A DNA stretch of 64,000 nt, taken from Gammaproteobacteria bacterium. GTDB taxonomy: Bacteria > Pseudomonadota > Gammaproteobacteria > CAJXQU01. The notes below the pieces were generated by a model. The model saw only the letters and a program-made list of their open reading frames with translations, was not told the DNA's origin and did no database searches. Positions 1 through 64,000 of the stretch are shown here, piece by piece. How positions within the stretch are numbered: the stretch's first letter is position 1; each line of letters begins with the position of its first letter. Location: positions 2,816,001 through 2,880,000 of the forward strand of contig CBDEGZ010000003.1 of assembly GCA_965238175.1 (NCBI GenBank). The letters are read 5' to 3'. The position numbers and the translations under genes were made by a program.

Positions 1-65
1 AAATGTACCGACAGTGGCAAAATAGAACAGGTAAAAACCTGACAGACGCCAGTATGGAACTTGAG

Positions 66-1169
66 TCATTCTCCAGGTTGTGCGGGAATAATCGGTGTTT
101 CAGATTGAACATCTGCATTTTGAGCACGATTCCGCATCAAATGATCCATCACTACTAGCGCCATCATTGCTTCAGCAATAGGTGTTGCCCGAATACCAAC
201 ACAAGGATCATGACGACCTTTAGTAACCACCTCGATGGTCTCACCTTGCTTGTTCACCGACTGTCCGGGCAAATGCAAACTAGAGGTTGGTTTTAGTGCC
301 ATGCTGACAAGAATATCCTGGCCAGAAGAAATTCCACCCAGCACACCACCGGCATTATTACTGAGAAATCCTTCAGATGAGATCTCATCACGATGCTCAG
401 TACCTTTTTGCTCAACGCTATCAAAACCAGCGCCGACTTCGACGCCTTTAACCGCATTAATGCTCATCATCGCTTTGGCTAAATCAGCATCCAATCGATC
501 AAAAACAGGCTCGCCCAAACCAGGCGGCACACCCTTCGCCACCACATTAATTCGCGCACCGACAGATTCGCCTTCTTTACGTAACGCCTTCATGTAGGCA
601 TCAAGCTCATCAACCTTACCCGGATCAGGGCTGAAAAAAACATTCTCATAAACCGCATCCCAATCTTTTAACTCAACTTTGATCGGCCCTAACTGAGCAA
701 GATAACCTTTAATTTTTATGCCGTATTTTTCGGACAAATATTTTTTTGCAATACCACCTGCCGCAACCCGCATTGCAGTTTCTCGAGCAGACGAACGACC
801 ACCGCCACGATAATCACGGATCCCATATTTTTGTTGATAGGTGTAATCCGCATGCGCCGGACGAAAGGTATCTTTTATATTAGTATAATCTTTGGATTTT
901 TGATCAACATTGTCGATAATCAAACCAATTGGCGTACCGGTGGTTTTGCCTTCAAAAACACCCGATAAAATCCGCACCTGATCGGGCTCTTTACGCTGGG
1001 TTGTATGGCGCGATGTTCCCGGCTTGCGCAAATCAAGATCACGCTGCAAATCCGCTTCACAAAGCTCCAATCCCGGAGGACAGCCATCAACAATCGCCCC
1101 CAACGCCAAACCGTGACTTTCACCGAAAGTTGTAACGGTGAATAATTTTCCGAAGCTATTTCCTGACAT
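66..1169 (-). CDS. aroC: chorismate synthase
   Basis: N-terminal TFGESHG; [15 protein letters not shown] and GRHDPCV signature motifs; 367 aa. Confidence 0.98.
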
Positions 1170-1337
1170 AGTACAATTCTAATATTTTTCTCAAACGCTT
1201 ATTCTATCCTATATCGTCATGAAGATTCTTACTCACTTTATCTCAACGAGATACGTTTCTTTATTTCAGTGCATTGACTTGTTTAGCCAAATTGGCTGAT
1301 ATTAGAAAACAAATTAGATACATTCAGACAGGAAAAT

Positions 1338-1964
1338 ATGGAAGAAAATACATCTGGAAAAGGTGAGGAATCAATTGTCCCCCAAGAAATAATGAAATGG
1401 AATTGGGGTGCATTTATATTTAGCTGGCTATGGGGTATCCGACACAGTACATATCGTGCACTTTGGATTTTCTTCCCTCCCGTTGGTTTCTTTATGCTTT
1501 TTGCCCTTGGCTTTAAAGGTAGCGAGTGGGCTTGGAAGCACACAAAGTGGCAAAGTATTAAACACTTCCAACAAGTTCAAAGAAAGTGGGCCAAAGCTGG
1601 TGCTATTTTTACTCTTTGTTTAATTCCTCTAATCTTTGCATTTTTTCTAGTTATTAATATCTACATAAAAGATTCGGAACCATATAGATTATCTTTTGGG
1701 ATAGCTTCAACTGATCCAGAAGTCATTAGTATTGTTGGTACTCCAATTGGATCTGGCTTTGTCACTGGTAACATGCAAACATCTGGGCCAGATGGTGAGG
1801 CTAATTTAAGTTATGACATTAAAGGCCCAAATGGTTCTGCAACCGTCTTCGTTAACTCAGTAATGAAAATGGGAAAATGGTCAATTAACTGTTTAGAGGT
1901 TGAAATGCCCAACAACTCTCGCAAAGTTATAGTTGAGTGCGAAAAAAGTATTCAATATTTATAA
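1338..1964 (+). CDS. membrane protein with KWNWGAF N-terminal motif and a Coa1-like C-terminal domain
   Basis: Two or three hydrophobic segments, then VGTPI..G..G.ANL...I.GP.G.A.V pattern typical of bacterial Coa1-like domains. Confidence 0.55.
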   Translation: MEENTSGKGEESIVPQEIMKWNWGAFIFSWLWGIRHSTYRALWIFFPPVGFFMLFALGFKGSEWAWKHTKWQSIKHFQQVQRKWAKAGAIFTLCLIPLIFAFFLVINIYIKDSEPYRLSFGIASTDPEVISIVGTPIGSGFVTGNMQTSGPDGEANLSYDIKGPNGSATVFVNSVMKMGKWSINCLEVEMPNNSRKVIVECEKSIQYL

Positions 1965-2158
1965 ATCGCCGCATAAATCAAAAACACCCCTTCCCAAACT
2001 TGCTCTAATTCCAGCCAGGTAATCGAAAAAAGGATAGGATCATCATAGAACGCATATCAAGCGAGCTTGTTTTTCTTCTGTTTAAAGCACTAGTAAAAAC
2101 CGACAAACCATAGATATATTAATTGCGTTCCAATTAAGTCAGCGGTATAAATATCACC

Positions 2159-2527
2159 ATGGCTAATATAAATAACTCCAAAATGGAAAAGGTGGTCGCC
2201 GAAGCACGTCGTGCCAGCGAAAAGCGTGAGCACGGTTACCGCGAGAAGTCATTGAAGATGTATCCGCACATTTGCGGACGCTGTGCTCGTGAATTTACGC
2301 GCGAGAATCTGCATGAGTTGACGGTGCATCACCGTGATCACAATCACGACAATAATCCTGATGACGGTAGTAACTGGGAGTTATTGTGTCTGTATTGTCA
2401 CGATAATGAACACCAACGGCATGAAGAGGCGGCGCGCGGGAATACTTCTACTCGTAGTGCTAAGGTAACCTCTGCCACGCATAATCCCTTTGCCGATCTG
2501 AAATCTATATTGGACAGTAAGAAGTAA
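2159..2527 (+). CDS. yajD: YajD-family HNH nuclease
   Basis: GYREKSLKMYPHICGRC...LTVHHRDHNHDNNP.DGSNWELLCLYCHDNEH; C-terminal ATHNPFADLK. Confidence 0.9.
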   Translation: MANINNSKMEKVVAEARRASEKREHGYREKSLKMYPHICGRCAREFTRENLHELTVHHRDHNHDNNPDDGSNWELLCLYCHDNEHQRHEEAARGNTSTRSAKVTSATHNPFADLKSILDSKK

Positions 2528-2881
2528 TGTGCTGTGTTGGGTAATGGTAGTGAATATTCTCCGAAGTCATTAGAAACTACCGAGGTAGGCGGCTTCGAAT
2601 TGAGATCCTTCGCAAAAACAGGATAACAAAGTAAAAAGGGCATTTTAACAACCTCAAAGTTAATAGGGTCCTATAACCCTCCTGACCTTGTGAAAGCTCA
2701 TTTCAAATTCTCAACTCCAAAATTCGGTCTTACACAACCTGGCCTAGTTCCGACAGGTCATGCGATATAATCCCGACAGATAGAAATTGATCCAAACCAG
2801 CCATAAAACCATAACTATCGCCTCAGGCGACATAATTTGCCCAAAAATCCATATTCCCAGATCTTGTTTATGGATAATGTG

Positions 2882-2983
2882 TCACCAGGTAATGTCTCAG
2901 CAATACCTGTTCCTGTTGCAATGTGGTTGTTTGATCCTGCATTGATGGGACTTGTGGGCTTCAAACACAAAAAAACGGCCTGA
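2882..2983 (+). pseudogene. orphan VPLPA/PEP-CTERM-type sorting-signal remnant
   Basis: Translates SPGNVSAIPVPVAMWLFDPALMGLVGFKHKKTA*; no intact ORF upstream. Confidence 0.65.
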
Positions 2984-3039
2984 TATTAAAACTGCTAAAT
3001 CCTGATCAATAAGGGGATAAATACTTTTACTGACCATAC

Positions 3040-3490
3040 TCTATGAAATACTGCGGTCGGTGCTGGTAATTTTGTCACCAAAGAATTTAATGTCGCAAGA
3101 AACACACGATTATCCCATGGTTCAACTGATGTTGGCGCTTTTAATGTCCGGTATACCACTCGTAGTAGCGTGAATGAGAACTTGAATACTATAATTAATT
3201 CCACGAGTTCTCGATCTGCTGGTCTAATCAATATTGATCACCTGCGGTTGAGATGGGAGAGTCAAGACTCTGATAGTATGACCTCCTTGATAGAAATTAT
3301 CTTTGAAGCCCTGTTAATACCTTTGCCGCAAATTTTGTCGGAGTGAGAGGGCCCAGTGGTTTAGTCTTGAATCTGGATGGTACATCGGTAAATCCTTTTA
3401 ATATTACAGGGACACGGGGCTTCTCGGTTGGGCCTTTGATAATGCCGTATCCTCGATCAGTTTTTCAGCCACCGGATCGGATATATACTG
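3040..3490 (+). pseudogene. frameshifted remnant of a secreted PEP-CTERM-like protein body
   Basis: Fragments NTAVGAGNFVTKEFN..., PVNTFAANFVG..., GWAFDNAVSSISFSATGSDI lie in shifting + frames. Confidence 0.4.
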
Positions 3491-3502
3491 TTCATAAAGA
3501 AT

Positions 3503-3529
3503 AAAGGGGGTATAAGCTACCCTCTTTTT
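3503..3529 (-). terminator. intrinsic, probably bidirectional, terminator after nuoN
   Basis: AAAGGGGGTA-taagc-TACCCTCTTT hairpin with A/T tracts on both sides, just past the nuoN stop. Confidence 0.65.
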
Positions 3530-3540
3530 ATTTGGAGCTA

Positions 3541-4977
3541 TCAGTTAAAAACAGCTAAACAAACCGTCAATAAAATCCCCGGCATCAAACCTAGCATCAA
3601 CACAACTAATCCGTTTAGACCTAAAAATAATTTATGATCTGTCGGAGCGATAATTTCAATCTCTTCGGCAGAATCAAAGTACATCAACCTTACAATTCGC
3701 AAATAGAAAAACACACCTATAATCGCAAAAAAGACTGCCGCTACAGCTAACCAGAGATGCCCTACTGCAACAATTTCTTTTAACACAAACCATTTGCTCC
3801 AGAACCCGCCAAATGGCGGAACTCCAGCCATAGAAAACATTAATATCAGCATAATCAAAGCCAACCAAGGACAGCGTTTACCAAGCCCTTTTATATCCTG
3901 TAGTTGATCAGCTTCTTGCCCTGACTGGCTGATTAGGGTAATTACACCAAACGCACCAGCAGTCATAATTGTGTAAACGAGCGTATAAAATAGTGAAGCT
4001 GCAAAACCACTTTGCGTTCCTGCGAGTAGGCCCAGCATCATATAACCCATATGCGCGATCGCGGAATAGGCCAGCATGCGTTTTATGTTTGTTTGTGCAA
4101 CCGCAACGACATTGCCAAGACCAATCGACAGTATCGATAGAATGATCAACATTTGTTGCCAGTCCGCACCAAGCCCCATCAAGGCATCTACCAGCAAACG
4201 ATAAGCTAATATAAACCCAGCCAGTTTAGGAACTGTACCGATAAACATTGTCACTGCGGTTGGTGCGCCTTGATAAACATCGGGTGCCCACATATGAAAC
4301 GGTGCAACCCCAAGCTTGAAGGCAATGCCTGCAACAATAAAAACAAGACCAAAAATTAATAATATTTTGTCATCTTGATAGTTTGCAATCGCATTATTGA
4401 TCACAGAATGATCGAGGCTTCCCGTGGCTCCGTAAATCATCGACATACCGTACAACAACATGCCAGATGCAATTGCACCGAGGACGAAGAATTTCATCGC
4501 CGCCTCTGAGGCTTGTTTGGAATCACGATACATCGCAACCATTGCGTACATCGACAAAGACAATAATTCCAATCCAAGATACATAGGCAGAAAGTTGGCT
4601 GCCGAAGCCATGATCATCATGCCTAATACAGCGAATAATATCAGGACAAAATATTCACCCTTAAACAGATTTCTATCGACGAGATATTGTCGAGAGTAGA
4701 TCAAAACCACAAAACTGATCATATAAATAAATATTTTCAAAATCGTGCTCAACGGATCACTAATAAATAGTCCATTAAAAGCAATTTGTGCTGTCTCAGA
4801 TGAAAACTGTACGCTTAAAAATACGGCAATGGCAAGTGTAAGCAGCGATAAAGAATAAGCTAACTTTTGATGTGTTTTACCAAAGAAAACATCAGCCATC
4901 AGAACAGTGCATGCCATACTGAGCACGAATATTTCAGGAATGGCCAAGCTATAATTCAGCGCGTTAAGGGCGTTCAA
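3541..4977 (-). CDS. nuoN: NADH-quinone oxidoreductase subunit N
   Basis: GLELLSL, EAAMKFF, FKLGVAPFHMWAPDVYQGAP, NIKRMLAYS; last gene of the operon. Confidence 0.97.
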   Translation of the reverse strand: MNALNALNYSLAIPEIFVLSMACTVLMADVFFGKTHQKLAYSLSLLTLAIAVFLSVQFSSETAQIAFNGLFISDPLSTILKIFIYMISFVVLIYSRQYLVDRNLFKGEYFVLILFAVLGMMIMASAANFLPMYLGLELLSLSMYAMVAMYRDSKQASEAAMKFFVLGAIASGMLLYGMSMIYGATGSLDHSVINNAIANYQDDKILLIFGLVFIVAGIAFKLGVAPFHMWAPDVYQGAPTAVTMFIGTVPKLAGFILAYRLLVDALMGLGADWQQMLIILSILSIGLGNVVAVAQTNIKRMLAYSAIAHMGYMMLGLLAGTQSGFAASLFYTLVYTIMTAGAFGVITLISQSGQEADQLQDIKGLGKRCPWLALIMLILMFSMAGVPPFGGFWSKWFVLKEIVAVGHLWLAVAAVFFAIIGVFFYLRIVRLMYFDSAEEIEIIAPTDHKLFLGLNGLVVLMLGLMPGILLTVCLAVFN

Positions 4978-6503
4978 TTTATTTTACTCTGCGTAATTTG
5001 ATGGACTAGATTTTCGATACTCGCATGCATCAAATCGAATAATGGTGCTGGCCACAAACCAAACAGTAAAACCATAAACGCCAGACTGGAAAGGATCAAC
5101 TTTTCTCGGCCATTTATATCAACCAACTTCGAAACTTGATCATTGGTCACTTCACCAAAAATCACACGCTTATACATCCACAAGGTATAAGCGGCGCCTA
5201 GAATAAGTGTCATCGCAGCAAAAAATGCGATCCAGAAACTTGCTTTGAATGCTGTCAGTACGATCAAAAACTCCCCAACGAAACCAGAGGTTCCCGGAAG
5301 CCCTGCATTCGCCATTGCAAACAACATCATAAAAGCAGCAAACACCGGCATTGTATTTACGACACCACCATAATCATCAATCTCGCGGCTATGCATTCGA
5401 TCATATAAAACGCCGACGCAGAGGAACATCGCGCCTGAAATAAATCCGTGTGAGATCATTTGAACCATGCTGCCTTCCATGGCCATCGCCGCGCTTTCCG
5501 TCGAACCAGTTCTGTCAATAATCTGGTAGATCATAAACATTCCTAATGTCACAAAACCCATGTGTGAAATGGACGAATAAGCAATTAGCTTTTTCATATC
5601 ACTTTGAACCAAGGCCACAAAACCAATGTAGACGATCGCGATTAAAGACAGGATGATCATAATCCCAGCAAATTCCTGGCTTGCATCTGGCGTGATCGGC
5701 ATGGAGAAACGCAAGAATCCATAACCACCCATTTTCAACATGATGGCGGCCAAAATCACTGAACCACCGGTAGGTGCTTCAACATGTGCATCCGGTAACC
5801 AGGTATGCACCGGCCACATAGGAATTTTTACGGCAAAAGCTAAAAAGAACGCGACGAAGATCCACTTTTGTGCAGCCATCGACAAAGGTAGTTGATGTAA
5901 GGTTTGAATATCAAAACTACCACCCGCTTTACTGTATAGATACAAAAAAGCCACTAACATGAATACTGAGCCAAGGAAGGTATAGAGAAAAAATTTGATC
6001 GTGGCATAGATCCGATTCGGTCCGCCCCAAATTCCAATAATCATAAACATTGGGATCAACATTGCTTCCCAGAAAACATAAAACAGGATCGCATCCTGGG
6101 CGCTGAACACTGCGACCATCAACCCATTCAGGATCAGAAATGCACCTAAATATTGTGATTGCCGATCAGTAATCGATTCCCAGGCAGCCAAGACAACAAG
6201 GATCGTCGTAAAGGTCGTCAGTAAAATTAGCGGCACAGCAATACCATCTACGCCGAGATGATAATGAATATTAAAAATGGGGATCCAGGACAGCTTTTCA
6301 ACAAATTGCATTACGTGCGTGCTGTTATCAAAACCGCTATAAAGTGGGATCGACAGTGAAAAGGTCAGAACCGAAACCAATAGCGCAATTGATTTTGTAG
6401 TATTAACCGAAATATTAGATTTTGTGATCGTTAAGACCAGTCCTGCAACAATCGGCAACCAAATAATGAGACTGAGTAATGGGAAATCAGAAATCATGTA
6501 CAA
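4974..6503 (-). CDS. nuoM: NADH-quinone oxidoreductase subunit M
   Basis: FWEAMLIPM, VKIPMWPVHTWLPDAHVEAPT; start may be 6497. Confidence 0.97.
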   Translation of the reverse strand: MYMISDFPLLSLIIWLPIVAGLVLTITKSNISVNTTKSIALLVSVLTFSLSIPLYSGFDNSTHVMQFVEKLSWIPIFNIHYHLGVDGIAVPLILLTTFTTILVVLAAWESITDRQSQYLGAFLILNGLMVAVFSAQDAILFYVFWEAMLIPMFMIIGIWGGPNRIYATIKFFLYTFLGSVFMLVAFLYLYSKAGGSFDIQTLHQLPLSMAAQKWIFVAFFLAFAVKIPMWPVHTWLPDAHVEAPTGGSVILAAIMLKMGGYGFLRFSMPITPDASQEFAGIMIILSLIAIVYIGFVALVQSDMKKLIAYSSISHMGFVTLGMFMIYQIIDRTGSTESAAMAMEGSMVQMISHGFISGAMFLCVGVLYDRMHSREIDDYGGVVNTMPVFAAFMMLFAMANAGLPGTSGFVGEFLIVLTAFKASFWIAFFAAMTLILGAAYTLWMYKRVIFGEVTNDQVSKLVDINGREKLILSSLAFMVLLFGLWPAPLFDLMHASIENLVHQITQSKIN

Positions 6504-8445
6504 AAATTCCTAATAACGCTAACAGTCCTAGAATCATTGCAAACGCATAATGATAAAGATAACCAGATTGAATTTTGCGAACAATTTCTGAGAAAAATCC
6601 GATCATTTTCGCAGAACCATTCACGAACATGCCGTCGATCAAAAATCGATCACCGAGACCCGAAAACAAGCTTCCCACACCTCTCGCACCACCAGCAAAA
6701 AACAGCTGGTTAAATTGATCAAACCCATATTTTTTCGTCAACATCCAATGTACTGGTTTAAAGATGGTAGCAACATATCGAGGTAATTGAGGAAAAACGA
6801 TATAACCTAGCCAGGCAGCAAAAACTCCCGACATAGCTAGAATAAATGGTAATTGAGTTATCCCATGCTCGATCATTTCTAACCATCCATGAAAATGTTC
6901 GCCCATTTCTTTTAAGGAGTTATTTTCCGGGAAAACAAAAATACTCTCGCCGAAATAATCTCCAAACAACATCGGGCCAATAAACATCGCACCAACAACG
7001 ACCGACGGAATAGCCAACAAAATCAGTGGAATGGTCACGACGGCCGGAGACTCTTTAAGATTAGTACAGACATTCGCACCCATTCTCTCTTTACCGTGGA
7101 AGACCATAAACACCAGCCGGAAAGAATAAAGTGCGGTGATAAAAACACCCGCAAGTACTGCCCAATAAGCGATGTGAGCACCATAACGATCGGAATGATG
7201 TACCGCTTCTATGATCGCATCTTTAGAGAAAAATCCGGCAAATCCGGGGAAACCGATCAATGCCAGCGAACCAATCAAACTGGTGATCCAGGTTATCGGC
7301 ATATATTTTCTCAGACCACCCATTTTCCGCATATCTTGTTCATGATGCATGCCGATAATCACAGAACCGGCGGCAAGAAATAATAACGCTTTAAAAAACG
7401 CATGCGTTCCCAGATGGAAAATACCCGCAGCATAGGCCGAAACGCCTAAGGCGACTGTCATATAACCAAGCTGAGAAAGCGTTGAATATGCGACGACACG
7501 TTTAATATCCGTTTGAACTAGGCCAAGTAAGCCCATAAAGAAAGCGGTAAACGCACCAATCAAAAGTACGAAGCTCAACGCTGTTTCCGACAATTCAAAT
7601 AAGGGTGACATTCGAGCCACCATAAAAATCCCGGCGGTGACCATTGTTGCAGCATGGATTAATGCTGATATCGGCGTTGGACCTTCCATCGAATCTGGCA
7701 GCCAAACATGCAGAGGTGCTTGTGCTGATTTACCCATCGCTCCGATGAATAATAATATGCAGATCACCGTCATTAACGACCATTGTTTATCTGACCAGAT
7801 ATTGATCGTTTTGTCTGCCATTGCTGGGGCTTGCTTAAATACTTCTGCATAATCCATCGAATTGAAATACATCAGTACAGCTGAAATTCCTAACAAGAAT
7901 CCAAAATCACCAACACGATTAACTAAGAATGCTTTTAGATTCGCAAAGATCGCCGTGTCTTTTTTATACCAGAAACCGATCAAAAGATAAGACACAAGCC
8001 CAACCGCTTCCCAACCAAAAAACAGCTGCATAAAATTGTTCGCCATCACTAACATCAACATGCTAAAAGTGAACAGCGAAATATAACTAAAGAAACGCTG
8101 GTAGCCCGGATCATCATGCATATAACCGATGGTATAAATATGCACCATCAGTGAAACAAACGTCACCACCACCATCATGGTGGCACTCAATTCATCGATC
8201 AAAAAACCAACGTGAAAATCAATCCCACCACTGCTTAACCAGCTATAAATATTAGTATTAATGGCCTGTTCATTGCCCCAAACAATACTCATATAAATGA
8301 TCATCGAAAACACAAAACTAATTCCAACGCCTATAATCGTCAACCAATGCGCGCCGAACCGACCTACCTGTTTTCCAAACAAACCCGTCGTAACAGAAGC
8401 CATCAACGGCGCAAGAACAACGATGACTGCGAGATCAAAAATCAT
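6487..8445 (-). CDS. nuoL: NADH-quinone oxidoreductase subunit L
   Basis: [48 protein letters not shown]. Confidence 0.97.
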
Positions 8446-8750
8446 CCTTCTAACTCATCCAATTCAGCGACATTAATCGTCTCATGGTTACGGAACAGCA
8501 CAACGAGAATTGCTAATCCAATTGCTGCTTCTGCTGCCGCAACAGTTAGAATAAAAAAAACAAAAACCTGTCCTGCGATATCGCCAGAAAAATAAGAGAA
8601 AGCGATAAAATTCATATTGACCGACAACAACATCAACTCAATACACATAAGAATTATGATCAAATTTTTTCGATTCAGAAAAATCCCCGTCACACTCAGC
8701 GTAAATAAAATCGCGCCGAGAATAAGAAAATGAGAAAGCCCTAACGTCAT
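8442..8750 (-). CDS. nuoK: NADH-quinone oxidoreductase subunit K
   Basis: [20 protein letters not shown]. Confidence 0.97.
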
Positions 8751-9388
8751 CAGCTGGCCTCCTCTTTGTTTACTTGTTCGATTTTTACGGGATGCATTTT
8801 CACAATACGCAAGCGATCTTGTTTTTTCACCAAAACCTGTTGCCCAGGATCTGCTGTTTTATTACTACGCGTTTTGCGTAAGCTCAGCATAATCGCAGCA
8901 ATTATCGCCACCAATAAAATCACTGCAGCAATCTCAAACGCATAAACATAATCGGTATACAAAACGCGGCCAAGCTCTTCGGTATTACTATATTCAGCCG
9001 TATGCCGAACCGGCGGAGAAACTTTGTCCGCTGCAAATTTATCTGGCCCAACAACACCAATCATTAAACCCAACATAGAAACTGCAATCACACCACCAAT
9101 CAATAAAAATTTAACGAATCCTTCTTTTAAAACGGCTAAATTAATATCTAACATCATGACAACAAAAAGGAACAACACCATCACCGCACCGACGTAAACA
9201 AGGATCAAAACAATCGCAAGAAATTCGGCTTCTAACAACATCCAGATCCCAGCACTGGCAAAAAATGACCAGACTAAAAATAATGCGGCGTGAACAGGGT
9301 TTCTTACAAAGATCACCATTGCCGCAGCAAAAACCAATATGCTGGCAAAAAGATAAAAAACGACTAGATCATAAGGCAATCCCATCAT
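8750..9388 (-). CDS. nuoJ: NADH-quinone oxidoreductase subunit J
   Basis: [26 protein letters not shown]. Confidence 0.97.
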
Positions 9389-9870
9389 CGGTATTTCGCC
9401 TCCACTTCCCGATCGGCAGCGATCTCATCTTCTAACAACACGGCGTTGGCTAATAACTTTTCTTTTGTCATTATCAGCTCACTTCGTTCTTCAGCATGGT
9501 ATTCGAAATGTCGTGATTCTACGATGGAATCCACTGGGCAAGACTCTTCACAAAAACCACAGTAAATACACTTACTCAAATCAATTTCGTACTTTGTTGT
9601 ACGTCTGGAACCATCCTCCCGCGCTTCTGACTCAATGCTGATAGCGGTAGCTGGACAAACCGCTTCGCAGAGTTTGCAAGCAATGCAACGCTCTTCGCCA
9701 TTGGGGTAACGACGCAATGCATGTAGTCCTCGGAAACGTGGCGACTGTGGCGTTTTCTCATCAGGGTATTGAACCGTTATTTTTCGGCCAAATAAGTGGC
9801 TTCCCGTTTGTCGAAGACCTTTGAGCAATTCCCACAGAAATAAACTTTTTATGACCTGCCAGATCTTCAT
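9385..9870 (-). CDS. nuoI: NADH-quinone oxidoreductase subunit I
   Basis: Two 4Fe-4S motifs, [12 protein letters not shown] and [12 protein letters not shown]. Confidence 0.97.
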
Positions 9871-10931
9871 GCGTCAAACCACGGTGGAATTTCAAACACT
9901 ACCATGCCTCCTACAACAACAATCCAGATGATCGTGAGTGGAATAAATATTTTCCAACCCAAGCGCATAATTTGATCATATCGATAACGTGGAAATGTTG
10001 CTCGAAACCACAAAAAGAGGAATAAGAAGAAAGATGTTTTCAGAATCAACCATAAAATTCCAGGAACCCAGAAAGTATACTTTTCGATGCTCTCTATGCC
10101 TTGAAATGGCGACAACCAACCACCGAGAAACATAATCGCAGAAAGTGCCGAGATCAAAATCATATTAGCGTATTCGGCGAGAAAAAATAATGCGAAAGCC
10201 ATACCCGAATATTCCACATGGAACCCGGCAACAATTTCTGATTCACCTTCGGCCACATCGAACGGTGCGCGGTTTGTTTCCGCAACACCTGAAATAAAAT
10301 AGATCACAAATAACGGCAGTAATGGCAACCAGAACCAGTGAACAATACCACCTTGCTGTGCGAGCACAATCTCTCTCAGATTTAAACTTCCGGCCGCGAT
10401 CAAAACCCCAACCAATGCAAAACCCATCGCAATCTCATAAGAGACAATTTGCGCTGAAGCACGCATGCAACTTAGAAAAGCATATTTAGAATTTGATGAC
10501 CAACCGGCGATCAAAACACCATAAACCGCTAAAGAAGTAAGCGCGAGAATATAGAGTAATCCAGCATTAATATCAGCCAACACACGCAGATCATCAAACG
10601 GGATAACTGCCCAAGCAGCAAGTGCTGGAGCCAAGGTAATAATCGGGCCTAGAAAATAAAGTGTCTTACTGGCTTTTGTTGGCAGAATAATTTCTTTGGA
10701 TAATAATTTGATCGCATCTGCAATCGGTTGCAACCATCCCCCTGGTCCAACTCTATTCGGCCCAACGCGCATCTGGATAAAACCAATAATTTTTCTTTCC
10801 GCAAAGGTAAGATATGCAACGCAACCCATGATCGGTAAAACAATCGCAACAATTTTGATCATGATTATCATAAGCATGGGTATTGGTTCTGGTAACCAAC
10901 CAGAAAACCAAACTTCTAACGAAGTCATCAA
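9867..10931 (-). CDS. nuoH: NADH-quinone oxidoreductase subunit H
   Basis: ERK...[33 protein letters not shown]. Confidence 0.97.
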
Positions 10932-13312
10932 CTAATTTTCTCCAGGGCAAACTCACCCGGCTTTAAACCAAAATCAGGTTCGGGTTTATGACCTCGTTGC
11001 CAGAGTGCACAACTTGAAGGTACGCGATTATTGATCAAACATTTTAATTCAACGGCATGCTTTCCCTGTCGGACTCGCACATGCTCACCATTATCAATTT
11101 TCAATTGATCTGCCAGAGAAGAATTGATTTGCAGAACACTCTCTTCAACATCTTGCATTTGTTGTAAGGCTTTTGCTCGACGAACCAATGCATCGGTAAA
11201 ATAGATCGGCGTCTCAAACACCAATTCAATACCTTGTCCTGTTTTTTGAATTTCTCTAGGTGAGATCGTCTGCATTTTATTGTCTGGTACGACCTCTTTG
11301 GTCAAGCTTTTAACCTCATCCAAAACCTCGACGGAAGAGTCGTAATCAAATCCTTCCAGATTAAACTTATTTGCTAATACTCGGAGAATTTTCCAGGCGG
11401 GTCGTGCTTCATTTTTGGGTTTAACCGCACCAGAAAAAGATTGCATTCGGCCTTCCAAATTCACAAACGTACCAGATGTTTCTGCAAATAATCCAATCGG
11501 TAACATCACATCGGCATAATCCATCATAATCTCTGATCGAAAACCAAAAAGAGAAACTACAAATTCAGCAGATTTTAGTGACTCAACTGCAGCAACTGAA
11601 GTTAACGAATCCAGCTCCGGTTCAGTGCCAAGCAAAACATAGCCTTTCATACCCTGTTCAAACATGGCTCGCGCATCTAAACCTACCGTACTTACCTCTC
11701 GACCACCCACTTGACGATGAGGAACAACACCCGCCAGCCAGGCACCGCATGTATTCGCCGCTTCGGGAAAATAGCCTAATTTCGAGTCACTTAGTTTTGC
11801 GATTAAATTGGATAAAGTACGTAGCCGATTAGCATTAGGTACTAACGCGGCAATGTGCCCAAGAAACACAGCCGATTGATCATCATTCTGTAAACTTTCT
11901 GCAATAATTTTTTGTTCTCTGGTTGGTTCAATATCTTTCAAAAAATTAGCGATATCAGAATGACTATTTAAATTCGAATCTGTTTTATCCATCAATGCTT
12001 TTGCTATACCGGATAAAACACTTTCTATTTCAGAAGGTGGCAAGATAACACTACCTGTTGGCTGCCAGTTAAAATCAAAATCCACCGGATTAATGACAAA
12101 GATTTCCGCACCTTTTTCTGAAGCCTTACGTAAGCGATAATTCACCAATGGTAGTTCTTGACGAACATCGCTGCCAATTAATAATACCGAATTAAGATCT
12201 TCCAGATCAGAAATATTTTGTCCTAGCCAGGGGAAAACCGGTAGATCATTTTGATCACTAAAATCGGTTTGCATTAGTCGATGATCAATATTTCCGCAGC
12301 CTATTCCACGGATCAACTTTTGAAATAAAAATAATTCTTCCAAGGTGCTGGTTGGAGACGCAAGTGCTCCAATTTTTGTCGGGAAAATTTTCTTTAATCC
12401 TGCTACAGTAAAATCAAGCGCATTATCCCAATCTGATTCTTGCCATTTACGATCTACTTTGATCATCGGTTTTTGCAAGCGTTCTGCGCTGTTCAACCCT
12501 TCATAACTAAAGCGATCTCGATCAGAAATCCAGACTTCATTAATCGCTTCGTTCTCTTTCGGTACCACTCTTTTTACGACATTACCTTTGACATGCAAAT
12601 GAATGTTTGAACCCACTGCGTCATGTGGTGCGATACTGTCATATTGTCTAAGCTCCCAAGCGCGCGCAGAGTAGCGATACGGTTTAGAAGTTAGTGCACC
12701 GACCGGACAAAGATCGATAATATTTCCTGATAATTCTGATATAACCGCTTTTTCAATATAGGTACCGATCTGCATATTTTCACCACGCCCTGTGGCACCC
12801 ATTTCGCGCATTCCAGCTATTTCTTCACCAAAACGCACACAACGAGTACAGTGGATACAACGTGTGAGATCAGTTTGAATCAAAGGCCCAATATTTTTAT
12901 CTTGTACGACACGCTTTTGCTCAGAATAACGCGAAACATCACTGCCATAACCAACGGCCAGATCTTGCAGCTCACATTCACCACCTTGATCACAAATCGG
13001 ACAATCGAGCGGATGATTGATCAATAAGAATTCCATCGTCGACTTTTGTGCTTCTTTCGCCAACTTCGACTTGGTAAACACTTTCATACCGTCCATCACC
13101 GGTGTCGCGCAGGCAGGTAGAGGCTTAGGTGCTTTTTCAACTTCTACTAGACACATTCTGCAATTGGCCGCGACGGTTAATTTTTTGTGGTAGCAAAATC
13201 TCGGAACATCAGCATTGGCGGCATCTGTCACCTCAATCAACATTGATCCTTTTCGCGCCTGTAGTGGCTTTCCATCGACCTCAATGTTGACGAATTGATC
13301 CGAATCCGACAT
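10928..13312 (-). CDS. nuoG: NADH-quinone oxidoreductase subunit G
   Basis: FCYHKKL...[28 protein letters not shown]. Confidence 0.97.
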
Positions 13313-14628
13313 CAGGCCGCTTCTCCGCGATTAGCTTGCAACTTACTATGCCCGTGGATAATGTAATATTCGAATTCTGGCAAATAATGCTTAAGCATTC
13401 CCTGCACAGGCATTGCCGCCGCATCACCCAAAGCACAAATCGTTCTACCTGCTATTTTCCCGGCGATATCTTCAAGTTTTTCCAAGTCTTCCATCTCACC
13501 TTTGCCGTCTACAATTCGTGTCAACATGCGATACAACCAGCCTGTTCCCTCACGACATGGAGTGCATTGACCACAGGATTCAGCATAATAAAAACGAGAT
13601 AACCGCTGTAATACTTTAACCATATCAGTCGTGTCATCCATGACGATCACGGCACCCGATCCCAGCATTGATCCAACTTTTGTAATGGAATCGTAGTCCA
13701 TCGTTGTTTCCATCATTTGATTACCCGGAACAACGGGTACTGATGAACCACCGGGTATCACGGCTTTTAACGTTCGTCCGTTTCGCATACCTCCGGCTAG
13801 CTCTAACAAATCTTTAAATGACGTTCCCATCGGGATCTCAAAATTCCCTGGCTTAGCAACATGACCGCTGACTGAAAAGATCTTCGTTCCACCATTATTC
13901 GGAATACCCAGATCGAAAAACCATTGCGCGCCTTTCCTAAAGATCGTCGGAACAGATGCGAGAGATTCAGTATTATTGATCGTCGTTGGTCGTCCATATA
14001 AACCATAGCCCGCAGGGAAAGGTGGTTTAAAACGTGGCTGCCCTTTTTTACCTTCCAGAGATTCCAGCAATGCAGTTTCTTCACCACAGATATAGGCACC
14101 GGCACCTAATGTTCCGTGTAGATCAAAGTCAATGCCACTACCTTTTAAATTTTTGCCTAATAAACCTTCTTGATAGGCTTCTTGAAGTGCCTGATCAAAA
14201 CGCTTAAAAGGTTCATCCATAAACTCGCCACGCATATAGTTGTATCCAACTGTCGCACCGATGGCATAACCGGCAATCGCCATACCTTCAACTAGTGCAT
14301 GCGGATTAAAGCGCAAAATATCACGATCTTTACAGGTGCCTGGTTCACTCTCATCTGAATTACAAACGATATAACTCTGTTGATCATTTTTGGGCATAAA
14401 GCTCCATTTAACGCCGGTCGGAAAACCTGCGCCACCACGACCACGTAAACCCGAATCTTTTATGACTTCGATCAACGCATCTGGTGGTATTTTTTCACTG
14501 AGAATTTGATTCCACGCTTGATAACCACCTAACGAAGTGTAATTTTCCATTAGCCATGGTTCGGCAAACTGTAAGGTTTCAAAACAAGTTTGGTTGAGTA
14601 ATATATCTTTATCTTTTTCCTTACTCAT
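13312..14628 (-). CDS. nuoF: NADH-quinone oxidoreductase subunit F
   Basis: [36 protein letters not shown]. Confidence 0.97.
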
Positions 14629-15143
14629 TTTAGATCGTCCAGGATTTGATCGACTTTTTCAGTGGTTAAATTCTCAAAGTAAACATGATCAACCATCATC
14701 ATCGGCGCACCACAACACGCGGCCAAACATTCTTCTTCTTGCTTAAGAAAAATCCGACCATCTTCTGTGGTTTTTCCAGTTTTTATCTTTAATTTTTTCT
14801 CAATATGATCAATTAAAGCATCCGCGCCATTCAACATACATGAAATATTATTACAAACAGAAACACTGTGACGTCCAACCGGTTCGGTTTCGAGCATAGA
14901 ATAAAAACTTGCCACTTCGTAAACGGCAATCTTTGACATATCAAGATATTCTGCAACAGCGTCCATTAATTCCACCGTTAAAAATCCTTTGTTCTCATGT
15001 TGCACTTCTTGTAATGCACCAAGAATGGCAGATTGTTTTTGATCAGCTGGAAACTTTTTCAAGCAGTTATCAATGACACTTTTCGCGTGATCAGAAATTA
15101 CCGATAGATTCATATTTGGGTTATCTGATTGGGAATGACTCAT
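14625..15143 (-). CDS. nuoE: NADH-quinone oxidoreductase subunit E
   Basis: YEVASFY; 2Fe-2S ligands CNNISC...ECLAAC. Confidence 0.95.
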
Positions 15144-16393
15144 CGATCAATTTCTCCAAAAACGATATCTTGTGTTCCTATTACCGCAACAACATCCGCC
15201 AGCATATGACCTTTGACCATTTCATTGATTGCAGCAAGGTGTGCAAAACCGGCTGCACGGATTTTCACCCGGTAAGGCTTATTTGCACCATCGGAAATCA
15301 TATAGATCCCAAACTCGCCTTTGGGATGCTCAATCGCGGAATAGACTTCGCCTTCTGGTACACAATAACCTTCCGTGAATAATTTGAAATGATGGATTAA
15401 AGATTCCATATCACCTTTCATATCTTCACGTTTTGGTGGTATCAGCTTATAGTCATCCAAAATTACCGGTCCAGGATTTTCGTTTAACCAATCAACACAT
15501 TGCTTAATGATCTTATTTGACTGGCGCATCTCTTCGACGCGAACAAGATACCGATCATAGCAATCACCGTTTGTACCGACAGGAATATCAAAATCCATTA
15601 GATCATAAACTTCATAAGGTTGCTTTTTACGCAAATCCCATTCGATGCCAGAACCTCTGAGCATTGGCCCTGAAAAACCCATTTGTTTTGCACGTTCCGG
15701 TGTAACCACTCCAATATCAACAGTACGTTGTTTCCAAATTCGATTGTCCGTCAAAAGTGTTTCATATTCATCAACACAGGCAGGAAAACGACTGACAAAA
15801 TCATCTATAAAATCAAGTAAGCTGCCTTGACGATTTTCATTTAACTTTTTGACTCGACGTTTGCCTTTCCATTTTGATTCCTGATACTGCGGCATGCTAT
15901 CTGGGAGATCGCGATAGACTCCACCAGGTCGATAATAAGTGGCATGCATGCGAGTACCCGAGGCCGCTTCATAGCAGTCCATTAGATCTTCTCGTTCACG
16001 AAAGCAATACAAAAACATGGTCATCGCACCAACATCAAGCCCATGCGTACCTAGCCACATCAGATGGTTCAAAATGCGGGTAATCTCGTCAAACATAACA
16101 CGAATATATTGAGCACGGATCGGCGGTTCTACACCGAGTAATTTTTCAATCGCGGACACATATGCATGTTCGTTGCACATCATCGAAACATAATCGAGTC
16201 GATCCATATAACCGATACTTTGGTTGTACGGTTTACTCTCCGCCAACTTTTCCGTTCCTCGATGCAGTAAACCGATGTGCGGATCAGCTCGCTCAATCAC
16301 CTCACCATCCATCTCGAGAATCAAACGCAGAACACCATGCGCAGCAGGATGTTGAGGACCGAAATTTAAGGTCATGTTTTTGATCTCAGGCAT
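15140..16393 (-). CDS. nuoD: NADH-quinone oxidoreductase subunit D
   Basis: [24 protein letters not shown]-terminal GEIDR; start placed at MPEIKN. Confidence 0.97.
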
Positions 16394-17087
16394 GATCTTG
16401 ATCCTGTTCTTCTTCACTGGATAAACGATCATCTTTTCTGATCACGCGAGGAACTAATACGCGACTTTCGATGGTCACTGGTTGATAAATCACCCGACCC
16501 TTCTCTTCGTCATAACGAACTTCTACATTACCTTCCAACGGAAAATCCTTACGGAAAGGATGTCCAATAAAACCGTAATCTGTCAGGATCCGCCGTAAAT
16601 CAGGATGGCCATCAAATAAGATTCCAAACAGATCAAAAGCCTCTCTCTCATACCAGTCGGCAGAATTCCAGATTGAGACAACCGAAGGTAAAATTAACGA
16701 TTCATCTGCAACGAAAACACGTAAACGCAAACGTTGATTGTGTTTGAGAGACAGTAATTGGTAAACAACCGCATATCGCTTTTGTTCAAAATTATCTGTC
16801 GCTTTGTGCGAGGTCACACCGCGACTAAAACCAGAACTGGTTGCTTCTTGAGTCTGCCAGTCATCTTGACCATACGTTGAATAATCAACACCACTCAAAT
16901 CCATTAATTGTTCGAATTCGAAAGGTGTTTCGTCACGCAGAGCTGTAACCACCTCAATCAAATTACTAACGGAAACATCCAGGTTAATTTGATTCACACA
17001 AAGCTCACAATTATCAATTTGATCGGTAAATCTTTGTTCGAGCTGTGAACAAATTTGATCAATATTGGGCGCGACGGTAGAAGCCAT
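16386..17087 (-). CDS. nuoC: NADH-quinone oxidoreductase subunit C (not fused to D)
   Basis: [38 protein letters not shown]. Confidence 0.97.
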
Positions 17088-17096
17088 TATTATTTA

Positions 17097-17603
17097 TTAT
17101 TCTTGGTTTGCCTGAGTGGGTTGAGCTGGTCGGGCGATTGTGTTCGTTCTTTTGATTTTCTTCTGTAATTGTAAAATCCCATACAACAGTGCTTCTGCTG
17201 TTGGTGGACATCCGGGCACATATACATCTACTGGGACAATACGATCACAACCTCGAACAACCGAATAAGAGTAATGATAATAACCGCCACCATTAGCACA
17301 TGACCCCATTGAGATCACCCAGCGAGGTTCGGCCATTTGGTCATACACTTTGCGTAATGCAGGCGCCATTTTATTAACCAGAGTTCCGGCAACTATCATC
17401 ACATCCGATTGTCTGGGGCTCGGTCGAAAAACCACTCCGAATCGATCCATATCATAGCGCGAGGCTCCAGCTTGCATCATCTCGACAGCACAACAAGCAA
17501 GACCAAACGTCATGGGCCATAATGATCCTGTTCGAGCCCAGTTGACAACATTATCAACGGAAGTTGTGACAAATCCTTCTTCTAAAACACCTTCTATTCC
17601 CAT
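17097..17603 (-). CDS. nuoB: NADH-quinone oxidoreductase subunit B
   Basis: [26 protein letters not shown]. Confidence 0.97.
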
Positions 17604-17950
17604 TCAAGTGCTCCTTTTTTCCATTCATAAATGAAACCAATCACCAAAATACCGAGAAAAATAAGCATCGCGACAAAACCGAACATTCCCAGTTCGTCTA
17701 AGACTGTAGCCCAGGGAAACAGAAAAGCAATTTCCAGATCAAAAATAATAAATAAGATGGCGACAAGATAATAACGAACATCAAACTTCATTCGTGCATC
17801 TTCGAATGCTTCAAAACCACATTCGTAAGGAGAGTTTTTTTCTTTATCAGGTTTTGTTGGGCCAATTAAATGCCCAAACGCAAGGGATACGATACCAATG
17901 ACGGTTGATACGCCAAGAAAAATTAACACCGGTATGTATTGTTCAAGCAT
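17594..17950 (-). CDS. nuoA: NADH-quinone oxidoreductase subunit A
   Basis: [29 protein letters not shown]. Confidence 0.97.
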
Positions 17951-18052
17951 GGTTTGTAACGTGCACCCTCACACGAAATCTTATCTTGCTCAATTATTAA
18001 TGACAATCTCGATAAAAGAAACAGAGATATTCCACAATTGAAACACTCAAAA

Positions 18053-18137
18053 TGGTGCCGATGGCCGGAGTCGAACCGGCACGGCTTACGCCACTACCCC
18101 CTCAAGATAGCGTGTCTACCAATTCCACCACATCGGC
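18053..18137 (-). tRNA. tRNA-Leu(GAG)
   Basis: GCCGATGTGGTGGAATTGGTAGACACGCTATCTTGAGGGGGTAG...GGTTCGACTCCGGCCATCGGCACCA; 85 nt, long variable arm, CCA end; typical secG-tRNA-Leu-nuoA context. Confidence 0.95.
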
Positions 18138-18148
18138 AAGTATTCTAG

Positions 18149-18529
18149 TTATTCTGGAACAACCGGCAGATCGGATTGGCCTGTTTGTTCTGGCATTACA
18201 GGAACATCTATTTTTTGTTCAACTTCTGATGTATCAAGAACTTTTTGATCCATCACATCTGTTTTTTCCACTGTTTCCATCAAACTTTCTCCCTCAACAC
18301 CTGTAGTTGAAAGATACGACAGGAAAAAACTGTTGGCAAAAAAGACAAATGCCAAAATACCCGTCGCTCGTGTTAGAAAAGATGTTGAACCCGATGCACC
18401 AAATACTGTTGAAGATGCGCCGCTACCAAAAGCAGCGCCAGCATCGGCACCTTTGCCATGTTGGATCAAAATCAGGCCAATTAAAGATAAGGCCATTAGT
18501 ACATGTAAAATTAATAAAATAGACTGCAT
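18149..18529 (-). CDS. secG: preprotein translocase subunit SecG
   Basis: LIQHGKGADAGAAFGSGASSTVFG. Confidence 0.96.
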   Translation of the reverse strand: MQSILLILHVLMALSLIGLILIQHGKGADAGAAFGSGASSTVFGASGSTSFLTRATGILAFVFFANSFFLSYLSTTGVEGESLMETVEKTDVMDQKVLDTSEVEQKIDVPVMPEQTGQSDLPVVPE

Positions 18530-18553
18530 TACTTACTCCATTATGCCTTACTG

Positions 18554-19315
18554 CTATACTACTGCCGCCTGGCAAATTCCAAGGAAATCTTCAGGTTTGA
18601 GGGCAGCACCACCTATTAACCCACCATCGATGTCTTTCATCGCAAATATTTCTGCGGCATTCTCTGGTTTGACACTACCACCATACAAAATACGTATTTG
18701 CTCAGCCACTACGCGTTCTTCTTCGTATTCTGCCACTAAATCTCGTATAAAACTATGTACTTCCTGTGCTTGATCTGGAGTTGCGGTTAATCCAGTACCA
18801 ATTGCCCAAACAGGCTCATAAGCAATTACTGCTTTTTTGAATCCTTCTGCTCCTACCTTGTCTAAAACTGCGCGCATTTGTTGACTAATCACATCTTCCA
18901 TTTTGCCACTCTCACGCTCTTCAAAAGATTCGCCAACACATAAAATGGGGACTAAACCAGAGGCTTGTGTCTGGATATATTTCTCCGCAACCAAATCACT
19001 CTTTTCACCATATAAACTACGTCTTTCTGAATGGCCAAGAATGGCATAATGACAGCCAATGTCATTCAACATTGCACATGATACTTCACCTGTATACGCA
19101 CCTTCATTTTCATTCGAAGCATTTTGAGCACCCAATGAAATGGGACAATCATCTATCAAATTTGAAACATATTCGAGATAAATAAATGAGGGGCAAATCG
19201 CAATTTCTACTTGCTCTAAACCTGTGATCCCGCTTTTAATTCCATTAACCAACGGATCAATAGTCGAAAGAGTTCCGTTCATCTTCCAGTTACCTGCTAC
19301 CAGTGGTTTACGCAC
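18554..19315 (-). CDS. tpiA: triosephosphate isomerase
   Basis: AGNWKMN, GHSERR, AYEPVWAIGTG, LYGGSVK. Confidence 0.98.
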   Translation of the reverse strand: MRKPLVAGNWKMNGTLSTIDPLVNGIKSGITGLEQVEIAICPSFIYLEYVSNLIDDCPISLGAQNASNENEGAYTGEVSCAMLNDIGCHYAILGHSERRSLYGEKSDLVAEKYIQTQASGLVPILCVGESFEERESGKMEDVISQQMRAVLDKVGAEGFKKAVIAYEPVWAIGTGLTATPDQAQEVHSFIRDLVAEYEEERVVAEQIRILYGGSVKPENAAEIFAMKDIDGGLIGGAALKPEDFLGICQAAVV

Positions 19316-19536
19316 TCTATTAGAACCTCACTTTTTCAGACCACAATTACCAAGGATTAAGATGCGGCGGCAAGCATACCGTCTGGAACATGGGAAATCA
19401 ATTCCAAATCTCTTAGTGTTAAAACTAGAGCCTCTTCTTTGCTAATTTTATTTTAGTCTAAAAAGAAGATCTGACGTTTTACATAAAAATAAAACTCGTA
19501 CAAACCAGCCTTACTTTTGTATGAAATTATTGGAAC

Positions 19537-20223
19537 CTATTTAGGGACAAGACTCTTTATTACACTGGGTATGCCTTTCGCAACATCGATCCATTCAGCA
19601 ACAGTCTCAGTGTCAGGCACCGATGGTGTTCTACGCTCATCAGTATTCACACTGACCATCCTTCTCGCTAAACTTGATGCCTCCTGCCGTGCCAATTCTC
19701 CGATAGAAGCCATACCAGAAGCTTCAAGTAATTCAGCATATTGGCCATGGATACCCGGCACTCGCATCATATCTGACATACTGACCCATTTACCTACAAC
19801 AAATGGTTCGACCTTAACCGTTTTAGATACTTCAGCTTGTTTCGATGCCTCGCAACATTCGCTTAGCAATTGTTCTGTTGTTGCAATATTGATCGAACGT
19901 AACCTTTCGCCATAAACGGAACCGATACCTTCTATCTCTTCCACTGGATATGGCCATTCATTTTGATCACTTTCTACACTGGGTTGACTGACCAAGGTAA
20001 CGGCACCTCCAGCATTAGCTATCAAATTACTCATGTAATTATTGAATTCAGCTCGGTAAGTATCACGTTCTATTTCCAGGTTAGTTAAGTTATGTAGATA
20101 TTCGTCTTCCAACTCTAAAAATCTACGATCACAAGCTATTTTTTTTAACCACCAACCAATTATTACCCCAATTAATGCCGCCAGCATAAGAAAAACTAAT
20201 ATCTGAGCAACTAAATATCCCAT
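19537..20223 (-). CDS. membrane-anchored DUF4332-like (helix-hairpin-helix) protein
   Basis: N-terminal TM; IEGIG..Y.ERL...I.T, DMMRVPGI..QYAELLEASG, P...TV..WI..AK. Confidence 0.75.
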   Translation of the reverse strand: MGYLVAQILVFLMLAALIGVIIGWWLKKIACDRRFLELEDEYLHNLTNLEIERDTYRAEFNNYMSNLIANAGGAVTLVSQPSVESDQNEWPYPVEEIEGIGSVYGERLRSINIATTEQLLSECCEASKQAEVSKTVKVEPFVVGKWVSMSDMMRVPGIHGQYAELLEASGMASIGELARQEASSLARRMVSVNTDERRTPSVPDTETVAEWIDVAKGIPSVIKSLVPK

Positions 20224-20226
20224 GAA

Positions 20227-21510
20227 CTATTTCCTCTGAACATTGAATTCAATACGACGATTCTTTGTCATTCCTTTTTCAGTTGAGTTATCCACTAATG
20301 GTCGTAGTTCTCCATATCCGACAGCCTTAAGATTTTTTGATGCGACACCTTTCTCTTGTAAATACTTTACGACTGCCTTCGCGCGCAATTCACTCAAATA
20401 TTGATTATAGGATTCATCACCCTGATCATCCGTATGCCCAGCAATCTCAAGCTTAGTTCTCGAACATTCTTTTATTGCAACGTAAGCTAATCGATCAAGT
20501 AGAACATAACTTTCCAATTTAATATCCGCTTGACCAAAATCAAATAAGATCTGGTTATTTTTGAGTAAATTATTAAATTTCTGCTGGCATGTCTTGGTCG
20601 TACTATCAGATACTGAAGTTTTACCAGCAGGTGTCGTTATATCGTAGCTTATACCCATTTTACTGGTGTCTACATTATCATCTACTTTTTCTATTTTCGA
20701 TTTAAGCTCTGTTGACGATACCTGTCCCGATATAAGCATTTTTGAACCACTTAACACAGCTTTTCCCTTTTCAAATAATGCAAGTTTCCTCAGAGAAGTA
20801 CTGACTGCAGAATACCAACTTTGAGGTTCACCGGTAGCTACCGTCATTAAATCAGTTACATTTTCCTCTGCATATTTTTCGATCGCAAGATCTGTTAACC
20901 AGACTCTAGCAGATTGATCAGGAACATGCCCTTTCAAAACGATTTTGCCAAAATCATAAATAATCTCCGTCTGATAGTTCTCTATTGCTGAAGGCATCTT
21001 CTGTGCAGGTTGGCTATCTAATGGTTGAGGAGCTTTGACCATATAGGTTGGAATTGGATCAGACTCTTCAACCTCTATATTGAACTCAGCTGTATGAAGG
21101 GCATCAAGACTATCATTTTGAGGATCTTTAGCATGCAAACTATCCGCTTTATGCTCTCGGGTCGAATCTAATTCAGTTTGCTGAAGGGTTACTTTTTCAG
21201 ACGTCTGAGTTGAACTTTGAGCTGTATTGGCTAGAGAAAGTGTTATCTGATTATTTACACTACGGACACCGATGGTCGTACTTGCTAACTCGACCGCTCT
21301 TTCTCTTGATACTTCGTTGGGTGCAATACCAGTAAGAATAAGATCACGACCATCAATACCCACTTTGGTATATCCCACACCTCCGGTCATAAGTGCATGC
21401 TTAGCCCGTGTTATAAGATCATCTTCAATCCTTGGGGTATGTTTGTTTACACATAAAAAAGCAAGAACTGTTAATGCAATAAAACCGAGAACAACAAGTA
21501 ACCTTCCCAT
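20227..21510 (-). CDS. BON-domain/OmpA-family membrane-anchored protein
   Basis: N-terminal TM; BON-like IDGRDLILTG...GVRSVNNQI; C-terminal IAGHTD...N..LSE.RA..V...NRRIEF. Confidence 0.85.
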   Translation of the reverse strand: MGRLLVVLGFIALTVLAFLCVNKHTPRIEDDLITRAKHALMTGGVGYTKVGIDGRDLILTGIAPNEVSRERAVELASTTIGVRSVNNQITLSLANTAQSSTQTSEKVTLQQTELDSTREHKADSLHAKDPQNDSLDALHTAEFNIEVEESDPIPTYMVKAPQPLDSQPAQKMPSAIENYQTEIIYDFGKIVLKGHVPDQSARVWLTDLAIEKYAEENVTDLMTVATGEPQSWYSAVSTSLRKLALFEKGKAVLSGSKMLISGQVSSTELKSKIEKVDDNVDTSKMGISYDITTPAGKTSVSDSTTKTCQQKFNNLLKNNQILFDFGQADIKLESYVLLDRLAYVAIKECSRTKLEIAGHTDDQGDESYNQYLSELRAKAVVKYLQEKGVASKNLKAVGYGELRPLVDNSTEKGMTKNRRIEFNVQRK

Positions 21511-21655
21511 TTACTCTCCCTAGAATGGTACTGAGTTTTAATAAAACCACTTTTCACTCAGGGATACTGCCCTCTTTACCTAAATTTTTCAAGCAAGTTT
21601 AACCTCCTGAAAACTATCTAGAGGGGGGCTTACAAAGACAAAGTAAAAGTTCGAG

Positions 21656-22474
21656 CTATTCTGGGGCGACCTTAAATACTTTAGAAAATTTACGACCTTT
21701 TGAATCTTCCATTTCTGCTTTTAGTTCACCTTCTTCATCAGGATTAAAAAAGAAGCGAAAGCTAGGATCCTGACTAATAGAAATGTCTGTCTCTGCCGTC
21801 ATGATGTGGGTATCGTTGTAACTGATCATTACTTTTGTCACATAATCCGGAGGAATAATGGAGCGTGTTCGTTGATCAAGTTGTAAGCCATTAACATTAG
21901 GGTGTCGAATACGTAATTGGCCTAAAGTACCTTCCTCATTATTGGAACCAAAAGATCGAAAATTCATTTCTCCAATGTGCTTTTTCGCTTCTTGAAGCTC
22001 TAAAAAGGGTGGCGGTAATGAACAACCACCACTTGCCCGAACAAATTTCGTATCCATATATAACTCGCCAGTATTCAATTCAGCAACCGCCCTTACACTC
22101 GTGTACTGATCAATTCTGATACGCATCGCAAGATCGGCCTTACCCATCTCTGGAGTAAGCCTGAAAGTGCCTGCTAAAGGTTCAGGATTATTATCTGCGA
22201 ATAGATAAATTGTTTTAATATAACGATCTTTAGTTTGTGGGATTTGAGCATTGACGCTTACGGGTACAACAGCAGCATCTTCTGCTCGATACGGTACATT
22301 CAACTGAACTATAGATTCGCCTTCATGCAGCGTTTTGTCTTGAAAATGTTTTGGTTTAATAAAGGCAGTCCAAACATCAATAGTGGATTGATCTTTTTCT
22401 ACTGAAAGACCTGCAATCGGCAAAAGAGTAGTGATTGATAAGAAACTCAAGAAAAACAACCGTAAAAACTTCAT
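21656..22474 (-). CDS. fused SoxYZ-like carrier (quinoprotein dehydrogenase-associated type)
   Basis: Signal peptide; PYRAEDAAVVPV, DNNPEP, VRASGGCS, then IRHPN..G.Q.D and SISQDPSFRF. Confidence 0.8.
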   Translation of the reverse strand: MKFLRLFFLSFLSITTLLPIAGLSVEKDQSTIDVWTAFIKPKHFQDKTLHEGESIVQLNVPYRAEDAAVVPVSVNAQIPQTKDRYIKTIYLFADNNPEPLAGTFRLTPEMGKADLAMRIRIDQYTSVRAVAELNTGELYMDTKFVRASGGCSLPPPFLELQEAKKHIGEMNFRSFGSNNEEGTLGQLRIRHPNVNGLQLDQRTRSIIPPDYVTKVMISYNDTHIMTAETDISISQDPSFRFFFNPDEEGELKAEMEDSKGRKFSKVFKVAPE

Positions 22475-22615
22475 AGCACACTCTCCATATTTCTATGCTG
22501 TATATTAAAACCTTCGTTGTTACTTAAGTATCGGCCAATCAAAAAAGAATATATATATATCTAAAGGTCTATTCCCTATGGTTTGTTAAGAGTGACTGTA
22601 TTAAACACCTGAAAA

Positions 22616-24319
22616 TCAGGCGTTTTTCAATTCTTCTTCTGTCATGTGATGCTTAGGGTTAACAGGTTTCATGAACATATTTGCAAGTAAAGCAATAAAC
22701 AACAATGCCGCCATTAAATACATCGTTTGATTGTAGAGACTAGAAGTTGGATCAACCGTCCCTACAGGTGAAATCTCCATTAACTTAGAAATGGTGACTG
22801 TTTTTGTTTCGACTAGTTTATCTAACTGATCAGCTCCTGCCCCAAAAGTCGTTTGAAATTTGGATGGGTCAATATTTTCTACTAGACCTTTTATCGCATT
22901 AATCACTGAATTTTCTCGTAGTGAAGTAATGGCCAATGGTCCAAGAACCCCAGCTGTACTCCAAGCAGTCAATAATCGTCCATGGATACCTCCGACATAT
23001 TTTGTTCCAAAAATATCTGCTAGATAGGCAGGAATTGTTGCAAAGCCACCGCCATACATTGTGAAAATGATCATGGTTGCACCATAGAAAAGCACTAGCC
23101 ACATAATTGATGGGCTAACACTGACCTGTTGGGCAAAATAAGGGATCGAACTATAAAGAAGTATACCTAATCCAAAAAAGATGAAGTAGGTCATTTTACG
23201 ACCAATATAATCAGATATACTCGCCCAGAAGAAACGCCCCACCATATTAAACAAACTCAACATCAGTACATACGTGGCAGCAAATTCAAGATCAACGATG
23301 TCCGGTAATGTTGATCCAAAAATTTCTGTAACCATCGTTTTTGCAACAGCAATTACACCAATACCTGCAGTTACATTAAGGCATAACATAATCCATAGCT
23401 GATAAAACTGTGGTGTTTTGAGTGCCTGATCAATATGTACGTGATGCTGTGTGATCATACCTTGTTTGGCCGTTTCTTTAGGTGGCTCCCAACCTTGTGG
23501 TTTCCAACCTTCTGTTGGGATACGGTAAGAAAACGCTGATATCAACATTATGACAAAATAAACGGCACCTAAAGTGAAAAATGTTTCAGCCACTCCAACT
23601 GTTCCTGTTCCTGCAAGGTAAACACCTTCTGGGCCCGGCACTAGCATACTAGCAACATCATTTCCTCCAATGACAACCGCTTCTTTCATCTGGCCACCCA
23701 CTTCGACCATCCTTCGTCCAGCTTCAGTCACCAGGTTAATGCTATCCACTGAACCTAGATATTCAGGGGCTTGATAAAAGGATTTCATAATTGGCCCAAT
23801 CAAAAATTTGGCTATCATCGCGCCACCACCAAAACCCATGATCGCAATTCCAGTCGCCATACCACGTCTATCTGGAAACCAGCGAATCAAGGTACTCACA
23901 GGAGAAACATAACCAAGACCAAGACCACAACCACCAATCACCCCATAACCTAAATAAAGTAACCAAAGATCACCTGAGAGAATACCTAGTCCTCCAACGA
24001 GAAAACCTCCTCCCCAACAAAATGCTGCAACGGTTCCCACCTTTCTTGGCCCTACCTTTTCGAGCCATTTTCCAGCAATAGCTGCCGATAAACCTAGAAA
24101 AACAATTGCAACTGTAAAGATCCATACAACACTTTTTAAAGACCAATCATCCGCTGCACTGGTCACCACACCAATACGTTTGATTAATGCTGGATTAAAA
24201 AGGCTCCATGCATAAACAGAACCGATACAAAGGTGAATTCCTAAAGCGGCTGGTGCTATTAACCAGCGATTAAAATCAGGCTTTGCGACAATTCGTTCTT
24301 TTGAAAGTAAACCGGACAT
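22616..24319 (-). CDS. OFA (oxalate/formate antiporter) family MFS transporter
   Basis: HLCIGSVYAWS, WFPDRRGMATG.AIMGFGGG, YGGGFATIPAYLADIFGT...IHGRLLTAWS. Confidence 0.88.
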   Translation of the reverse strand: MSGLLSKERIVAKPDFNRWLIAPAALGIHLCIGSVYAWSLFNPALIKRIGVVTSAADDWSLKSVVWIFTVAIVFLGLSAAIAGKWLEKVGPRKVGTVAAFCWGGGFLVGGLGILSGDLWLLYLGYGVIGGCGLGLGYVSPVSTLIRWFPDRRGMATGIAIMGFGGGAMIAKFLIGPIMKSFYQAPEYLGSVDSINLVTEAGRRMVEVGGQMKEAVVIGGNDVASMLVPGPEGVYLAGTGTVGVAETFFTLGAVYFVIMLISAFSYRIPTEGWKPQGWEPPKETAKQGMITQHHVHIDQALKTPQFYQLWIMLCLNVTAGIGVIAVAKTMVTEIFGSTLPDIVDLEFAATYVLMLSLFNMVGRFFWASISDYIGRKMTYFIFFGLGILLYSSIPYFAQQVSVSPSIMWLVLFYGATMIIFTMYGGGFATIPAYLADIFGTKYVGGIHGRLLTAWSTAGVLGPLAITSLRENSVINAIKGLVENIDPSKFQTTFGAGADQLDKLVETKTVTISKLMEISPVGTVDPTSSLYNQTMYLMAALLFIALLANMFMKPVNPKHHMTEEELKNA

Positions 24320-24493
24320 CTGCGAGACTCCTGTGGAATTATTGTTAGTATTATTATATTAGTTTATAGCTTTCTTGGGGGATGAACTTCTTACGCAGGA
24401 TAGATCTACCCCTTTGTTTAGTGACAAAATGAGAGTGACGAATCCGAGTGATTATGTCAAGCACTATCCCTAAGTCTGGAGTATAATTTTGTT

Positions 24494-25501
24494 ATGGATA
24501 AAAATGAATTTGACTCTCCTTTAACTGATTCTTTTGGTCGGACTGTGTCTTATGTCAGGATCTCTGTTACGGATCGATGTGATTTCCGTTGTGTTTATTG
24601 CATGAGTGAAGACATGCAATTTGTACCACGAGCACAAGTTTTAACATTGGAAGAATTGAGCCTCATCGCACGTGCATTTTCAGAACTTCAAGTAAGCAAG
24701 ATTAGAATCACCGGTGGCGAACCACTGGTACGCAAAAATGTCATCCAGTTATTTAACAATATTGGAAAGCTTCCTGGCGTCGATGAATTAGTGCTCACAA
24801 CTAACGGATCACAATTACCCCACCTGGCCGCTGATTTAAAAACCGCTGGTGTCAAACGTATTAATATTAGTCTGGATACACTTAAGGTAGACAAATTCCG
24901 AGAACTCACACGCGTTGGCGATCTAACAAAGGTTTTGGCTGGAATTGATGCTGCACTCGACGCCAAGTTTCAAAAAGTTAAGCTCAATTCGGTCATCCTA
25001 AAAAATCGAAATGATGATGAGGTGACAGATCTCGTCAAATTCGCCATTGAACGAGAAATGGATATCAGTTTTATAGAAGAAATGCCACTTGGTGAAATAG
25101 ATGATCACAATCGACAAGAAACTTTCTACTCTAGCGACGAGATCAAGCATGAACTAGGTAAGACATTTGATCTTATCTCGACAACAGAAAAAACTAATGG
25201 ACCTTCACGTTACCTCAAAATTCCAAACACTAAAACTCGTGTTGGTTTTATCTCTCCGCACAGTCATAACTTTTGTGCAGATTGTAATCGTGTCCGAGTC
25301 ACTGCAGAAGGCCGGTTATTATTATGCCTCGGCCAAGAACATTCCGTCGATCTAAGAAAAATCATTCGATCAAATCCTGGTGACCTACAAAAGTTAAAAA
25401 CAGCCATTAGAGAATCTATGAAAATCAAACCTGAAGGTCATAATTTTGATCTCAGTGTAAAACCCATTTTGTTCCGACACATGAACAACACTGGTGGCTG
25501 A
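24494..25501 (+). CDS. moaA: GTP 3',8-cyclase (molybdenum cofactor biosynthesis)
   Basis: RISVTDRCDFRCVYCM radical-SAM motif, FCADCNRVR, C-terminal GG. Confidence 0.95.
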   Translation: MDKNEFDSPLTDSFGRTVSYVRISVTDRCDFRCVYCMSEDMQFVPRAQVLTLEELSLIARAFSELQVSKIRITGGEPLVRKNVIQLFNNIGKLPGVDELVLTTNGSQLPHLAADLKTAGVKRINISLDTLKVDKFRELTRVGDLTKVLAGIDAALDAKFQKVKLNSVILKNRNDDEVTDLVKFAIEREMDISFIEEMPLGEIDDHNRQETFYSSDEIKHELGKTFDLISTTEKTNGPSRYLKIPNTKTRVGFISPHSHNFCADCNRVRVTAEGRLLLCLGQEHSVDLRKIIRSNPGDLQKLKTAIRESMKIKPEGHNFDLSVKPILFRHMNNTGG

Positions 25502-26360
25502 TTTTTATTGTCCCGAAATGACTCAGGCTGGGCTTTCTCCAACCTGTTCTGTCAAAGCACATGATGAATATGGTTCTCAAAGAGAAATACAGATCGCTGG
25601 CGAACGACCTCTGTCGATATATCTTGACCGAAGAGAAATCGTCACTTTAATGACTCTGGGTGGTCATCCAGAGGCTTTGGTTCTAGGTTATCTAAAAAAT
25701 CAAAACTTGATCAAAAATATTGAAAGTGTAAAAGCCGTTCAAATTGACTGGGAAACCAATGCTGCCGCTGTCACTACTTTAAAACCTATCGCTGATCTTG
25801 ATCAAAAACTGGCAAAAAAAACCGTTACCACCGGTTGTGGTCAAGGAACCATGTTTGGAGAAATAATGAGTTCTCTCAATAAGGTCAAAATGCAGCCGTC
25901 CCGTCTCAAGCAATCTGTTATATATGATCTGCTCTATAACATGCGAGAGTATAACGATGTCTATAAATCTGCTGGTGCCGTTCATGGCTGTGCACTGTGC
26001 GAGCAAGATCAAATTTTAACCTTTGTTGAAGACGTTGGCCGACACAATGCTGTCGACGCAATTGCAGGAATTATGTGGCTGGGTCACCTTTCTGGTGATC
26101 AGAAAATTTTCTACACCACCGGCAGGCTAACATCCGAAATGGTAATAAAGGTATCTCAAATGGGGATCTCGATATTGTTGTCCCGTTCAGGAGTCACGCA
26201 AATGGGGCTTGAATTGGCTCAAAAAACCGGCGTTGTCATGATTGCACGAGCTAAGGGTAAACACTTCCTGGTTTTTAATGGATACGAACTAATTGATTAT
26301 GATGCTGAGAATTATATTCCTCCTTCCAGACGATCAACTAGCAAACCAAATCTCGACTAG
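25494..26360 (+). CDS. fdhD: formate dehydrogenase accessory sulfurtransferase
   Basis: TTGCGQG, GAVHGCAL, EDVGRHNAVD, TTGRLTSEMVIK. Confidence 0.93.
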   Translation: MADFYCPEMTQAGLSPTCSVKAHDEYGSQREIQIAGERPLSIYLDRREIVTLMTLGGHPEALVLGYLKNQNLIKNIESVKAVQIDWETNAAAVTTLKPIADLDQKLAKKTVTTGCGQGTMFGEIMSSLNKVKMQPSRLKQSVIYDLLYNMREYNDVYKSAGAVHGCALCEQDQILTFVEDVGRHNAVDAIAGIMWLGHLSGDQKIFYTTGRLTSEMVIKVSQMGISILLSRSGVTQMGLELAQKTGVVMIARAKGKHFLVFNGYELIDYDAENYIPPSRRSTSKPNLD

Positions 26361-26406
26361 TTTCCACCCATCCTTTTACGATTTACTACCGAATCGATGG
26401 CATCCC

Positions 26407-26551
26407 CTGGAAATGCAGATTTCAGCGAGTCCAAGCGTCTACACAGTAAGGCAGCGTACGCCGAGAATGGCCTAGTGTGTAATTTGGCCATTTTCAAGTA
26501 AGCTAACGTTGTTGTGTGGACGCTTGGACTCGCCCTCGATGCATGTTCCAG
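26407..26551. repeat. long imperfect palindrome, MITE/REP-like
   Basis: Arms GCGAGTCCAAGCGTCTACACA (26425-45) and TGTGTGGACGCTTGGACTCGC (26513-33) are 20/21 complementary; outer arms CTGGAAATGCA / TGCATGTTCCAG. Confidence 0.7.
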
Positions 26552-26594
26552 ACAGCACTCTACCTCCTGCGTTCATGCAGTCGTTTGGGTGACC

Positions 26595-26693
26595 CTATCA
26601 TTCTCGCTGGGCAGCGTTGTGTTTCTTGAAAAGGACCAAGCAACTACCCCCTTTCTGATCCGGTGAAACATGCCTTGCCAGCAAGAATGATAG
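26595..26693. repeat. second imperfect palindrome, MITE/REP-like
   Basis: Inverted arms CTATCATTCTCGCTGG ... CCAGCAAGAATGATAG. Confidence 0.6.
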
Positions 26694-26857
26694 AGAATTG
26701 TGTCAAAGTGACAGAAGAATGTCACAAATTATAAACTAAGAGGCCTTGCTATTTACTTGCGTCAATTATTCATTATTATGGACACATACATCGGGTTCCT
26801 AAACCGGACGTTCGATTGATAAAGGATTATCAATTTTTATTTATAAGGAGATACACT

Positions 26858-27499
26858 ATGAAATTCACAGCTAAAAAGTTAGTTCCTGCCATTGTTTTAA
26901 CCGTAGCATCAACCATCACATTTTCAACACAAGCAACAGTTTATAGTTTCTCAAAAAACGTTACTGGCAAGGCGGTAGAAACTTTTTCAAGTTCTTGGGA
27001 TACTCAGAGCAGTGTTCTCAAATTATCATCAAACTTCAATAATAAGAGAGGGAAGATTGATAAGTACTCTTTTCTTTTGTCGGGTGGTGGTGTCCCTAAT
27101 AGAGCAAAGAAATATTTCCAATATAATTTAGATTTAGTAAACAACCGTGTAACTATTACTGACTATTATGACAAAACTGCCACAAAAGCGACATTTGATA
27201 ATATTATCGATATTAAAGACGGTAGTTTTTCATTGAGTCTTGATCATTCGAGTCTTCTTCAAAAGGATTACATTAAAAAGAATTACAATGTTGGATATGG
27301 AGAAAACATTGGTATTTGGAACTTTTTGTATAGTGGTGGCAGGAAAGTAGATCAGCTTGATGTTCATCGTGCAAAAACTACTGCGACACAATCACCTACT
27401 CCTGGTACTGGCGTACCTGTATCAGAGCCGGGCACATTAGCATTAATGGGCTTAGGATTGTTAGGGATGGTTGGCCGTAGGAAGTTAACTAAGAAATAA
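26858..27499 (+). CDS. PEP-CTERM (VSEP variant) secreted protein
   Basis: AGGAG RBS before ATG 26858; signal peptide; C-terminal VPVSEPGTLALMGLGLLGMVGRRK. Confidence 0.85.
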   Translation: MKFTAKKLVPAIVLTVASTITFSTQATVYSFSKNVTGKAVETFSSSWDTQSSVLKLSSNFNNKRGKIDKYSFLLSGGGVPNRAKKYFQYNLDLVNNRVTITDYYDKTATKATFDNIIDIKDGSFSLSLDHSSLLQKDYIKKNYNVGYGENIGIWNFLYSGGRKVDQLDVHRAKTTATQSPTPGTGVPVSEPGTLALMGLGLLGMVGRRKLTKK

Positions 27500-27525
27500 C
27501 AATAAGTCATTTTAATTTGACACTC

Positions 27526-27554
27526 AAAGCCGAAGTTAATCTTCGGCTTTTTTT
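27526..27554 (+). terminator. rho-independent terminator
   Basis: AAAGCCGAAG-ttaat-CTTCGGCTTT followed by a T run. Confidence 0.85.
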
Positions 27555-27659
27555 GTTTAAGGGATAAAGGCTCAGTAACAAGATGACCGAATCGACCAGC
27601 GATAATAAAATGAAAGCTCCTTCTCTAGTCGAAATGCTGAATAAATGCTGACTAAAAGC

Positions 27660-27985
27660 CATACGGGTGGTTTTCAACCGAATTTGATTGGGAATGAGAC
27701 TTACTTCAACTACTAACTCCCTCTACCCCTTTACTAGTGCTATCCGCTCGCAATTCCCTGGCATGACTTTGAGCAAGCCCTTGCCAAGCACTACACTCAG
27801 GGATTTAGCTATATGGCAGAAAAATCTCCATTGCCAGCACAGCGAAAGGCAATATCATCGTTGGTACAATGAGTCACTTACAGAGCCTGCATGACAGCCA
27901 TACTTTTTACTGCCGTAGTGATGCATATCGAAACGTTACGGGGTAAAGTCGTTCACACAGTTGTTTGTGTTCGAGACTATCGAAG
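27660..27985 (+). mobile_element. IS5-family transposase remnant
   Basis: Frameshifted GRKISIASTAKGNIIVGTMSHLQSLHDSHT...HIETLRGKVVHTVVCVRDYR resembles the IS5 DDE core. Confidence 0.55.
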
Positions 27986-27989
27986 CCAT

Positions 27990-28268
27990 CATTGGCTATC
28001 TGAAATCAGATTTTCGGTTATGAAAAAAGACCATCGAATTTTTGGTTATGAGAAAAATGATATTTACTCAACAAAAATGATTCTATTATCAATTTTTACA
28101 AATGAAGTAGAAAACAATCCATTTTATTGTAAATATAGAACATTTTACGACACAAATGGAATGACACATTTGAAGCTAAAATATGTAGCCACTGAAGGTG
28201 ATTTTTTGAATATTGAGATAATAAAAGAAGGGAAAACGATTGATGAAGTTTATATGCTAAAAAAATAG
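27990..28268 (+). pseudogene. 3' fragment of an AT-rich cassette gene
   Basis: Abrupt composition change after the IS5 fragment; followed by an attC-like repeat. Confidence 0.4.
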
Positions 28269-28293
28269 TTTGAATTTGAGAAAAAAGCCAGTT

Positions 28294-28423
28294 GCCAATT
28301 AAAATATATAATTTATTGTTAGTTCTAGCCTGCTTACAAAAATCTCCGCAGATTTTCTATTCGGACTTTATTTACTAAATTAGATGCTTATCCACACAGC
28401 AAACTATATACCAAACGTTAGCT
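28294..28423 (+). repeat. attC-like cassette repeat (degenerate)
   Basis: GCCAAT(T)...CGTTAGC, ~130 bp, between a stop codon and the next ATG, with internal inverted symmetry. Confidence 0.6.
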
Positions 28424-28442
28424 ACAGTTAGAGACAACCAAA

Positions 28443-28963
28443 ATGAATGAAAAATTAGAAAACATAAAATTTGAATTGGTGAAATTTACTGAACTTGAAG
28501 TTGAAAAGTTTTTAAGAGAAAACTCTGAAAAAAACATTTTATGCATTTGCCTACGATTACAATGCTGAATATGCAGAAATTAATATTTGTTTCAATACAG
28601 AAGAAGATTTTGAAAAGACACTGAAACATTATCAAATATGGAAATTTGTCTCAGCATTACCAAACCAAAGAAGATATTGTGGACTTAAAATACAGTACTG
28701 GAGATTGGGGTTATCAATGCTTTTCTTCTATAAATGTATTTTCAGAAGATGAACTAACTAAAATACTTGAGAATTTTCCCGAGGATAATTACAAATCTTG
28801 GAAAAAATTTGTTGAGGAATTGATCCAGTCGTTTACTAAATCCATAGCTGATTTTAGTAAAACAAGAACCTTTGAGAAAATTTCTAAAACTGACAACTTT
28901 AAATTTTTTTGTATAGACCATGATGAAAATATTGAAGAAGTCGAAAAAAGAATAAAAAAATAA
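28443..28963 (+). pseudogene. frameshifted DUF4303-like (putative immunity) cassette gene
   Basis: MNEKLENIKFEL...//TFYAFAYDYNAEYAEINICFNTEE...//LKYSTGDWGYQ across three frames. Confidence 0.6.
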
Positions 28964-28968
28964 AAGTA

Positions 28969-29095
28969 GCTAACAATATATAAAAATAATAGCGATTTTA
29001 GTACTAAATTCAAAGTGAGTTTTTGTACAAAGTTTAGTACCAAATTGAAAGATTAGCACTTTAAATCCGCTACCATTCTTATATTCATCGTTAGC
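28969..29095 (+). repeat. attC-like cassette repeat (best preserved)
   Basis: Perfect outer cores GCTAAC (28969-74) / GTTAGC (29090-95); inner arms TAGCGATTTTAGTACTAA / TTAGCACTTTAAATCCGCTA. Confidence 0.75.
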
Positions 29096-29115
29096 AAACC
29101 TTAAGAGGGGAAAAT

Positions 29116-30354
29116 ATGGGAATAGTTACTGGATTAGACTTAATACATCGTGAAATCACCTCAGAAATGTATCGAATAAATAAGGGAGAAACCACGTCTT
29201 TTATTAAGCAATTAAAAGCAAAACCGTTCAAGATAAAAGACCTTTATCCTTTGTTGAAATCTGAACTGACCGATAACACAAAATTTCAAATCAATAGAAT
29301 TGCGGAAGACACACTAGAAATAGAAGAAATTATTGACGAGGAGTATCAAGAAGAATGCAATGTTTATGATCTATCCAACACCAGTGAAAAAGGAGTAACC
29401 ATAACGAGTCACTATTTTATGCCCTTGCTGCATGAGCTGCTTTCCCACTTTGCACTCGTTGGCAAAAATGTTCAAATAGATTGTAATGGCATTACTAGTT
29501 ACTATCGCACCCCAGAAACCTTTACAAACAATGAGTATCGTTATTACCACTATGTCGAAACATTTGGCATTAACGACCTCTATGCGGGGATACAGAAACA
29601 CATTGACAACTTTAAGGGCTATACTGATTATTGGACATTAACCTTGTTTGATGAGAATTTTCAAATTGAACTAAGTAATCGCAGCAGTGATATATATGAA
29701 GGAGACACAGTAGTCACTCCTGAAGATGAATTCTATAACATCACTATTAGTCAATTACTGCTCCCTCTGGGCGGTCTTGAAAAAGCATATGAAATAGATG
29801 ATAACTATTACTATTCTAGACTATCCTATGCTGAAGTACTCGCTAGTACAAAAAGCTTAATTGAAGCGTTGATAAAAACAGGGAAGGACGGCTTTCTTAC
29901 CACCTTTACGCCAAGCAGCCCATACTATTATAATTTGACTGCCCATATAGAAGAGACAAGCGTAGACCATGTCCTAGAATTTTTGGATATGCCTGATCGT
30001 TATAAGCAAGGGAATAAAATCACACATACCATCCATAAACAAGACCAGGATACGATTAAAATTACCGCTACCCAAAAAGGCACTCGTGTTGGGAATTCTA
30101 TCACCATAACGGATAATAATATTTTAAAGGGAGGACTCGACTTTGATAAATTTTATGATGAGGAAATATTTGCTGTTTTAACCAATACCATTGCCAAGCA
30201 CTTCTGTCCTTGTTATATCAGCTGCGTCGAAATGATTGAATACAGTGGATTTGCTATTTATTACAACGATGAAAAGGATAAACAACTCATTGAAAAGAAT
30301 TTTGCAAAAATAATTGGCATGGAAGAATATGGTTATCAATTTATAAAAGTATAA
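29116..30354 (+). CDS. hypothetical cassette protein (412 aa)
   Basis: Long AT-rich ORF with RBS, bounded by attC-like repeats; no family recognised. Confidence 0.7.
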   Translation: MGIVTGLDLIHREITSEMYRINKGETTSFIKQLKAKPFKIKDLYPLLKSELTDNTKFQINRIAEDTLEIEEIIDEEYQEECNVYDLSNTSEKGVTITSHYFMPLLHELLSHFALVGKNVQIDCNGITSYYRTPETFTNNEYRYYHYVETFGINDLYAGIQKHIDNFKGYTDYWTLTLFDENFQIELSNRSSDIYEGDTVVTPEDEFYNITISQLLLPLGGLEKAYEIDDNYYYSRLSYAEVLASTKSLIEALIKTGKDGFLTTFTPSSPYYYNLTAHIEETSVDHVLEFLDMPDRYKQGNKITHTIHKQDQDTIKITATQKGTRVGNSITITDNNILKGGLDFDKFYDEEIFAVLTNTIAKHFCPCYISCVEMIEYSGFAIYYNDEKDKQLIEKNFAKIIGMEEYGYQFIKV

Positions 30355-30359
30355 CATTT

Positions 30360-30484
30360 GCTAACAATAGATATAAAAAATAGTGGAGCAAGTGCCAAAA
30401 CGAAAGTATAAAAATAAAGGCCAGTAATAGTTTGAAAAGTTGGAATGTTATAATCTACTGCTTTTTACATGCTAAACGCTGAGC
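30360..30484 (+). repeat. attC-like cassette repeat
   Basis: GCTAACA starts 6 bp after the stop; degenerate end CGCTGAGC ~12 bp before the next ATG. Confidence 0.6.
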
Positions 30485-30496
30485 AATATTTAAAAT

Positions 30497-31159
30497 ATGA
30501 TTCTAAAAGATATCTTTAATAGTAAAGAAATTGATAATTATTTGGTTGCTCATTGGAAGAATATTTTTCATTCTGATTTCATTGCCAAAAGAAAAATCCA
30601 TAATAATGTGGATGAAAAAGAAATGCCCTTCATTATTGAATTGCTTAATGATGAAAACAAAAAATGGTTTGTTGCATCATATATCAATACGGTCGACTCC
30701 TTTAATAAAGAATTATTCAAGAAACTTATTGAGGTTGGAGTTAATACACCGGATCCTAGTTATAATAGTCTCTTTATTCATCCTTGTTCGAGAGTTTTTG
30801 GATGCAATAAAGTATTAGAAGAATTGGGTAAATTATTAGATAAGAATTTTGAAAATGCAGATGGGATCTTAAAATCAATTTATCACGTTTACTCTCTTAT
30901 AGTCTCAGTTAGACAATTTGATGCTGACTGGGAACAAATTGGTTTAAAATACTTATGGGATTCAGATAAAGGTTTTTTCGATTTCAGCCCTAAAAATCCG
31001 GGCTGTAAAATGACTTCTAAAGAATTTCAGGAATACTTACCAACACATTATGAATTTCTTGAAAGAAAGAAAAATTTGATTGTATCTATCAAAAATAAGA
31101 CAACTAATAAGAGTACCATTAAACAAGCCGATCATTTAATTCTACTAATGGAAGAATAG
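30497..31159 (+). CDS. hypothetical cassette protein (220 aa)
   Basis: AT-rich ORF between repeats, followed by a truncated CACAACA repeat start at ~31163. Confidence 0.65.
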   Translation: MILKDIFNSKEIDNYLVAHWKNIFHSDFIAKRKIHNNVDEKEMPFIIELLNDENKKWFVASYINTVDSFNKELFKKLIEVGVNTPDPSYNSLFIHPCSRVFGCNKVLEELGKLLDKNFENADGILKSIYHVYSLIVSVRQFDADWEQIGLKYLWDSDKGFFDFSPKNPGCKMTSKEFQEYLPTHYEFLERKKNLIVSIKNKTTNKSTIKQADHLILLMEE

Positions 31160-31186
31160 TCGCACAACACAGCATATAAAACATAG

Positions 31187-31430
31187 TTAGCAAGCACTAA
31201 ACAGAAAGAGTTGCTCCTGTTTACAAAGACTGCGAAATTTTTTAAATTTGATTTTTAAGACCATATTCGTCCACATAAATTCTTGCACCTCAACTAGGAA
31301 ACAATATCTATCATATAGATCGAAATCGAACGTATTCCCTAAATAAACAAAATATCCTCCAGACCAATTCAAATTATTTACAATTTACGGGGGGAGACGT
31401 AAATTACTTTTAGGAATTTTCCAAACCTTA
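31187..31430 (-). pseudogene. C-terminal remnant of an Imm26-like immunity gene
   Basis: IVNNLNWSGGYFVYLGN...DLYDRYCF is nearly identical to the C-terminal half of 36851-37331. Confidence 0.6.
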
Positions 31431-31436
31431 AAACAA

Positions 31437-32000
31437 TTATGGAAGTTTCACTTTTTTCTTCTTCGGAACCACTCTTTTGGGGTCTTTAAACGTTATACCT
31501 GTTAATTCATGAGTTTCAAATTTGGTTTTAAAGTCCAAAGTGCAATATAGCAAAAGATCAGACATATTTTTATCCAGAAAAAGACTGTTTCCAAGCTTAT
31601 CAGAAGTAGAAAAATCATAAATTGTTTGATTATTTTTCTCTATAATTGTACAGGCTGTTTCTACAGCCTTAACTCGCATTCCAAAATACTTTAATCTTGA
31701 ATGAATATTTATGGCTTGGAATACATCGCCACAATCGAATAAGTCCGATTCAAATAGCTGCCAAAATCTCTGAGAGAAAATAATTATTGGTCGACATTTA
31801 GCAGAGAAATCTATACCAACTCCCTTATAAATTTCGCCCTCCCTGTTAAGAGATTCGATAGGAAATTCCATGGTTGCGTCTATATGGCTTATTCCTTCGA
31901 TGTATATCTTAGTGGCGATAAGATCATCATAATCTGCATCTTCGTCGTCGACAAAGTCCAGTTCCCCGGTGTTCTCATCTGGTATAACTTCAAATAACAT
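31437..32000 (-). CDS. putative polymorphic-toxin immunity protein (Imm11/DUF1629-like)
   Basis: IIFSQRF...L, LFLDK...LYCT..FK..FE...LTGITF pattern; downstream of an Rhs fragment. Confidence 0.55.
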   Translation of the reverse strand: MLFEVIPDENTGELDFVDDEDADYDDLIATKIYIEGISHIDATMEFPIESLNREGEIYKGVGIDFSAKCRPIIIFSQRFWQLFESDLFDCGDVFQAINIHSRLKYFGMRVKAVETACTIIEKNNQTIYDFSTSDKLGNSLFLDKNMSDLLLYCTLDFKTKFETHELTGITFKDPKRVVPKKKKVKLP

Positions 32001-32100
32001 TTATAAACCTAACTTAGATAATTATTCCGTAATAAATTTTCCGAATCTATCACTTGATCCTAAATTTCTATGTCCCTACGAACTGGCTATCCACTCATAA

Positions 32101-32185
32101 GAAGCGCTTTGGCCGGAAGGGGTTGTGCGCTTGGCGAGCAGGTTGGTCTCGGAGTCGTAGTAGCGGTAAAAGTGGTAGTAAAGCG
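32101..32185 (-). pseudogene. Rhs core fragment
   Basis: Minus strand reads LYYHFYRYYDSET..., like the Rhs LYYNxxRYYDPxxG motif; GC-rich patch in AT-rich DNA. Confidence 0.6.
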
Positions 32186-32258
32186 GGTATCGGATGCATT
32201 ACACGTTGGAAAAGTTTAATTTTCAACCCAACTCTTTTGGGAAATTACCACTCTATAA

Positions 32259-32642
32259 CTATATCCGCAAAAAATCATCCAAATCAGTTGTTTTCTCGTT
32301 GACTTCGAGCTGCCATTTTTCGTTGGAAATACTATGAATTTGAACTTTTTTTGGAAAAATTTCTAAATCAGATTCAAAGTATAATGTGCAGTATATATAA
32401 TTCAATTTTAATTTTTGTAAAAAATAATAATAATCTCGAATATACTCATTCTTATCTGATTCGTAATATTCTTTAAATTCCGCACATATAGCATAGTTGT
32501 GAAATCCACTGCTTCTACATTTGTAAGGATCAAATATTGTATTTTTCAAATAGGAGGTATGACATTCAATATAATTTTCGAATTCTTCCACATCTAAGTG
32601 ATGAATTCTAATGTAGCCAGTTATTATTGTGTGGGAAGACAT
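32259..32642 (-). CDS. putative cognate immunity protein of an orphan Rhs tip
   Basis: Small AT-rich ORF immediately downstream of the Rhs C-terminal remnant. Confidence 0.5.
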   Translation of the reverse strand: MSSHTIITGYIRIHHLDVEEFENYIECHTSYLKNTIFDPYKCRSSGFHNYAICAEFKEYYESDKNEYIRDYYYFLQKLKLNYIYCTLYFESDLEIFPKKVQIHSISNEKWQLEVNEKTTDLDDFLRI

Positions 32643-32713
32643 TTTCTAATAAATTAAATCTACAACTTTAAAAACACGATATGTACTGGAATTAGGAATC
32701 AAAATTTTATCTC

Positions 32714-33010
32714 TCATAACATCTTTTTAACCAATTTGTTTACAAAATCAGTAACCACAGTTCCGTGAACCATACTGGTATCAAGCAAAAGTCTCCAGTT
32801 ATCGCTTCGTTGGTTGGCTAAGTACTCTCCAAGTTTTTTTTGACTGACCTCATCCGCTGCCAATATATTGGCTAGTGATATTTTTTTATTTGCGGACAAA
32901 GTTTCTTTAATAACGTGGACAATTTTACAGCCAGCCAATCCCAGTTTATCCATCTAGACGATTGGGTCAAGCACATAGGCTCGCGGCCTTTCACCGCCCG
33001 CCAGATCTAT
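32714..33010 (-). pseudogene. orphan Rhs C-terminal toxin module (degenerate)
   Basis: DLAGGERPRAYVLDPIV*MDKLGLAGC matches the Rhs GLxGGxNxYxYV.(N/D)P..WxDPLGL junction, followed by a unique tail. Confidence 0.7.
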
Positions 33011-33154
33011 CACAAAGCCGCTTCGCAAGAGGCTACTAAGCCCCAAGGCCAGACCACAACGGCCAAGCTTCACCGACTAAGATAGCCCGGAGACAGACCA
33101 AGGACAAACCGTTTCTTGCCGCCGGGGGTAAAGGGGGGGAAGTGGCATTAAGAT

Positions 33155-33499
33155 TCAAAGCTCAACAGAGGAAAGATCAACATCAAAACTTTGCTCATCC
33201 CATTGCTTAACCTGCGCAATAAAATCTTCTGGCAGTTCAACGTTGTACTTCTTAACATAGGTGCTTAGATCACTTCCCCAAACCCAAAAACCATCAGTCA
33301 GCATGGATTGTGGGCCAATCACCTCGCCGGAAATGATATCCTTTATAAGGCCAAAGGCAGCGGCACAAACCACCCCACTGCTAAGATAAGATATTATCTT
33401 TTCTTTATAGGCGTGCGCTTCATCACGTTTGGCCTCATAGATGCTTCCGCAATTTCCATAAGGCGTTTCTTCAAAAAAGCAGAGTGCTTTCAACTTCAT
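33155..33499 (-). CDS. putative immunity protein
   Basis: KEKIISYLSSG....D.ISGE.IG....LTDG.WVW.SDL..YV.KYNV.LPEDF pattern typical of Rhs-adjacent proteins. Confidence 0.55.
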   Translation of the reverse strand: MKLKALCFFEETPYGNCGSIYEAKRDEAHAYKEKIISYLSSGVVCAAAFGLIKDIISGEVIGPQSMLTDGFWVWGSDLSTYVKKYNVELPEDFIAQVKQWDEQSFDVDLSSVEL

Positions 33500-33540
33500 A
33501 ATTAGTTACCTGTGACCGTAACTTATTGTAATTCAAGTCG

Positions 33541-33758
33541 TCAGTCTAATCCCTTTTTTTGCTTAGGTATCTTTCGAATGGCGGGAGAAAAACAGGCACC
33601 AGTGAATTCACTTCTCTCAAATGTGTTTTTAAAGTGCTCCGTACAAAATATGGACATCTGTGAAGATTTTTTATCACGAAAAACATGAATACCTGGAGGA
33701 ACAGGTTTGGTGAATTCCTTTATCGAGAAATCTGGATCCTTCTTTGTCTGGGACACGG
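33541..33758 (-). pseudogene. C-terminal half of an Imm11-like gene split by IS3 and IS481
   Basis: VFRDKKSSQMSIFCTEHFKNTFERSEFTGACF aligns with the C-terminus of 31437-32000. Confidence 0.6.
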
Positions 33759-35021
33759 TGAACCTGCTACATTTTAACGGATACATTAAATAGGCGACAA
33801 TATGCCTTTAGGAGTATCCAAATGACCAGCAACAGAAAACCATACAAAACCTATACCCGAGAATTCAAACTAGAAGCGTTACGCTTGATGGAGCAATCAG
33901 ATAAACCGTCATCTGAGATTGCCGCTGAACTTGGTATACGGCGTAATCAGCTCTATAAATGGAAAGAACAACTGACCGACAAAGGTGATACTGCATTCCC
34001 AGAACAACGTGGAAGGCCTAAGAAAGAAGCACAAAGTGAACTCACCACCTTACGCCAAGATAATGCACGGCTGAAGGAGGAAGTTGAGATATTAAAAAAG
34101 GCCGCGGTGTACTTTGCAGGCGAACTCAAGTGAAGTACGCCTTTATTAAAATACAACGTCGCCATCACTCTGTGTCGTTATTATGTCGCACCCTGACTGT
34201 CTCAGTCAGTGGTTATTATGATTGGTTAGACAGGCCTCAAAGTAAGACACACTCAACGAATCAACGGTTACTGACGAAAATAAGATGTTTTCATCAAGCT
34301 AGTTTTAAGCGTTATGGTTCACCTCGGATACATCGAGACCTACTCGATTCAGGTGAAAAAGTAAGTCGACCGCGTGTTGCACGTTTGATGAAGACTGCTG
34401 GCATTCAATCGAAGATGGCCAAACGGTTTGTGATTACAACCAATTCAAAAAATACCACAGCACCTGCACCCGATAGGCTCAAACGTGAATTTCGTGTCAA
34501 TGAAACAAATAAAGCCTGGGTAGCTGACACGACCTTTATTCGTACTCGGCAAGGTTGGTTATATTTGGCTACCATGATGGACTTGTATTCACGGCAAATT
34601 ATTGGCTGGGCGATGTCTGAGCGTAATGACACCAAGCTAGTCACTGATGCGTTAACGATGTCGCTGTCACGCAGAGACAAGGCAAAAGATGTGATTGTCC
34701 ATTCCGACCAAGGCAGCACTTATGCCTCGGGTGATTATCGAAAGCTCATTAAAGATAATGGCTTCCTTTGTAGTATGAGCCGAAAAGGTGAATGCCATGA
34801 TAATGCGGTCGCTGAAAGTTTCTTCGGCAGCCTCAAAACAGAGTTGGTTGATGATGAGGATTATCGAACACGTAGCGATGCCAAACAAAGCCTATTTCAC
34901 TATATTGAAGTGTTTTATAATCGAAGACGGAGGCATTCTTATTTAGGCTATGTTAGCCCTGTAGAATTTGAGCGGGCAAATGCCCCTTAGTTATTTGCTC
35001 CGTTAAAGTGTTGCAACCTCA
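33759..35021 (+). mobile_element. IS3-family element (orfA 33822-34133, orfB 34130-34990)
   Basis: TG...CA ends with IRs TGAACCTGCTACATTTTAACGGA / TCCGTTAAAGTGTTGCAACCTCA; OrfA HTH; OrfB WVADTT, HSDQG, DNAVAESFF; no target duplication visible. Confidence 0.93.
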
Positions 35022-35038
35022 ATTCCGGACGGTTTAGT

Positions 35039-36264
35039 TGTAGAAATTCAGATTTGATCTGACAGTTACCCAATTATCAGTAACCGACTGTCAGGTTAAG
35101 TTTAATTCACAAACTTTTCCTTCCAGATAGCTTGTCCGTCGATGAGTGTTTCCATCGGCGTCCTCCCGCAGCACATTTTGCCTTGGTGAGTTCGTTGAGT
35201 ATTGTATTTGAGCAACCATTCGTCAAGGTCGAGTTGCAGTTCATCAATCGATTGGTAAATTTTCTTACGCAAAGCGACTTGATAAAACTCATTGAGGATC
35301 GTCTTATGGAATCGCTCACAAATACCATTCGTCTGAGGTGATTTGACCTTGGTTTTGGTGTGTTCGATATTGTTCAACGCCATATAAAGCTGATAATCAT
35401 GCTGGTCAGCTCGCCCACAATACTCCGTCCCTCTATCTGTCAAAATGCGCAACATAGGCAAACGTTGTTCTTCGTAGAATGGGAGGACGCGGTCATTGAG
35501 CATGTCAGCTGCCGTAATCGGTGTTTTAGTCGGGTACAGTTTCGCGTGAGCGACCTTGCTGTAAGTATCAACAAACGTTTGTTGATAAACCCGACCAATG
35601 CCTTTGAAAGTACCGACATAGTAAGTATCTTGCGAGCCAAGATAACCAGGGTGTGCCGTTTCTATCTCGCCACAAGCCTCATCGTCGTCTTTTTTGCGTT
35701 CCATCGCCGCGACTTGAGACTCAGTGAGGATCAAGCCTTCACCAGCTACCTTATCAGACAATGCCTTCAGGCGATCTTTAAAGCAAGCAAGACCATGACG
35801 AAGCCAGATACAACGAACGCCACTGGGTGAGACAAATGTTCCCCGTTTGCGCAGCTCGTTACTGGTGCGCGTTTGACCATGTGCGGGCTCTTCCAGTGCA
35901 TACTCGAGCACAACGGTTTCAATAGCCGGGTCGATTCTGTTTTTAAGATTTGGGGTACGCCGATTACGATCAAACAAGGCTTCTACACCGCCTTCATCAG
36001 CCGCTTCTTTGTAGCGATAAAATGTATCTCTGGACAAACCCATCATCTTGCAGGCTTTTGAGACATTGCCGAGTTCTTCAGCGAGATTGAGTAGACCAAC
36101 TTTATGTTTTATAACTTTGTCATTAGTATGAATCATGAGAGTTACCTCTTTGTGTTTTGATGTTTACGTTGCAGTTACATCAAAGCGGGTAACTCTCACT
36201 AAATCAAGCGTCGCTACGCTCCGCTTGATTTAGTGATGTGTCAGATTGGGTCTAAACTTCTACA
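35039..36264 (-). mobile_element. IS481-family element, copy 1 (transposase 35102-36136)
   Basis: 1226 bp, TGT...ACA ends, 344-aa DDE transposase (SQDT, LTDRGTEY, QTNGICERF); flanks not duplicated; 3' end diverges from copies 2-4. Confidence 0.95.
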
Positions 36265-36543
36265 AATTAAAGAACTTAATGCTCTTAAACAACGTTCAGA
36301 AAAAAATAGAACGGGGCCAGTACCAACACACAAATCAACAGGCTTGTCAGAGGGAAGTCCCTCTTCGCCACCAACTATCTCTACGTCAAAAGGTTGATTT
36401 TTATTTATAAAGCTACGTCTGTCATCAACTTCTTGTTTTTTTTGCTCTAGGAGTTTCCAAGCGGCACTTTGAAAATAGTCGTCATCCTCAAAGACAAAAA
36501 GAATTTCAGAAGATTCTTCTTCCGTTTCAATTCCATAAATCAT
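36265..36543 (-). pseudogene. N-terminal half of an Imm11-like gene truncated by IS481
   Basis: MIYGIET...VLFFSERCLRALSSLI, then reads into the IS end (CRSLDPI*); paralogous to 31437-32000. Confidence 0.6.
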
Positions 36544-36589
36544 AGCCCTGTCACCTCCGTTCATAACAAATTCAATATAACAAATTTAA

Positions 36590-36810
36590 ATTTTTTGCCA
36601 CCTCAGCCGTGACTTTTGCGTACCTATCTTTTGAAGCAAGGTTAGCCAAGTTTTGCGAATTTGCCATCTTTCTAGAAAGAGAATTGAGGGTGGAAACCAC
36701 TTGTTTCGCTCCCCCTTAGTTTATACGCATTGAAGATCATTTTATTTGCGATTTTGGAATACACTTTACCGTGTGATCTGTTGTGTAGCAGTTCGTTTTG
36801 TCCACCTGTG
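36590..36810 (-). pseudogene. possible AHH/HNH-type toxin tip remnant
   Basis: Minus strand LLHNRSHGKVYSKIANKMIFNAY resembles the HxGxH..Y motif of AHH nucleases; directly upstream of the Imm11-like gene. Confidence 0.35.
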
Positions 36811-36850
36811 AAGCGCTTTGGCCGGAAGGTGTTGTGCGCTTGTTTGAAAA

Positions 36851-37331
36851 CTATCGATTTGCCAGAAGAAGACCTATTTCTGCTGCAATCGCAGGCGCGC
36901 TGGTAAATACATGATCCCCACAGGGCTCAAAATAATCCACTTCCACACCGTATTGATCTATGTAGACATTTAGTAGGTTATTATGAAAACAATGCCGATC
37001 ATAAAGATCAGCATCAGGCAGATTCCCCAAGTAAACAAAATCTCCTCCAGACCAGTTCAAATTGTTTACAATTTGGGGGGGGGAGTAACAAATTATATTT
37101 GGAAATATTGAGATCCTTTAGTTCAGGTAAGGTCGAGAATTTATCCTTGAAAATGTAAATAATATTTAGTAATTCGTCAGGAGGGCTATTCTCCGAATAA
37201 AGGGCATCAATTTTAGCGACAATACCAAAAAAATAGCCAATGCTTTTGATTTGAAGACTAAAAACATCACCCACAACAGGTTTTTTTCGCCTTGCTTTGC
37301 CTCTTACCACATCAAAATTCATGATATCCAT
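36851..37331 (-). pseudogene. Imm26-like immunity gene, +1 frameshift in a C9 tract
   Basis: RRKKPVVGDVFS....YFFGIV...LLLPP; removing one C from 37075-37083 restores LLLPPQIVNNLNWSGG. Confidence 0.65.
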
Positions 37332-37615
37332 TATTTAAAAAGACCTCCAAATCCATTGCTGTTAAGCCAATCTTCTCCCCATTTTACTGCTGCATCAAAG
37401 TGGGCATGATTGGCGTCAATAGGGTTGTTAACATTAGGCTTATTGACCGCTTTTATACCCTTTTTCTTCATTCGGTTATAAACGGCCTGTTCTATGGCAC
37501 GAGCCTGGTTTCGCATTAGCAGGCCAGATTTCCGTGTCAAGCGATCCAGTTTATAAACTCCCTTCGGATACCTAGTCAAATAGTTTTTGCTAATCTCTTT
37601 TTTTAGAAATGCCAT
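37331..37615 (-). pseudogene. orphan C-terminal toxin (URI-like nuclease) fragment
   Basis: FLKKEISKN..TRY...RNQARAIEQA...N.I...H.HFD.AV.WGE.WL..NG; its stop overlaps the Imm26-like start (TAATG). Confidence 0.5.
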
Positions 37616-37629
37616 TTTTTTAGATTGCT

Positions 37630-37717
37630 GCCAACGGTTTGTATAAGAATAGTAGGGGATTAAAATGTACTTGCTTTTCGGTTTAGCACTTAGCCAAATA
37701 TACAATTTTACTGTTAT
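37630..37717 (-). repeat. attC-like repeat, internally deleted
   Basis: Minus strand ATAACA just after the stop ... CGTTGGC; shares TAAGAATAGTAGGGGATT with the 38376 repeat. Confidence 0.6.
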
Positions 37718-37718
37718 T

Positions 37719-38360
37719 TTATCTTTTAAAGTATTTTTTTAATCTAAGATTAATTTCTTCTTTATCATTTGAAAATGAAGCATTGGGATATTTTATCCAG
37801 TATTCTAATCCTTTTTCGAGAGCCCAAAGAGCTTTGTCTTTATTGTTTTCTATTAAAAAAAAATCACAAGCAACAGAATGTCTACCTCCGTGTTCCTCTT
37901 CAATAATTCTGTTCGCTGACTTTTCCCAACTTGATAAATTATTCAAATATGGTATTCCCACAGTTAATAAATTTTCTTTGAGAGTTGTCATAACATTAGC
38001 ACGGTATTTAACGTTTATTATTTCAAAATGTAATTGTTCTTCATTGTCAATAACAGCTTTTTTCCAATTTGGAATATTCCAACAGGAAACTCCTCCCATA
38101 GAATAATTTACAGGCTTTTTTCTATATTCTTTTTCATACCATTTACTATATGCTTTAGATTCAACACCTAGTAATGTCCAAAATTCAGCATTTACATTTT
38201 CTTGATTATGCCTATTAAGTTGAAAATGTATTTTTTGTTCAAAATCTCCTGTTTTTCTTTTGAATGATAAAGAACTTTTTAAAAACCTAAATCCTGTTTC
38301 CAATAAAGGCTCAGAAAGATGCTCAAGTATATTTTCTGTAATTAATTCTCTTGGTTTCAT
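37719..38360 (-). CDS. DUF4304-like cassette protein
   Basis: L...GFRFLKS...FKRK.GDF.Q.IHFQ N-terminus; flanked by attC-like repeats. Confidence 0.55.
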   Translation of the reverse strand: MKPRELITENILEHLSEPLLETGFRFLKSSLSFKRKTGDFEQKIHFQLNRHNQENVNAEFWTLLGVESKAYSKWYEKEYRKKPVNYSMGGVSCWNIPNWKKAVIDNEEQLHFEIINVKYRANVMTTLKENLLTVGIPYLNNLSSWEKSANRIIEEEHGGRHSVACDFFLIENNKDKALWALEKGLEYWIKYPNASFSNDKEEINLRLKKYFKR

Positions 38361-38375
38361 TTTGTTCTTATTACT

Positions 38376-38505
38376 GCCAACGGTTCGTGTAAGAATAGTA
38401 GGGGATTACGGACTTCATTCTTGTCAAGTTACAAGAAAATTGAAGCGGGCTACAACTCTTGAATTTACCACTTTCCCAGCTATGTGTTTTTACACATTAT
38501 TTTGT
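38376..38505 (-). repeat. attC-like cassette repeat
   Basis: GCCAACGGTTCGTGTAAGAATAGTAGGG ... CCCAGCTATGTGTTTTTACACA inverted symmetry, ~130 bp. Confidence 0.65.
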
Positions 38506-38523
38506 TTCATACATTGGTATCAA

Positions 38524-39243
38524 TTATTTAATTCTTAAGACTCCCGTAACTTCGCTAGTCTCAAAGCCAATATTTACGGTTTTACCCTCATCATTTGTCC
38601 ACGGATTAAAATAATCAAAATCAGCGCCTTTTGAGTCTCTATATTCATTATTCACATTTATCATATTTTCCAATATCACTACATGACCAAAATCATACAG
38701 GATATGAATCTTCTTATTATCATAATAATCAGTACTTTTTGCTCCATTTAGGGCCAATTGAGGCGTGATACTTAAGTCAATTTTTTTGTTGTTTTCAAAC
38801 TCGGATATCGACTGAACTGTGTCTATTTTATAGGGTGAAATATTACATAAATCAAAATGGTATTGGCTTTTAATTCTATCTCCAATTGCACTTAAATGGT
38901 CTTTGTCGAAACAACTATTAAAAATTGAATCCCAATAGTCAGTAGATTTTGAAAAAGTATCATGATCTGGAAATCCATCCGGTTCAATCTCTTGTGTTAT
39001 GTATTGAATAATCGAACCTGCTGTTATAACGCAGTATCCATACGTAATTTTCTTTGCTGCATGCGAACCCATCTCATTCTTTGAGAATCTCGTTCTACAT
39101 AATATCTCTCCTTTCTCATTTATTGAGATCGGGATAATTTTTGACTCTATGTATGATGGTCCAGTCGCACAAACATTCCCATACAAAATCATACCCAAGA
39201 GAATGAGGATGAAGTATCTTTTATTGTTCACAAATTTTTTCAT
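38524..39243 (-). CDS. secreted hypothetical cassette protein
   Basis: Signal-peptide-like N-terminus; lies between repeats. Confidence 0.65.
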   Translation of the reverse strand: MKKFVNNKRYFILILLGMILYGNVCATGPSYIESKIIPISINEKGEILCRTRFSKNEMGSHAAKKITYGYCVITAGSIIQYITQEIEPDGFPDHDTFSKSTDYWDSIFNSCFDKDHLSAIGDRIKSQYHFDLCNISPYKIDTVQSISEFENNKKIDLSITPQLALNGAKSTDYYDNKKIHILYDFGHVVILENMINVNNEYRDSKGADFDYFNPWTNDEGKTVNIGFETSEVTGVLRIK

Positions 39244-39274
39244 GTTGATATTTTAATGTAGGATGCTCTTTTTA

Positions 39275-39426
39275 TACAACGATTTTGTGTATAAAACGTA
39301 GCGTGTAAAAAGAGCTAATTTTTTCGATTAAACACAGAGCGGAATTTTTAAATTTGCCGGTCTTTGCAAATAAGCACTAGCCTTTGGTTTAGCACTTACT
39401 AGCTTATGTTTAATATACTTTGTCAC
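39275..39426 (-). repeat. attC-like cassette repeat overlapping the upstream stop codon
   Basis: TACAACG...TGTCAC; the TGA stop of 39423-40136 lies inside the core, as in integron cassettes. Confidence 0.6.
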
Positions 39427-40136
39427 CAAACGTTTTTCATTAATTCTAAATCTTTAATATAGTCATTGTCGTGTACAGTTGTATAAGCAATAAAATCATC
39501 GGTTTTGTTTAAATCTTTAAATTGATTGTTTGCTTTTAATTCTAAAAAATGACTATTTGAAATTGTTATCAATTTATTCTTAAATAATTCAAAACCTTGG
39601 TTATTCAATATGCTTTCATGAACTTCACTTGAAATTCTAATTCGTTTAAACAAAGAGTGTTCTTTATGAAAGATTTTATCAATTTTTTTAAATTGTGAAC
39701 TCAGGGTATTATATTTCCAATCGCCACTATCAAATTTATTAAACATCTGATAACAATAATTTATTTCATTTAATTTTTCTTGTTTCCTTTCATTCATCAT
39801 AGCTACAATTTGATCAACAGAATATTGTAGACTTTCAGCTTTAATTTTAATTTCTTTTTGTTTCTCTTCATCAAGAATCTCAAAATACAAAGGCTCATTT
39901 TCTGATTTTTCTTTCTGGTATCTTTTTTCTCGCGCTTTTTTATATTCTTCCAGACCTTCAACAGTATTAGCGCAAATATCAATTTCAATATGATCTTGAA
40001 TATCTATGTGTATTGCTAAGACATAAAGGGTTTCATTTTTTAACAACGAGGGTAACTCTCTAACTGATTTTTCAATCATTGATTTTGTTCTTTTATCAAA
40101 TTTTCTATATATCGTGTTAATTTTATTTTGAGTCAT
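39423..40136 (-). CDS. DUF4303-like hypothetical protein
   Basis: ETLYVLAI...ICANT.EGL...SGDWKY resembles 28443-28963. Confidence 0.5.
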   Translation of the reverse strand: MTQNKINTIYRKFDKRTKSMIEKSVRELPSLLKNETLYVLAIHIDIQDHIEIDICANTVEGLEEYKKAREKRYQKEKSENEPLYFEILDEEKQKEIKIKAESLQYSVDQIVAMMNERKQEKLNEINYCYQMFNKFDSGDWKYNTLSSQFKKIDKIFHKEHSLFKRIRISSEVHESILNNQGFELFKNKLITISNSHFLELKANNQFKDLNKTDDFIAYTTVHDNDYIKDLELMKNVW

Positions 40137-40964
40137 AATATTTAGTAGCGAAGTTGTATAGGGATAGGGATCCCTCAGGGCCTCAGTATCTTGCTATTGA
40201 AAAGGAATCAATAGAGTCAACAGGGTTAGAGTGGATTGATTGCAATCACAATTTTCTATTTTACTTATGCAATAATTAGATTTATCAAAGCTAAACCTCT
40301 TACTCAAAAGACGGGATGGCACATTTATTTCTGATAACAACAGCACGATGAATTGAACAAATTATGATTCGTGGTCGATTCTATCTTGATCAAATTTATT
40401 GTTATATAAAATAAGTAATTCTTTATACTTTTGATGTGATGCATATTCGAATACATTCCTATATTCAACAAAAATATTCCTTGGCAAATATTTAATTATG
40501 TAAATTTCTATACCCTTCAATGCAAGTAATTTTCTGGCAAACGCTATAACAACTGACGTGTAATAGTCATATTCTGCATTCTTCTACAATTCAAGTAGAA
40601 AATCATTTCCGGGGAAATTTTTCTAAAGAATTCATCCCCATTCTGTCTTACTTAATTTCCAGGTTGATCGTATAACTCCATCCACATTTGCATCAGATTT
40701 TCAATATCTTCCAAATTCATGTTTGGGAATATGTTTTTTATTCGCGTTTTCCAATATTGCATAGCTCTTATAAGCGTTCATTACATAGAAGTTCTATTTT
40801 AGCGAACTACGTTTGGTCAAAGTGTTCTTAATATTAATGCCTGATGGTATTTACCTATATATTTACTTTTATAAATTTTCTTTTTTTAATTATTTCATAA
40901 TCCATTCAATGTATTAATAACCTACATATAATAGTTTAATCCATTTTCAATTAATGTCTTGGCA

Positions 40965-42254
40965 TCACACCGTTTCAGTATATCCTTTTGCTGTTTTTTG
41001 ACTAATGAGTTTATCATAATGCTTTGTGGCTAATTCTTTGGTGTCGAATGTTTTCGTTTTACTTGTACCGTTTGTTCCTAGACGCCCATAGCGTACGGTA
41101 ACATTAGTGTTGTCTAACGAGATTTCCCAAAATTTGTTTGATTTTTCATCGGAAAATTCAAAGCGGCGCAGATTGGCTTGATTGTTTGTGTTTTCTATTT
41201 TCATATTTTGTTCCTCAGGAGGTGATTTTTGTTTGCTGATGTTTATTTTGATATCCTCTCGAATTCTAAGAAATGAAGGAAATCGAGGCACTCCATCATC
41301 TGATAGTTCTTGATATCGAAAGCTTATGGTACTGCCTATTTCAGGGGGATTGGCACGTTGATGATCTGAAAAACCTGTGCCAATGGAAAATAACGTGCCG
41401 TTATCTAATTGTACGCTAAGTGCTCCCATTTTTCCTTTGTGTTTTCCTTTGCCTGGTTGGTATTCTAGTACAACGGCTTCTGCATCAATGAAGCTTTTAA
41501 TTTTCAACAAAGTGTTGGAGCGCCCAATTTCATATAAGGATTTTGGTTGACGAAGCATAAGTCCTTCACCCCCCAATGCTTCTACTCGTTGTAATTCTTC
41601 TTTTAGGTGAACACTACTTTCACAGGGTATATGCGAAAGCTGTTCTATATATGTGTTTTTTGAATTAAGGTGAGTGCGTATAATTTCCAGACGTTCTTCA
41701 AAGCTGCCTTTTTCTGCGGGAGCATCAAATACTAGAAAACGAATATTTTTCCAATGTTCGCTTTTATCTTGCCGGCGAACAATGCTTACGGTTTTTTGAA
41801 ACATTTTACGATCCATCCACAGCTCACCATCTAAAGGAAAAGCGGGAAGTTTATCAACAAACCAATCGGGAGCGTGGTATTCATTTCCTTGGCGGGATAA
41901 AAATTTTTCGCCTGTCCAATAGGCTCTTACACCATCGAGTTTTTCGCTCATCCACCAACCGGTTATATCCTGTTGACCATCCCAAGCGGTAGCAAGCAAC
42001 AGAGGAGGAGTATCTTTTTTTATGTTACTTTTTTTAATTGTTTTGGTGGGTAGTATTCCGCCTAGCCTATCTTTTTCAGCTTGTTCCCCTCGATATTGTC
42101 TGAGGTGTTTGCAGGTACGCTGTTCAATAGGTGCAGATTGATTGCGCCAAGCTGGGCAGGAGCAGGAATAAACGCCGCCCACATTTTTTAATAGATAGGG
42201 TTTAACAGCTGAGCCTTTTACTTCTACTGTTTCATTATCGGCTATATCTGACAT
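40965..42254 (-). CDS. ATP-dependent DNA ligase with N-terminal SWIM zinc finger and C-terminal WGR domain
   Basis: CSCPAW...TCKHL (SWIM); SEKLDGVRAYW, LDGELW, EGLMLR, PRFP (ligase); SNKFWEI...VRYGRLG...KTAKGY (WGR). Confidence 0.88.
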   Translation of the reverse strand: MSDIADNETVEVKGSAVKPYLLKNVGGVYSCSCPAWRNQSAPIEQRTCKHLRQYRGEQAEKDRLGGILPTKTIKKSNIKKDTPPLLLATAWDGQQDITGWWMSEKLDGVRAYWTGEKFLSRQGNEYHAPDWFVDKLPAFPLDGELWMDRKMFQKTVSIVRRQDKSEHWKNIRFLVFDAPAEKGSFEERLEIIRTHLNSKNTYIEQLSHIPCESSVHLKEELQRVEALGGEGLMLRQPKSLYEIGRSNTLLKIKSFIDAEAVVLEYQPGKGKHKGKMGALSVQLDNGTLFSIGTGFSDHQRANPPEIGSTISFRYQELSDDGVPRFPSFLRIREDIKINISKQKSPPEEQNMKIENTNNQANLRRFEFSDEKSNKFWEISLDNTNVTVRYGRLGTNGTSKTKTFDTKELATKHYDKLISQKTAKGYTETV

Positions 42255-42484
42255 AGAAAATGGTGTTTGTTAAAAAATTTATTCCTAATACTATATTTAT
42301 TTAAATGAACAAGAAAGTCACTCCTGTTTTCTTAATTTTAAGTAAATTCGTTATTTCTTTTTTTTCAAAAAAAAATTCCATCTAAATATTTTCTCTTTTT
42401 ATAACAAAAACCAATTGATAAGCGTAGGGAACCCTTGGATTAACGCAGGCAAATAACTGTTAGATTAAGCCTGTGCTTCTACAC

Positions 42485-43639
42485 CTATTCCTCACCAAAA
42501 GCGCCAGGGCGATGATAAATTTTGATTGATTCAAACAACGCTCGATAATGCGTCAGCTCCTCCTCATCAATCTCGCCTGCATGCCCCATTTTTAAGGAAG
42601 GTTGAGCTTGCGACTGAAAATCACCGGAGTGATATTGGTGTAATTCAAATCTTTTTTCATTACCCACTCCCCGGGTGATTAGGTAGATGGCTTTCTTTGC
42701 ATAACCGATATCACGTTCTTCGTCGTGAAATATCCTATTTCGAAATTCCCATATGACATATTTGATAGCTTCCGAGAGAGAGCCTGAAAGCAGCCAATAA
42801 CCGAAGAACGATTCGTAGCCATAGGTGTTTCGCTCTTTCCAGACTCTTTTCTCAATTAATTCTTGTAGGACTTTGTCATGAGTTGTGAGATCAATCCAAA
42901 ACCAGCGCGGTTCGTTTTTCTTTTGGTCCCACAGATCCTTATTGTGAAATATAATACTTATACCCTCTTCGCCCAGAGATGGCAGAGCCAGAATGACATC
43001 ATCAAAACAAAAACCCTCCTCTTTAGACCCCACCTCCATAGGCTTGAGGTGTTGCATAGACAGGATGAGTTTATCGAGGTCACGCTTATAATATTCCTTA
43101 CCATGAGGTCCAACCCGGAACTCGAAAATCTTACCGTTAACGTATTTAAAACCTCGGAGCTCATGCAGATCATGCAGATCATGCAGATCATGCAGATCAT
43201 GATCAATATTAAAGCTGAACAGAGCCGTCATCGCACCAAGATCAAACCGTTTCTGCGGCGGCCCATAAAGCTCAAGCCCCCAGTCATTTTCGTAGATCGC
43301 CCTAATTTCAGTCTCAAAGCGCACTTTCGTCATGACACCATCGCGCACGTGCACTTTGATGGACTGGTTTTGAAATTGTTGTCGCTCATGATAAGCAGAT
43401 TTACTTTCTTCAGGTATTTGAAACAATAGCGTCAAGCGAGGATCGTAGCTCATGGTGAAACGCCCCAGACACGCGGTTGCTCTCTTTTCATTCATGGTCA
43501 TGCTTTTTTCCGTAAGGTAGTGAAACCGTTCTGGCCCTGGTGGTAAGACCCCTTCTAATAAACCTCGTCCAAAAACAAGGGCGATGATGAGTCCCATAAA
43601 TAGCGTCGCAATGGCTGCAATCCATAGTTTTGCTTTCAT
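42485..43639 (-). CDS. membrane-anchored Tli4-like T6SS immunity protein
   Basis: N-terminal TM; ACLGRF and GFCFD motifs as in Tle4-cognate immunity proteins. Confidence 0.5.
   Translation of the reverse strand: MKAKLWIAAIATLFMGLIIALVFGRGLLEGVLPPGPERFHYLTEKSMTMNEKRATACLGRFTMSYDPRLTLLFQIPEESKSAYHERQQFQNQSIKVHVRDGVMTKVRFETEIRAIYENDWGLELYGPPQKRFDLGAMTALFSFNIDHDLHDLHDLHDLHELRGFKYVNGKIFEFRVGPHGKEYYKRDLDKLILSMQHLKPMEVGSKEEGFCFDDVILALPSLGEEGISIIFHNKDLWDQKKNEPRWFWIDLTTHDKVLQELIEKRVWKERNTYGYESFFGYWLLSGSLSEAIKYVIWEFRNRIFHDEERDIGYAKKAIYLITRGVGNEKRFELHQYHSGDFQSQAQPSLKMGHAGEIDEEELTHYRALFESIKIYHRPGAFGEE
43161..43201. repeat. in-frame 9-bp tandem repeat (TCATGCAGA)x4.5
   Basis: Directly visible; encodes HDLHDLHDLHDLHEL. 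Confidence 0.95.
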
Positions 43640-43823
43640 ATGTTTTTTCTAATCAAGATTGTTATCCATCTATAGAGTTAAAAATACTCATTTCAACGTA
43701 TTACATCAACCAATTGTTAAGCGTAGAGAGTGAATTGATATACTCTGTTTTTAAATGTTAAGAAATACTCATTACAAACGAGCGCCAGAGGAGAAACTTT
43801 ATCCGACGACTGTTTCTTTTTAG

Positions 43824-44309
43824 TCAAGATTTTTTCTTAAGGTTACCAAATGAATTCAGATCAGGGCAATCAACGTTATAACGCGCATAATATTGAAAAG
43901 TTCTTGACTGCTCGTAAAAGGGGTAAGAACAAAGCCGATACCCGTGGGCTTCTGCAAAATCGGCAAGCCGATTTGAAACCACGTAGCCACAAATTATCAG
44001 CCCAACAGCCAGAGCAATGAAAGTTGGCATAAGGTATTTTTTCAACAATCGATTGCCGCGCTCTGTGAATATAAGATGAAAAAACCAAATCGAGGGACCG
44101 ACAAATAGAGCTGCACGTGTCCGAGGAACATCGAAGAAAGCAGCCTCTTTCTCGATTAATTGATAGGCTGTCCAATAATCCTTCAGCAAGAATAGCAGCA
44201 AAACAAATGCGAAAAGATCGAATATAGCCATCATGACATGAAACCTGCGCATATCAGCACCAATCCAATGCGCTACCCTGACCAATTGATCAAAACTGCG
44301 GTCAAACAA
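43824..44309 (-). CDS. DUF1240-like membrane protein
   Basis: Three TM segments, then GYRLC...Y.....C; start uncertain. Confidence 0.45.
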   Translation of the reverse strand: MFDRSFDQLVRVAHWIGADMRRFHVMMAIFDLFAFVLLLFLLKDYWTAYQLIEKEAAFFDVPRTRAALFVGPSIWFFHLIFTERGNRLLKKYLMPTFIALAVGLIICGYVVSNRLADFAEAHGYRLCSYPFYEQSRTFQYYARYNVDCPDLNSFGNLKKKS

Positions 44310-44517
44310 GTTATCTACCCGAAAAAATCAAGGGACTAGCCAGCCTGATATTTAGCCATTAGAATTTATGGCAATGAGCAGTTTCATCAAGAAATTGCAG
44401 ACAAGTAACAAGGCCAAAAAAATTAATGTCGCACAGTGGGATATTGGGCAAAAATCAAGCTGGCTACCCCTTAATATTTTTTTATTTTTCAAAATTAAAG
44501 TCAAAATATTTTAGATT

Positions 44518-45489
44518 TTAAAATTTATCATTGTCCCACCATTTTTCAAATGTCTTAGGGCAAACTTTTTTCAAAGAGGCCTTATTATCTTCATCCCATT
44601 CAAAATCAATTTCTTTATTTTGAAATTCAAAATTATATTTTGACTCTTCATCATCCCAACTATCACCGCCATATTTTTTGTTAAAAACTTCATTAGGAAT
44701 GTAACTAATTCCCTCCAAAGAAGGATAGTCAACCGTATCAAATTCTTGACAGAGAGAATCTGGGTTTTGTATTGCTAACGTAAATATGTCTTTACCTCTT
44801 GAAATTAGCCAGTACCTAAAATCCATAAAACCATCATCACTACACCCCCCTAATACTATATAAGCAACAGCCCAAAGATTTCCTAGATATGCTTCATTAT
44901 GTGATTTTAAAAATTGATAATAGTAACCCATTAACTCCTCAGTGCTTAAACCATCTAATATTGATGTAAGTTTTTCTAATTGCTCCTCTGCAGATCCGGC
45001 TGCCTTTTTTGAGATTTCAATAACATCCCAAAATTGTACTTCACTAAACAAGTTTGCTGGATTGATTAATGACTTTTTTATTTCATTTTGTTTTTTATCG
45101 TCTATAAATATCACATTGTCATCTATCCAACTTTGCACCCTTTTCCCATTTTGATTTTCTTTATCTATCTTCAGACATTCGTTTATATATTTTTGTGCAT
45201 TGCCGGTATCATTTAACCTGTAATAAGAAAACGCAACTCTGTATTTTGTCTCGGCATTACTGTCAGATTCTGTTTCATCTACCTCTAAAAGATATTTCAA
45301 GGCTTCTTTAAACTTATCAGGATCATTTTTTTCGTTGCCTATATTATTTAATGCTCTCCCTATTTCTGATTTGAGATATAATTCATTCTCAGGGTTCATA
45401 ACTTCTTTTGAAAATTCTATTATTTCCTGGTGTTTTTCAGCATCATAAAATTCTTCAACTGTATCGATAATTGTTTGTAAATTTGTCAT
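44518..45489 (-). CDS. TPR + DUF4240 protein
   Basis: N-terminal TPR helices; FWDVIE..., LWAVAYIVLGGCSDDGFMDFRYWLISRG.......NPDSL. Confidence 0.8.
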   Translation of the reverse strand: MTNLQTIIDTVEEFYDAEKHQEIIEFSKEVMNPENELYLKSEIGRALNNIGNEKNDPDKFKEALKYLLEVDETESDSNAETKYRVAFSYYRLNDTGNAQKYINECLKIDKENQNGKRVQSWIDDNVIFIDDKKQNEIKKSLINPANLFSEVQFWDVIEISKKAAGSAEEQLEKLTSILDGLSTEELMGYYYQFLKSHNEAYLGNLWAVAYIVLGGCSDDGFMDFRYWLISRGKDIFTLAIQNPDSLCQEFDTVDYPSLEGISYIPNEVFNKKYGGDSWDDEESKYNFEFQNKEIDFEWDEDNKASLKKVCPKTFEKWWDNDKF

Positions 45490-45642
45490 ATTAGATTATT
45501 AAATTTTAATGGTTATTAACATCCTACTAAACGAGGTTATCTGTTGAGGTTCTTTTTAATAAGTAACTTATTGGCTTCATTTATTTCCAATTATAATACT
45601 AATCTGTTCAATTCATTTCACTTAATGAATATGTTCAGCACA

Positions 45643-46203
45643 TCAGTAACCATTGTTTTTATCATTAATTGTTAAATATTTTACTGGAACACTATCAGTA
45701 AGCCAGATCTCATTTTCAGATTTGAAAAATTCAAAGCCATCCTTGTCCATTTCTTTAGCAAATATTTTAAGAACGATTGGTTTGCCGTGCCGTTGTCCAA
45801 CTTTAATTGCAGTATCAATATCCTTGCTTAAATGGACATGATGTCTTTTTCTTCTCTCCAGTCCAACTTTGAAGATGTTATCAATATTTTTTTGGGCTGT
45901 ACCGTGAAACAAAACTTCAGGAGGTGTTTTTGGAGTATAGCCTAAATCCAAATTTATTGAGTGTCCCTGATTGGCTCTTATTTTTGATTTGTCTTCATTA
46001 AAGCTAAATCGTTTTTTACTGTTTGTGTCTACAATTATAGTCAAGGTTTCAATATCAATTGCCTTTCCATAATCATTCATTTTTTCAATAAGCATTTTTG
46101 TGTCCGTCCAACCACTATCAGAAAGTTTGATTTCGATAGTCTCAGGCTTATGTCTAAGAACTAAACTTAGAAACTTACTCAGTCTGGTATATCTTTGAGT
46201 TAA
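45643..46203 (-). CDS. kptA: RNA 2'-phosphotransferase (Tpt1/KptA); native start codon apparently lost
   Basis: In-frame upstream SKFLSLVLRHKPE; IRANQGHS, LFHGT, RHHVHLS motifs; in-frame stop just upstream. Confidence 0.85.
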   Translation of the reverse strand, partial: LTQRYTRLSKFLSLVLRHKPETIEIKLSDSGWTDTKMLIEKMNDYGKAIDIETLTIIVDTNSKKRFSFNEDKSKIRANQGHSINLDLGYTPKTPPEVLFHGTAQKNIDNIFKVGLERRKRHHVHLSKDIDTAIKVGQRHGKPIVLKIFAKEMDKDGFEFFKSENEIWLTDSVPVKYLTINDKNNGY

Positions 46204-46206
46204 TCA

Positions 46207-46680
46207 CTATTCGTAAATTCTTCCATTTTCCAATAATTCACCAAAGAAATGACTAATCTAATGAGTTAAAATCGGTTTCATTGTCTTTCATGCATCTTGC
46301 TCCACATTCCAAATTTCCAAAAGGGATCAAAGTTGTACCAATAATTTTCTGTTTCCGATTGGACACCAAAATATCGATATCCATTTTTCAACTGTTTGTC
46401 TTTCATTCGATAAAGTTCCGCGATTTGAAATTTTAAAACTTCAATCGTAAAGTCATAAGGATTTAATTCAGATACATTGATTTTATCAATGGTTTGTCTA
46501 ATCACTCGATTTGTAAATTTTTTACTCATTAGATTTTTGTCAGGTGCAATTTTACATTCTAACCATTCCCTTTGAAATTCAATTGATTCACTCACAAATG
46601 CGTTTTTAATTATCTCCATAATAAAGCTACAGGTTAACTCCTTCGCCTTATTCTGTTCAACTGTTTTATATAGTACCAAT
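46207..46680 (-). pseudogene. frameshifted hypothetical gene truncated by IS4
   Basis: ...WYNFDPF//GNLECGARCMKD...LGELLENGRIYE*; 5' end cut at the IS4 terminus. Confidence 0.55.
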
Positions 46681-47800
46681 CACTGCTGTCCCGTTAACTT
46701 TCAAACCAATACCAATTGCTGAACTGTATTTATCTCATCGGGTAACGGGTCGTCTTGCAACAACGCTAACAACGACCGTTTATCAAAGAGATTACGTTGC
46801 AATACACGTAAGATTTGTTGCATGCTCTTCTTGAGTCTGGACTGAAATTTGATGAATACCATCAGTAAGTAAATGCACATTGCTATCCATACCTGTGTCA
46901 TCACCGCATTCTTACTTGTGCCGATGAATGATTTGATTTTAAGGTTTTGTTTTATCCATTTAAAAAATAATTACACTTGCCAACGTGCTTTATAAATATC
47001 AGCAATCGTTTTCGCTGCAAGTGTAAAATTATTGGTGAGAAACACATCGTGTTTCCCTGTTTTCGGGTCACGATAACCAATACGACGTAACTGAGCAGGG
47101 CATTTTTTTGCGGTTTGGAACCCGGTGAATTCAATGGTTTGGTCACACGTCAGTCCTTTGCTTTTCAAAACATCGCTCCGACCTATCACACGATATTTAG
47201 CATGCGTTTTGAGGCGCGTTACAAAGAATATCCCCTTGTCTGTCAATTGCTTATACCAGGCATCGTCATTGTACGCTCTATCAATAGCGACAATACTTCC
47301 CTTGGGAAAAGACAGTGTGCGACCCACCGTCACGTCATGTGTTTTCCCTTCCGTTACCGGGACAAACTCGGGTAAATAACCTGAATGGTTCAATTCAACA
47401 TGCAGCTTTATCGCGCCTTTCGTTGTACGAAAGTCAGCCCACGGGAAAACGGATAAACACAGGTCAATCGTAGAGGCATCCAATGAATACAATGTGTTTT
47501 TAAAACGGAAAGATTGTCCTGGCGTTAACCCCTGACAACGTGCTAACAATTTACCAAACAAGGCCTCATAAAGTGTGTAAGGTTTATCTTCATTGATACG
47601 GGACAAATTGGAGCGAGATAATTTTACACTACCCAAATGATACAGACGATGCGCTTGAGCTGACAGGTTCTCGACAATATCTCGCAAGCTGTTTCGAACC
47701 GACAATTGTGCCATTGCCAGTGTCACAAACTGAGACCAACGTGAAGCTGTTCGAAACGAACGACCACGGTGATGCTGATTTGCCAAGGGCTCAAACTCAT
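46681..47800 (-). mobile_element. IS4-family element, 5'-truncated with an internal stop
   Basis: SLRD, LDASTIDLC, AIKLH, YKARWQV*LFFKWIKQNL; right end ACGGGACAGCAGTG at 46681. Confidence 0.88.
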
Positions 47801-48389
47801 ATAAAGAGCTATTTGTAAAAGATCCCCCGTTTGGAAAACCTATTTCTACTCCCCAAACGGAGCTTTAAACTACGGTGATTTGTTCGAATTGTATGCCAAG
47901 CACCCGAACTTGAATTCATAGGATGTAAGAAAAAATCAGAAGCAGGATAGACCTTACGAAGTGCTACATACAAGGTTTCAGGTAAAGATGTGGTTAAAAT
48001 ATGGAATGGATGAATTCAGGTTTGTTTGTTGTGGTTGGAAACCAGAAAATGCTAAGAACGATAGTATTTATTCTGATGATTTGAAAACAATCAATCCCAA
48101 TTTATGAATTGTCCGTTTCAATGTAGGGTGCAATGAATTTTGATAATCAAGAAAGGGACTCCTTGCCGGAGTTTCATAGATCCAAGGGTGAGTTTTATGT
48201 GATCGTAAAAATACTAGATATATAAAAAACGACATACAGCAACGAATAAAGTCGCGCTGCTTTCTAGCAAGTGCTTCTTAACATTAAAAAACAGACTCTA
48301 TCAACGCTTATCGAATAAATTAATAATAGAATCATTAAGTGATGTATCCATTAAAAACAACTCAAAAAACGAACGCTATACCATTAGAA

Positions 48390-48720
48390 TAAAAGAAACT
48401 ATTAACATAGAAGAAAGGAAATTTATTTGGATGGCTTATCTGAACTTTATCTTGATACTGAACTTCAGGAATCATACTTTAAGCATTTTGCTTTTAAAAT
48501 AATTGGAAGCTCTTACATTTTAACTGAAGTGAAAGAAATTAATAGGCATAAAGTCTTTGCTATTCTCCAAGCAAATTTAATGAGCGTAGCAGGTGAATAG
48601 ACAGGAGTTGATGAAAAATGGCTGGTTAAAAATATAATCGACTCATTTGAAAAACGAAATATCTTATTTGATGTATAAGTCGATATTTGAGGATTATTTG
48701 GAGGAAAGGTCAGGAAAGGC
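48390..48720 (+). pseudogene. degraded conserved hypothetical gene
   Basis: LSELYLDTEL...NLMSVAGE*TGVDEKWL with a frameshift and a stop. Confidence 0.45.
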
Positions 48721-48929
48721 ACCACAGGCTATTATACTTATACCTTACCCTCCTTCCATAATTAATAGATTCCATATCTAAAATTTTGATAATTTAATTT
48801 TTAGAGACTATTCAAGATAACGCAACTTAAAGTATTATCTAAAGATGAGAAGAGTCGATTAATTGAGTTATTTATTGCAGACTTAACCGCTCGAATAGCT
48901 GCCTCATTAGTCGATGTGAATGTATTAGA

Positions 48930-49109
48930 TAGCGAATTCAAGACAATAAGTTAGATGAAAACACGGTGACTGTTTTGTCCAGTGGACTTCTTTTAGTCGC
49001 TATCAAAGCGGAGTTGCGTAGCAATAGCGGGCTATTGAAAACGACTCAACGCACAGAGGCGCTAAAAGAAGTCTGCTGGATGGGTATTTCTTATCCCGAG
49101 TTCAGGTTA
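48930..49109. mobile_element. hairpin MITE with IS982-like terminal repeat
   Basis: Internal IR CCAGTGGACTTCTTTTAG / CTAAAAGAAGTCTGCTGG; right end TTATCCCGAGTTCAGGTTA; left end degenerate. Confidence 0.6.
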
Positions 49110-49131
49110 TTTAGTTAACAGAGTATTCTAG

Positions 49132-49749
49132 ATGTATGGCAGCTTAAAAGCTAATCATGGGGTCAAACCATTGGGAAACAAAAATACAGACGCTGTCATT
49201 TTTCTGCTTATGCAAGAGGCTGATGCGGCATTTTTCATACAAAAGTTACAAGAACATGCACCGTTTACGGCTTTAGAACATATAGTGTCCATTCAAGCTC
49301 TTGAACAACGCATCGAACACTATACCAATACAACGACATGCCCAGCACGTATTATCTCATTCTGTTCACCCCTCATTGTACCGCAAACCATTTTAGAGCG
49401 ACTACAGTTTAATGCCTATAATTTCCATCCCGGCCCGCCAGAGCGCCCTGGCTTTCACCCAACAGAATTTGCTATTCATGAAAAAGCTGAAAAATTCGGT
49501 ATCACTTTTCATCAGATGTATGCAAAGGTCGACTCAGGGCCAATCATTGATGTGCTACGTTTTCCTATCACGCCAGAAATGAACGTTGAGACACTTGAGG
49601 CTGAATGCTATAAAGCTCTTTTAAGTATTATAGTAAATCGAGCTGCTGAACTTGCCAACGTCAGCTTTCATTTTGAACCAATGCGTGAAGATTGGTCGGG
49701 CATAAAAACAACCCGCAAAGATCTCGAACGAATATATAAATATGGGTAG
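49132..49749 (+). CDS. formyltransferase-family protein
   Basis: AYNFHPGP, GITFHQM..KVDSGPII. Confidence 0.8.
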   Translation: MYGSLKANHGVKPLGNKNTDAVIFLLMQEADAAFFIQKLQEHAPFTALEHIVSIQALEQRIEHYTNTTTCPARIISFCSPLIVPQTILERLQFNAYNFHPGPPERPGFHPTEFAIHEKAEKFGITFHQMYAKVDSGPIIDVLRFPITPEMNVETLEAECYKALLSIIVNRAAELANVSFHFEPMREDWSGIKTTRKDLERIYKYG

Positions 49750-49989
49750 AGCTTATGATTAGAAAATAAATAGTCAGAGCCTGAGGGATCCCATGAAATT
49801 GGTATAAATAATCAAGCATACAACGGCTCTCTCATGGGTTGTTATATGTGCTCAGAGGCTCTTGTCCAATCTTTCTCTTTGAGTTTTAACGTTCTATCTT
49901 TGAAACGCTCTCAATTTTCACCGAGGAAATATTTCCTAATTTATAATGTCGTCTTTTTTGATTGTAAAACGGGCTCTATGTAATTAACC

Positions 49990-51334
49990 TGATGTGATGG
50001 TCTCCTCCCCCTAACGGCATCTAGGTGCCATGATTGAACTGACATACACACAATCAAAAGAGGAGAAGACCAAAATGAAGACTACAACAATCGGGTTAGA
50101 CATAGCAAAAAACGTATTTCATGCTGTCTGCTGTAATCAACAAGGGCGTATAATCAAAAAGAAAATGTTAAAGCGAGCGCAGGTACTCTCCTTTTTTCAA
50201 TCTCAACCTCCTTGTTTAGTCGCAATAGAATCTTGTGCAACGTCACAGTATTGGGCCCGAGCGATACAACAACAGGGACATCAGGTGAAATTACTACCAC
50301 CTCAGCATGTTAACGCATTTCTAATCGGCAATAAGAATGATTATAACGATGCCTTGGCCATCGCCGTTGCTGCGAAACAACCTCATTTAAAAAGTGTGGG
50401 CATTAAATCAGTTGAGCAACAAGACAACCAGGCACAACATAAAGCAAGAGACTTAGCGGTCAGACAAAGAACCGCATTATGTAACCAAATGAGAGCGCTT
50501 GTTGCAGAATATGGCATTAGCCTTCGTCCCGGCCTAAATACCCTACGTCAATCTATCCCGTTGCTATTAAGTGATGAGAACGAACGGTTGTCCGTTACTT
50601 TCAAAAGGATACTGCGCCAGCTAAAGGAACAATGGCAATCACTTGATGCCTGTATTGCGACATTTGACCAATTGATCATTCAATCGGCAAAAAACAATGC
50701 GATTTGCCAACGCTTACAAACTATTCCAGGGTTTGGGCCGATGGTCTCGAGCGCGTATTTTAATGAAGTGGGAAACGGCGCTCATTATCACAAAGGGCGC
50801 GATGTGTCCGCCTCATTAGGACTTGTTCCACGACAGTACAGTAGTGGTGGTAAAGAGGTGCTACTGGGGATCAGTAAACGCGGCAATAAATACCTTCGTT
50901 GTTTGTTAATTCTAGGCGCGAAGGCCGTGGTATCAAGAGCCAAAACGAAAGGCGATAAACTGAGTCAATGGATTAATCGTTTAGTTGAGACGCGGGGGCA
51001 TAATCGAGCGTGTGTGGCGTATGCCAACAAAATGGCAAGAATGGCCTGGGCTATAACGGTTTCTGGTGATGACTACTCACCGGCCTAAATAGAGAGAACA
51101 AATCATTTCAACGAATTGCGAAGGTAAAACTAAAGATGGCATAACAGGTCAAACCAGCCTATTGAAAACCTGTCGAGCTCAGGGGTAACTAATACCGATA
51201 ACCTGATAAGGAAAATAGGCGCGTAATACATCCAGGTCAGAAGTTGAAAACTTCATTGAAGGCCGTATATATGACAGCAATCCTGTCCCTGTTATCTGAA
51301 TGTTTTATCTTGCAATACGGGAGGAGACCATATA
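49990..51334 (+). mobile_element. IS110-family, IS1111-type element (transposase 50075-51088)
   Basis: IGLDIAK..F, KNDYNDA, LGLVPRQYSSGG, RGNKYLR; sub-terminal IRs ATGGTCTCCTCCC (49997-50009) / GGGAGGAGACCAT (51319-51331); long 3' non-coding region. Confidence 0.93.
51120..51300 (+). ncRNA. putative bridge/seek RNA of the IS1111-type element
   Basis: Stem GCCTATT/AATAGGC encloses CGAGCTCAGG and TAACCTGA (target matches); a second loop holds ACATC and ATATATGA (donor-junction matches); boundaries approximate. Confidence 0.7.
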
Positions 51335-51339
51335 TGAAC

Positions 51340-52565
51340 TGTAGAAGTTTAGACCCAATCTGACACATCACTAAATCAAGCGGAGCGTAGCGACGCTTGA
51401 TTTAGTGAGAGTTACCCGCTTTGATGTAACTGCAACGTAAACATCAAAACACAAAGAGGTAACTCTCATGATTCATACTAATGACAAAGTTATAAAACAT
51501 AAAGTTGGTCTACTCAATCTCGCTGAAGAACTCGGCAATGTCTCAAAAGCCTGCAAGATGATGGGTTTGTCCAGAGATACATTTTATCGCTACAAAGAAG
51601 CGGCTGATGAAGGCGGTGTAGAAGCCTTGTTTGATCGTAATCGGCGTACCCCAAATCTTAAAAACAGAATCGACCCGGCTATTGAAACCGTTGTGCTCGA
51701 GTATGCACTGGAAGAGCCCGCACATGGTCAAACGCGCACCAGTAACGAGCTGCGCAAACGGGGAACATTTGTCTCACCCAGTGGCGTTCGTTGTATCTGG
51801 CTTCGTCATGGTCTTGCTTGCTTTAAAGATCGCCTGAAGGCATTGTCTGATAAGGTAGCTGGTGAAGGCTTGATCCTCACTGAGTCTCAAGTCGCGGCGA
51901 TGGAACGCAAAAAAGACGACGATGAGGCTTGTGGCGAGATAGAAACGGCACACCCTGGTTATCTTGGCTCGCAAGATACTTACTATGTCGGTACTTTCAA
52001 AGGCATTGGTCGGGTTTATCAACAAACGTTTGTTGATACTTACAGCAAGGTCGCTCACGCGAAACTGTACCCGACTAAAACACCGATTACGGCAGCTGAC
52101 ATGCTCAATGACCGCGTCCTCCCATTCTACGAAGAACAACGTTTGCCTATGTTGCGCATTTTGACAGATAGAGGGACGGAGTATTGTGGGCGAGCTGACC
52201 AGCATGATTATCAGCTTTATATGGCGTTGAACAATATCGAACACACCAAAACCAAGGTCAAATCACCTCAGACGAATGGTATTTGTGAGCGATTCCATAA
52301 GACGATCCTCAATGAGTTTTATCAAGTCGCTTTGCGTAAGAAAATTTACCAATCGATTGATGAACTGCAACTCGACCTTGACGAATGGTTGCTCAAATAC
52401 AATACTCAACGAACTCACCAAGGCAAAATGTGCTGCGGGAGGACGCCGATGGAAACACTCATCGACGGACAAGCTATCTGGAAGGAAAAGTTTTTGAACT
52501 AAACTTAACCTGACAGTCAGTTACAGAAAAAGGGGTAACTGTCAGATCAAGTCTGAATTTCTACA
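51340..52565 (+). mobile_element. IS481-family element, copy 2 (transposase 51468-52502)
   Basis: 1226 bp; flanks TATGAAC / CATAAGT are not duplicated. Confidence 0.95.
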
Positions 52566-53439
52566 CATAAGTCACTGCTTCAAGAATCGACAGACCTTGA
52601 AAATCATGTAATGCACTAGAGACAGCCACATCTGAGTTGATCATAATTGATCTATATTCATCTTCGTCCTCAACATATCCCCAATTTAAAATATGATCCG
52701 ATAACGGCACTTTCATTTGATCAAAAACAACCGGCATTTGACGAAACTGCTGTCCAAGCATATTCAATTTAAAATCAACTTTACGTTCTTTAAGCTTAAC
52801 TAAAGCTTGCAAAAAACGTTCAGGTGCTTTGTCATATTCCCAACGATGATTCCACAAAATGGTGAGTGATGATGGCCTCTTTTTAGAATACTTATTTTCG
52901 TTTGGACTATTTATTGGTTTATTCAAAGGCACGGAAAGCACGATCGACTTTTGAGATATTTGATCAACAATTCCGACAGGAACACCGTCTGGCATTTTTT
53001 CTAAAAACAAAGTAGAACCTTGAAGAAAAGTTTGCCGATTATAATCTGAGTTAAACACCAATCTATCGGCTGCTAATGCTGAATAAAGCGTCACCATTTT
53101 TGCTTCTACATTAAGCTGTTTATGATCACCTTCAGGATACGTAAATTGATTTTCATGAAAATAAACAATGGATGGAATTTGCGCTAGCGAAGGAACCAAA
53201 CCACGCAAAGTTGCAAAATCCGTCATCGATGTCGCAATAACCAGATCATAAGATTGACTTAAGATCGCCTGCTCAGAAAATGCCCAGGTTAAACTATTGC
53301 CACGGATCCGCCATCTGAAATAGCGAGCGGGTAGCGTTAAGATTGTCCAATCGTGTTCTGGAAAGTTTGCTACCAACCCCTCCCGCCAATAGCGATGACT
53401 GATCGCATCATAAGCAGAAAGTAGTAGAATTTTTTTCAC
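52566..53439 (-). pseudogene. DUF3524/GT4-type glycosyltransferase truncated by IS481
   Basis: SHRYW, LPARYFRWRIRG, YFHENQF.YP, ILWNHRWEYDK, S.ALHDFQGLSILEAV, then the IS end; missing C-terminus is not on the other side of the IS. Confidence 0.8.
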
Positions 53440-53650
53440 AATTTATTAACCTGGGGCTGGAAAAAGTTCGTCTCAAATTGACTACATAAAACATGAGGTT
53501 TATAGACTTCGACAATAAGATCCTTCCAACTATCGCTGTCAGAATACATAGAACTTCATCCTGAGCTGCACGAAAGATCTCACTGTCGAAGCCACGGAAT
53601 TAATTGTTGACTCTCTATCCCAATGGAGCAAACCATCCTCTCAAATTAAA

Positions 53651-53986
53651 TCAGTGCAACGAGTCCGGTACTTCAACTTCCTGAACTAACACCCAAGGAG
53701 CGACAACCGTCGCCCAAAATAAAGGATCTTCCTCGTTCCAACGACGTGCATCCTCTTCCATCACCCGCTCCACCTCACCACTGGTTAACCATCGCTCAAC
53801 AGACTCCTTGTTATCTTCCGCAAAAGACATCGCCACTTCAACTAAATCAAGCCCCTGCTCAACCTTGATAAGCACACCGCGTGCATAATGCCGCTCTAAC
53901 TCCTTCCAGACAACCTTACCTGTCTCGGCATTTAGTTTGTCTTTCATGTCTATTTCTGGGTCTACTTGTTGATTTTGATCTGTCAT
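53651..53986 (-). CDS. DUF2288 family protein
   Basis: KLNAET..V.WKELER.YARG...LDLVEVA...WATVVAPWVLVQ. Confidence 0.85.
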   Translation of the reverse strand: MTDQNQQVDPEIDMKDKLNAETGKVVWKELERHYARGVLIKVEQGLDLVEVAMSFAEDNKESVERWLTSGEVERVMEEDARRWNEEDPLFWATVVAPWVLVQEVEVPDSLH

Positions 53987-54220
53987 AACAATCTCGGTGG
54001 TTATACTATTGATAGATCATAACATTCTGAAGGTAGCGTGGATCATTACTGTCAGATCTCTTGATGCGGCACATCGGGGTTTTCTGATTAGCACAAAATA
54101 AAACCACCAGTGATTAAGCTGGGTCTTTCGGCTGCTTTCGGACGATAAGGTTAAAATAAACTTCAGAGACTGCACAGGAGTCTATCTTAGTGTGCATCAT
54201 GAGATGAAATTCATGATTAT

Positions 54221-54236
54221 TGTGATAAAAATCACA
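54221..54236. promoter_or_regulatory. CRP-type binding site
   Basis: TGTGA-TAAAAA-TCACA, a perfect TGTGA-N6-TCACA. Confidence 0.5.
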
Positions 54237-54389
54237 TTCCAATCATAATAATTTTGGTATAAATAAACCTTAGGAAAAAGACTCACTAGTTAACTTATAA
54301 AAACAAAAATTTAAAAAAATAATTATGAAAAAACCAGATACATCTATACAAATGAATATTTCATGAAGGGACTAAAATTTTAGCTGGCC

Positions 54390-54501
54390 AAAAAGTAATA
54401 AGCCCCCACGAAGAGGGCTTTGGTCGCATAGAAGCGTTGCCTACGAAAAATTCATTTCATTGGTATGAAAAGACAATCAATAGACCTTAGTCGGTTACAC
54501 T
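54390..54501 (-). ncRNA. tracrRNA
   Basis: Minus strand begins AGTGTAACCGACTAAGGTCTA (20/21 to the repeat), then TTCATACC, hairpin ATGAAA/TTTCGT and terminator-like AAGCCCTC-TTCG-TGGGGGCTT...TTTTT; divergent from cas9. Confidence 0.75.
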
Positions 54502-54532
54502 AAGGCTAACATTATACATGAGGAGATCAGCA

Positions 54533-57500
54533 ATGAGCAAGAAAGTTCTCGGCCTTGATTTAGGCAGTAACTCAATAGGATGGGCTTTACTAGAGGAAGA
54601 AAATAGTAAGTTGAACAACATTATCGCTCTAGGAAGCAGAATCTTTACCAAAGCAGTTGAAGAAAAAACACCCACACCAAAAAATGTTAAAAGACGTGAT
54701 GCAAGGTTAGCCAGACGAGTGATTCAACGCCGCTCACACCGCAAGCAACGGATGCTGAATTATTTGGTTAAGCTTGACTTGTTACCCAGTGAAATACAAG
54801 GACACAGTCAACCCGAAATTATTTTAAACGATCTGGGCGACCCTTATTTATTACGTGCTAAAGCACTTGACCATCGTCTTGAGTCACATGAACTAGGACG
54901 GGTACTACTCCATCTGGTTCAGCGTCGTGGCTTTTTGAGCAATCGCAAAACATTATTAGGTGACATGGTTAATGATCCAGATGTTCTCGAAATTCTCACG
55001 GAATTGGAAGCTGACGACGATAACTCATCAGAAAAAGCAAAAGAAGAAACTGCATTCAAGAAAGATATTAGTGAGCTTAGAAATACTATTTCCGAAGAAG
55101 GTTATCGGACTCTAGGTGAATACTTAGCATCATTAAATAAACATGACTGTAAAAGAAATCGCAGCCGTGAAGGGGGGCATCTAAGAACAGATCGCCAAAT
55201 GTATCGCGAAGAACTGGATCTGATATGGAAAAAACAAAAGTTATCTCATTCGCTCTTATCAAATGCTATTAAAGAACAAATTGAGAAAATTATTTTCTAC
55301 CAGCGCCCGCTTAAATTACGATCTGACAGAATAGGGAAATGTTCTCTGGAACCCACAAGAAAACGTGCAAACATTGCTCGATTAGAAGTTCAAAGATTTC
55401 GTTATCTTCAAGATATTAACAACCTGACTTATTTCGATCCATGGGATGAAACAGAAAAAAACTTAAGCTCCGAACAAAAAGAAAAAATGGTTGACCTATT
55501 CGAAAGCCAACCCACTATAACATTTCCAAAAATAAGAAAAACGCTGGGTTTTGATAAAAAACATGAGTTTAATTGTAGAAGTTTAGACCCAATCTGACAC
55601 ATCACTAAATCAAGCGGAGCGTAGCGACGCTTGATTTAGTGAGAGTTACCCGCTTTGATGTAACTGCAACGTAAACATCAAAACACAAAGAGGTAACTCT
55701 CATGATTCATACTAATGACAAAGTTATAAAACATAAAGTTGGTCTACTCAATCTCGCTGAAGAACTCGGCAATGTCTCAAAAGCCTGCAAGATGATGGGT
55801 TTGTCCAGAGATACATTTTATCGCTACAAAGAAGCGGCTGATGAAGGCGGTGTAGAAGCCTTGTTTGATCGTAATCGGCGTACCCCAAATCTTAAAAACA
55901 GAATCGACCCGGCTATTGAAACCGTTGTGCTCGAGTATGCACTGGAAGAGCCCGCACATGGTCAAACGCGCACCAGTAACGAGCTGCGCAAACGGGGAAC
56001 ATTTGTCTCACCCAGTGGCGTTCGTTGTATCTGGCTTCGTCATGGTCTTGCTTGCTTTAAAGATCGCCTGAAGGCATTGTCTGATAAGGTAGCTGGTGAA
56101 GGCTTGATCCTCACTGAGTCTCAAGTCGCGGCGATGGAACGCAAGAAAGACGACGATGAGGCTTGTGGCGAGATAGAGACGGCACACCCTGGTTATCTTG
56201 GCTCGCAAGATACTTACTATGTCGGTACTTTCAAAGGCATTGGTCGGGTTTATCAACAAACGTTTGTTGATACTTACAGCAAGGTCGCTCACGCGAAACT
56301 GTACCCGACTAAAACACCGATTACGGCAGCTGACATGCTCAATGACCGCGTCCTCCCATTCTACGAACAACAACGTTTGCCTATGTTGCGCATTTTGACA
56401 GATAGAGGGACGGAGTATTGTGGGCGAGCTGACCAGCATGATTATCAGCTTTATATGGCGTTGAACAATATCGAACACACCAAAACCAAGGTCAAATCAC
56501 CTCAGACGAATGGTATTTGTGAGCGATTCCATAAGACGATCCTCAATGAGTTTTATCAAGTCGCTTTGCGTAAGAAAATTTACCAATCGATTGATGAACT
56601 GCAACTCGACCTTGACGAATGGTTGCTCAAATACAATACTCAACGAACTCACCAAGGCAAAATGTGCTGCGGGAGGACGCCGATGGAAACACTCATCGAC
56701 GGACAAGCTATCTGGAAGGAAAAGTTTTTGAACTAAACTTAACCTGACAGTCGGTTACAGAAAAAGGGGTAACTGTCAGATCAAGTCTGAATTTCTACAG
56801 TTTAATCTTGAAAATGGGAATAAAAAACTTAAGGGCAATATTACTGCTTGTGAATTGAAAAAAGTTATATCCGATTGGAATGATCTTGGTTCTGACTCTC
56901 AGTATAAACTTGTTGAAGATCTTCTAACTATTCAGAAGAAATCCACTCTGAAAAAACGACTTTTAGATCACTGGGGTTTTGATCCAAAAATTGCTGTAGA
57001 ACTTTGTTTACTTGAGTTTGAACCTGGCCACAGTAGCCACTCAATTAAAGCCATCAATAAACTTCTTCCTTTCCTTAAGGAAGGGGAAATCTATTCCAAT
57101 GCCAGAATCAAAGCAGGATATGGTTATGAAATAAAAGAGATAGATCTTATGGAGCGTCTGGGCATACCTCCTGAAATAGCCAATCCTATTGTTCAAAAAG
57201 GGCTGCACGAGCTTCGTCGATTGGTTAATGCCATTATTGCCGAATATGGCAGACCAGATGCTATTCGTATTGAAATGGCCAGAGATCTGGAAATGAATGC
57301 CAAACGCTATAAAGACTTTCTCAAACAACAAAAGACTAACACTCAAGCTAATGATAAAGCCACTGAGAAGTTTCAAGAAATGGGACGGAAATCTCCACAT
57401 CTCAAACTTTCAAAATACCCCAGCCATTCTGACAAAATAAAGTATCGGTTATGGAAAGATCAAGATCAGCGCTGTGCTTATAGTGGTAATTCCATTGATC

Positions 57501-58864
57501 TGGCAACGCTGTTTAGTGCTGAAATAGATATTGATCATATTCTTCCCTATAGCCAATCACTTGATGATTCATACATGAATAAAGTTGTTTGTTATACAGG
57601 AGAAAATCGCTACAAAGGCCAACGTACTCCTATAGATGCCTTCGGCGGAAATGAAGAAAAGTGGGAACAAATTTTTCAACGAATTAATCGATGGGATAAA
57701 AGATTCAAAAGTAAAAAAGCACGTTTTTTTCAAACAGCAGCAGATCTTCAACAACGTGATTTCATCAGTAGCCAACTCAATGATACTCGCTACATGAGTC
57801 GAGTTGCGCAAGACTATTTAAAACAACTAGGTGCAGACATTAGTGTGAGTAAAGGAATAACAACCTCATGGTTGAGACATCAATGGGGATTAAATAACCT
57901 CATAGGAGAAACCAATAAAAAAGACCGAAACGATCATCGTCATCATGCAATTGATGCTGTAGTTATTGCCTGTGTTGACAGAAGCTTCTATCAGAAGTTA
58001 ATAAAAGAAGCCAAAGATTTGGAGCGAACACATTCATCATTGCACATGAAAGATCTCCATTTTGATCCTCCATGGCCACATCTGCGAGATGAACTAAATC
58101 AAAAGCTAAGCAATGTCATCATTTCTCATGCACCACAACGTAAACTTAGTGGTGCTTTACATGAAGAAACGGGCGTCGGATTTATCGAGTCAAAAGGCGC
58201 TGTCTATCGGGCAAATCTGAATAGTGATTTTAAAGAAAAACAGATTGATAAAATTATAGATGATGAAGTCAGGGAAATTATACGAAACCATTTAGGTAAA
58301 TATAACAATAATCCCAAGGAAGCTTTTGCTGAAAGGCAACCTGTTTTACATAAAGATGGTAAAACACCGATCAAACGGGTACGCATTTTGCAATCTAAAA
58401 CTACACGAGAAAAACTTGATGAAACAAAATTTGGTGTAAAAAACAAAGACGGCAAAGTTTTTAAATGGCTTGCTTATGGAAATTTGCACCATGTCGAAAT
58501 TATCAAGAATAAAAAGACTGGAAAATATAAGGGTGAATTTGTAACAACAATGGAAGCCCATCACAGAGCAAAAGGAATCGGTATGCAAAAGCAAAAAGTA
58601 ATCAAAACTGATCATGGCAGTGATTATGAGTTCTTAATGGCCTTGCATATTAATGACCTGGTAAGTGTAGAAAAGGATAGCGAACAGATTTTTTATCGAA
58701 TTCAAAAATTAGATTCAGGTTCAAATAGAATGGTTTTGAGGTTACATACTGCATCAACACTTGGTAATAAAGATGAAGAGATATATGTTTCAATTAATGA
58801 AAAGTCATTTACGGATTGGAATTTAAAAAAACTACAGATAAATGTCATAGGAAAGATTTTCTAG
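54533..58864 (+). pseudogene. cas9: type II-C Cas9 interrupted by IS481 (~1032 aa when rejoined)
   Basis: RuvC-I LGLDLGSNSIGWA, Arg-rich bridge helix, IRIEMAR, HNH DIDHILPYS..DDS..NKV, RuvC-III RHHAIDA; removing the IS plus one 7-bp duplication gives in-frame HEFNLENGNKKLKGN. Confidence 0.96.
55574..56799 (+). mobile_element. IS481-family element, copy 3, inside cas9
   Basis: 1226 bp; 7-bp target duplication GTTTAAT (55567-73 / 56800-06). Confidence 0.96.
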
Positions 58865-59766
58865 TGATCAAACGCATTATCGACATCAGCGAACAAGCCT
58901 ATATTCATATGAAACACAGGCAGCTTCTGATCGATAAAGAAGGTGAAACTATCGGGCAGATCCCGATAGAAGATTTGGGTGTTCTAATTTTGCAACACAC
59001 TGCAATAGTCATAACCCAGGCAGTGATCATCGCTTGTCAGGAAAATAATGTAGTACTAGTTTTTTGTGACTCTCGACATCTGCCCTATTCTGTAGTCTTG
59101 CCTATTAGTGAGGGACATACACTACATACAAAAGTACTACGACAACAACTAACCGTAACCCTGCCAACAAAAAAACGTTTATGGCAGCAAATTGTAAAAT
59201 CCAAGATAAAAGAACAAGCCAACACTCTGAGTCTAGCGAGTAAAGATAATAAAGTATTATTACGACTGACAGAAAAAGTAAAAACTGGCGATTCAGAGAA
59301 TCATGAAGCCCAGGCGGCTAAAGTATATTGGCGGCTATTGTTTGGAGATGAGTTTCGACGCAATGTGGATGCTGAGGGACTAAATAGCGTATTAAATTAC
59401 GGCTATGCAATTATGCGTGCAATGGTAGCAAGGGCATTGGTTGGCAGTGGCTTACACCCTGCGATTGGGTTGCATCATCGCAATCAGTACAATGGTCTTT
59501 GTCTTGCTGATGACATTATGGAGCCGTTCAGGCCTTGGGTTGACCTGGCTGTTTACAAGCTATTTGTAGATAACAAACAACTGGAGATCAATACTGAAAT
59601 AAAGCAAGCACTGTTAGGCATGTTGAGTGAAAAAGTGATCTGGAAAGGGGAAAGCCTGCCTTTGATGGTCGCTTGTCATTCTTTGACTGCCGATCTGAAA
59701 AGAGCTTATCAAAACTCAAAAGAAAAACTTTGTTTTCCTCAATTGGAAAACAGGATCGCAGCTTGA
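58864..59766 (+). CDS. cas1: type II CRISPR-associated Cas1
   Basis: GTG start overlaps the cas9 stop; IPIEDL, EAQAAKVYW, LNYGYAIMR, GLHH.N..N..CLADDIMEPFRP. Confidence 0.95.
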   Translation: MIKRIIDISEQAYIHMKHRQLLIDKEGETIGQIPIEDLGVLILQHTAIVITQAVIIACQENNVVLVFCDSRHLPYSVVLPISEGHTLHTKVLRQQLTVTLPTKKRLWQQIVKSKIKEQANTLSLASKDNKVLLRLTEKVKTGDSENHEAQAAKVYWRLLFGDEFRRNVDAEGLNSVLNYGYAIMRAMVARALVGSGLHPAIGLHHRNQYNGLCLADDIMEPFRPWVDLAVYKLFVDNKQLEINTEIKQALLGMLSEKVIWKGESLPLMVACHSLTADLKRAYQNSKEKLCFPQLENRIAA

Positions 59767-59786
59767 ACTTTGGTGGACTGAATACC

Positions 59787-60090
59787 ATGTGGGTTACCGT
59801 ACTTTTTGATCTCCCCACCGACACAAAAGAAGCACGAAAACAATACACAATTTCGGAAATTTTTACTTGATGATGGCTTCACCATGATGCAATACTCAGT
59901 CTATATTCGACATAGCGCCAGCGAAGAGAATGCACAGGTTCATATCAAGCGTGTAAAAGCAGCATTGCCTGCTGATGGTGAGGTTCGAATCTTCAAAATT
60001 ACCGATAAACAGTTTGGAAAAATAGAAGTGTTCTATGGAAAAAGACAGCAAACTATCGAAGAAACCCCGAAACAACTCCTGTTTTTCTGA
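59787..60090 (+). pseudogene. cas2: Cas2 with a frameshift near 59848
   Basis: MWVTVLFDLPTDTKEARKQYT in one frame; FRKFLLDDGFTMMQYSVY...ITDKQF in another. Confidence 0.9.
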
Positions 60091-60139
60091 ACAAAGAAAC
60101 AGGAGTTTCTCTTTTGGATCAATCAATTACTTGCATGGT

Positions 60140-61606
60140 AGTGTAACCGACTAAGGTGTAGAAGTTTAGACCCAATCTGACACATCACTAAATCAAGCGG
60201 AGCGTAGCGACGCTTGATTTAGTGAGAGTTACCCGCTTTGATGTAACTGCAACGTAAACATCAAAACACAAAGAGGTAACTCTCATGATTCATACTAATG
60301 ACAAAGTTATAAAACATAAAGTTGGTCTACTCAATCTCGCTGAAGAACTCGGCAATGTCTCAAAAGCCTGCAAGATGATGGGTTTGTCCAGAGATACATT
60401 TTATCGCTACAAAGAAGCGGCTGATGAAGGCGGTGTAGAAGCCTTGTTTGATCGTAATCGGCGTACCCCAAATCTTAAAAACAGAATCGACCCGGCTATT
60501 GAAACCGTTGTGCTCGAGTATGCACTGGAAGAGCCCGCACATGGTCAAACGCGCACCAGTAACGAGCTGCGCAAACGGGGAACATTTGTCTCACCCAGTG
60601 GCGTTCGTTGTATCTGGCTTCGTCATGGTCTTGCTTGCTTTAAAGATCGCCTGAAGGCATTGTCTGATAAGGTAGCTGGTGAAGGCTTGATCCTCACTGA
60701 GTCTCAAGTCGCGGCGATGGAACGCAAGAAAGACGACGATGAGGCTTGTGGCGAGATAGAGACGGCACACCCTGGTTATCTTGGCTCGCAAGATACTTAC
60801 TATGTCGGTACTTTCAAAGGCATTGGTCGGGTTTATCAACAAACGTTTGTTGATACTTACAGCAAGGTCGCTCACGCGAAACTGTACCCGACTAAAACAC
60901 CGATTACGGCAGCTGACATGCTCAATGACCGCGTCCTCCCATTCTACGAAGAACAACGTTTGCCTATGTTGCGCATTTTGACAGATAGAGGGACGGAGTA
61001 TTGTGGGCGAGCTGACCAGCATGATTATCAGCTTTATATGGCGTTGAACAATATCGAACACACCAAAACCAAGGTCAAATCACCTCAGACGAATGGTATT
61101 TGTGAGCGATTCCATAAGACGATCCTCAATGAGTTTTATCAAGTCGCTTTGCGTAAGAAAATTTACCAATCGATTGATGAACTGCAACTCGACCTTGACG
61201 AATGGTTGCTCAAATACAATACTCAACGAACTCACCAAGGCAAAATGTGCTGCGGGAGGACGCCGATGGAAACACTCATCGACGGACAAGCTATCTGGAA
61301 GGAAAAGTTTTTGAACTAAACTTAACCTGACAGTCAGTTACAGAAAAAGGGGTAACTGTCAGATCAAGTCTGAATTTCTACAACTAAGGCCTACATGCAA
61401 TTCACAACTGAATCCCTCTTCTAACTGACCATCTGGAAAGTGTAACCGACTAAGGCCTACATGCAATTCACAACATCTCATGCTGCACATCGACAACCAT
61501 ATTCAGTGTAACCGACTAAGGCCTACATGCAATTCACAACCCTTCAAGGTGTAGTTGAACCGGGTATTCTAGTGTAACCGACTAAGGCCTACATGCAGTT
61601 CACTAC
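60140..61606 (-). CRISPR. type II-C array: four 36-bp repeats (first split by IS481, last degenerate) and three 30-bp spacers
   Basis: AGTGTAACCGACTAAGGCCTACATGCAATTCACAAC at 60140-56 + 61390-61408, 61439-74, 61505-40 and 61571-61606 (variant); strand inferred from the GTTGTG start and tracrRNA complementarity. Confidence 0.95.
60157..61382 (+). mobile_element. IS481-family element, copy 4, inside the first CRISPR repeat
   Basis: 1226 bp; 7-bp target duplication ACTAAGG (60150-56 / 61383-89). Confidence 0.96.
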
Positions 61607-61661
61607 TAGTACACCAAACAACGTTTCCCTTCAAATCACAGCGGATTGACTAATAGCATTA

Positions 61662-61868
61662 TTAATCGCTAGCCTGATCTATTTTTATTTGCGATTCTGG
61701 CGATAACTTGAGCACACCTGTTCTTACGGCAGCACCAACTACGCGATCACCAATTGATTGTGGCAGATCATCCGGCCAGTTCGATACAGCTTGCTTAGTT
61801 ACCCCGACTGCTGACGCGACTGATCTATATGTTGAGCCGAACAATCCCCTTGCCCTTTTCTTCTTCAT
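61662..61868 (-). CDS. Cro-like HTH regulator
   Basis: 68 aa; LFG....VASAVGVTKQAVSNWP..LP; divergent from an XRE gene. Confidence 0.8.
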   Translation of the reverse strand: MKKKRARGLFGSTYRSVASAVGVTKQAVSNWPDDLPQSIGDRVVGAAVRTGVLKLSPESQIKIDQASD

Positions 61869-61874
61869 AGATCA

Positions 61875-61938
61875 AGTAAATCATTATTGACTATTTCTGT
61901 CAATTTGCATTGATAGAAAATCAAGTATTCTTTACTTT
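61875..61938. promoter_or_regulatory. OR-like region: three operators and divergent promoters
   Basis: RT(C/A)AA-N6-TT(G/T)AY at 61876-91, 61899-914 and 61920-35; minus strand TTGACA-N17-TTTACT; plus strand TTGATA-N17-TACTTT. Confidence 0.7.
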
Positions 61939-61950
61939 TAGCAGGACAGG

Positions 61951-62394
61951 ATGTTAATTATGAGCGATGTCGCGGAAAGAATTCTAAAAATAAGGAAGTA
62001 CATGAAGTTGACACAACCTCAATTTGGTAAGCGTGCTGGTGTGTCAAAGCAAGCTGTTTCACATTGGGAAAATGGTTTAGCGAAGCCCGACCATGAGTCG
62101 CTAAGAAATCTGGAAAAAAATTCTTACATTAACCCAGATTACATCACCGATGGCACCGGGGAAATCTTTAAATATCTGCAAGGATCTCCCGAGAGTTTTG
62201 CATTAAAAAATCCTGTTAAAGATTCTGCACAACTGGAAAACATGAACACAGCTGATTGGCTATGCAGAAGATGGCTTGACTTACCACTATCTGCGCGCAA
62301 GTGTATTTGGGAAATATGCAGATCTCATGTTGGCGAAACTATTGAGCGTCGTTTTGAAGTCAAATACGTTAAAGATGATAAACGAAGTACTTAA
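61951..62394 (+). CDS. CI-like XRE-family repressor with no S24 peptidase domain seen
   Basis: RILKIRK...LTQ..FG..AGVSKQAVSHWENG...P. Confidence 0.82.
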   Translation: MLIMSDVAERILKIRKYMKLTQPQFGKRAGVSKQAVSHWENGLAKPDHESLRNLEKNSYINPDYITDGTGEIFKYLQGSPESFALKNPVKDSAQLENMNTADWLCRRWLDLPLSARKCIWEICRSHVGETIERRFEVKYVKDDKRST

Positions 62395-62793
62395 ATCACC
62401 TTTTACTTCTATAGAAAAAACAGCACTTTTGAGTAGCCACCAAGATTAATTGACATAGTCTGTCCATCTTCAGTACGGCCGGTGATATCCTCTAATAGTT
62501 AATTCATCCCACTTAGCCAACTGATTATTAATTTTTGCGGTTATTCAGGCACAACCGTCTTTAGTTGTTTTAATTGGAGTTTTTTTATCCACCTTTATTG
62601 TTGTTGTTTTATTTGGGAAATCGTGACCCAAACGCAAAAAAATTCTTTACCCTCTTCTGATAAATATATCAATAATGAAATATCTGATTCCAATGTTATT
62701 AAGATCAAATTCTTCAATGTAAGTATACGCCTGTCATTCAACCTCAATTATCTTTTGATCAGTTATCTCAATTAAAACCGACATAATCGCAGA

Positions 62794-62862
62794 GTCAAAA
62801 ATGCTTGACTCGCAATCAATTATTATTTACCTTAATGGTCAATCAAGTCAACTTAAATTGAT
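62794..62862 (+). promoter_or_regulatory. OL-like region: three operators and a promoter
   Basis: Same motif at 62794-809, 62815-30 and 62847-62; TTGACT-N17-TACCTT upstream of 62875. Confidence 0.7.
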
Positions 62863-62874
62863 AATAGAGAACAC

Positions 62875-63189
62875 ATGGCTGACAACAAGTTACAGATACA
62901 AATTGAATCGAACGAAATAAAACAAATGTTCGACGAAGTAGAAATCAACATGATCCGTGCTGGTCAAGGATCTGAATTATGGAACGCGATGGTGAAAATA
63001 TTTAGTCTTCCCAGCTTTATCGATCCGCTTATTAAAAGCAAATTCATAACCCACGCCAATGGTAAGACAGAATTATTGACTTGGCCATCCGCTGCATTTA
63101 AACGCATACACGCTGCAGTCATCACAAGTAATATCGATGTCCTTCACCACGAGCATCAAGACCTGCTCAAAAAAGCAGCTAGACACTGA
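62875..63189 (+). CDS. hypothetical protein under a PL-like promoter
   Basis: 104-aa ORF with a purine-rich RBS; degenerate paralog remnant (HAAVLTGDVDTL) at ~63240-63370. Confidence 0.6.
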   Translation: MADNKLQIQIESNEIKQMFDEVEINMIRAGQGSELWNAMVKIFSLPSFIDPLIKSKFITHANGKTELLTWPSAAFKRIHAAVITSNIDVLHHEHQDLLKKAARH

Positions 63190-63607
63190 GCATGCAACGC
63201 TTGAACACAAGTCACTTAAAGATATCTAAACCAGCCAAATGAAGAGCATCATTAGCAATATAAGCGCACTGACGGGTTGACTCAGAATGACGCTTGAGCC
63301 AACCGACTATTTTCAGTGATCCACGCCGCAGTTCTCACAGGTGATGTCGATACTTTGCTCGTCGAAAGTGTAAGCAAACAACAATTTCCTTCAAATCACA
63401 ATTTTGTGATTTCACAAAAAATCGTGAACCGATATACTTCCAAGATAATTTTCAATTAACGATCAATATCATGCACAACAAAAACAAATGTAAGCGTTGT
63501 CAACAGACCCGTATGGTACTAACGGCGATGATTGTGGTTATCGTTCTTGCCGTTGTTTTTCTGGGTATAGAATCGAATACGTTTTTCTCAAAAATTTTCT
63601 CGACTCC

Positions 63608-63922
63608 CTAAATACAACTTGGAGGTTTAGGAAGACCCGCTATGCGCGCAGATTGCCTGACCGGTGCATCTGGAAATAATTTATACAAATAACGACTTTT
63701 GCCTTTATCTTCACCCAGTTTTTTTCCTATCGCTTTACCTAAAATTCGCATGATGGGTGTGATGCTATATTGTTGATAATAGTTCTGCACAAAATGAATG
63801 ATTTCCCAGTGATCTTCCGTTAATTTGATCTCTTCTTGCTGAGCAATTTTTTCAGCAACTGCAGGAGTCCAATCCTGTTGATTGATCAAAAAACCATCTT
63901 TTGTTGTTTTTACTAACTCCAT
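63608..63922 (-). CDS. tusE: TusE/DsrC-family sulfur relay protein
   Basis: DGFL....W, LTEDHWEII.F, YLYKLFP..P.RQ..RIAGLPKPPSCI. Confidence 0.9.
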   Translation of the reverse strand: MELVKTTKDGFLINQQDWTPAVAEKIAQQEEIKLTEDHWEIIHFVQNYYQQYSITPIMRILGKAIGKKLGEDKGKSRYLYKLFPDAPVRQSARIAGLPKPPSCI

Positions 63923-64000
63923 GTCAATGTGTTGTTATATTTGACGGTTAATTTTACAAAATCAGAATAATCAACGAGTTCTACATTGTTGATAATTTGG

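Follow-up and report, generated by a model that had tools for sequence, protein, structure and literature searches.

The window, a stretch of 64,000 nucleotides from a gammaproteobacterial genome, contains an IS1111-family element that very probably moves by RNA-guided recombination, with a guide tuned to the tips of IS982-type elements and MITEs. The anatomy of the element, the target consensus across the genome, the covariation in the RNA structure and the covariation of the guides with the flanks, the core and the left end were all established directly. A preliminary description of the window had read the element as a natural RNA-guided recombinase that parasitizes IS982-like and MITE ends, and the covariation of guides and flanks together with the target consensus argues for this reading at the sequence level.

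Anatomy of the element

The element is 1345 bp long (positions 49990 to 51334 of the window, plus strand), and 25 copies were identified in the genome, 24 full-length and one cut by a contig start, all of which are 100% identical according to BLAST. In the DNA contigs, the unitig that spans 49985-51337 had a depth approximately 19 to 37 times that of the unique flank; three such contig sets from one sample contained no joints, and neither the circle junction nor the empty-site form was present in them. Excision of 49990-51334 rejoins TAACC (49985-49989) to TGAAC (51335-51339), and the rejoined site, TAACCTGAAC, agrees at 10 of 10 positions with 49100-49109 read on the minus strand, just as the preliminary description had it; its coordinates were correct throughout.

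The left end starts with a 7-bp terminal extension, TGATGTG (49990-49996, plus strand), the first two bases of which are the left copy of the core. This is followed by a subterminal inverted repeat, ATGGTCTCCTCCC (49997-50009, plus strand), which is kept in most homologues and pairs at 13 of 13 positions with the right subterminal repeat, GGGAGGAGACCAT (51319-51331, plus strand), after which the element terminates in a 3-bp extension, ATA (51332-51334). As a rule, IS1111 elements have subterminal repeats of about 11-13 bp and extend beyond them by 7 bp on the left and 3 bp on the right (PMC11187229, cited here and below from excerpts). Likewise in keeping with this family, the 246 bp downstream of the transposase gene (51089-51334) are non-coding, all 24 complete copies are inserted in one orientation relative to TAACC|TGA with no target duplication, and removal of the element restores the repeat. 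The element belongs to the IS1111 family.

The transposase gene (50075-51088, plus strand) is preceded by a GAGGAG ribosome-binding site and encodes a DEDD transposase/recombinase of 337 aa, within the 330-350 aa of the family. An alternative in-frame ATG at 50030 would extend the protein to 352 aa; in homologues the alignment starts at residue 1-2 of the 337-aa protein. The protein contains the domains PF01548 (E = 3.6e-16) and PF02371 (E = 6.4e-20), matches the NCBIfam model NF033542, “IS110 family RNA-guided transposase,” with 302.9 bits (cut-off 140), and carries in its C-terminal domain the segment GLVPRQYSSG, which satisfies the IS1111 motif GL-P----S(T)G (PMC11187229). In a phmmer comparison with PDB sequences, only the C-terminal domain could be aligned to IS621 (residues 213-333, E = 2e-4) and ISCro4. 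All copies retain intact open frames of 357 aa, which together with their 100% identity points to a very recent burst.

A promoter scan of the integrated copy identified no sigma-70-like site on the plus strand, which counts against the main explanation. A promoter is instead predicted at the circle junction, with the -35 box TTGCAA (51310-51315, plus strand), a 17-nt spacer and a -10 box, TA|TGAT, that is completed only by abutting ends. Among 52 homologues, TTGCAA was found in 42, the 17-nt spacer in 47, and TATGAT or TACGAT in 33 and 18, respectively. Junction promoters exist in the IS1111 family (PMC11187229).

Occupied and empty target sites

In the window, the left target half, TAACC (49985-49989, plus strand), consists of TA, which is either host sequence or a target-site duplication, and ACC, the first three nucleotides of an IS982-type terminal repeat. 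The right half (51335-51339, plus strand) consists of the core TG and of AAC, a remnant of the IS982-type repeat. The preliminary description had expected the copies to share a target consensus and not to sit in unrelated flanks, and the alignment of all copies bears this out, with TAACC at 25 of 26 left junctions and TGA at the start of all 24 right flanks. Fifteen of these right flanks are IS982-type MITE repeats, two are full IS982 elements and three are a repeat remnant followed by IS481, while one is a mini-palindrome of two repeats, one lies inside an IS481 end and two are other sequence. In all, IS982-type terminal repeats or their remnants make up 21 of the 24.

The genome also contains a full element of the IS982 family, recognized by an ORF next to C3:118143 that matches NF033520 with 279.6 bits (cut-off 130), and this element backs the assignment of the targets as IS982-like. 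The MITE has no ORF of its own, and its repeat is identical to each terminal repeat of the resident IS982 element at 15 of 19 positions. Duplications flanking the MITE (TACTTA, TAACTA, TATTTA) place the start of the repeat at ACC. A classification of the MITE as IS630-like, with a TA target, was ruled out by these 6-bp duplications and by the resemblance of its repeat to that of the resident IS982 element. Both copies of the IS982 element carry the IS1111-family element studied here at the same position, and the occupied MITE copies are 84-98% identical to one another.

The window also holds a genuine empty target, as had been claimed. A truncated copy of the approximately 210-bp IS982-type MITE (48940-49109, minus strand; 91.8% identity to MITE positions 3-173) has an intact and unoccupied end, where the site (49090-49112, minus strand) has 0 mismatches to the consensus AACCTGAACTCGGGATAAG. 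At the occupied site, the target bases that the preliminary description had reported as no longer present are indeed missing, because an IS481-family element of 1226 bp (51340-52565, plus strand; NF033577, 279.1 bits) was inserted later at the junction of right end and target. It has no duplication on its right side in the window, and the rest of the repeat was found after the IS481 right end at C3:3332137, behind TATGAAC. Among the 61 IS481 left ends in the genome, 39 have a 7-bp duplication and 19 lack a duplication, and rearrangement of the genome at IS copies is evident. Three copies of the IS1111 element share an identical right side (MITE fragment and IS481), and three more, at loci with different left flanks, share the arrangement right end-TGAAC-IS481, which may reflect either an IS481 hot spot at TATGAAC or homologous recombination.

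When scored against the site predicted from the guides, the 24 occupied sites reached 8-13 of 15, as compared to 3-7 for most of the approximately 455,000 TG-centred sites. AACCTGA is intact in 21 of 21 occupied IS982-type ends, as compared to deviations within it in 10 of 18 unoccupied ends (Fisher p = 7e-5); the other eight unoccupied ends have it intact. Another 56 unoccupied sites score at least 12 of 15, and the sole perfect match to the guides, at C3:393938 (AACCTGAGCTCGG), is empty. These vacant sites count against the main explanation, as do the poorly matched insertions described next and the C-A mismatch in guide T. In two to four insertions the right half is matched poorly (e.g., TGACAGTCG, 8/15, and TGATTTTCG, 9/15), so specificity may rest mainly on TAACC-TGA. 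Within the target, matching is strict next to the core (TAACC-TGA) and tolerant in the distal part of the right half. Nine insertions lie in MITE end B, as compared to one in end A; this apparent bias was discarded, since several A ends have AATC in place of AACC, three of the B insertions may represent one event, and the numbers are too small.

Predicted non-coding RNA and its guides

A conserved structured non-coding RNA, a putative long seekRNA or bridge RNA with two internal loops, was delineated at 51135-51298 (plus strand) from the consensus fold of 49 homologues. The fold has 31 pairs, 22 of them with compensatory changes; pairing cells amount to 96.6%, as compared to 32-40% in slid controls, and none of 500 shuffles reached the observed values. 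The stem GCCTATT/AATAGGC (51157-51163 with 51214-51220) and the hairpin GGTA/TACC (51184-51187 with 51193-51196), both named in the preliminary description, recur in single-sequence folds and in the consensus, and the two-loop structure is supported across the 49 homologues. The stems that enclose the donor loop covary as well, and the data speak for a donor loop besides the target loop in the long RNA of IS1111 elements. An Rfam search of 48500-52000 at a permissive E-value threshold returned no family for the RNA, only two chance-level matches on the other strand.

Target guide T (51172-51183, plus strand) is complementary to the target top strand CC-TG-AGCTCG, with one C-A mismatch to the common MITE repeat and to the commonest target, TGAACTCGG. 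The segment CGAGCTCAGG within it (51174-51183) matches CGAGTTCAGG (49097-49106) at 9 of 10 positions, in agreement with the earlier observation. Target guide B, ATAACCTG (51198-51205, plus strand), is identical to the target top strand and hence complementary to the bottom strand; TAACCTGA (51199-51206), previously put forward as a match to the target top strand, is found there and covaries with the flanks across homologues. Guide T scored 8.57 of 11 against its own flank, as compared to 4.72 against the flanks of other elements, and the corresponding values for guide B were 6.35 of 8 and 3.44. For the 49 distinct guide pairs, 0 of 10,000 permutations reached the observed guide-flank match.

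The second loop contains two donor guides, both built around segments that had already been matched to the predicted circle junction and that follow the left end and the core in homologues. Donor guide D1, TACATCCA (51227-51234, plus strand), includes ACATC (51228-51232), which is complementary to GATGT in the top strand of the left end. In 50 of 51 homologues, the second base of D1 follows position 4 of the left end, a covariation that comes from few independent lineages (an ATGTG clade, two ATGTA elements, one ATGGG and one ATGGA). Donor guide D2 (51265-51276, plus strand) contains ATATATGA (51267-51274), which equals the right end, the core and the first left-end base of the circle junction, and its ATATA[T/C]G tracks the core at the right junction (TG 17/18, CG 30/30). 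The shared core is the dinucleotide TG here and YG (TG or CG) in homologues; the A of TGA is common to target and element end here only by coincidence. The sequence thus has the hallmarks of a seekRNA or bridge RNA, namely complementarity to both target strands that overlaps at the core and a second loop complementary to the donor. Of the two target guides, the one complementary to the top strand comes first (5'), as has been reported for IS1111 seekRNAs (PMC11187229).

Proposed mode of movement, relatives and known systems

We propose that the 3' non-coding region is co-transcribed with the recombinase gene, most likely from the promoter of the abutted ends in the excised circle, and that the transcript (approximately 165 nt) would fold into the two-loop RNA. 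In the target loop, 51172-51183 would pair with the top strand CC-TG-A(G/A)CTCG and 51198-51205 with the bottom strand of ATAACC-TG, and the two guides of the other loop would pair with the circle junction CCATATA-TG-ATGTG. The DEDD recombinase would swap strands at the shared TG core. Insertion would take place in one orientation and with no duplication, three bases inside the IS982-type or MITE terminal repeat, so that the repeat tip would be cut off. From the IS1111 family we infer that such an RNA is produced and bound and that the circle arises, and the way in which strands are exchanged is taken from the family too.

An unlikely alternative is that the element was formerly RNA-guided and has recently been silenced, the match between guide and target being historical only. 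The eight intact targets that are still empty would fit such a fossil, but the copies are identical, their 357-aa frames are open and all parts needed for movement are intact. It is very improbable that the protein picks the target by recognizing the IS982-type repeat or its DNA structure, with the 3' complementarity incidental. Only TAACC-TGA is strictly common to the occupied sites, several right-half mismatches are tolerated and the perfect match at C3:393938 is empty, as such recognition would allow. However, both guides change with the flanks over 49 elements with unrelated targets, to a degree that no permutation reached; close relatives of the same protein family with other targets (L061, L064-L066) have correspondingly altered guides; and in experiments on family members the RNA was essential and reprogrammable (PMC11187229). 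Least probable of all is that the conserved flanks stem from duplication of a composite unit of IS and MITE, or from homologous recombination between copies, and not from repeated site-specific insertion: the two sets of three copies with shared right sides and the rearrangements at IS copies (19/61 IS481 copies with no duplication) would agree with it, but 26 of 26 left flanks differ beyond TAACC, the occupied MITE copies are similar and not identical, empty MITE ends exist, at least four element types are among the targets, and relatives in other genera occupy the same repeat position.

Relatives in other genomes back the RNA-guided reading independently. In a sister species (G003), a related element is located in the same MITE repeat, and the guide of that element, CCGAATTCAG, matches the complement of its own flank, TGAATTCGG, without a mismatch. 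In a Colwellia MAG, a relative adjoins a full IS982 element and a 16/16-identical repeat. Both relatives occupy the position in IS982-type repeats that the window's element does, and their guides have changed accordingly. A second sister species (G002) has neither the MITE nor the IS at the orthologous locus, which indicates that both are secondary. In a sampling of 41 genomes of the class, in which the G003 relative was missed because the contigs end inside it, the best protein relative was 53% identical. A plasmid collection contained no near-identical copy, and the best matches in it were confined to the RNA region (14% of the query; 70.7% identity); one of them is situated 3' of an IS110-family transposase gene on a Klebsiella plasmid.

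It is conceivable, if rather doubtful, that this IS1111 sub-lineage is a specialised hyperparasite of IS982-family transposons, with guides that follow the repeat variants and targets that are immobilised. Its members come from the source genus, Colwellia, Shewanella and Paraglaciecola, with 68-78% protein identity. The left guide, ATAACCTG, would be fixed and two positions of the right guide would mutate after the IS982 repeat variants; these positions read GC in the element described here, AT in its sister-species relative, TC in the one from Colwellia and GT in the one from Shewanella. The guide here would then be a compromise, one mismatch away from both the MITE repeat and the repeat of the autonomous IS982 element. 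The severed repeat tip would immobilise the targets, and the surviving AATC and TAA variants might be escape mutants. The element is present in both IS982 copies and in most of the MITE ends that have kept AACCTGA.

Among the papers retrieved by our literature search, none reports IS1111 elements in IS982 repeats; the target logos for approximately 300 ISfinder entries (PMC11187229) may include this target, or the IS under an ISfinder name. RNA-guided targeting by IS1111 elements (2024), the targeting of transposon terminal repeats by IS4321/IS5075 and the landing of IS1111 in a Coxiella MITE have already been published. The element is thus a clear natural example of systems already known, and it leaves the present picture of the mechanism as it was. 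The genome, with its 24 occupied, 8 intact empty and 10 variant empty sites, and approximately 50 homologues with covarying guides, cores and ends together make up a full natural set for testing RNA-guided recombination in the IS1111 branch, from which the guide positions that matter could be defined. The presence of one mobile-element lineage on the termini of another across genera is also of interest for the question by what means insertion sequences reach safe landing sites.

IS4321 and IS5075, which Partridge and Hall reportedly examined in 2003, are IS1111-family elements that land inside the terminal inverted repeat of Tn21-family transposons, always at one position and in one orientation. 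Their targets are Tn21-family repeats, whereas the element studied here targets the repeats of IS982-type IS and MITEs in the chromosome. In Coxiella burnetii, 20 of 21 IS1111 copies are located in QMITE2, a MITE family being the landing pad in both cases, but the target there is a GTAG REP palindrome within the MITE and here the tip of the terminal repeat, common to the autonomous IS982 element (PMC5896051, in excerpt). Compared by description, ISEc11, ISPa11, ISKpn4 and ISPst6 of the IS1111 family have the same DEDD transposase of approximately 340 aa, 11-13-bp subterminal repeats and 7/3-bp extensions. They likewise have a downstream non-coding region, an RNA in which the top-strand-complementary segment comes first, orientation-specific insertion free of duplication and natural reprogramming among relatives; their targets are a short linear site, REP sequences or attC, whereas the tip of an IS982-type repeat is the target here, as known from sequence alone (Siddiquee et al. 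2024, PMC11187229). The bridge RNA of IS621 and the IS110 group (Durrant et al. 2024, PMC11208160, in excerpt; structures 8wt6 and related entries) has the same two loops, separate target and donor guides and a shared core of 2 nt, and 93% of IS1111 elements are predicted in that paper to have a bridge RNA in their right end. In contrast to IS621, the RNA of the element described here is located 3' and not 5', the core is YG and the subterminal repeats are long.

The IS1111 element and its predicted guide RNA

When the window sequence was re-read, the coordinates that the preliminary description had assigned to the IS1111 element and its segments were all correct. The element spans 49990-51334, with a left end consisting of TGATGTG and then ATGGTCTCCTCCC, and a right end consisting of GGGAGGAGACCAT and then ATA, and it is flanked by TAACC (49985-89) and TGAAC (51335-39). 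The joined flanks are the reverse complement of 49100-49109, as had been claimed for an empty site at the end of a miniature IS982-type element (MITE).

The single long open reading frame encodes a product with both Pfam domains of IS110/IS1111 transposases, which scores 302.9 bits against the NCBIfam model "IS110 family RNA-guided transposase". Judged from the sequence, translation likely starts at the ATG at 50075, downstream of a GAGGAG ribosome-binding site, which would give 337 aa; alignments to homologues begin at residue 1-2 of this form. The features by which IS1111 is told apart from IS110 in the family account of Siddiquee et al. (PMC11187229) include 11-13 bp subterminal repeats, 7- and 3-bp extensions, a long downstream non-coding region, a GL-P----SG motif and a length of 330-350 aa. 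The window element shows every trait named there, with the motif reading GLVPRQYSSG. If abutted, the element ends would form TTGCAA, a 17-nt spacer and TATGAT; in the set of 52 homologues, 42 have TTGCAA, 47 the 17-nt spacing and 51 either TATGAT or TACGAT. Junction promoters are described for both families in the same account (PMC11187229), and a promoter scan of the integrated copy found none on the plus strand.

The homologue set comprised 80 loci with relatives at 49-78% identity, plus others from a class sample; ends were placed via the conserved subterminal repeats, and 52 distinct 3' regions were aligned. The four short RNA segments and two stems of the preliminary description were recovered at their positions, and the consensus fold of 49 sequences consists of an outer stem (51144-48 with 51282-86) around two stem-loop modules that both contain an internal loop. 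The first module contains a stem (51157-63 with 51214-20), an inner stem (51169-71 with 51209-11) and a hairpin (51184-87 with 51193-96), while the second is closed by a short GC/GC stem (51221-22 with 51277-78) and contains a stem (51235-38 with 51261-64) and a hairpin (51240-44 with 51250-54). Compensatory changes were observed in 22 of the 31 pairs. The paired cells amounted to 96.6%, as compared to 32-40% with partners slid by 1-3 columns, and none of 500 shuffled controls reached the observed values. A search of Rfam identified no family matching the predicted RNA.

The two segments proposed as target guides are those strands of the first module that remain unpaired. In a comparison of 49 distinct guide pairs, the 5' segment scored 8.57 of 11 against the reverse complement of its own flank, as compared to 4.72 against the flanks of other elements, and the 3' segment scored 6.35 of 8 against its own left flank plus core, as compared to 3.44 for other elements; the observed sum was reached in none of 10,000 permutations. 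The top-strand complement comes first in the predicted RNA, in agreement with the order reported for IS1111 seekRNAs (PMC11187229). In the second module, the proposed donor segment ATATA[T/C]G tracks the core at the right junction, with T in 17 of 18 TG elements and C in 30 of 30 CG elements, and the core is therefore the dinucleotide YG (TG here). In 50 of 51 elements, representing few independent lineages, the second base of the other donor segment, xxCATC, tracks left-end position 4. Thirteen of the 52 homologues (including L107, L089, L113, L086, L116, L120, L130, L124 and L138) have TG at the left junction, but CG at the right junction, in the left target guide and in the donor guide, which could reflect a 6-bp left extension or an unresolved core heteroduplex.

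Copies and target sites in the genome

The genome of the window organism (G000; 3.35 Mb in 3 contigs) contains 24 full IS1111 copies and a further copy truncated at the start of a contig, all reported to be 100% identical. The main contig, C3, starts inside a copy (C3:1-1321), 24 nt short of the end of that copy, and the assembly thus breaks at the IS1111 repeat; DNA contigs from one sample confirmed the repeat boundaries and the copy excess. Exact matching of both ends identified 26 left and 24 right junctions, and the aligned flanks bore out a shared target, with TAACC at 25 of 26 left junctions, AAACC at the remaining one, and TGA in all 24 right flanks. Further into the right flank, 15 of the 24 have TGAAYTCRGGATAA-like MITE repeats, two the repeat of a full IS982-family element (TGAGATCGGTTTAAGCC), three TGAAC directly followed by an IS481-family left end (the window copy among them), one a 29-bp palindrome of two such repeats, one a look-alike site within the right end of an IS481 copy, and two unrelated sequence.

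The main MITE, about 210 bp in length, is represented by approximately 10 full or partial copies that are 84-98% identical. The target had been termed IS982-like, and the reading frame adjoining C3:118143 indeed matches NF033520 (279.6 bits). Each repeat of this IS982 element is identical to the MITE repeat at 15 of 19 positions, and only the CCTGA-containing one is occupied by IS1111, the other being AACCCCAAC. IS982 ends are described in ISfinder as "AC".

We scored the guide-predicted 15-mer, ATAACC-TG-AGCTCGA, at about 455,000 TG-centred sites. The 24 occupied sites scored 8-13, and only 56 unoccupied sites scored at least 12. AACCTGA is intact in 21 of 21 occupied IS982-type ends, as compared to deviations within it in 10 of 18 unoccupied ends, mostly to AATC and once with a TAA core (Fisher p = 7e-5 for intact AACCTGA). 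Speaking against a simple pairing rule are the C-A mismatch of the 5' target guide (51172-83) to the commonest repeat, the empty state of the sole perfect guide-match site (C3:393938), and the empty ends themselves: the empty target pointed out earlier in the window is one of eight intact IS982-type ends with no insertion.

A perfect 66-bp palindrome at C3:1393274-1393339 joins two IS1111 left ends of about 33 nt in head-to-head orientation, both with TAACC next to them, and is probably the deletion product of two inverted copies. Broken, diverged relics of other IS1111-family elements are located at C3:2357911-2358383 and C3:2897431-2898116, one with 79% DNA identity over the first 390 bp, the other with 35% protein identity and stop codons. 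A nine-copy repeat containing TTGCCGCTGAACTTGGTATACGGCGTAATCAGC (window ~33925, C3:2849925, and eight other sites) came to notice solely through its likeness to the MITE repeat.

Order of insertions

At one occupied locus, the orthologous region of a sister species (G002) has neither MITE nor insertion sequence and a single TATTTA, which in G000 is found on both sides of the MITE. The MITE therefore inserted at this locus and duplicated 6 bp, and the placement of this duplication shows that the MITE repeat begins at ACC; IS1111 entered later, three bases inside this repeat.

The IS481-family element next to the window copy (51340-52565, 1226 bp, NF033577) is represented in the genome by 61 left ends, with 7-bp duplications centred on TNA at 39; further copies in the window are located at approximately 36264 (-), 55574 (+) and 60157 (+). 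The absence of target bases at the window site, noticed in the preliminary description, is explained by the IS481 insertion, with the other half of the event at C3:3332137. There, an IS481 right end adjoins TATGAAC, and the next bases are TCGGGATAAG of a MITE. Since TATGAAC combines TGAAC with the final two bases of the IS1111 right end, IS481 entered a pre-existing IS1111/MITE junction, with TATGAAC as its 7-bp duplication. The TATGAAC repeat is absent to the right of IS481 in the window (52566 onward), and the MITE body was parted from this site by a later rearrangement.

The same junction of right end, TGAAC and IS481 is found at three loci (C3:945276, C3:1054153 and window 49990) with three different IS1111 left flanks, and may stem from homologous recombination or from a hot spot for IS481. 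At C3:1050196-1054153, a 37-bp MITE fragment and an IS481 copy lie between two inverted IS1111 copies. Another transposase frame in the window (46971-47786, minus strand, 271 aa), with DDE_Tnp_1 and DUF4372 domains, is apparently truncated at the C terminus.

Relatives and known systems

Four close relatives in other genomes retain ATAACCTG and are inserted at TAACC-TG-A sites. The copy in a Colwellia MAG (L062) adjoins TGAGATCGGTTTAAGC, which shares a 16-nt identity with the IS982 repeat of G000 and is matched perfectly by the guide of that copy; on a second contig of this MAG, the same right end abuts a complete IS982 transposase gene. In another sister species (G003), a related element with an 85% identical RNA region is inserted in the same MITE family, and its guide, CCGAATTCAG, is the perfect complement of its own flank, TGAATTCGG. 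Where the targets of relatives differ (L061, L064-L066), the guides differ correspondingly, and many of the more distant homologues are located in REP-like palindromes. In L061, from a Halioglobus MAG (2755-3991), the target reads CCAGATC-TG-AGGTTAAAA, and the 3' end of a gene for an IS66-family transposase lies about 190 bp away; this may be a further example of insertion beside a mobile element.

IS4321/IS5075 are IS1111-family elements that are reportedly aimed at transposon terminal repeats. IS982 repeats as an IS1111 target were not found in our literature search, with published supplementary target logos outside its scope. Landing of IS1111 in a MITE is already reported for Coxiella (PMC5896051), RNA-guided target choice by IS1111 elements is described in the account cited here (PMC11187229), and, in PMC11208160, 93% of IS1111 elements are predicted to have a bridge RNA in their right end. 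The data give good support to the window element as a real new example of this already known RNA-guided type, useful as a natural data set and as an illustration of one lineage of insertion sequences that lives on the ends of a second.
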